IMG/VR virus record: IMGVR_UViG_3300002091_000104
Location: 1-26,219 of that record
Reading direction: 5' to 3' (one strand)
DNA length: 26,219 nt
Origin: a virus
Lineage: Duplodnaviria > Caudoviricetes
Shown here: piece after piece, positions 1 to 26,219 of the stretch
Numbering within the stretch: the stretch's first letter is position 1
Layout of the letters: every line of letters starts with the position of its first letter
Notes under the pieces: model-generated
Told to the model about the DNA's origin: nothing
Database searches by the model: none
The model's input: only the letters and a program-made list of their open reading frames with translations
Translations under genes and position numbers: made by a program

Positions 1-875
1 ACTCTGTCCCATTTTCTATTTAACACCGGTAAATTTAATTTAAGTATCTTTTCTTTTATATTTTTCATAATTTCAATTTTAGTTATTGAAATAAATGATA
101 ACCCTTCATTATTAATGATACCCTTTTTAAAATCATTATTTGTTAAATGATTAACCATAAAATTTAAATTACCTAACCAAGATTTATGACATTTAATCCT
201 TAAATACCCCTTATTATCTATTGTACCATCCCCATCAATAAAACCAATTATAAAACTAAATAAATCATCATTATATAAATTACTTAACAAACAAGGATTG
301 TAAGTTTTATTACTTGTAATATTAAATGTATCCACTAACCAATCATTAATGTCGGTGTAATTAATACTTATTCGAGGTAATATTATTTTTTTCTTATATT
401 CAACATATTCGGACAATTTTATTAAATGAGGTAAATCTTTTTCCGATAAGTTAATTTGAATTTGTTTTATTTTATCATTAAAATGTCCGTCAGCCATAAT
501 AAAACCTAACCAATAATAAGATTCATTAGTTCCATTTTTTAATTTGTGTGAGTTTGAAATTCTTACCCCCCTTTTAATTCCAAGTAAAAAAGCTTTATTC
601 TGTATTGAAGACCACCCTCTATTTAGATAATTCATAATTTCATATTTATCTAAATGGGGATAATTATGTGATAAATATTCTATTTCTGAGTCGTCCCATA
701 TAGATACATCATTACCTTTAATTGTTGTTTTTCTACGATTTAATGATAACTTACTCGCTCTACTTTGAATTGAACACCAACCTCTATTTAAATCATTTAT
801 TAATTTATTTTTATCACCAGTGCTATAATTTTTGATTAGATATTCATCATCGTCATTTAACCATTTTGTTTTCAT
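1..875 (-). CDS. Double-motif LAGLIDADG homing endonuclease with two N-terminal Myb/HTH-like repeats (3' end runs off the window)
   Basis: Hand translation from ATG at 875 (MKTKWLNDDDEYL...) is open to position 1. Motifs YWLGFIMADGHF and FIIGFIDGDGTI are present, and the unit EYL...Y...LNRGW.SIQ..A..L occurs twice. Absent from the ORF track because no stop lies in the window. Confidence 0.88.
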   Translation of the reverse strand, partial: MKTKWLNDDDEYLIKNYSTGDKNKLINDLNRGWCSIQSRASKLSLNRRKTTIKGNDVSIWDDSEIEYLSHNYPHLDKYEIMNYLNRGWSSIQNKAFLLGIKRGVRISNSHKLKNGTNESYYWLGFIMADGHFNDKIKQIQINLSEKDLPHLIKLSEYVEYKKKIILPRISINYTDINDWLVDTFNITSNKTYNPCLLSNLYNDDLFSFIIGFIDGDGTIDNKGYLRIKCHKSWLGNLNFMVNHLTNNDFKKGIINNEGLSFISITKIEIMKNIKEKILKLNLPVLNRKWDR

Positions 876-930
876 ATTATATTGCCTATATATATAAATA
901 TCTCAAATTAAAGTAAAAGATTAAATACTA

Positions 931-1365
931 TTAAATTTCTTTTTTTAACTCCCTGTCTAAATCTCTAATCTTTATTTGATTTTTTTTATCGTGTATCTTT
1001 TTTCCTTTGGCGAGAGCAATCTCCATTTTAATTAGACCTTTATCGTTCAGGAATAATCTGTAGGGAATTATAGTTAAACCATTGGTGAGTTGATTCTCCA
1101 AGTTGTTTAACTCTTTTCGTTTAAGTAAAAGTTTTCTGTCCCGGGTTGTATCGTGAGAGGAACCATAACCATAATCGGAGATGTTCATCCCTTTAACAAA
1201 TAACTCACCATTATTAAAATAACAATAACCTTCAGAGATGGATGCTTTACCACCTCTAATTGATTTAACTTCACTGCCAAGTAATGAAACCCCCGCAATT
1301 TCTGTTTGGATAAATTCATATTCAAACTTGGCTTTCTTATTGATTATGTTGATTGATTTTTTCAT
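931..1365 (-). CDS. smpB: SsrA-binding protein SmpB
   Basis: NKKAKFEY, AGVSLLGSEVKSIR, RDRKLLL and ALAKGKKIHDKK motifs are typical of SmpB. Confidence 0.96.
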   Translation of the reverse strand: MKKSINIINKKAKFEYEFIQTEIAGVSLLGSEVKSIRGGKASISEGYCYFNNGELFVKGMNISDYGYGSSHDTTRDRKLLLKRKELNNLENQLTNGLTIIPYRLFLNDKGLIKMEIALAKGKKIHDKKNQIKIRDLDRELKKEI

Positions 1366-1369
1366 ACGA

Positions 1370-1377
1370 CAAAGATA
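1370..1377 (-). promoter_or_regulatory. Bacteroidota-type -7 promoter element (TATCTTTG) for smpB
   Basis: Matches TAnnTTTG, 4 nt upstream of the ATG; the same motif recurs about 11 times upstream of minus-strand units. Confidence 0.6.
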
Positions 1378-1457
1378 ATAATTTTTTTTGTAATTTTTAA
1401 AATATTTTTTAACTTTTACTTAATTTGTATATATTTATATATAAATAGATATACATA

Positions 1458-1604
1458 ATGGAAAATAAAGAAAAAACATTTTTAGTTCGATTAGAAAAAG
1501 ATTTACACGAAAAATATAAAAATTTATGTAAACAAAAGGGTTATAATATGAGTCAACAAATAAGAAATTTTATTAAAAAACAACTTCAAGATAATGAACA
1601 ATAA
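1458..1604 (+). CDS. Small ribbon-helix-helix DNA-binding protein (48 aa)
   Basis: MENKEKTFLVRLEKDLHEKYKNLCKQKGYNMSQQIRNFIKKQLQDNEQ: beta strand FLVRL, helix, G-x-(N/S)-M-S turn, helix. Overlaps the next ATG. Confidence 0.75.
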   Translation: MENKEKTFLVRLEKDLHEKYKNLCKQKGYNMSQQIRNFIKKQLQDNEQ

Positions 1605-2550
1605 AATAACCACAGAAATTTTTATTAAAAAATCTAAAGAAATTCACGGTAATAGATACAATTATTCTTCGTGTGTTTATATAAATAAAAGAATTAAAGT
1701 GAAAATTATTTGTAAAGAACACGGAGAATTTGAACAGTTCCCCCAAAATCATTTAAGAGGTAGTGGATGTCTAAAATGTTCAGGGAAAAATTTAACCATC
1801 TCAGAATTTATAAATAAATCCAATATTTCACACAAAAATAAATATGACTATTCATTAGTCGATTCTACTAAATCTTTTGAGAAAATAAATATTATCTGTC
1901 CAACGCACGGTGTATTTGAGACAATAACCAGTAATCACGTAAAAGGTTCCGGAGGTTGTTTAAAATGTGTTATTAATAAAAAAACATCAAATAATGAAGA
2001 GTTTATAAATAAATCAAATACAGTCCATAATAACGAATATGATTATTCGTTAGTCAATTATAATAATTCAAAAAGTAAAGTTAAAATAGTTTGTAAAGAA
2101 CACGGAGAATTTGAACAAACCCCTAATATGCACTTAAAAGGTCAAGGATGTCCGGTTTGCAGATACATTAAATCATCCAAAAAAAATAAAAATTCATCAC
2201 ACAGTTTTTCATTAAAAAGTTGGAATACACAAATTTCACAAAACCCCGATTCTAATCCAAAATTATATATTTTAAAATGTTATAATGAAATAGAAACATT
2301 TATTAAAGTTGGAATAACTTTTAATGATGTTAAAGTTAGATTTTACGGAAAAAGAATGCCATATGAATATGAAGTATTAAATGAGGTGACGAATAGTTCT
2401 GACTATATTTTTAATCTTGAGAAAGAAACACATAAAAATTTCAAATCAAAAAAATATGACCCATTATTAAAATTTCCAGGAAATAGTGAATGTTACAATA
2501 TGAGTGAATTAGACAATATTGTTAATTATATTATAAACAAAAAAAGGTAA
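1594..2550 (+). CDS. Putative homing endonuclease: three DUF723-like Cys/His repeats plus C-terminal GIY-YIG-like domain
   Basis: Three YxYS...I.C..HG.F......H..G.GC..C repeats; C-terminal LYILK...IKVGIT...RF...LEK..H...G.SECY. Confidence 0.75.
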   Translation: MNNKITTEIFIKKSKEIHGNRYNYSSCVYINKRIKVKIICKEHGEFEQFPQNHLRGSGCLKCSGKNLTISEFINKSNISHKNKYDYSLVDSTKSFEKINIICPTHGVFETITSNHVKGSGGCLKCVINKKTSNNEEFINKSNTVHNNEYDYSLVNYNNSKSKVKIVCKEHGEFEQTPNMHLKGQGCPVCRYIKSSKKNKNSSHSFSLKSWNTQISQNPDSNPKLYILKCYNEIETFIKVGITFNDVKVRFYGKRMPYEYEVLNEVTNSSDYIFNLEKETHKNFKSKKYDPLLKFPGNSECYNMSELDNIVNYIINKKR

Positions 2551-2574
2551 CACAAATAAATGAGTTACCTTTTT
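2541..2574. terminator. Bidirectional intrinsic terminator
   Basis: AAAAAGGTAAC...GTTACCTTTTT inverted repeat between convergent units. Confidence 0.75.
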
Positions 2575-2579
2575 GGCTA

Positions 2580-3425
2580 AATACGATGAGAATACTCGTC
2601 TTACTAAGAATCTTTTGAAGGATTATTGTTTCCCTTCGTTTCCATCAACTTTTGGTTGATAATTCTTAACACCGGTTATTTAGGATAACCATACCTTAGG
2701 GTCTTAATTACTCTCCTGATACTCAATCCTATTCAAGTTTGCGACCTGATTCGGGGTTCGACCCCCTATAAGTTTTTCACAGAAATCTAATCAGTCTTGC
2801 GGACATCTTAGGCTACCGACAGCCGGTAACTAAGTTGGTGTCTTACATCAAAACCCGGTAAACACTTTTGCTCTATATCTTTTAGTTTTTCACCATATTG
2901 AAAATAGTAATTGTGTTGTGGATGAATCAAAGAAGTGGTCTACCATAAGCTCCATAACCTTTTGGGTTAAAGAATACTAAACTTCTTCGTGAGATATCCC
3001 TATCTCGGTAATTTAAGAATTCTTCGAATCAAAATCTTGGTAGATGTTTGATAAGGATAATGACAGCACCACCTGTTACTTATCTTGTCTTTCGACTTTA
3101 AGATTTCTCTTGTACTGGAACCCGCAATCATAAAGTTGGATGACTTTATTTCTCACATAGTCCCTATGAGTTATTCTTAAATTGGAGTTCCCCCCTCAAC
3201 CGAAAGACCCACATCTCCCGGTCAGTAATCCATTTCCCTACGAAGTTATCCTCGGTACTACAGGTTTACTGATATCTCACTTGTATACTCGAGCTCCCTT
3301 TCAGAAGCCCCAAACTTAATAACACAACTAAGTTCGGTTTATATTGAATTTCTTCAATTTATTTAAGGATGATATACCACCCATTATCATTTTTTACTCC
3401 ACCGAAGTGGGTAAAGGATAATCCA
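2580..3425 (-). ncRNA. Large structured ncRNA (~850 nt), GOLLD-like candidate
   Basis: No ORF of 60 aa or more; GC above flanks; many short hairpins (e.g. GTC-GAAA-GAC, ATCAAC-CAAAA-GTTGAT, GGTTAT..ATAACC); own promoter, boxA-like site and terminator; adjacent to tRNAs. Size and context fit GOLLD; the family call is not verified. Confidence 0.62.
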
Positions 3426-3429
3426 AAAT

Positions 3430-3497
3430 TTTTAAGAACGTCTTGAGGTTTTCCTCATTTGTTTTACAAAGGTAAGTGATTTTTTTCATTTGTCAAG
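3430..3497 (-). promoter_or_regulatory. Promoter (TTGACA ... TACCTTTG) followed by boxA-like GTTCTTAAAA
   Basis: -7 element at 3467-3474, TTGACA near 3491-3496, boxA-like at 3430-3439 (identical 10-mer at 4098-4107). Confidence 0.6.
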
Positions 3498-3521
3498 CAC
3501 TTTATAAAACTTTTTTTTTAA

Positions 3522-3751
3522 TCTGTGATAAGACCTTAAGATTTACTCATTCGTAGGTCACCCATTCTGTACTACCTAAAACTCGCCTTTAACATCCGTT
3601 CTACCCAAACCATCGTTTATTTCTTGTTAACCTCACGGTTATCTTTGAGTACCTCCTCAACTGTAATCTGATAGGGGCTCCATATTGCTCGTCATTTCTG
3701 ACTCCCTATGGGGTTCTGCTGTAATAGGTCTATCTGATATCTTATCACAGA
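3522..3751 (-). ncRNA. Unknown ~230-nt structured RNA closed by a 12-bp terminal stem
   Basis: TCTGTGATAAGA (3522-3533) is the exact reverse complement of TCTTATCACAGA (3740-3751); internal hairpins; no ORF; directly 3' of a tRNA-like gene. Confidence 0.5.
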
Positions 3752-3762
3752 ATAATCTATTG

Positions 3763-3853
3763 TGACACCGACAGGCTTCGAACCTATGGCACAGAGTCTT
3801 TCGTTACTCCTGCTCTACCAAGGGAAATAAATCTCCCACTGAGCTACAGTGTC
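3763..3853 (-). tRNA. Atypical tRNA-like gene (hairpin inserted in D-loop, 8-nt anticodon loop AACGAAAG)
   Basis: Acceptor GACACTG/CGGTGTC-A; D arm GCTC...GAGC containing GGGAGATTTATTTCCC; T arm ATAGG-TTCGAAG-CCTGT. Confidence 0.7.
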
Positions 3854-4007
3854 ATTTAATCCTAACTTGTTATGGCGATTACATTTTTCAGTAACACGTT
3901 AGATGCGAAGGGCTACCTCCCGAACTGGTTACGGGTCATACACAATCTCATTTTCCTCACATACCATAACGACCGATTGAACCTAAGTCGTTAATTAGAA
4001 TATATTG

Positions 4008-4085
4008 TAGTGGACGTATGCTCTACCATCTGAGCTACGGGGTTAAGACCGGAGGGATTTGAATCCTCGACACAACGTCCACCTA
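4008..4085 (-). ncRNA. Circularly permuted tRNA-like RNA (T arm, looped acceptor, D arm), YrlA-like topology
   Basis: GTGGACGT-TGTGTC-GAGGATTCAAATCCCTC-CGGTCTTAACCCCG-TAGCTCAGATGGTAGAGC-AT-ACGTCCAC: the T arm precedes the D arm and the two ends pair. Confidence 0.7.
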
Positions 4086-4097
4086 TTTTTTCAATAA

Positions 4098-4152
4098 TTT
4101 TAAGAACTTTATTTCTTCTACAAAGATAATACTTTTATTTTAATATATCAAA
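4098..4152 (-). promoter_or_regulatory. Bacteroidota-type promoter plus boxA-like site for the ncRNA cluster
   Basis: TTTG near 4149-4152, TATCTTTG at 4121-4128, GTTCTTAAAA at 4098-4107. Confidence 0.65.
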
Positions 4153-4311
4153 TTATTTTAAAAATAATTCTATTAATTTTGTTAGACCAAAACTAAAACA
4201 CATTCCGGATACAAAATAACTGAATGCTGGATTTCTACCATTTTCTTTTTGTGTTTTTGCGGAGTATAGGTTTAATCCCATCAATCCGAATTGTAATAAT
4301 ACTATTTCCAT
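4153..4311 (-). CDS. Small hydrophobic hypothetical protein (52 aa)
   Basis: Hand translation MEIVLLQFGLMGLNLYSAK...FSYFVSGMCFSFGLTKLIELFLK; tightly packed after the upstream ORF. Confidence 0.55.
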   Translation of the reverse strand: MEIVLLQFGLMGLNLYSAKTQKENGRNPAFSYFVSGMCFSFGLTKLIELFLK

Positions 4312-4318
4312 AATTTAT

Positions 4319-4504
4319 TTAGTTTGTTTTTTGTTCTACAATTAATAAAGCTTCATCTCGATTTTCAGCCTCAAACGGACCGGTAACCGTTTTACAAAAT
4401 GGACTCTCCATTGCTTCTTGAATATCCAATCTATCAAAGTATCTTTTCACTTGATAGGTTCCGGAGGTATGTTTATAACCCCACCATAATAATTTACTTT
4501 CCAT
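4319..4504 (-). CDS. Hypothetical phage protein
   Basis: ORF in a tightly packed operon. Confidence 0.7.
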   Translation of the reverse strand: MESKLLWWGYKHTSGTYQVKRYFDRLDIQEAMESPFCKTVTGPFEAENRDEALLIVEQKTN

Positions 4505-4505
4505 C

Positions 4506-4766
4506 TTATATTTTATTTACAATCTCACTCATTTTAGTTACTAATGTTGACATTTTATCTAACATAACTGAGGATTCTGTTGGTTCGTAACATTCCATTT
4601 GGTCAATCTCATCTTCAATGGTCTTCTTACCATTCTTTTCCCACCACTCTTTGACTTCATTATCTTTTCCAGATAAACAAATTCTTTGTGTTGGTTTTTC
4701 ACCCCAAAAATCAGTTGCTGATTTGTAATGTTTACAATTGTTACAACCTCTATCTCTCAAACTCAT
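4506..4766 (-). CDS. Hypothetical protein with CxxC
   Basis: ORF in operon; CNNC...C. Confidence 0.65.
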   Translation of the reverse strand: MSLRDRGCNNCKHYKSATDFWGEKPTQRICLSGKDNEVKEWWEKNGKKTIEDEIDQMECYEPTESSVMLDKMSTLVTKMSEIVNKI

Positions 4767-4953
4767 CTAATTTATCTTTTATCTGTTCAATACAATCATC
4801 AACTAACGGCCAAACTTTTGACGTTAAATTAAAGTATTTGAAATATAAATTGTGGTCGGCATTCTCACCTTTTTCCTCAATTTCTTTATCAATCTTTCCC
4901 AACATATCGTGAAAACGATTAACTTGTTTTAGATGTTCTTCTCTTGGTATCAT
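4750..4953 (-). CDS. Hypothetical protein
   Basis: ORF directly after the tRNA; ends in TAG with a TAA three codons later. Confidence 0.65.
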   Translation of the reverse strand: MIPREEHLKQVNRFHDMLGKIDKEIEEKGENADHNLYFKYFNLTSKVWPLVDDCIEQIKDKLDEFER

Positions 4954-4967
4954 ACTAAATTATTTTG

Positions 4968-5039
4968 TGGCTCCGAGGGGATTCGAACCCCCCATTACAA
5001 GTTTTAGAGACCGTCGTGTAACCATTACACTTCGGAGCC
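4968..5039 (-). tRNA. Amber suppressor tRNA (anticodon CUA)
   Basis: GGCTCCG/CGGAGCC-A acceptor, GTGT/ACAC D stem, loop CT-CTA-AA (anticodon 5007-5005), GGGGG-TTCGAAT-CCCCT T arm. The anticodon stem needs a one-nucleotide bulge. Confidence 0.85.
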
Positions 5040-5071
5040 AAATTGGATTGGTATCTCAACCAATCCGAGTA

Positions 5072-5101
5072 CAAAGATAGTACTATTTTTTATTCTACCA
5101 A
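5072..5101 (-). promoter_or_regulatory. Bacteroidota-type promoter for the suppressor tRNA
   Basis: TTTG near 5099-5102 and TATCTTTG at 5072-5079, followed by a GGATTGGTTGAGATACCAATCC hairpin. Confidence 0.65.
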
Positions 5102-5362
5102 ACTTTTTTCAAGTTTTTCTTGTCTTTTTTTTAAGACACGTTTTTTATCACGTTTATCGTACCAATAAGAACCCAATAGTTCTGTACACTTTTTATCCAT
5201 CTCAACAATCTTATCGAATAACTCAATCTTTTGTTGGTCTGTTAATTTCTCTGTTTTAACTCTCCATTTATCTCTGTTCTTAACAGGATTAGGGTTTAAT
5301 AGTTTGTGTACTAAATTACTGAAAGTACTTTTAATCATCGGTGTTTGCGTATTTGTTTTCAT
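5090..5362 (-). CDS. Hypothetical basic protein
   Basis: ORF track; third gene of the operon. Confidence 0.7.
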   Translation of the reverse strand: MKTNTQTPMIKSTFSNLVHKLLNPNPVKNRDKWRVKTEKLTDQQKIELFDKIVEMDKKCTELLGSYWYDKRDKKRVLKKRQEKLEKSLVE

Positions 5363-5371
5363 TTCTTTATT

Positions 5372-5629
5372 TTATTTAATTTTAGCGATTATGTTTTTTT
5401 CCCCATCTTCTTCCAAGGTCAAATAACCTTTGATTTTGATACTCCCTTTAGTGTGGGGGTTGTCAGGAGTTTCCTTTGTTGAGAATCCCACTCCGGGACT
5501 TACATCAACGTGGTGAACATAATGAGTGTCGCCTCTACACTTAATAACCCACATCGGAATGTTTGGGTCAGTAAGATGTTTCTTGTTGAAATGAAATACA
5601 ATTTCACACTTTTTGTTAATCTACATCAT
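5372..5629 (-). CDS. Hypothetical protein with in-frame TAG at codon 3 (85 aa on readthrough)
   Basis: ATG ATG TAG ATT AAC AAA AAG TGT... is in frame with track ORF 5372..5554 (MM*INKKCEIVFHFNKKHLTDPNIPMWVIK...). Confidence 0.72.
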
Positions 5630-5649
5630 AACTTTTTTGTTTTTAAGGT

Positions 5650-5979
5650 TTATAAATTTTTTAATGATAATGGTAAGGATGAGGTCATCTTGGATGACAC
5701 ATCCGTGGATTCAAACGCAATGGATGTTAGTTGATAACCAATATCCGGTTCCTGAAAATAAGACACACTTATTCCTTGGTCGTTGAGTTTGTTTAATAAT
5801 TTTGTTAATGATTCTTCGTCTTTAACGGATAACGAAATTAAGTAGTTGTTATTCCATTGACGTGCCTTTTCCGGGTGTTCTAAAAAGAACTGAGAAATGG
5901 CGTGCCCGGATTGGGCAATTTGATAACCCGGTTTTAAGTCTCCTCGGGTAACGACGTAAAGTTTGTTAATCTATTTCAT
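5650..5979 (-). CDS. Peptidyl-tRNA hydrolase, Pth2-like, with in-frame TAG at codon 3 (109 aa on readthrough)
   Basis: MK*INKLYVVTRGDLKPGYQIAQSGHAISQF...W.N..LISLSV..E..L......F.EPDIG.QLTSIA....LPL matches the PTH2-family pattern. No ATG follows the TAG early enough to give an alternative start. Confidence 0.85.
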
Positions 5980-6020
5980 AATAATATAAATATAAGTTAT
6001 TAAATTAAAAAGTCAAATAA

Positions 6021-6150
6021 AAATTTTAATCGTAGGTTTCCAATCTACTCCGATAACTGTTGTCAATGTGATTTGGGTTAGTTTGCCTCTAACTTAGACA
6101 CCTCGGGTCCCAGCAACGCATTTGCTTCTTTGTGGGTTTGATTAAAATTT
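6021..6150 (-). ncRNA. Unknown ~130-nt RNA closed by an 11-bp terminal stem
   Basis: AAATTTTAATC / GATTAAAATTT ends; internal GTTAG..GCAA..CTAAC hairpin; directly 3' of a tRNA-like gene. Confidence 0.4.
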
Positions 6151-6151
6151 G

Positions 6152-6265
6152 TAGTCAGGACAGGAATCGAACCTGTAAGGTATAACCACTAAAAGCGTGG
6201 AGATGGAGGTCAATTCCTCTTTTACAATACCAACCTGTGAGCGTTTACCATTCCGCCACCTGACT
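6152..6265 (-). tRNA. tRNA-like RNA, AGTCAGG family, expanded centre with no canonical anticodon arm
   Basis: AGTCAGG/CCTGACT-A acceptor, Leu-like D arm GGCGGAATGGTAAACGC, ACAGG-TTCGATT-CCTGT T arm. Confidence 0.65.
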
Positions 6266-6388
6266 GTTTTGTAACGTTTAATCTGATAACCTTACGAAGA
6301 GTTGTTTCTATATTAATCCAATTGTAATGTTGGTTGTTGGAGGGAAAGTTACACATCTAAACCCATCAGGAGCTACCAACACCCCTTG

Positions 6389-6468
6389 TAGTCAGGACAG
6401 GACTCGAACCTGTAATTACCTCTTAATCTATAATACCGCAGTGTTCCCAATTATTTCACCACCCGACT
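6389..6468 (-). tRNA. tRNA-like RNA, AGTCAGG family, unpaired anticodon region
   Basis: AGTCGGG/CCTGACT-A acceptor, ACAGG-TTCGAGT-CCTGT T arm. Confidence 0.6.
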
Positions 6469-6526
6469 TCCGTTCTAACGAGAGCATCTCACCTCAAAGA
6501 CTGTTCATAAACTAGTTTAATTAGAG

Positions 6527-6628
6527 TAGTCAGGACAGGATTCGAACCTGTTCCGTCTTTACCATAAAGAGTCGGCCTTACCGTTACTCAACCTTGGGGA
6601 GGTGATACCAACCAATGGTCTCCTGACT
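6527..6628 (-). tRNA. tRNA-like RNA, AGTCAGG family, non-canonical centre
   Basis: AGTCAGG/CCTGACT-A acceptor, ACAGG-TTCGAAT-CCTGT T arm. Confidence 0.6.
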
Positions 6629-6780
6629 ATGTTTCGTTAATGTTAAAAACTGTTCAATCCCTGTAAAAACACATTAACTTCCTACTTACCTATATGGGCT
6701 CAGCCGTCCCGTTTCCATATTGATTTACCTGAAACTTCTTTGGGTTGTTGATTGACCACTCCCACTTACTCAAGTAGTTT

Positions 6781-7008
6781 TTAATTATCTAAATTATCTT
6801 TCAAAACCGGAACTGACTTTCTAAACTCTTCGTCAACGATTACACCCCAACTCATACCAATTGGATGTGTGTCATACCCCGAACTTCTTAGATTGTCTGC
6901 CACCCACGCCATTCTTTCACCTCTTGGTCTTTTACAAAAAACAGGGTCATTTGTGGTTACCAATACCATCTCAAACATCAGGTTAATAAGTTTTTGTTCT
7001 TTACCCAT
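6781..7008 (-). CDS. Hypothetical phage protein
   Basis: ORF in operon. Confidence 0.7.
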   Translation of the reverse strand: MGKEQKLINLMFEMVLVTTNDPVFCKRPRGERMAWVADNLRSSGYDTHPIGMSWGVIVDEEFRKSVPVLKDNLDN

Positions 7009-7009
7009 T

Positions 7010-7552
7010 TTATCTATTATATCTATTTCGATTAATCCCTAACGCCATTTCATATGAGTTCATAAAATCATCTCTATCATCATTAAAAAGATACGAAGAT
7101 TCTCTTAAAGTGTCAAATCCCCCTCTTCCGGTGTAAATCGTAAATGTTGGTTTACGTTTTTGTTTTTCCGGTAATTTAAAGTTACCCTCATTAGTCATAA
7201 AAATATCAAAATCTTTAATCGAACATATTGAAAAATCAAAGTTTAGTGATTTTTTCATTATACGGGTAAGAACCAGTAAACCTGTTTGGTCTAAAAGTTT
7301 CTTACTAATACCATCCCAACGATAATCCAATATTTTAACAGAAACAAGTATCTTATCTCTAATCGAGCCATCAAGTTTTATAACTTGAAATTTAAGAAAA
7401 TCTTTACTGTGTTCACTCTCCCAAAGATATTCATTATTATCGAGGAATAAACGTTTGTATGAGTCTATACTATGTTTTAAAGAACTTTCCATAATTACAT
7501 ACTCATCATCCATCCCATTCGGTTTTGCTCTTGATACTGAGAATATGTACAA
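7010..7552 (-). CDS. Hypothetical protein (true start probably the MDDEY Met near 7513)
   Basis: ORF track; overlap with the upstream gene suggests a later start. Confidence 0.65.
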   Translation of the reverse strand: MYIFSVSRAKPNGMDDEYVIMESSLKHSIDSYKRLFLDNNEYLWESEHSKDFLKFQVIKLDGSIRDKILVSVKILDYRWDGISKKLLDQTGLLVLTRIMKKSLNFDFSICSIKDFDIFMTNEGNFKLPEKQKRKPTFTIYTGRGGFDTLRESSYLFNDDRDDFMNSYEMALGINRNRYNR

Positions 7553-7749
7553 CGTCTCATAGACTTATAATCCGGTCTCAACTTAACGTGAGTTGGGTAT
7601 TTCTTCTCGTGTTCTTTTTGTTCTCTCACAACCTTAGCGTAAGCCTCTCTTTTACTTGGAGCCCACACGTCGTTGAATCCACCACCAATCCAATTAAACA
7701 AATAAAGGTATTCACCGTTAACACTTCTATACAATTTCTCTTTATCCAT
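7495..7749 (-). CDS. Hypothetical phage protein
   Basis: ORF directly after TATCTTTG promoter at 7771-7778. Confidence 0.75.
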   Translation of the reverse strand: MDKEKLYRSVNGEYLYLFNWIGGGFNDVWAPSKREAYAKVVREQKEHEKKYPTHVKLRPDYKSMRRCTYSQYQEQNRMGWMMSM

Positions 7750-7936
7750 AATTCATCCGTTTTGTGAGTACAAAGATACTGCTATTTTTTGTTCTACCAA
7801 ATTTATTTTAAAAATTTTTAAAAATATTTTTTACTACAACGATTACGTAAATTTTTTTTGGCATAATGTTTGACTTACCGGTTTTAAATAACTATTTATT
7901 TAACGAACTTAAAAATTAACTTAAACAAAAAGTATT

Positions 7937-8110
7937 ATGAAAAAAGTATTATTAGCTTTAGCAATTATCGCAACATTGACGGTAACATCTTGTAAACAAG
8001 TAAACACAGAGGAATCAACAACTACAGTTGATACGACAGCGGTTGATTCAGTATCAGTAGATACAACAGCCGTAGACACTACTCACGTAGATACTACACA
8101 AGTGAAGTAA
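7937..8110 (+). CDS. Small lipoprotein (57 aa) with VD(T/S)(T/V) repeats
   Basis: MKKVLLALAIIATLTVTS-C-KQVNTEESTTTVDTTAVDSVSVDTTAVDTTHVDTTQVK: signal peptide II and lipobox Cys; followed by a terminator. Confidence 0.85.
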   Translation: MKKVLLALAIIATLTVTSCKQVNTEESTTTVDTTAVDSVSVDTTAVDTTHVDTTQVK

Positions 8111-8117
8111 AACAAAT

Positions 8118-8142
8118 AACCCCTCTTCGGAGGGGTTTTTTT
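8118..8142. terminator. Intrinsic terminator
   Basis: AACCCCTC-TTCG-GAGGGGTT followed by a T run. Confidence 0.85.
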
Positions 8143-8746
8143 ATTTTAATAATTGTTTTATTCTATTTATATCTTCATTAACTTTTTGAAGTTTTTCATC
8201 TTTTTCTTTTTCCTTTTTCATTTTAGCATCAGCTTTTTCTTCATCAGTCTTAGGTCTTATCATATTATGAAATAAATCTAAAGGTTTTAAGGCCAAATGA
8301 GTTAAAAAATCTGCAGTATATGATTTACCAGGTATTGTAGACGTTGGTTCTTTTTTGGTTTTGTTTTTGTTATTATCGTCTTTATCGGATTTTTTATTTG
8401 TTCCATCATCAATACCATTAAAAAATGGCATAACACTCATTTTTTTACCATTCTCATCCAAGATACTATATTCAATATCTGTTGTGTCACCATAAGCAAA
8501 TGACTCTCCTTGTTTTAACGGAACGTTAACGCCGACTTGAAATCTATTAATCCCCTTAAATTTTGAATATACATATTGATTATCTAAACTATGTTGTATT
8601 ATAATAGAATCATTATTAATGTTATAAACAAGACCTTTATATGGAGAAACAATTGGGCTTCCATAATTAGGTGTTAACATAACACTGTTTGAACCAGGAA
8701 TATCTGTTATCCTTGAACCACTAATTGGATTTACAAATTGTATCAT
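8141..8746 (-). CDS. Degenerate M23 peptidase-like fold protein
   Basis: GSPIVSPYKGLV...IIIQH...YSKF......VG..LKQGE pattern without the Zn-binding His residues; C-terminus INRIKQLLK resembles that of the neighbouring gene. Confidence 0.5.
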   Translation of the reverse strand: MIQFVNPISGSRITDIPGSNSVMLTPNYGSPIVSPYKGLVYNINNDSIIIQHSLDNQYVYSKFKGINRFQVGVNVPLKQGESFAYGDTTDIEYSILDENGKKMSVMPFFNGIDDGTNKKSDKDDNNKNKTKKEPTSTIPGKSYTADFLTHLALKPLDLFHNMIRPKTDEEKADAKMKKEKEKDEKLQKVNEDINRIKQLLK

Positions 8747-9372
8747 TTTAATAATTTTTTTATTTTATTAATGTCTCTATCTAATCTACTTTCTGTTTGA
8801 ATACCTAATTTATTAATACCGGTTGTTAAAGCATCGGTAAAAATACTATCGGCAGCCATTCTATATTTATTTGAACTATCAGATGTTGTTGCGGTAGATG
8901 TATTACCGGAAGCCGAAACAGTTCCTGGTGTTGATGGAGCCCCTGTTGTATTAGATACGTGAACGTGGTCTAAATGGTTAGCTACTTGCCATAATACAGC
9001 CTTTGGGTGTCCTGTTTCACTACCGTTAGCGTCATACCCCATACTTTTTAATTGAGCCACTAAAGTATTACCTAGTTGAGTAAATTTGGTTTTGTCAGAA
9101 TTATACGATACCCCATCAATGTTTGCAACGTCAACAGCACTACCGGTAGTATGTCTACTTGGATTTCCTGATGAAGTAGTTTCTCTATGGTCAGAAACTG
9201 CCGTGGTAATAATAACTTTAAGATTCGCATTTTTTGCCGCAGTGTTAATATCATTTAATAGTGCCGGAGATATTAAATCTTTACTAGTACCGTCATTATC
9301 TGTTGTAGTATTTGACAAACCTAAAGAACTTACTGTAACATTTGCTTCTAATAAACTAATTAATTTTTTCAT
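8743..9372 (-). CDS. Zn peptidase, M15/Hedgehog-like fold (possible cell-wall hydrolase)
   Basis: SRHTTGSAVD and HLDHVHVS motifs. Confidence 0.65.
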   Translation of the reverse strand: MKKLISLLEANVTVSSLGLSNTTTDNDGTSKDLISPALLNDINTAAKNANLKVIITTAVSDHRETTSSGNPSRHTTGSAVDVANIDGVSYNSDKTKFTQLGNTLVAQLKSMGYDANGSETGHPKAVLWQVANHLDHVHVSNTTGAPSTPGTVSASGNTSTATTSDSSNKYRMAADSIFTDALTTGINKLGIQTESRLDRDINKIKKLLK

Positions 9373-9373
9373 A

Positions 9374-9979
9374 TTATTGTTCTAAATGATTCATTAATAC
9401 ACCACCAATAGAGGTTGACTGAACTAATAAACTAGTTATTGACTCATCATTTAGTTTTGTTTTTTTCTTAGTGTAATCAATACCTAACATACCAATGAAT
9501 CTACCTTCAATACATTTTATCGCAAAAAGATATCCTGATTTACATCCAGTATCTTCCGCAATATATTTTAATCCAAATGTTGCGACAGTTTCATCTTTAA
9601 AGTCAGGTATTCCAATTGTATCGTTTTCTAATAATTGATTGATTGATTTACTAAACAAATTAACAGGTATATTATGAAAATTTCCTTGGATGGATGATAC
9701 TGATGGTGCAACAGATTCGTATATGATACTGAATTTCGCCATCGATTTCCCGGTTGGATAAAAATTACCCCCATTATGAAATTGCGCAACCCAAACTCTA
9801 TCAGCTTTAAATTCGTCTTTAATATGGTCTAATTTGGTCATTACAAGTTCACTAACTTTTAATGTTTCCAATACCATATCAGGTTTTTCCGGTTTTTTAT
9901 CTAATTTATTCTTAATGAATAATAATAGAACAGGTCCTAATACCCCCGTTATAAACGCCACTATTATTGATACACTCAT
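9374..9979 (-). CDS. Putative holin (N-terminal TM helix plus GAF-like domain)
   Basis: Single N-terminal hydrophobic helix; ADRVWVAQFHNGG...IGMLGIDY; upstream of the peptidase. Confidence 0.55.
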   Translation of the reverse strand: MSVSIIVAFITGVLGPVLLLFIKNKLDKKPEKPDMVLETLKVSELVMTKLDHIKDEFKADRVWVAQFHNGGNFYPTGKSMAKFSIIYESVAPSVSSIQGNFHNIPVNLFSKSINQLLENDTIGIPDFKDETVATFGLKYIAEDTGCKSGYLFAIKCIEGRFIGMLGIDYTKKKTKLNDESITSLLVQSTSIGGVLMNHLEQ

Positions 9980-10023
9980 GCCTATTTTAATGTTTTTTTA
10001 TAATCTATAAATACCTCAAAAAC

Positions 10024-10051
10024 AAAAAAAGTGAGGTGTTACCCGCACTTT
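10024..10051 (-). terminator. Intrinsic terminator after the RNA ligase
   Basis: AAAGTGCGG-GTAACA-CCTCACTTTTTTT. Confidence 0.65.
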
Positions 10052-10052
10052 A

Positions 10053-11078
10053 TTACAATTTTTTGAATTCCGGTCTAATTAGATTCCATATGATTTCAGA
10101 ATAATCTTTTTTATCAAACATTCTGAATAAAATCCCTGACATATGTTTAGGTTGGGTGAATACCCACTCAGCAAATTCCTTTCTATCTGTGATTGATTCT
10201 TTGTCATTGTATTTACCATACATCATATAATCAAATTTTTTACCAACATCTTCAGATATTTGAAAATAACCGTATTTTAAATGTTGGACATAAGATTTGA
10301 TTTTGTCGTAGAATTCATCAGGAACATCTTTTAAAATCTCCATAACATCTTCACCATTTTTCAGGTACTCCCAAACACCAGTTGTGGTGACGTTGGTCAT
10401 AATTTTGTGAAGACGAAGATATTCAACACCTTTCACTTTGACTCTATCTCCGTTAGAAAACTTTACCACGAATCCCTCTTGGTCGTTTTTAACCATTTCT
10501 TTCAGTTGTTTGTAGTCAGTTATACCGTCGTATTTTTTAACCACATCAAAACCATATTGAGCCCACATTTCTATATCATACTCTTTTCCATTCTTATCAA
10601 AGGTTCCTAATAAGACTAACCCTTCATAATCACCATAATCTACTACCACACGATTCTGAGGAAATAAAATTTCAAAACAGAAAGTCAAATGTCTAAACAT
10701 TATGTCGGTGTTATATTTTTTTAATAGTTCTTTAGCTTTGATTGCTTGGTCTGAACCAAATGAACCACGAGTGGCAACCACCCATTGACCTTCGTACCAA
10801 AATACAATTCCTAGTGAGCCGTCCATTTTTTCCCACACCTCAAAGTTTTCGGTTGGTTCAAATTTTCCTTCTTCTATGTTGAAGAATTTGTTAAAAGATT
10901 TTGATACGATATTACCCTTATCATCGGTTACCAATCCACGACACATCAAAAGATGTTCATTCCAAATATTTTCGTATTGACATTTTTCAGAATAATTCCA
11001 TATAGTTAAAGGTAGTGTAGGATGAACTTGTTTATAAACTAATCCATCATCATATAATTTATTTAATATTTGTATCAT
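10053..11078 (-). CDS. RNA ligase, T4 Rnl1-like
   Basis: CRGLV, FNKFFN, motif I EKMDGSLG, motif IV EGFVV, motif V KVK. Start placed at the MIQILNK ATG (track start 11108). Confidence 0.9.
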   Translation of the reverse strand: MIQILNKLYDDGLVYKQVHPTLPLTIWNYSEKCQYENIWNEHLLMCRGLVTDDKGNIVSKSFNKFFNIEEGKFEPTENFEVWEKMDGSLGIVFWYEGQWVVATRGSFGSDQAIKAKELLKKYNTDIMFRHLTFCFEILFPQNRVVVDYGDYEGLVLLGTFDKNGKEYDIEMWAQYGFDVVKKYDGITDYKQLKEMVKNDQEGFVVKFSNGDRVKVKGVEYLRLHKIMTNVTTTGVWEYLKNGEDVMEILKDVPDEFYDKIKSYVQHLKYGYFQISEDVGKKFDYMMYGKYNDKESITDRKEFAEWVFTQPKHMSGILFRMFDKKDYSEIIWNLIRPEFKKL

Positions 11079-11847
11079 AATTATTTTTGTATTTCCAAAT
11101 GAACCCATTTGATGTTTTACAATATCCTGTTAAATTGTTAGAAATAGAATTAAACGACACACCTAAAGTATTTGACGCCTCCGTAATACTACCCCACTCA
11201 TTTATTAAAATATTTTCCTTACTAAATTGTAATATTGGTTTATTACCTTTCCCTCTATTTTTTAAATTAGGGATACCTTTTTTCGACTCACTAATTTTAC
11301 CCCCCCAAGTAACTTCACGACCAATCATTTTTTTTCGTATTTTTTCTTTAGTTTCATCACTAAGTACACTACCTTTCTTTGCTTGACTTAATTTTTTTTT
11401 ATGTTCTTCAGTTAAAATTGAATTTTTTCTATTTCCTGGTTTACCTTTTCTTTGTCGTGAACTTTTACCGTAGATTTCTTGTTTTTTTTGAGTTGGTAAG
11501 GAATCAAAATATTGTTTAAGACTTTTGGATATTTTACTTTTTGTCTCATCACTATTTTCACCATTTTTATCTTTAGTATTTGTTAATAATAAATTCAACC
11601 CATCCATTAAAACATTATAATGGTCTTGCCAATATCTTTCTCGTTCATTTAATAATTCAATTTCACACTCCTCAATCACAGTAAAATTGTGGTTATCCAC
11701 ACCATACTTTATTAATGAGTTATATAATTTTTTTTGAGAATAACATCTTATTTTTTTTTGATATTCATAAAAACGCCTTTCAATGTCGATACTTTGACCA
11801 ATGTAAATTTTACCTTTAGGATTTGTTATTTTGTATATTCCAATCAT
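11059..11847 (-). CDS. GIY-YIG homing endonuclease with NUMOD3/NUMOD1 repeats
   Basis: GIYKITN...IYIGQS..I..R; SDETK.KI repeats; C-terminal W.SI.EAS..LG...GFIWKY. Confidence 0.92.
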   Translation of the reverse strand: MIGIYKITNPKGKIYIGQSIDIERRFYEYQKKIRCYSQKKLYNSLIKYGVDNHNFTVIEECEIELLNERERYWQDHYNVLMDGLNLLLTNTKDKNGENSDETKSKISKSLKQYFDSLPTQKKQEIYGKSSRQRKGKPGNRKNSILTEEHKKKLSQAKKGSVLSDETKEKIRKKMIGREVTWGGKISESKKGIPNLKNRGKGNKPILQFSKENILINEWGSITEASNTLGVSFNSISNNLTGYCKTSNGFIWKYKNNYDTNIK

Positions 11848-11914
11848 AGTTATTTATGTATTAACATAAATATCTACTAACATAATATAATCCCACAATC
11901 TACTAAAATTTATT

Positions 11915-12259
11915 TTAAAATACTAATTTACCCTCTATTTTTTTTAAATTCTCTTCCAACCTACTTAAGAACGATTCTTCACCATCATCACCTGATAGTA
12001 ACCAATCCACTCTTTGAGCGTATTCTTGAGCGATTTTAAGAGCTCTAACAGCCTCTTTCATCTTCTCAATAACCTCATCCGGATATTTGTAATGGGATAA
12101 GTCCTCAGGGTATTTTTTATACCAATCAGGGTCTCTCCAACCTTCTTGCTTTAAATCTTCCGGTGTTTTCTTAACACCATTCTTGATTATCACCTCCTCT
12201 ATTTGGTCTGCGATGTAACCAATCTTATATTGGTCATATTGAAAGGAACCTCCACTCAT
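11915..12259 (-). CDS. Hypothetical phage protein
   Basis: ORF; MSGGSF.Y...DWLLSGDDGEESF. Confidence 0.75.
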   Translation of the reverse strand: MSGGSFQYDQYKIGYIADQIEEVIIKNGVKKTPEDLKQEGWRDPDWYKKYPEDLSHYKYPDEVIEKMKEAVRALKIAQEYAQRVDWLLSGDDGEESFLSRLEENLKKIEGKLVF

Positions 12260-12639
12260 ATCAATTCAAATTTTGTTAATGTATCTCTTCTTTCTTCTTT
12301 GTTAATCCCCAATAAATAATTCTTAACATTACTTACAATTGGTTTGCTGTAAATTTGAACTATCTCACTAAAAGTAATTGTTTTCTTCACAACCTGAGTT
12401 GGGTCACCTTTTAATCTACCATTTTTGTAATCACTAATAGCTGTGAGAATAGTTTTCTTATAACCACTATTCCCATCAATTAGATTTATTGTATGGTTTG
12501 TGTATTGTCCGTTGATAATCAATCTAAGTAAATGAACCTTTCTCGCCTTACCATAAGTAATAACATATTCATCATATCCATTACGATTGAATCCGGTTTC
12601 CGTTTTTTCGTACTTAGCAACTTTAAAGATATTTTCCAT
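12256..12639 (-). CDS. Hypothetical protein
   Basis: ORF after promoter at 12660-12667. Confidence 0.72.
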   Translation of the reverse strand: MENIFKVAKYEKTETGFNRNGYDEYVITYGKARKVHLLRLIINGQYTNHTINLIDGNSGYKKTILTAISDYKNGRLKGDPTQVVKKTITFSEIVQIYSKPIVSNVKNYLLGINKEERRDTLTKFELI

Positions 12640-12713
12640 AGTTAAATAATTTTAGGGGACAAAGATACTAATTTATTTTAGACTACTAAATAAATTACAA
12701 AGAAATTTCAAAT

Positions 12714-13487
12714 TTATTTAATTAACTTTAATTTTTTTAAGTATTCTCTATCAACAATTATTAAAGTGTGTTCTGGATATTGTTCGATAAATAAATCCAT
12801 TTTCATTTTTGAGTGTGGGTGTAAATAACCTTTTACCTCGTAAAAAATATTATTACAATAAAAATCAGGTGTATATGTATTATTATCATTTAATATAAAA
12901 GTGTGTTTTTCATATTCCCAAATAAACCCTAAACTATCCAAATACTTTGCATAAATAACTTCCCAAGTTGACCTCATTTTGATAATAATATCATTATTCT
13001 CATATAATGAATATTTTGAAAATTTTGGTATTTTACCGTACATACCATTTTTATTACCCGAAACTTTTTCAGATATTCTTCTCTTACTATCTTCCGTGTG
13101 ATTCCACCCAAAAACTTTTGGTCTAGTTTTATTATATAATGTGGTTGATGGTCTTGGAACCCCTTTTTGAGAATCTGAAATTTTCTTTCTAGTTTCATCA
13201 GTTTGTATTCGACCTAATCTATTTTTTGTTTGTCGATTTTTATATTCAATATCTTCCCATAATTTTTTTTGAGACTTAGAAATTTTTAATTTAGTTTCAT
13301 CACTAATTTTTTTCCCTTTATGAATTTCACTAAGTTTTAATTTAGTTTCATCACTTCTCTTTTTCTGTGGTTTACCCTTTGATGCAAAGTTTCTACATTC
13401 AATAGAACAATATAATATACCTTGACCATAATATTGTTTATTACAACAATTACAAATTCTATTTTTTTTACCCATAGTTTTCAACAT
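12714..13487 (-). CDS. NUMOD3-repeat protein with C-terminal PD-(D/E)XK nuclease (putative homing endonuclease)
   Basis: CS..C motif, SDETKLK repeats, MRSTWE...YTPDF...EVKG. Confidence 0.82.
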   Translation of the reverse strand: MLKTMGKKNRICNCCNKQYYGQGILYCSIECRNFASKGKPQKKRSDETKLKLSEIHKGKKISDETKLKISKSQKKLWEDIEYKNRQTKNRLGRIQTDETRKKISDSQKGVPRPSTTLYNKTRPKVFGWNHTEDSKRRISEKVSGNKNGMYGKIPKFSKYSLYENNDIIIKMRSTWEVIYAKYLDSLGFIWEYEKHTFILNDNNTYTPDFYCNNIFYEVKGYLHPHSKMKMDLFIEQYPEHTLIIVDREYLKKLKLIK

Positions 13488-13522
13488 TTATATTTAATAC
13501 TATGTATAAATAGTTCAAAATT

Positions 13523-13962
13523 TTATAAACGTACAATAAATCTATTTTTCATATCATTTATTTTTTCAATTGGAACATTATGAATATTCTCACCGTTATG
13601 AGTATTTTCCACAATAATCGAGAACACTTTGTATCCATATTTTTCGGATAAATCATAATATGGTTTCATTTCCCACTCTTGTGTGAATGTGTTGGACACT
13701 ATAATTCTATTTGAAGGTAATGATATACCCTCCCAACCTTTCATAGCAACTTCAACGGAATCTTGACACCATTTATGAGCATCTTTTAGTTTTGTAAAAT
13801 CAAATTGATACTCACCATCTTTCATAAAAAACATATCGGCTTCAATATGTTTTCCACCCAAAGACTTCGCTAATGTTGTTTTACCACTTCCAGGTATTAC
13901 GGAACCCCCCTTAAAAGGAATAGTTCCTTCAGGGGGGTTATATTTTCTTTTATGTTATTCAT
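13523..13962 (-). CDS. P-loop kinase (AAA_33/PNK-like), split in the Walker A by a stop and frame change
   Basis: ATG at 13962 (TAATG overlap with upstream gene) gives MNNIKENITPLKELFLLRGVP*; after TAATA another frame continues PGSGKTTLAKSLGG...EADMFF...AHKWCQ...IIVSNTF...HNVP. Confidence 0.8.
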
Positions 13963-14237
13963 TATAAACTTTCTAAATGTTCAACAATTCTCTTAAACTT
14001 ATCCACATCTTTTTTATCAATAATCATTTCGTCAAATGCTCCATAACGAGATTCATAACCAAAGATGTATTTAAGACCATATTTAACTCTTTTCCAAAAT
14101 GGTCGTTTATTTAATAGTATTTGAAGATATACTTCCGGATATCTCTCTCCATCGATAACATCCTCACTATAAGATATTACCATTTGATGTTCAGTACTAT
14201 GACAAGCACAGATAACAATTTCTCTTTCTTTTTCCAT
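13962..14237 (-). CDS. Hypothetical phage protein
   Basis: ORF in operon. Confidence 0.75.
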   Translation of the reverse strand: MEKEREIVICACHSTEHQMVISYSEDVIDGERYPEVYLQILLNKRPFWKRVKYGLKYIFGYESRYGAFDEMIIDKKDVDKFKRIVEHLESL

Positions 14238-14238
14238 A

Positions 14239-14502
14239 TTAACTTACTTTTACTTCTATTAGTTTTCTTCTCAACCATTGTTCATTAACATTATCAGGTC
14301 TATTACCTAAAATAATTTCATCAACAGCATCTCCAACGGATTCCATTAACATTCTTTTAATTTCAGATGGTGTATCCATAGAGTAGAATGAATAACAATC
14401 TTGAAGTAACTCAAGAGGTAATGGAACCTCAATTATTATCCGTGATGATACTAATGAATCATTTTCATTAAAATGGTCTTCCTCAATTCGTGTTTTATAC
14501 AT
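14239..14502 (-). CDS. Hypothetical protein
   Basis: ORF track 14239..14538; start moved to MYKTRI to avoid overlap. Confidence 0.6.
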   Translation of the reverse strand: MYKTRIEEDHFNENDSLVSSRIIIEVPLPLELLQDCYSFYSMDTPSEIKRMLMESVGDAVDEIILGNRPDNVNEQWLRRKLIEVKVS

Positions 14503-14503
14503 A

Positions 14504-14680
14504 TTATTTTCTTTTAGACATTTCAACCCCCAACTCATTCATATCAGCAAGATTTCCTTTTACATACTTTTTAATATTACCAAAATAGGTGTCCGGAGTT
14601 TGAATTTCAACCCAAAGGTTAAAACCACCAAACCATCGTTTGGTCCAAAAGTAATTTCCTGTTAAATTTTTCTTGTTCAT
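14504..14680 (-). CDS. Hypothetical protein
   Basis: ORF track 14504..14758; likely start at MNKKNL just after the upstream stop. Confidence 0.6.
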   Translation of the reverse strand: MNKKNLTGNYFWTKRWFGGFNLWVEIQTPDTYFGNIKKYVKGNLADMNELGVEMSKRK

Positions 14681-14681
14681 A

Positions 14682-15344
14682 TTACTTACGTTTTTTTCCG
14701 TCTTCAGTTTCAATCTCATCCGTATGGTGGTCAAATAACATATCCGACGCAATTTCACGTTTATCCATTATTCGTATAATATCATCAATATCATACACTC
14801 CAAACGTTGGGTGACCATCCATACCAACGTCCATTTTTTTACCTTTACCAAATCTTAGGTTTGTCGGGAGATGTACGTGCCCGTGAAGTTGGATATGACC
14901 TTTATTTAAACCATCCCAACTCTGTATTGGGAAATGGCAAAGAACAAATGTTTTGAATTTATAAATCAATCTTGTGTAGTGACTAACACTTGTGAATAAA
15001 TCCTGTACTCCGTCTCGGTTATTCTCTATATGCGTATCGTGATTTCCCAATATAAGGTGAATCTCTTTACACAAAATTCTATCTCTAAATTTTTTAATGT
15101 TTTCTACACCAGAAAAACTCCAATCCCCAAGATGAATTAACACATCATCTTGTCCAACAACGCTATTAATGTTATTAACGATTGTTTCGTTCATCTGTTC
15201 TATTGTATTAAAATCTCTTGTTTGAGATATTGGAATACTACCATCCGGTAATCTCCAAGAAGTTACTCCACGACAGATATTTTTGTGACCATAGTGGGAA
15301 TCTGAAACTAACCACACTTTTCTATTGTTATCTATTTTAATCAT
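14682..15344 (-). CDS. Calcineurin-like metallophosphoesterase
   Basis: SDSHYGH, LGD, GNHD, CHFP, HGHVH motifs. Confidence 0.92.
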   Translation of the reverse strand: MIKIDNNRKVWLVSDSHYGHKNICRGVTSWRLPDGSIPISQTRDFNTIEQMNETIVNNINSVVGQDDVLIHLGDWSFSGVENIKKFRDRILCKEIHLILGNHDTHIENNRDGVQDLFTSVSHYTRLIYKFKTFVLCHFPIQSWDGLNKGHIQLHGHVHLPTNLRFGKGKKMDVGMDGHPTFGVYDIDDIIRIMDKREIASDMLFDHHTDEIETEDGKKRK

Positions 15345-15825
15345 ACTGCAAATCTAATTCTTTTTTTCCAAACCAAAAAGGTTTTTCTCTGTTTTTCCAA
15401 GATGCCAAACTAATTTTATCGCCCATATAATAATTTCTGTAAGATTCCACAACAGAATCCGTTTTAAACTCATCCGGCATTGCCATCGCCGGAGTGGTAA
15501 AACCAATATCCGGAATGTTTGGTTTATTTATAATACACCAATTAATCACATCTATTGATTTGTGTCTTTTACCATACCTGTGGGTATATTCTTTACCAAG
15601 TTCCAGTGTTAATTCACACAAATATAAATAATTTGATAAACTCTTACGTGCCCATATTGAACAGGGGTGATTTTTGTGGGTTAATCTATACGGTGCATCA
15701 TTACCATTGACCCAATGAACACTACATAAAATTTGACTGTGTTCCAAAATCATTTTAACAACGTGTTTGTCCACGTGGTATTGTGCCGATAATATAGGAT
15801 TCTCATCTAAGAAAAATACGTTCAT
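15337..15825 (-). CDS. Pyrimidine-dimer DNA glycosylase / endonuclease V-like protein
   Basis: MNVFFLD...DKHVVKMILE..QIL...HKNHPCSIW...EYTHRYGKRH...YRNYY. Confidence 0.8.
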   Translation of the reverse strand: MNVFFLDENPILSAQYHVDKHVVKMILEHSQILCSVHWVNGNDAPYRLTHKNHPCSIWARKSLSNYLYLCELTLELGKEYTHRYGKRHKSIDVINWCIINKPNIPDIGFTTPAMAMPDEFKTDSVVESYRNYYMGDKISLASWKNREKPFWFGKKELDLQYD

Positions 15826-15883
15826 TTTTATTTGTTTTAATAATTAAAGTACAAAGATATGTATAATAAAAATATTCACCAAA

Positions 15884-16354
15884 TTATTTAATAGGTATTT
15901 GGACTCTAACACAAGTCTCAGGCTGTTTTTCGTTTTTCAAAAAATTGTTAATCCAACCACAAATATTATGAGCACCAACGGGATTATGTGAATGAACATA
16001 GATTAATGGAAAATTAAATTTACTATTCTTTTTTTCGTTTTTAGTCATATTAATTCTTTCCGGAAATTCGTAATAAAATTGATTTACTAACCACTTAGCA
16101 GCGTCATAACCGGTTTTCTCATCAATGTTGTTGTAATCCAAAGTATAATTTGGTGAAACATTATCAAAATATTCCTTCATAGCAGTATCACCCAAATCGT
16201 GGTCTAATGATATTATATCAATATTTTCTAATCCAATCTTATTAACTTCCACAACAAATTCATCGTAATTTCTTACAACAATCCAATTATCTCCGGTCGG
16301 TGTTCTCACATCGTCAAGGTATATTCTGCAAGGTGGTTTCATATTATTTTCCAT
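15884..16354 (-). CDS. Cyclic-phosphate-processing receiver-like domain protein
   Basis: IYLDDVR.P...W.VVR, ISLDHDLG, TGYD.AKWL, HSHNPVG. Confidence 0.75.
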   Translation of the reverse strand: MENNMKPPCRIYLDDVRTPTGDNWIVVRNYDEFVVEVNKIGLENIDIISLDHDLGDTAMKEYFDNVSPNYTLDYNNIDEKTGYDAAKWLVNQFYYEFPERINMTKNEKKNSKFNFPLIYVHSHNPVGAHNICGWINNFLKNEKQPETCVRVQIPIK

Positions 16355-16448
16355 AGTATTTTAATTTTGATACAAAGATAATCATTTTTTTCAGATAAAA
16401 AAATGTTTAATCAAAAAAAGTAAATATTTATTAATAAAAAAAAACATT

Positions 16449-18572
16449 ATGAGTGGAACTAAATACGTTTTAAAGAACAACACCACATTAGCACAATTTT
16501 TTGACTACAAAACTTTGTCAGACGCAATGTGGAATTATCAAGTTCAGTTAAATCCGGGTCAAATAAAAACAATTTGGGCTGAAACAGGAACTTTAAAAAT
16601 TTACAATAATGGTGCAATCACCATAGAGGAAGAATCAGCATTTCCTCCAACCGACCACGTAATTGGTGGTGGAAGTAATGGGACTAAAACTTATGTTGAT
16701 TATACAAATAAATCAATCTTAATATTCTCAAAATTACCTAGTTCAACTAATTTAGGTTATTCTATTTTGGATTTTGACCATAATGTTATTTATGGTCCTG
16801 TTGATTTGGGGTATAACACGGCTAATGTTACCGGTGGTTATTGGTATATTGATAATATATTTCCATTTACAAATTCAGGTTACGCAATTTATTTAACTAA
16901 CGATGATAACGATAATAAAGCATCAATTTATTTAGATTATAGAGGAACAATTATTGGTCAATATTCTGCAAGTACTAATAGTAGAAATTATGATATGTTA
17001 GACGGTAAATTCGCATATTTTATTGATTATGATAATGAAATATTTAACTACTCGGACGGTAAAACTTTTAAATCAAGAGAATTTAACGGAGTCGACTATA
17101 TGTTTGGCGTAGTAGGTGGTTATTGGGACAGTAATAATAACAATAGTTTTGTCACAGCTTTAAGTAATGGTTCATACAACTTATACACCTTAATAACAAT
17201 GGATAGTGAAATTCCGTTAGTTAATTGGGACGGTGATAATACTCAAATAGGTGTTTTCCAGTATAGGAATTCTAACTTTACCACAACAATGAATTACAAT
17301 ACTAACGATGGTACTTATAAATTTTTTAATATCTACTCATCAACAGGAACTATATTACAATCAATTGATTTAACTTTAGGTGACACATACGATGATTTTG
17401 ACCTTTCTTTCTTTGGTACAAATAAAATGAATATCATTTTTTATTATGATGGTGATGTTAATACACCTTATTTAATCTATACATATGATGGTGAAACAAA
17501 CACATTAATATCAACAACTCATCAAAGAGGTGATAATTTCTCAAATTGGAATCAACGTTACGATAGTTTATACGGTGCTGACACTAATTTCCCAAGTCAA
17601 GATTTCCACATATTTTTCTATAATGAGTCTGATAATAATTATTATTTTATAACTTCAATTTATTTTAATGTTTTATCATATTTCAGTGGTGACACAGAAT
17701 ATAGAACACCTTACTTAATTAATTATTCAGGTGGTACAGTAAATTGGGTTAATATATATAATGACTTCTTGGGGTCATCTTTAATGTTTTTATATTATGA
17801 AGATGATGGTAATATTTTAAAATTATTAACGATAACGTCAGATGGTGTTTCATCTGTCGATGTTACTCTATTAGGACCGTTAGACACCTATTATATTGCC
17901 TCTTGGTGGATTGGAGACACATTTATCTTTACAACATTTAGTAGTTATGGTTCGGCAGGAACATTATACGCATACGATGCGATGGGTAATCAATTAGATT
18001 ATGTATTATTCTATGATAATTGGAATGATGATTATAGTTATGGGACTTTTTATTTTGAAACTGGTCCGGGAGCTTATTATTTTAATACCACAAATTCAAA
18101 ATTCATATCAATTGATTATTACGACAATAGTGAAACTGTTAATTTGTATTATACAGATACTTTCAAAAGAGCTAGTAATATGGTATTAGCTAACTATGAT
18201 ATGGACGGACTTTATGTTAGACTTTTAACTGAAAATAATTTATCACCTCAAATTATTGCTCCAACACCTAATTGTTGTTATTCTAATGTAAAAGTTGGAA
18301 AAGATGTTATATTATATCTATATATCAATAATGATGAAAATTTAGTAATTAGTTTATACAATTTATCGTTGGCTTTATTACAATCTATTACTATAACACA
18401 ATATAATAACATATATGACGTAATAATGGTAGAAAATAGAGTTTTAGTTCAAATTGAAAATAATAATATTGTAACAAATTATATGGTATCAGCAAATGGA
18501 ATTAAAACAGTTGATTCAACTAATAATTATGATTGGAGAGTTCCAAACGATTATGTTTGGTGGAATGACTAA
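16449..18572 (+). CDS. Large beta-rich protein, possibly virion-associated
   Basis: 707-aa ORF rich in Tyr/Asn/Asp/Thr; no recognised motif. Confidence 0.6.
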   Translation: MSGTKYVLKNNTTLAQFFDYKTLSDAMWNYQVQLNPGQIKTIWAETGTLKIYNNGAITIEEESAFPPTDHVIGGGSNGTKTYVDYTNKSILIFSKLPSSTNLGYSILDFDHNVIYGPVDLGYNTANVTGGYWYIDNIFPFTNSGYAIYLTNDDNDNKASIYLDYRGTIIGQYSASTNSRNYDMLDGKFAYFIDYDNEIFNYSDGKTFKSREFNGVDYMFGVVGGYWDSNNNNSFVTALSNGSYNLYTLITMDSEIPLVNWDGDNTQIGVFQYRNSNFTTTMNYNTNDGTYKFFNIYSSTGTILQSIDLTLGDTYDDFDLSFFGTNKMNIIFYYDGDVNTPYLIYTYDGETNTLISTTHQRGDNFSNWNQRYDSLYGADTNFPSQDFHIFFYNESDNNYYFITSIYFNVLSYFSGDTEYRTPYLINYSGGTVNWVNIYNDFLGSSLMFLYYEDDGNILKLLTITSDGVSSVDVTLLGPLDTYYIASWWIGDTFIFTTFSSYGSAGTLYAYDAMGNQLDYVLFYDNWNDDYSYGTFYFETGPGAYYFNTTNSKFISIDYYDNSETVNLYYTDTFKRASNMVLANYDMDGLYVRLLTENNLSPQIIAPTPNCCYSNVKVGKDVILYLYINNDENLVISLYNLSLALLQSITITQYNNIYDVIMVENRVLVQIENNNIVTNYMVSANGIKTVDSTNNYDWRVPNDYVWWND

Positions 18573-18599
18573 AAATTAAATTAAATAAAAAAATTATAT

Positions 18600-18926
18600 A
18601 TGAAATATTTTGTAAAATACGAAGTCAAAAAGGGTGATAAAACATTTATTAACCCAGGTTTAACAGATTTTAACACATCTGTTGAGTTAAATGCTGGTCA
18701 ATTAAAAACATCCATTAAAGAATTTTTAGAAGTACCAACAGGTAATACTGTGGTTTCCGAAGTTCTTAAATCAGGTCAAAAAGAATTAGTTGATACCGAC
18801 ATCATCCCTTTTAGTGGTAAAACAGGTTTAAACTACCTTTTAACATTAAGTGGCGATACCGGAACACAATCATTTAGTGGTGGAACCAAATCATTAAATA
18901 AACCTAATTTCCTTAATAAGAAATAA
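18600..18926 (+). CDS. Hypothetical protein
   Basis: ORF followed by a terminator. Confidence 0.7.
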   Translation: MKYFVKYEVKKGDKTFINPGLTDFNTSVELNAGQLKTSIKEFLEVPTGNTVVSEVLKSGQKELVDTDIIPFSGKTGLNYLLTLSGDTGTQSFSGGTKSLNKPNFLNKK

Positions 18927-18934
18927 AAATAATA

Positions 18935-18963
18935 AACCCCCTCTGAAAAGAAGGGGTTTTTTT
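18935..18963. terminator. Bidirectional terminator
   Basis: AAACCCC...GGGGTTTTTTT between convergent genes. Confidence 0.7.
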
Positions 18964-18989
18964 ATGAAACCTTGTTATTTGTATATTAT

Positions 18990-19829
18990 TTAATATTTTT
19001 CTCCACAGTGGGGACAAAAAAGATGACTATCACGTCGTTTTTTTGTCCCACAATTCCCACAATATACTTTTAAATCTTGTTTTTCAAAAACCTGTTGTGA
19101 TACCGGAAGAATTTTCCATATAGATGTTGAACAAGCATAATGATTAAAAGTTTTATCTACGGTTTTAAATGATTGGTCAGATGAACCACCCTTTTCAACT
19201 CTACCGGTTTCAATAGAGTCCATAGATAACATATCCATAGTAACCTCACTACGAGAATTACTTTTAGATTTTTTACTTCTAATGTTTGGTCCAACAAAAG
19301 TGTTGCTTGACGCGGTATTGAAACTAATACCACCCGTATTAGTTGATGAATAATTTGTTGTTGTAACGGTACCATTACTCACATAACCTCCCGTTATATT
19401 ATGACTATTATAAGTGTTACAAGTCGGTATACCAAATGAATTACCAATATAAGTTATTGGGTTATTCCACACCGGTTGTTTATATTCATCAAAGAAGTCA
19501 ATAACAACATCCCCATTTCCGGAGATGGTATCCAATACCTCATTTGATGTTCCGTCAACCTCATAAGTTTCAAACTTAAATTTACGAGCATCGTCAAGAT
19601 ATCTCTCAAGAAATACTCTTTGTCCCGGTTTAAGAACAATTCCTCCTCCGGAGATATAACTTCCGTCAAGTTTGATTTTCGCTAATACTGTGGTTGATGA
19701 TGGGTTGAATAATTCCAATTGGAATTCGTCCCCGTTGTTTAGATAGACAGTTTGTCCAAATTGTTTAAGACGTTTTCTGTCTTTTGAGATGTACGCAGAA
19801 GGCGTACCTGTTTTTGTTTGGTAATACAT
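18990..19829 (-). CDS. Hypothetical protein with C-terminal zinc ribbon
   Basis: CGNCG...CPHCG at the C-terminus; beta-rich N-terminal domain. Confidence 0.8.
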   Translation of the reverse strand: MYYQTKTGTPSAYISKDRKRLKQFGQTVYLNNGDEFQLELFNPSSTTVLAKIKLDGSYISGGGIVLKPGQRVFLERYLDDARKFKFETYEVDGTSNEVLDTISGNGDVVIDFFDEYKQPVWNNPITYIGNSFGIPTCNTYNSHNITGGYVSNGTVTTTNYSSTNTGGISFNTASSNTFVGPNIRSKKSKSNSRSEVTMDMLSMDSIETGRVEKGGSSDQSFKTVDKTFNHYACSTSIWKILPVSQQVFEKQDLKVYCGNCGTKKRRDSHLFCPHCGEKY

Positions 19830-19972
19830 AATTTCCTTATTTTATTTTTTATGTTTATTGAACTTCTCTTCGTTGGTATCAATTCCAACTCAAATGCCTC
19901 TGTGGACACGAGAACCTCAGCAACAAGGTTTCAGTTATAAATATAAGGATAATTTGTTTTTAATCAATAATA

Positions 19973-19998
19973 AAAAACCCCCAAGTTTCCTTGGAGGT
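19973..19998 (-). terminator. Intrinsic terminator ending the second RNA array
   Basis: ACCTCCAAG-GAAA-CTTGGGGGTTTTTT. Confidence 0.8.
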
Positions 19999-20121
19999 CT
20001 ATTCTGATATACGTAGGGTTACCGGGTACCTACCCTGATTAATGACAATCAGACCACCGTTCACCACCTGTAAGGGTCTAACGACTGATATTATAACTTG
20101 CTTACACTCAAATATCTCCTG

Positions 20122-20194
20122 TTGTCCCGTTGGGAGTCGAACCCAATTCTCCTGATTATGAGTCAAGTGCTTCTACCGCATAAGCTACGGGACG
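20122..20194 (-). tRNA. tRNA with CAT anticodon (Met/Ile2; C1-A72 mismatch)
   Basis: CTTGA-CTCATAA-TCAGG anticodon arm; TTGGG-TTCGACT-CCCAA T arm. Confidence 0.85.
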
Positions 20195-20237
20195 ATTAAA
20201 ATATGGGTTTTTAGTGAACCCATAAACACTTGATTAA

Positions 20238-20468
20238 CTATTGGTGGTGTTTGACATACCTACCAAATTTATCAACCCTCACAGAGAGTTTCTCCAATCG
20301 GAATTTCCATTCCTTAAACTTAGACAAACCTGATTTTAATCTTGCTTGTCTCATTGCAGATTCCTCTGCCTTCTCACGTCCTTCTTCCGTAGTTTCTACG
20401 AAAAAAGTGGGAGCCTGAACACCGTTACTAACGGGTACTACTCTCCAAATTCTCAATTTCTGAGTCAT
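20238..20468 (-). CDS. Hypothetical basic protein, preceded by an in-frame triple-amber leader (ATG at 20519)
   Basis: ORF track; upstream ATG AAA AAC AAC CAA CCC AAC TCC TCA TAG TTT TAG CAT TAG CTA AAA TTT ATG. Confidence 0.7.
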   Translation of the reverse strand: MTQKLRIWRVVPVSNGVQAPTFFVETTEEGREKAEESAMRQARLKSGLSKFKEWKFRLEKLSVRVDKFGRYVKHHQ

Positions 20469-20634
20469 AAATTTTAGCTAATGCTAAAACTATGAGGAGT
20501 TGGGTTGGTTGTTTTTCATATTTGTAATATAATCAATTAAAAATAAATATCAAACATATGGTGGTCTATCACCTCACATTTTCAACGGGTCCAATTTTAC
20601 GTGTGCCACACTGGTTTACTTCTGCACTGTCGCT

Positions 20635-21447
20635 TTAATGTTTGTTATTTTCTTGTATCATTTCCATAATCCCATAATTTTTACACCATTTTCTAACCGC
20701 GTTATCACTAACATTGTAATGACGGCCAACGGATGTAAATGTTTTATGTTTTCCAAAAATTTCCAATAATTCGGGAACTTTCGGGATTGTATTATTTATT
20801 CTTTTTCCCTCGTAATAACATTCGATAGAACAATATTTTTTACTTTTTCCGGTATATTCTCCGTTACAAGTTAAACATTGTTTAATTTCTTGTTTTTTTA
20901 TTTGCTTTGTCTCATCATCACTTTTACTAATAACGTATTTAAGTGTGGTATTAACCCATTCTTCAGTTGGTTCTGTTTTTTTTGTTTTAATATTTCTACC
21001 TCTATAATTATCAGTCATTGAATGACAATTTGGACATAATATTTGTAAATTATCTAATTGATTGTCATTTGAATCCCCATTAATGTGGTGTAATTCTAAA
21101 CCAATTGGATTTCCCATCCATTCGGATAAATTACAACATTCACACTTAGAAGTTTTTAACCCTTCATCAATCAATCTTTTTTTTAATTTACTACTACCAT
21201 ACACAGACCCTTTTACTAATATTTCATTCAAAGGTATTGGTAACATAATTTTTCTATATCTTTCACCAGTATTCCACCCTTTACCCGTGAAGTGTGAAAT
21301 ATCAATATTAAATTCCGTTATTTTATTTTGTATTGTTTTATAATTACCCCCCGCAGCAATAATACCTAAATTTTTACATACTTGTGATATTGATAACGAT
21401 TTTTTAATTACATCCTCAAGTTCTTCTTTTGTGTGTTTATATTTCAT
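20635..21447 (-). CDS. HNH homing endonuclease with C-terminal HTH
   Basis: CECC...LELHHINGD..DN..DNLQILCPNCHS; VSDNAVRKW. Confidence 0.9.
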   Translation of the reverse strand: MKYKHTKEELEDVIKKSLSISQVCKNLGIIAAGGNYKTIQNKITEFNIDISHFTGKGWNTGERYRKIMLPIPLNEILVKGSVYGSSKLKKRLIDEGLKTSKCECCNLSEWMGNPIGLELHHINGDSNDNQLDNLQILCPNCHSMTDNYRGRNIKTKKTEPTEEWVNTTLKYVISKSDDETKQIKKQEIKQCLTCNGEYTGKSKKYCSIECYYEGKRINNTIPKVPELLEIFGKHKTFTSVGRHYNVSDNAVRKWCKNYGIMEMIQENNKH

Positions 21448-21525
21448 AATATTCTTTTATTATAAATATCTCGAACCTACACAAAGTTTAAGTTTTTTAT
21501 AAAATTTTTTACGATTACCATTTAG

Positions 21526-21606
21526 TACCCGGAGAGGGAGTCGAACCCTCACGTCAATGGACACGGAGTCTTAAGCTCCGCGTGGCTACCGTTACACCAT
21601 CCGGGT
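21526..21606 (-). tRNA. tRNA-Leu(TAA)
   Basis: CGGAG-CTTAAGA-CTCCG; long variable arm; ACCCGGA/TCCGGGT-A. Confidence 0.9.
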
Positions 21607-21616
21607 AATTTTCCCC

Positions 21617-21824
21617 CAATGAGATTAATTTGGGGTAGATGTCCACAGTTTTCCTATTCAAAACCCATCGCGTCTTACCGCTTAAAAGTCAACCATTACT
21701 CGGAGGCAAGATGGTGTTCTTCCCTTTATTCCGACAGACCCCCTCTGTAAAACCGTTTGAGGCGTCAGCTACATCTTTGTTTAAGAAACGATGCCAAATC
21801 TGTTGAGTATCTCTATCTCAATTG
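21617..21824 (-). ncRNA. Unknown ~205-nt RNA between tRNAs, ends complementary
   Basis: (A)TTGAGAT...ATCTCA(T)T termini; GC-richer than flanks; no ORF. Confidence 0.4.
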
Positions 21825-21905
21825 TAGTCAGGACAGGACTCGAACCTGTAATTCCGGTTAAACCCCCTCGATGGGGCCGCGTCTATCCAATTCCGCCACC
21901 CGACC
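21825..21905 (-). tRNA. tRNA-like RNA, AGTCAGG family, 6-nt anticodon loop ATCGAG
   Basis: GGTCGGG/CCTGACT-A; GCCCC-ATCGAG-GGGGT; near-duplicate of 22027..22106. Confidence 0.65.
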
Positions 21906-22026
21906 ATATACCTTTTTATACGACGTTGAGAAGGTTAACTCTATCTCCTATACGATGAGAACAGAAAATTGTGCATTGTTAAGAGGCCCTCTGTGTATTA
22001 CGATTCCCTCGCGAGCGGGACTGTTG

Positions 22027-22106
22027 TAGTCAGGACAGGACTCGAACCTGTAATTCCGGTTAAACCCCTCGACGGGGCCGCGTCTATCCAATTCCGCCAC
22101 CTAACT
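22027..22106 (-). tRNA. tRNA-like RNA, AGTCAGG family, 5-nt anticodon loop GTCGA
   Basis: AGTTAGG/CCTGACT-A; GCCCC-GTCGA-GGGGT. Confidence 0.65.
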
Positions 22107-22231
22107 ATATTATAACAACTACTCTTAACCCATCTGATATTCACAAGCCCTAATTTGTGTCAGGAGATTCTAACTCCATCCCTAGTTGTCAAGTGTGTCT
22201 AAAGAGCATTGGACACTTCCTTTATAATTTG

Positions 22232-22321
22232 TTGTCAAAACAGGAATCGAACCTGTGCTCTGCCGAAGATACCCCACTTTCGTGAATCGACGACCAAATA
22301 CTACCACTATATCATTTGACA
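22232..22321 (-). tRNA. tRNA-like RNA with non-canonical centre
   Basis: TGTCAAA/TTTGACA-A acceptor, ACAGG-TTCGATT-CCTGT T arm; no 5-bp/7-nt anticodon arm. Confidence 0.55.
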
Positions 22322-22395
22322 ATATTCCCGTCTTTCCGAGATGTCAACTACTTGTATGTTGTTCCTACATACCAATCCTCTTATAGTCGATTTTG

Positions 22396-22479
22396 TGAAA
22401 AGAGTAGGATTCGAACCTACAATGCCATCATCACTGACCTGAAGTCAATTCAACGCCTTACCATTTCAGCCATCTTTTC
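22396..22479 (-). tRNA. Atypical tRNA, possible TCA (opal-reading) anticodon
   Basis: GAAAAGA/TCTTTTC-A; ATTGA-CTTCAGG-TCAGT; extra nucleotides between the D and anticodon arms. Confidence 0.55.
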
Positions 22480-22486
22480 ATTTCAG

Positions 22487-22567
22487 AGCTTCCGATTGGA
22501 TTCGAACCAACGTGCCTTTCGGTCCTACTTACAAAATAGGTGCAATCAACCACTATGCGACGGAAGC
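22487..22567 (-). tRNA. tRNA-Thr(TGT) with an unusual long variable arm
   Basis: GCTTCCG/CGGAAGC-T; CCTAT-TTTGTAA-GTAGG; CC-GAAA-GG variable hairpin. Confidence 0.8.
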
Positions 22568-22793
22568 CTGTCGCAGAGTATTTTTTTTAAGTAGAAGTCA
22601 ACTCTGTCTCTTAAACTACTTATTGGTACTGGCACGGTTTCGGCCGAAACTCGGATTTGTACTTCATCCACAGGAATACCTGTCGCCAATTTCTTTAACA
22701 TCATCACTTCGGCCACATTGGGAGAACCGCAGTTCCCACGTTGTTTAAGGAGGTAGTTGGCGGTGTATCACACCGAGTTATGATAATGTATTG

Positions 22794-22866
22794 TACCCCT
22801 AGAAGGAGTTGCACCTTCAAACTTTCGGGTCTAAACCGAACGAGTCTCCTATTCCTCTATAGGGGT
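22794..22866 (-). tRNA. tRNA with TAG anticodon (Leu), short variable loop, T-loop TGCAACT
   Basis: ACCCCTA/TAGGGGT-A; TTCGG-TTTAGAC-CCGAA; 5' end overlaps the upstream CDS stop. Confidence 0.75.
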
Positions 22867-23706
22867 ATTTATTTTTTCATAGGATTTCACCCATTTACGA
22901 ATCGCGTTGTCGGATACCCCGTATTTTTTACCTGTGCCAACATAACCTAATTCTTCAATCTCTTTGATTAAAATATTATATTCAGGTCTCTCGACTTTTC
23001 TACTATATTGTCCCAAACATTTAGTACAAGTTTTAGAATTTTTTAATATTTTTTTCCCACAACCACAATATTTATCCTTAATACCTTTATTAAATTTGAT
23101 TAAATTATTTAATTCAGTTAACTCTTCATACGAATATTCGTCAAATGTTTTAAGATAACTTACTAATTTTAGTACAAACTCATCAAGATATATTTTAGAA
23201 TAATGTACTTCAATTATTCTCCAACCTAAATTAATAAAATGTTCGTTACGAATTTTATAATATTCTTTAAGAGTACCATCTGAATTATAGTGTTGGTTAC
23301 CATTAACCTCAACACCTATTTTATTCTTTAAGAATGAAATGTCCATTGAATAAAATCTATCAGATTCGATTGGTGTATATTCTTCATTAAAAATTAACCC
23401 GTTTTCCTGTAAAATAGTTTTTAATTTTTCACAAGGTATAGATTTTTGTTTACCTTTACGTTTCCAAGGATGATTATCCGGATTTTCTTTCAAATATTTT
23501 ATTCGACCGATACGAATTTTATCTCGTTGTTCATCCGTTAATTTACGTTTATATTCTATAAATTTTAATAAACCATCATTTATTCCTTTATTCAAAATTT
23601 TTCTTGATAAACCAAATTTATTCATAATTTTGGTTTTATCATTCCCTTCATCGTGATAAACTTGTATAATTTCCCAATTAATTTTTAATAAATCAATTTT
23701 TTTCAT
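22849..23706 (-). CDS. DUF559/Vsr-like endonuclease with C-terminal HTH (putative homing endonuclease)
   Basis: YSMDISF....IGVEVNG.QHY...RNE....GWRIIEV; C.CG...C..C; VSDNAIRKW. Confidence 0.82.
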   Translation of the reverse strand: MKKIDLLKINWEIIQVYHDEGNDKTKIMNKFGLSRKILNKGINDGLLKFIEYKRKLTDEQRDKIRIGRIKYLKENPDNHPWKRKGKQKSIPCEKLKTILQENGLIFNEEYTPIESDRFYSMDISFLKNKIGVEVNGNQHYNSDGTLKEYYKIRNEHFINLGWRIIEVHYSKIYLDEFVLKLVSYLKTFDEYSYEELTELNNLIKFNKGIKDKYCGCGKKILKNSKTCTKCLGQYSRKVERPEYNILIKEIEELGYVGTGKKYGVSDNAIRKWVKSYEKINTPIEE

Positions 23707-23769
23707 AAATTCTCTTTATTATAAATAGTTTAAGAATGATGGAAGTTCGATTTATTCATTTTTTTTTTG

Positions 23770-23842
23770 TGATTCCGGTAAGATTCAAACTTACGACCCA
23801 CAGATTAGAAATCTGTCGCTCTATTCACTGAGCTACGGAACC
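23770..23842 (-). tRNA. tRNA-Arg(TCT)
   Basis: ACAGA-TTTCTAA-TCTGT; GGTTCCG/CGGAATC-A. Confidence 0.9.
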
Positions 23843-23859
23843 AATTTATTCTGTTACCG

Positions 23860-24256
23860 ACATAGATTGGTAATTAAGTGTGAAAGCCCAAACCCCTTCA
23901 CCCCCCTATTATCATCCTGCTACATTCTTGACGAATACCGACGTTTTCACTTAACCTTCCGTTAGACATACGAATCTATGTTTTCTGTATGTGGTGAGTA
24001 ACTTCCTTCCCCACTTGTGTTTCCGAGATATCGAGGGCACCATACTGTCTAACGTCAAACAGAATATAATTTTTAAAATAGTTCGACCAAATTTTTCACC
24101 ATTGCGGTCTGAAGGAGCTGTGACTTCATCTCCACGTCCGTTATGGATGACCGGTGCGCCGTTGTCTTTCATCATACTTTTCACCTACCTATGTGTTAAA
24201 GGGTTCCGGCAGTGTCCCCGAAGGTTACTTCATATAATTACTTTTTCACTATTTTT
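23860..24256 (-). ncRNA. Tandem stem-enclosed unknown RNAs between tRNA-Gly and tRNA-Arg
   Basis: Terminal stems CATAGATT/AATCTATG (about 23861-23980), TTCTGT/ACAGAA (about 23983-24064) and AAAATAGT/ACTATTTT (about 24075-24256). Confidence 0.4.
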
Positions 24257-24257
24257 G

Positions 24258-24331
24258 AGTAACTAGCCGGTCTCGAACCGGCCTTATTCCACATTGGAAG
24301 TGTGGTGCCATACCTACTAGGCGATAGTTAC
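24258..24331 (-). tRNA. tRNA-Gly(TCC)
   Basis: CCACA-CTTCCAA-TGTGG; U73. Confidence 0.9.
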
Positions 24332-24380
24332 ATTTTAAACTTATACCTTGAAAATAAATTTAAATTTTAAACCTATAAGT

Positions 24381-24554
24381 TTATACTTTTGTTTTAAGAG
24401 TCTCAATCTCTTTGTTGATTCTCTTCATATCAGAATCAGTTAATGGAACTTTCACATCTCGTGTTCCTTTTTCGGTTTTTACACCATTTTTTAATTGTTT
24501 CTCCAACATTTCAAGAACTCTTTGTTGTCTTGACCTTTTTGCTACTGTAGCCAT
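24381..24554 (-). CDS. Small basic hypothetical protein (57 aa)
   Basis: Hand translation MATVAKRSRQQRVLEMLEKQLKNG...INKEIETLKTKV. Confidence 0.65.
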   Translation of the reverse strand: MATVAKRSRQQRVLEMLEKQLKNGVKTEKGTRDVKVPLTDSDMKRINKEIETLKTKV

Positions 24555-24576
24555 ACGGATTTAGTTATTAAATTAG

Positions 24577-24649
24577 TAGCGTAGGGCAGGTAACGCTCCT
24601 GCTTATTCGACCTTATGAGAGTCGTGAGATACTATACCTCCCCCTCGCG
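24577..24649 (-). tRNA. tRNA-Met(CAT), initiator-like acceptor, T-loop AGCGTTA
   Basis: CGCGAGG 5' end with unpaired C1; CGACT-CTCATAA-GGTCG. Confidence 0.75.
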
Positions 24650-24666
24650 ATGTATTATTTATTTTG

Positions 24667-24737
24667 CTGACTAATAAGGATTTGAACCTTACTCCTAAGT
24701 TCCAATGACGGTCTCTGTGCTCCATACACCATAATCA
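24667..24737 (-). tRNA. Degenerate tRNA-like element
   Basis: TAAGG-TTCAAAT-CCTTA T arm, GTG/CAC D arm, imperfect acceptor, no clear anticodon arm. Confidence 0.45.
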
Positions 24738-24787
24738 ATCGAGGTTTTCGAACACCTCAGTCATAGGGTAATTAATCCTATGGTTTG

Positions 24788-24858
24788 CAGTCTAGACCGG
24801 TAATGCTCCGGCGACTCAACAGTGACAATGTTGGATGATACTTTTTCACTACTAGACT
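24788..24858 (-). tRNA. tRNA-Asp(GTC), T-loop AGCATTA
   Basis: CAACA-TTGTCAC-TGTTG; AGTCTAG/CTAGACT-G73. Confidence 0.82.
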
Positions 24859-24927
24859 TTGTTTTTATTCTCTACAAAGATAGGTAGAACAATCTAAACT
24901 ACCAAATCTTTTTTTACTTTTTTTTTG

Positions 24928-24999
24928 TGGAGGTACACGGTAACGCTCCGTGTTCTGTGATTTGCAAAACCACTGTAATTGCTTTTATACGATACCCCC
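24928..24999 (-). tRNA. tRNA-Ala(TGC), T-loop AGCGTTA
   Basis: GTGGT-TTTGCAA-ATCAC; G3:U70 wobble; A73. Confidence 0.85.
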
Positions 25000-25060
25000 A
25001 ATTTTGGATAGATGAGGTTCTATCCGGACCAGGACCTTCTCCCTTGGGAGATGTCTGTTG

Positions 25061-25131
25061 TAGCCCGTAACGGTTACGCTCCGTCCTCTTATCCGTGAAA
25101 GGGATAGGTTCTACTACTAAACTAACGGGCC
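25061..25131 (-). tRNA. tRNA-Glu(TTC), T-loop AGCGTAA
   Basis: TATCC-CTTTCAC-GGATA; GGCCCGT/ACGGGCT-A. Confidence 0.82.
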
Positions 25132-25178
25132 GTTTTATATTACCAATATGTCAATTAACTTGTTTCAGTTTGATGGTA

Positions 25179-25209
25179 CAAAGATAATACTTTATTTCAT
25201 TCTACCAAA
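25179..25209 (-). promoter_or_regulatory. Bacteroidota-type promoter for the tRNA array
   Basis: TTTGGTAGA...TATCTTTG (25179-25186); sister promoters at 24875-24882 and 25402-25409. Confidence 0.65.
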
Positions 25210-25225
25210 CTTTTTAATCTTTTTT

Positions 25226-25384
25226 TTATTCTCTATCTTCTATGGAAAATCCTGCACTATCGTATTCAGGTCCTTGGTCTTCATTTTCCGGAGTGACATT
25301 TACCAATCCGTATGTTACACCTAATATTGGTGAGTAATCCATAACCAACTCTTCATACACATCGTATTCTGCTAACTTTTTCAT
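25226..25384 (-). CDS. Small acidic hypothetical protein (52 aa)
   Basis: Hand translation MKKLAEYDVYEELVMDYSP...YDSAGFSIEDRE, after promoter at 25402. Confidence 0.6.
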   Translation of the reverse strand: MKKLAEYDVYEELVMDYSPILGVTYGLVNVTPENEDQGPEYDSAGFSIEDRE

Positions 25385-25441
25385 ATCTTAATTTCTTTCG
25401 ACAAAGATAATCTTTTATTTCAATATACCAAACTTTAATAC

Positions 25442-25476
25442 AAAAAAAAATCCACCTTTTTTGAAGATGGATTTTT
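25442..25476 (-). terminator. Intrinsic terminator
   Basis: AAAAATCCATCTT...AAGGTGGATTTTTTTTT. Confidence 0.7.
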
Positions 25477-25502
25477 GAATATTTTTTTTATTTAAATATA
25501 TA

Positions 25503-25577
25503 TCATACCATCTGCTTCCAAGTTGTATCTCTACCCTCAGTTCCCGCTATCGTAAGTAATATGTTTAAAGTTTGCAT
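25503..25577 (-). CDS. Possible 24-aa leader peptide or small protein
   Basis: MQTLNILLTIAGTEGRDTTWKQMV between a TATTTAT motif and a terminator. Confidence 0.4.
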   Translation of the reverse strand: MQTLNILLTIAGTEGRDTTWKQMV

Positions 25578-25646
25578 TTGTTGTGTTATTGTAATTTCTA
25601 ATAAATATACACCTTTTTTAAAAAGTGTCAAGTATTTTTTAAAATT

Positions 25647-25949
25647 TTATAATTTTATTGTTGATAAATCATTTTCACCCAAGATTAAATAAATATTTTT
25701 CTTTGTATAAACCATTTTATCATCATATATGAATAATGTGTACGGACCACCTACATCTAAATTATCTAAACTAAATCTTCCGTGTTTATCTGTTGTTGTG
25801 GTGTATTCTGAATTAGTTGGTGTGAATAACAAAACTATTTTTGAGTTGATTAAATCATTTCCGTCTAATTTAACGGAACCTTCAAGAGTTGAGGATGTTA
25901 TTTGTGAGAACATCACAATTGGTAAGAATAATAAGAGTATAGATTTCAT
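25647..25949 (-). CDS. Secreted carboxypeptidase-regulatory-like domain protein
   Basis: Signal peptide MKSILLLFLPIVMFSQ; G.V...TTTD..GRF.L.NL.VGGPYTL, as in N-termini of Bacteroidota TonB-dependent receptors. Start moved from 25982. Confidence 0.75.
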   Translation of the reverse strand: MKSILLLFLPIVMFSQITSSTLEGSVKLDGNDLINSKIVLLFTPTNSEYTTTTDKHGRFSLDNLDVGGPYTLFIYDDKMVYTKKNIYLILGENDLSTIKL

Positions 25950-26114
25950 CACTTCATAAATATAATAAAAAAAGTTTAACAACCCCGCCCTTGGGTCGTA
26001 GCGGGCTAGACGGGCATCATATCCGTGTTTACCCTCGGCGGTCTCTTGGTTTGGTTGATTACTCCGAACCTCACCCCTACACTACTACTGACGTAAGTTA
26101 TAGGTCTGTTTTTT

Positions 26115-26189
26115 GGGATAATGATAGGATTCGAACCTATATCCTCCCGGCCTTACGCCGGTCGCACGTCCAATTGTGCTTCAAAATCC
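26115..26189 (-). tRNA. Atypical tRNA-like gene (loop CGTAAGG, mismatched acceptor)
   Basis: GCAC/GTGC D stem, CCGG-CGTAAGG-CCGG, ATAGG-TTCGAAT-CCTAT. Confidence 0.55.
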
Positions 26190-26219
26190 ATATTTCTTCA
26201 GGAGAGACCCCCAAGGGAT

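What the first reader, a model, noticed from the sequence alone, without database searches (positions are those of the whole stretch)
4968..5992. Amber-gated operon: two genes with TAG at codon 3 in identical context, next to a CUA suppressor tRNA
Seen: the Pth2-like gene starts ATG AAA TAG ATT AAC AAA (TAG at 5973-5971) and the next gene starts ATG ATG TAG ATT AAC AAA (TAG at 5623-5621). Both frames then stay open, and the Pth2 family motif begins right after the TAG. About 330 nt past the end of the second gene lies a tRNA with anticodon CUA and its own promoter. Other long ORFs here have no internal TAG, so this is not wholesale code-15 recoding. Known: some phages recode TAG and carry suppressor tRNAs; two-codon minigenes promote peptidyl-tRNA drop-off, the substrate of Pth. 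Inference: a dedicated translational switch in which these proteins are made only when the suppressor outcompetes RF1, possibly with feedback through fMet-Lys-tRNA drop-off.
Basis: partly seen in the sequence, partly recalled or inferred. Interest (0 to 1): 0.93.

Follow-up and report, generated by a model that had tools for sequence, protein, structure and literature searches.

The report
Stop-codon lock with phage tRNA key
Many large bacterial viruses keep a stop codon within the first few codons of a tRNA-hydrolase-like gene and of an unknown partner gene, usually close to their own stop-reading tRNA, which likely acts as the key that lets these proteins be made and would explain phage suppressor tRNAs whose targets were reported as unknown.

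Summary
Confirmed and strongly conserved. Both genes carry TAG at codon 3, and the CUA tRNA is real. An ATG plus early in-frame TAG is kept in 75 of 83 Pth2-like homologues and 61 of 96 gene-2 homologues; 26 of 34 ungated gene-2 copies sit directly behind a gated gene 1. The ATG is in frame in 134 of 138 cases, and base +4 is a purine in 134 of 136. TAG remains a normal stop elsewhere. Cultured phages carry the gate (XacN1, pT24, Phosso, RHph_I1_18, cluster C mycobacteriophages). Atu_ph07 has TGA at the gate and a UCA tRNA. Readthrough by the phage tRNA is likely (about 0.85) but untested. The purpose is inferred: tying a tRNA-cleanup module to readthrough level. The fMet-Lys feedback idea is weak: Lys precedes TAG in 38 of 136, and the Pth2 catalytic motif is altered. 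Ten paper searches found no description. This scan noted the Pth2 gate before on other DNA (e1-5321644, e1-3412305).

The parts
5650..5979 (-). Gene 1: Pth2-fold protein, 109 codons, in-frame TAG at codon 3
   Evidence: PF01981; model pLDDT 94.8; Foldseek to 2zv3 E 2.6e-8, TM 0.79
5971..5973 (-). Amber gate of gene 1
   Evidence: kept in 75 of 83 homologues
5372..5629 (-). Gene 2: small mostly-beta protein of no known family, 85 codons, in-frame TAG at codon 3; occurs fused to the Pth2-like domain in some proteins
   Evidence: fusion P0129
5621..5623 (-). Amber gate of gene 2
   Evidence: kept in 61 of 96 homologues
5090..5362 (-). Gene 3: ungated basic 90-aa ORF between gene 2 and the tRNA; recurs behind genes 1 and 2 in close relatives; role unknown
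4968..5039 (-). tRNA with CUA anticodon (5007-5005), G1-C72, A73, no encoded CCA; anticodon stem imperfect in this copy
   Evidence: unchanged in strain X10
5072..5102 (-). Promoter-like TTTG / TATCTTTG motif before the tRNA (Bacteroidota-type consensus, recalled)
   Evidence: 8 such sites in the window, all on the minus strand; resampled mean 1.8, maximum 7
5987..6017 (-). Promoter-like variant (TTTG / TATATTTA) ending 7 nt before the ATG of gene 1
   Evidence: weak (5 found, resampled mean 3.0)

Best explanation
The phage keeps a UAG stop a few codons into two neighbouring genes and encodes a UAG-reading tRNA next to them; ribosomes likely start at the ATG, and the full proteins would be made only when the charged phage tRNA beats release factor 1, which likely ties a small tRNA-cleanup module to the level of stop-codon readthrough in the infected cell. 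Shown: the stops, the tRNA, their conservation, the frame and context bias, the Pth2 fold, standard code elsewhere. Inferred (about 0.85): the phage tRNA decodes the gate. Inferred (about 0.45): the purpose is a graded sensor or delay. The tRNA has a host-type promoter motif and must be processed and charged by host enzymes, so the gate would open as it builds up or as RF1 activity falls, which is when unreleased or acylated tRNAs need clearing. A failed attempt costs only a di- to hexapeptide, which fits the position at the N-terminus. Where gene 2 has no stop of its own it likely inherits control by translational coupling to gene 1. The inserted residue is unknown; Lys or Gln is likely from recalled E. 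coli identity rules.
For: TAG gate in 75 of 83 gene-1 and 61 of 96 gene-2 homologues. 73 gated gene-1 proteins have median identity 46% and form 23 clusters at 60%. ATG within six codons upstream: in frame 134 of 138, other frames 1 and 1. Purine at +4 in 134 of 136 gates and no T, against 74 of 129 terminal TAGs. 28 different codons precede the stop. CUA tRNA in 67 of 75 gated gene-1 loci and 47 of 61 gated gene-2 loci. 26 of 34 ungated gene-2 copies lie within 800 nt behind a gated gene 1, many with a GGAGG overlapping its end. Cultured phages: RHph_I1_18 (unannotated gene 2, TAG at codon 6, CUA tRNA 12 nt after), pT24, XacN1 ORF364 (gate 7 codons before the annotated start), Phosso, 5 of 5 cluster C mycobacteriophages examined (NTG-TAG-GTG, 6-7 nt behind a TAnnnT box, as for a leaderless message). 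Atu_ph07 has TGA at codon 7 in frame with its pth and a UCA tRNA (PMC6102473), while its relative Phosso has TAG and CUA. HD-motif proteins are fused to or beside gene 1.
Against: No protein or ribosome data. The TGA/UCA swap is one case. A CUA tRNA is also present in 5 of 6 ungated gene-1 loci and 26 of 34 ungated gene-2 loci, so co-occurrence alone does not discriminate in this sample. It was not seen in 8 of 75 and 14 of 61 gated loci (only 5-12 kb held per locus). L191 has TAA at the gate and no tRNA in 12 kb. The RsoM2USA pth examined is ungated although that phage has a CUA tRNA. The window's anticodon stem is imperfect and unpaired in the MFE fold. Gene 1 lacks the canonical Pth2 catalytic motif, so cleanup activity is uncertain; gene 2 has no functional clue. 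Loci were chosen by similarity to the window (best 80 of 367 and of 304) and are relatives, not independent trials. In mycobacteriophages a GTG follows the stop and could be a start.
Confidence: 0.7

Rival explanations
1. Same readthrough by the phage tRNA, but as a fixed dimmer or safety lock: it caps a protein that is harmful at full level, and senses nothing.
For: Fits all conservation data. A promiscuous deacylase could be toxic at high level (inference).
Against: Weak starts or promoters would cap output more cheaply than keeping a tRNA that also acts on the remaining TAG stops (6-25% of long ORFs). The +4 base is tuned towards readthrough, not away from it.
Confidence: 0.15
2. No readthrough: the short ORF ends at TAG and the protein starts at the next codon (ATT, or GTG in mycobacteriophages), so the tRNA is a bystander.
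For: ATT follows in 81 of 136 gates and a near-cognate start in 93. Cluster C phages have GTG, annotated as the start, with GGAGG or GAAGG 7 nt before it in 4 of 5.
Against: 43 of 136 next codons are not start-like. The upstream ATG keeps frame in 134 of 138, which reinitiation would not need. The stop is almost never TAA, the commonest stop. TGA pairs with UCA in Atu_ph07. In cluster C phages the -10-like box lies 6-7 nt before the first NTG, so the GGAGG would be outside the message (inferred).
Confidence: 0.07
3. Neutral relic or first step of genome recoding: the TAG drifted in once a suppressor existed, and gene and tRNA now hold each other.
For: Borges et al. propose that suppressor acquisition precedes recoding (bioRxiv 2021.08.26.457843, passages). 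LR756501 has a second internal TAG in gene 1.
Against: Drift predicts scattered TAGs in many genes. Only two gated families emerge from 574 candidate frames, and scans of seven genomes showed no excess of TAG over TAA or TGA candidates beyond the known gates. The gate sits in three gene types (gene 1, gene 2, canonical Pth2), always near the start.
Confidence: 0.04
4. The UAG specifies a special residue (pyrrolysine-like) needed by the proteins.
For: ARAGORN and GenBank label such tRNAs tRNA-Pyl; this label follows from the anticodon.
Against: The stop floats between codons 2 and 10, ahead of the folded domain, and ungated homologues exist. The tRNAs have mostly A73 (71 of 105) and a 4-5 nt variable loop (96 of 105), unlike tRNA-Pyl (recalled features).
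Confidence: 0.02

Closest known systems
Suppressor tRNAs of stop-codon-recoded phages (code 15; crAss-like, Lak; Borges et al., bioRxiv 10.1101/2021.08.26.457843)
   Same: A phage tRNA reads a stop codon, proposed to time gene expression (passages).
   Different: There many structural and lysis genes hold internal stops. Here the genome keeps the standard code and one early stop gates one or two translation-related genes.
Orphan suppressor tRNAs of XacN1 (PMC5852040), Atu_ph07 (PMC6102473), RsoM2USA (PMC8504454)
   Same: Standard-code jumbo phages with a CUA or UCA tRNA; the XacN1 authors state that they could not identify target genes (passages).
   Different: The papers looked at, or counted, stops at gene ends. 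The candidate targets found here lie upstream of the annotated starts (XacN1 ORF364; Atu_ph07 AUZ95035.1). No target found for RsoM2USA.
Streptomyces bldA tRNA and the UUA codon of adpA (PMC10732093)
   Same: One dedicated tRNA gates chosen genes through one rare codon (passages).
   Different: bldA reads a sense codon with no release-factor competition and is a host system.
Self-reporting control of translation factors: ArfA by trans-translation (PMC8012679); RF2 frameshift autoregulation (recalled)
   Same: A translation quality-control protein is made only when a normal step fails (passages on ArfA).
   Different: Neither uses a dedicated tRNA; RF2 uses a frameshift and ArfA a non-stop message.
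Peptidyl-tRNA hydrolase 2 (Pfam PF01981; PDB 2zv3, 1xty)
   Same: Same fold and Pfam match.
   Different: Gene 1 has a two-residue shorter first loop without the Lys, and an invariant F-x-E-P-D in place of the R-D-A-G-H-T motif; activity unknown.

Membership tests
Stop-codon-recoded (code 15) phage | In-frame TAG in many genes; TAG not used as stop in the recoded part | tested here: not met
   Window: no other gene-like frame needs TAG read-through. TAG ends 10 of 136, 6 of 109 and 6 of 99 long ORFs in relatives G001-G003. Only 26 kb of the window's own genome is held.
Stop-codon-recoded (code 15) phage | Phage-encoded suppressor tRNA | tested here: met
Amber suppressor tRNA | Cloverleaf with CUA in a 7-nt anticodon loop | tested here: met
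   Rfam 48.5 bits; loop CTCTAAA in 84 of 105 non-redundant relatives; stem imperfect in this copy
Amber suppressor tRNA | Charged and inserts a residue at UAG | not testable with these tools
   needs a reporter or proteomics
tRNA-Pyl | G73 and 3-nt variable loop (recalled) | tested here: not met
   A73 here and in 71 of 105; variable loop 4-5 nt in 96 of 105
tRNA-Pyl | PylRS and pyl genes in the same genome | not tested
   no search made
Pth2 (PF01981) | Pth2 fold and profile match | tested here: met
   29.6 bits over cut-off 23; TM 0.79 to 2zv3
Pth2 (PF01981) | Catalytic Lys, Asp, Thr (K18, D86, T90 of the Sulfolobus enzyme; recalled, a paper search for them failed) | tested here: not met
   By sequence alignment to 2zv3, the Lys column has Tyr in 14 of 25 with no Lys among its five commonest residues; the Asp position has invariant Glu; no Thr four residues later. 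Sequence alignment only.
Pth2 (PF01981) | Hydrolyses peptidyl-tRNA | not testable with these tools
   needs an assay
Any solved fold family for gene 2 | Structural match in the PDB | tested here: inconclusive
   Foldseek best E 0.39, VIA best Z 3.1; matches only phage models in BFVD

The most novel reading that the evidence does not exclude
The tRNA, the gate and the gated proteins form a closed feedback circuit, found in phages of several bacterial phyla: the phage uses its suppressor tRNA as a probe of, or a weapon against, host termination, and the gated Pth2-like protein with its partner acts back on the charged suppressor or on damaged tRNA ends, setting the readthrough level. Such circuits would be the reservoir from which whole-genome recoding arises.
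Probability: 0.25. Interest if true: 0.93.

Novelty: new variant of a known kind. Interest (0 to 1): 0.8.

Why it matters
It offers a concrete target for suppressor tRNAs in standard-code phages, which published genome papers left unexplained (XacN1, Atu_ph07), and for the CUA tRNAs labelled tRNA-Pyl in cluster C mycobacteriophages. It points to a translational control device, one stop codon and one tRNA, kept in phages of Bacteroidota, Pseudomonadota and Actinomycetota. It can be tested at once in laboratory phage-host pairs. It bears on how stop-codon recoding begins, and it corrects gene calls: these genes are missed, cut short, or called with Gln under code 15.

Tried and rejected
Sequencing error: rejected. 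Whole-genome recoding: rejected. More gated families: none from clustering 574 candidate frames in the loci. A scan of seven genomes in 20-kb pieces (XacN1 337 of 385 kb, the others whole records) recovered 7 of 10 known gates, so it is incomplete; other candidates were judged by eye, not by homology. Gene 2 function: no Pfam or PHROG family, no PDB fold, no usable Atlas hit (best 0.78, below the trust level). No gene-2 match in five cultured phage records. HD-motif part of XacN1 ORF364: no Pfam or PDB sequence match; the HD label is from recalled motifs. Sigma-70 and terminator scan: at chance level. RNA contigs of four metatranscriptomes cover parts of the genes, but contigs show neither level nor strand and DNA may be present. 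No complex prediction for gene 1 with gene 2 was obtained, so binding is open. The tRNA-like gene at 22395-22479 called tca has no TGA-gated ORF in the window. Paper searches found no description of the gate; most subscription journals and all supplements were unseen.

Full report
Setting. The window is a whole held virus record of 26,219 bases, about 30% GC, with SmpB, a GOLLD RNA and many tRNAs. Runs that hold the stretch are from freshwater, wastewater and wetland metagenomes. Promoter-like TTTG / TAnnTTTG motifs (8 sites, all on the minus strand, resampled mean 1.8, maximum 7) suggest a Bacteroidota host; that consensus is recalled.

Observation. Gene 1 (5979-5650) and gene 2 (5629-5372) each have TAG at codon 3, then ATT AAC AAA, then 106 and 82 open codons. 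The tRNA at 4968-5039 scores 48.5 bits on Rfam RF00005 and has a CUA anticodon. Its anticodon stem is imperfect and is unpaired in the minimum-energy fold. An ungated 90-codon gene lies between gene 2 and the tRNA. Contigs from runs X5 and X10 cover both TAGs without change; all 22 differences of X10 lie elsewhere, none in the tRNA. X1 may be the source of this DNA and is not counted.

Conservation. I gathered loci by single-protein and profile scans of IMG/VR (the profile scans return the best 80 of 367 and of 304) plus three GenBank loci, and classed each homologue start by script (hits within 90 nt of a locus edge or lacking the profile's start were dropped; duplicates merged). Gene 1: 75 of 83 have an ATG and an early in-frame TAG, 1 has TAA there (L191), 1 is unclear, 6 are ungated. 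Gene 2: 61 of 96 gated, 1 unclear, 34 classed ungated. Of the 34, 26 lie within 800 nt behind a gated gene 1, many with GGAGG overlapping its end; L146 is gated on inspection; two lie two genes behind a gated canonical Pth2; one is cut at the contig edge; four remain. A CUA tRNA was found in 67 of 75 and 47 of 61 gated loci, but also in 5 of 6 and 26 of 34 ungated ones. The rows are relatives: 73 gated gene-1 proteins have median identity 46% and form 23 clusters at 60%.

Which start is used. An ATG lies within six codons upstream in frame in 134 of 138 sites, against 1 and 1 in the other frames. The stop is codon 3 in 84 of 136 gates, codon 4 in 20, codon 5 in 23. Twenty-eight codons precede it and 17 follow it; ATT follows in 81, but 43 next codons are not start-like. 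Base +4 is a purine in 134 of 136 gates and never T, against 74 of 129 terminal TAGs of long ORFs in the same loci. That a 3' purine favours amber suppression and U favours termination is recalled from E. coli work. Lys precedes the stop in 38 of 136.

Cultured phages. RHph_I1_18 has an unannotated gene 2 with TAG at codon 6 and a CUA tRNA 12 nt after it. pT24 has TAG at codon 3 of a gene-1 fusion and a CUA tRNA 2.6 kb upstream. XacN1 ORF364 has an ATG and TAG 7 codons before its annotated start; the genome paper says that no target of its CUA tRNAs could be found (PMC5852040, passages). Phosso has TAG at codon 4 of a canonical-type pth and two CUA tRNAs. Its relative Atu_ph07 (72% identical over the matched part) has TGA at codon 7, in frame 39 codons before the annotated start, and a UCA tRNA (PMC6102473, passages). 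No CUA appeared among its 30 tRNA calls; three longer Rfam matches got no anticodon call. Five of five cluster C mycobacteriophages examined (of 206 Mycobacterium records matched) have NTG-TAG-GTG, with TTGACA and a TAnnnT box 6-7 nt before the NTG, as expected for a leaderless message, and a CUA tRNA downstream. Four of four huge-phage records examined are gated. Against: the RsoM2USA pth examined is ungated despite a CUA tRNA, and so is the Lak-B4 homologue.

Not genome recoding. TAG ends 1 of 29 long window ORFs and 129 of 1,151 in gated loci, and 6-25% of long ORFs in seven genomes. Clustering 574 candidate frames gave only these two gated families. The genome scan recovered 7 of 10 known gates and showed no other convincing one, by eye.

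The proteins. Gene 1 has the Pth2 fold (pLDDT 94.8; TM 0.79 to 2zv3). Aligned to 2zv3 it lacks the Lys of the GKGK loop and has invariant F-x-E-P-D where Pth2 has R-D-A-G-H-T. Those positions are the catalytic ones by my recall; a paper search did not confirm it. Activity is therefore open. Gene 2 folds confidently as a small beta protein (pLDDT 91.5), has 829 database relatives, no family or solved fold, and resembles only phage models. It is fused behind a Pth2-like domain in P0129 and has a longer form in 32 of 61 gated copies. An HD-motif family is fused to gene 1 in XacN1 and pT24 and adjacent in five loci; the HD label is from recalled motifs. These links suggest a module acting on tRNA 3' ends (inference).

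The tRNA. Among 105 non-redundant CUA tRNAs, 84 share the loop CTCTAAA, 81 have G1-C72, 71 have A73, and pairs 2-71 and 3-70 vary. The best named BLAST matches are weak ones to tRNA-Trp and tRNA-Met. By recalled E. coli rules such a tRNA would take Lys or Gln. The Gln in database proteins is likely a gene caller's code-15 assumption, not evidence.

Mechanism. Shown: stops, tRNA, conservation, frame and context bias, standard code. Inferred, about 0.85: the phage tRNA decodes the stop in competition with RF1. Inferred, about 0.45: this ties the module to readthrough level, as a sensor or delay. A fixed dimmer is the main rival for purpose.

Novelty. Known neighbours are recoded phages (bioRxiv 2021.08.26.457843, passages; PMC13037316, passages), bldA (PMC10732093, passages) and ArfA control (PMC8012679, passages). 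Ten searches found no account of an N-terminal stop gate with a dedicated phage tRNA; the library lacks most subscription journals, and no supplements were read. Earlier notes of this scan reported the Pth2 gate on other DNA and a different TAG-leader design; they are not independent support. As far as those short notes show, this report adds the second gated family, its coupling, the TGA/UCA case, the leaderless mycobacteriophage form and the altered catalytic motif. Verdict: real, a new variant of tRNA-gated translation, interest 0.8.

Noticed in passing
window 2583-2989 (-): GOLLD RNA, 281.6 bits.
   Followed up: no
window 3991-4095 (-): YrlA-like RNA match below the gathering score (39.2 of 69 bits).
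   Followed up: no
window about 6150-6627 (-): Three tRNA-like RNAs just upstream of gene 1 share nearly the same 3' half (T arm and acceptor strand) but have different, long middle parts.
   Followed up: partly
window 22395-22479 (-): Odd tRNA-like gene that ARAGORN calls tca; no TGA-gated ORF in the window.
   Followed up: partly
L274 (LR756501.1) from 2492: Gene-1 homologue with two in-frame TAG-ATT sites, codons 3 and 37, and two CUA tRNAs downstream.
   Followed up: no
L191 near 5994: Gene-1 homologue with TAA in the gate position and no tRNA within the 12-kb locus.
   Followed up: partly
gated gene-1 loci: A tRNA-Cys lies within 2.5 kb of the gate in 30 of 67 loci that hold a CUA tRNA; L027 has four. 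No background rate computed.
   Followed up: partly
L029, L035, L036 and others, near 4970-4990: Strong GGAGG overlapping the end of gene 1 before ungated gene 2, in AT-rich phages whose other starts show none by eye.
   Followed up: no
L272 844-916 (Lak-B4): ARAGORN at relaxed score calls a tRNA with a TTA anticodon 600 nt before an ungated gene-1 homologue.
   Followed up: no
L113 about 3284-3682: A small GGQ-motif, release-factor-like gene lies near gated gene 1 in six loci.
   Followed up: no

Follow-up and report, generated by a model that had tools for sequence, protein, structure and literature searches.

A conserved proline-stop cassette in the Walker A motif of phage polynucleotide kinase-like genes: a probable ribosomal hop, likely spread by a homing endonuclease

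In a polynucleotide kinase-like gene of a virus of the Caudoviricetes, the Walker A motif is split by an in-frame stop codon; ribosomes probably hop this stop to make the whole kinase, and the cassette responsible has likely been spread by a homing endonuclease. The stretch analyzed (26,219 nucleotides, hereafter the window) is the whole virus record IMGVR_UViG_3300002091_000104, carried by freshwater metagenomes. The arrangement is conserved and is most likely a programmed hop, one that would work like those of T4 gene 60 and the MobA element without being a member of that family. An earlier, sequence-only reading of the window had proposed a programmed hop with a 5′ hairpin, between matched Pro codons and regulating an RNA-repair kinase. 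Comparison supports the hop and its hairpin well, as the layout recurs in 63 distinct versions, the hairpin arms covary, the skips cover every reading frame and selection is purifying; the matched codons and the regulation of the kinase gain no such support.

All features of the site are on the minus strand. The first frame (ORF1, 13900..13962) runs for 21 codons from an ATG at 13962-13960, overlapping the stop of the upstream gene, to the take-off Pro, and ends ...LLRGVP; this is the commonest ORF1 length, and the ATG lies exactly there in 36 of 57 cases. The predicted take-off codon CCG (13900..13902) is followed by a coding gap (13895..13899) consisting of the stop TAA (13899-13897) and the filler TA (13896-13895), a 5-nt gap shared with the group of locus L161, and then by the predicted landing triplet CCT (13892..13894), which would not itself be decoded as a residue. 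CCT opens a 123-codon frame and is followed by GGA AGT GGT AAA ACA; the 122 codons from the resume GGA to the stop at 13525-13523 (ORF2, 13523..13891) encode the rest of the protein. The CCG-TAA-TA-CCT layout first described in the Walker A motif holds in every coordinate, as does the argument that a simple -1 shift would lose the first Gly: Val would take its place. Relative to an intact allele with the same upstream gene (L125), the window has 30 more bases at the gene start and 8 more in Walker A. Alignment with L125 places the former as a ten-codon N-terminal extension (13930..13959), not present in intact alleles, that holds most of the 5′ hairpin arm. A G-rich run (13906..13911) 3 nt before the take-off codon may be an internal Shine-Dalgarno helper; transcription slippage on this run was also considered, but could not take out an in-frame stop.

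The split is not an assembly error: positions 13657-14400 recur without a difference or a gap in a contig from run X4 (same year and habitat, but without a flag as a possible source), and 13897-13944 recur without a difference in a short contig from run X5, which belongs to another study (2023); run X6 does not reach the site. Four RNA-labelled runs (shares 0.05-0.08) gave distant relatives only, and no read set among them bridged a cassette.

Nor is the break unique to this genome, a possibility the sequence-only reading had raised against itself. A protein search with ORF2 alone, in which the best 80 of 226 viral loci and the best 80 of 429 metagenome loci were examined (metagenome scan, 52 of 64 parts), contained two with Pro-stop-Pro and hairpin (L002, L129) among these best 160; the other 158 were uninterrupted, two loci flagged by the script being open frames without a near Met. 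Pattern scans, of which two forced Pro at both ends, two left both codons free (46/64 and 41/64 parts) and three freed the landing only, gave 408 parses and 61 distinct sequences leading into a kinase. Four of these (L075, L143, L150, L160) proved to be intact genes that had been parsed from a stop further upstream; excluding them left a set of 57, to which a search anchored on the neighboring nuclease added six. The resulting 63 cases, including the window, are distinct sequences rather than independent events, and comprise 51 short and 12 long kinases, two families about 30% alike. In cellular genomes only one of 73 pattern matches was real (L612), on a contig binned as Saprospirales, which is too weak to name a host.

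Between take-off codon and resume Gly lie 5, 6, 7, 8 or 9 nt (3, 50, 5, 2 and 3 cases, respectively), 6 nt being in frame. All three stops are used (TAA 30, TGA 26, TAG 7); the DNA patterns required a stop, while the protein-anchored searches did not, and it is there in 63/63. Skipping exactly from the stop through the landing triplet rebuilds G-x-P-G-x-G-K in every case, and the P-loops of 104 distinct intact homologues have no insertion. Since the skips fall in all three frames and the intact P-loop takes no insertion, only a hop would fit all cases; readthrough or any single frameshift would leave some of them unexplained. Close relatives can differ in both gap length and landing triplet, as do L170 and L411 (ORF2 93% identical), which swap between 6- and 7-nt skips, and L197 and L343 (87%).

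The RNA hairpin at 13903..13939 (5′ arm 13939-13924, loop 13923-13921, 3′ arm 13920-13903) is as strong, and as close against the take-off codon, as originally described: it folds at -22.9 kcal/mol (z -4.20; none of 200 shuffled sequences folds as well), with the base ending 1 nt ahead of the take-off codon and the loop beginning 21 nt upstream of that Pro. A hairpin is predicted in 63/63 cases, at -18.1 to -30.8 kcal/mol and with a constant geometry, the loop edge lying 20-23 nt from take-off and the base at -2 to +1. That it is not a chance structure follows from the gap in folding energy over the same 53-nt window, where the 63 interrupted cases average -23.8 (weakest -18.1) and the 104 intact homologues -3.6 (strongest -8.7), the intact set being the best matches to the window's ORF2 and not matched sisters of each case. 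The covariation check suggested with the original observation found compensatory pairs across 36 distinct hairpins: six lower-stem positions, running from base 2 of the Arg codon to base 2 of the codon two further on, are paired in 36/36; C-G, U-A, G-C, A-U and G-U replace one another, and a single position can show as many as four pair types. In 36/36, pairing between a hairpin's own two arms is stronger than the average obtained with the arms of other hairpins (-24.2 vs -14.9), and in 19/36 it is the best or tied for best. On the raw alignment, RNAalifold detects no more than 5 of the stem pairs, since bulges put the arms out of register. The hairpin was also considered as a promoter or terminator; no terminator was called.

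Pro precedes the stop in 63/63 cases, including 32/32 from scans that left the take-off codon free. The codon is CCT in 31, CCG in 28 and CCA in 4, never CCC; CCA makes up 3/57 take-offs vs 36/102 intact Pro codons. This Pro is dictated by the target site, and so need not be a selected signal. The landing triplet is looser (CTA 19, CCA 15, CCG 11, TCA 5, CCT 3, CTT 3, ACA 3, CTG 2, TTA 2). The earlier expectation that take-off and landing be matched Pro codons thus fails, since 34/63 landing triplets are not Pro codons, where 102/104 intact homologues have Pro. Judged from sequence, pairing with the Pro anticodon would be possible for the 29 Pro codons, for 31 others through G:U, and at two of three positions for the remaining 3. 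The landing starts with two pyrimidines in 60/63, pairing the two G's of the anticodon by G:C or G:U; a rule that it always does so was broken by the three ACA cases, found later, in which the landing overlaps the stop. Within the set of 57, non-Pro landings end in A, the partner of U34, in 24/29, and in the longer gaps no earlier pairable triplet occurs between stop and landing. On the tree, the first two landing bases changed at least 17 times. We read this looseness as probable re-pairing of P-site peptidyl-tRNA-Pro(UGG), a tRNA that has been described as shift-prone (PMC4519876), and P-site re-pairing is known to have latitude (10.1101/2022.08.31.505936; 10.1101/2024.12.09.627546). C-to-T mutation bias, the easiest route from an ancestral CCN, could explain part of it.

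The doubt that the split gene might be a pseudogene under relaxed selection is countered by ORF2, which is under purifying selection: dN/dS is 0.04-0.21 in 34/46 close pairs (silent sites are saturated in the 12 others), and the residue after GK, not forced by the searches, is Ser or Thr in 57/57. No common internal start was found in ORF2 across this set, the first start codon ranging from codon 8 to codon 56 (in the window, a TTG at 13861) with conserved residues preceding each. ORF2 matches Pfam AAA_33 at E 1.8e-5, below its cut-off, and phrog_2071 at E 4.9e-32; an intact homologue has a sequence match to phrog_505 (E 3.9e-6), and its structural model (pLDDT 90) best matches T4 polynucleotide kinase (1ly1, E 2.5e-6, TM 0.73), while a PDB sequence search returned no match under E 0.09. 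The gene is likely an RNA-repair kinase of putative activity, sharing the modelled fold, the Walker A motif and RNA-repair neighbors with the T4 kinase domain and phrog_2071. It differs from T4 Pnk in being a stand-alone kinase module of about 130 residues, with 22% identity in the structural alignment.

In the window the genes around it include a T4 Rnl1-type RNA ligase (10053..11108, minus strand; PF09511, E 6.3e-18) and a metallophosphoesterase (14682..15344, minus strand; PF00149, E 6.8e-6; phrog_547), both in an RNA-repair context, as well as a cyclic-phosphate receiver protein. The window is rich in tRNA genes and carries a GOLLD RNA (2583-2989, minus strand; 281.6 bits, Rfam) and an SmpB gene (931-1365, minus strand). 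Tagging by tmRNA and SmpB was considered and set aside: SmpB is present in this record, but no tmRNA was found in the window or in the genomes G001 and G002.

Several tRNA-like genes deserve mention. A 92-nt RNA in the window (3762-3853, minus strand), with a close relative in G001 (L460:5438-5529, minus strand), is called tRNA-Pro(TGG) by ARAGORN, its anticodon stem being mismatched. On visual inspection, an alternative fold with an additional D-loop hairpin and a GAA anticodon seems possible. It was dropped as a candidate for a dedicated hopping tRNA on account of its poor ARAGORN fold and the lack of an Rfam tRNA match. Other tRNA-like genes have anticodon loops of 8 nt (L460:6485-6572, minus strand) and 6 nt (window 21824-21905, minus strand). 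In tRNA-Pro, the usual base at position 37 is G. The tRNA-Pro(TGG) genes of two hop-positive jumbo phages (L471:3038-3110 and L476:18524-18599, both minus strand) have A at positions 32 and 37; judging by this base, m1G37 could be absent from them and slippage easier.

What many hop loci share in their surroundings is an endonuclease. This cassette-linked gene encodes 290 residues, four conserved cysteines among them, and combines NUMOD3 repeats with a nuclease domain that is TnsA-like. Of the 56 hop loci whose flank was long enough, 36 have it within 1 kb upstream (divergent in 30, co-directional in 6), against none of the 90 intact loci, with the profile built from hop neighbors and the intact loci not matched by kinship. 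An earlier count of 7/57, made with 600-nt flanks and the nuclease domain only, had missed the divergent copies. Approached from the nuclease side, the best 80 of 189 nuclease loci include 63 with a kinase in the flank, 61 of them interrupted and 2 intact, the two beside intact kinases being more distant relatives; in the 17 loci with no kinase, no hop cassette was found. The nuclease is thus tied overall to the altered allele, as in a homing cassette, although not in the window, one of 20/56 hop loci in which it is not upstream; L129 and L161, whose cassettes resemble that of the window most closely, do have it. The window has another endonuclease gene downstream of the kinase (12714..13487, minus strand; Pfam NUMOD3 and Phage_endo_I, PD-(D/E)XK-type), which the profile of the cassette-linked family does not match and which is only distantly like that family (hhalign probability 91%, E 8.9e-7). 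No full-length relative of the linked nuclease was found among cultured phages. At L265, the IMG/VR contig of L505, a GIY-YIG nuclease stands upstream of a hop cassette in place of the usual one, echoing the nuclease swaps of MobA. Distant relatives of the nuclease (L706, L708, L709, L714, L720, L722, L724, L726-L731) adjoin, by eye, what we take to be intact P-loop-like genes (RecA-like, other kinases), and the family may favor Walker A genes.

On a quick tree (47 vs 99 rows), ORF2s with a hop are interspersed with intact ones (14 changes vs 33-46 when shuffled), and a single hop clade is rejected on the same tree (AU p 8e-11), p-values here being overstated because the cases are related; such scatter is compatible with dispersal through recombination or homing, and also with repeated loss. 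The hop concerns one gene per genome, and in two complete records of 309 and 325 kb, the cassette gene is the sole copy of its family. A scan of frame ends for a second cassette (433 in the window, 5184 in G001, 5475 in G002) gave 2, 20 and 22 hairpin-before-stop matches, respectively, and by inspection the full layout was found only in the kinase.

Much of what is generally looked for in bypassing is present: two selected frames encoding one conserved protein, a stop at the A site, a pairable landing and a conserved RNA structure. A mechanism can be proposed as follows. Translation would start 21 codons upstream and melt the hairpin. A Pro codon in the P site next to a stop in the A site would slow termination and make the ribosome pause; a C-terminal Pro impairs termination (PMC3834316, from a Pro-Pro motif and a title cited there). 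Folding would begin at the loop, 20-23 nt behind the P site, once it has cleared the exit channel; as the G-rich lower stem then zips up, it would drag the message through the ribosome by 5-9 bases, much as the gene 60 5′ stem-loop, with 26 nt from loop to take-off, has been described as a "motor" (10.1101/2024.12.09.627546; PMC5009743). A point against this is that, for synthetic stop-hops, slow decoding at the A site is given as the driving force (PMC5009743). Because the stem ends at take-off, the pull would, by inference from the ribosome footprint, be spent within about ten bases, fitting the 5-9 nt range. The peptidyl-tRNA-Pro, most likely the UGG isoacceptor, would leave a wobble codon (CCT or CCG in 59/63) and land on the first triplet it pairs with, and decoding would resume at the Walker A Gly. 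The G-run may serve as an internal Shine-Dalgarno sequence at 3-nt spacing, that of the release factor 2 +1 stimulator (PMC5009743), and the ten-codon A-rich extension would hold the 5′ arm clear of the initiating ribosome. As to origin, the putative endonuclease would cut intact alleles near the conserved Walker A sequence, while the recoded, interrupted allele would escape cutting and the hop would keep the gene working; the window copy would have lost its nuclease, or moved without one.

Other explanations accommodate parts of this evidence. The hop may be real but kept mainly as a regulator, with low ribosome load, scarce release factor or damaged tRNA raising kinase levels when host anticodon nucleases strike. 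This is compatible with the preferred explanation but rather unlikely to be the main reason for the cassette: most homologues are uninterrupted (158 of the best 160 loci), no single release factor could be sensed if all three stops are used, and the endonuclease link accounts for the site without regulation. The RNA ligase, phosphoesterase and cyclic-phosphate receiver genes flanking the kinase do suggest repair, and T4 Pnk and Rnl1 repair PrrC-cut tRNA (PMC3014915); gene 60 bypassing is weaker in polysomes, according to a title cited in PMC10732093. Persistence of the cassette without the nuclease at 20/56 loci also favors a regulator, but gene 60 bypass, too, is reported to be retained after nuclease loss (10.1101/2022.08.31.505936; 10.1101/2024.12.09.627546). 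The earlier suggestion that the element regulates the kinase is thus left unsupported. Its strong association with a single endonuclease family rather suggests that it belongs to a mobile element, much like the bypass of T4 gene 60. That it also senses translation stress is possible, but much less likely.

The remaining alternatives dispense with the hop. Readthrough where 6 or 9 nt are skipped, combined with +1 or -1 shifts at Pro-stop elsewhere and giving one to three extra P-loop residues, or a skip of the stop only with decoding of the "landing" triplet, would suit a G-run at the spacing of the release factor 2 stimulator (PMC5009743), a shift-prone tRNA-Pro(UGG) (PMC4519876) and an ORF2 frame that is open upstream in three 7-nt cases. 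It is nevertheless improbable, as it needs three mechanisms on one conserved hairpin, with L170 and L411 exchanging 6- and 7-nt skips between closely related genes; 104 intact homologues have no extra P-loop residue, and the landing triplets (Pro, Leu, Ser, Thr) form an anticodon class, not a residue class. Removal of the gap from the RNA, by cleavage and ligation with phage repair enzymes or as a micro-intron, finds some encouragement in the nearby RNA ligase gene and in a hairpin that could bind protein, but is very improbable: the piece would be only 5-9 nt, with nothing shared beyond the stop codon, the hairpin is wholly upstream at ribosome-footprint distance, and the constraints track codons (an in-frame stop after Pro, an anticodon-compatible landing). 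There is just as slight a chance that endonuclease insertion inactivated the kinase, or that ORF2 starts internally and lacks Walker A; internal start codons such as the window's TTG exist, but the dN/dS values, the conserved residues ahead of each first start with none in common, and the compensatory changes in the hairpin all speak against this.

A programmed hop carried by a mobile cassette has clear parallels in T4 gene 60 and MobA: an upstream endonuclease that is often missing, an N-terminal extension, a recoded homology region, a take-off codon beside a stop, a 5′ stem-loop some 21-26 nt behind the P site and insertion in a conserved catalytic motif. The published accounts of MobA describe an element in which an N-terminal extension and a homology region accompany the bypass; its nuclease has frequently disappeared, and its insert is reported to block self-nicking and proposed to block self-cleavage (10.1101/2022.08.31.505936; 10.1101/2024.12.09.627546). 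Unlike these, the present cassette targets the Walker A motif of a polynucleotide kinase rather than the Toprim of Topo2L, and its nuclease is NUMOD3 plus TnsA-like rather than HNH, GIY-YIG or VSR. It differs from gene 60 in its Pro take-off (not Gly or Asp), a gap of 2-6 nt, mostly in frame (not about 50), that leaves no space for an A-site stem-loop or gap mini-Shine-Dalgarno, an ORF1 of only about 21 codons, and a landing that often differs at codon position 1 or 2. The 5′ hairpin, here the conserved part, is described as not conserved among gene 60 homologues.

Closer in layout are the synthetic E. coli "stop-hops" (PMC5009743), codon-stop-codon arrangements in which 9 nt give one residue, as in 50/63 cases here; the present ones differ in being natural, with a covarying hairpin and tolerance of near-cognate landing. 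According to that 2016 review, no natural in-frame stop-hop was known. The UUA bypass in the terminase of Streptomyces phage Hau3 (PMC10732093) is similar in its 7-10 nt gap and in its proposed stimulators, a 5′ stem-loop and a Shine-Dalgarno sequence, but has a hungry UUA trigger and a proposed regulatory role, the available text mentioning no endonuclease. The byps of Magnusiomyces mitochondria (PMC5009743) likewise have short inserts and take-off and landing sites that are not always matched; they differ in an unused A-site codon, many genes and relaxed mitochondrial decoding, as against one gene per genome and a bacterial host here. The available text of PMC4351075, on a start-site puzzle beside an HNH gene, and of PMC13602936 holds nothing decisive for the cassette. 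Neither bypassing in a phage kinase nor a natural stop-hop was found in the literature searched, mostly open papers; supplements of the gene 60 and MobA preprints could bear on this.

Taken further, the cassette is moderately likely to be a self-contained module of about 60 bases, working by hairpin zipping alone and with near-cognate landing: the first natural programmed stop-hop family, independent of gene 60 and serving, in two distant kinase families, as the immunity device of a Walker A-targeting NUMOD3/TnsA-like homing endonuclease. Programmed bypassing has had one well-studied case, whose many overlapping signals make it hard to test the idea that the exiting mRNA drives the ribosome, and events at the mRNA exit have been called arguably the main unsolved problem (10.1101/2024.12.09.627546). 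The 63 natural variants isolate the 5′ hairpin element and form series in which gap length, landing triplet and stop vary, and the cassette is compact enough to fit any reporter. They would provide natural in-frame stop-hops and a measure of how loose P-site re-pairing can be, and would show a third way, beside introns and inteins, for homing nucleases to reside at conserved motifs. Genes of this type are mis-annotated, as truncated or as readthrough.
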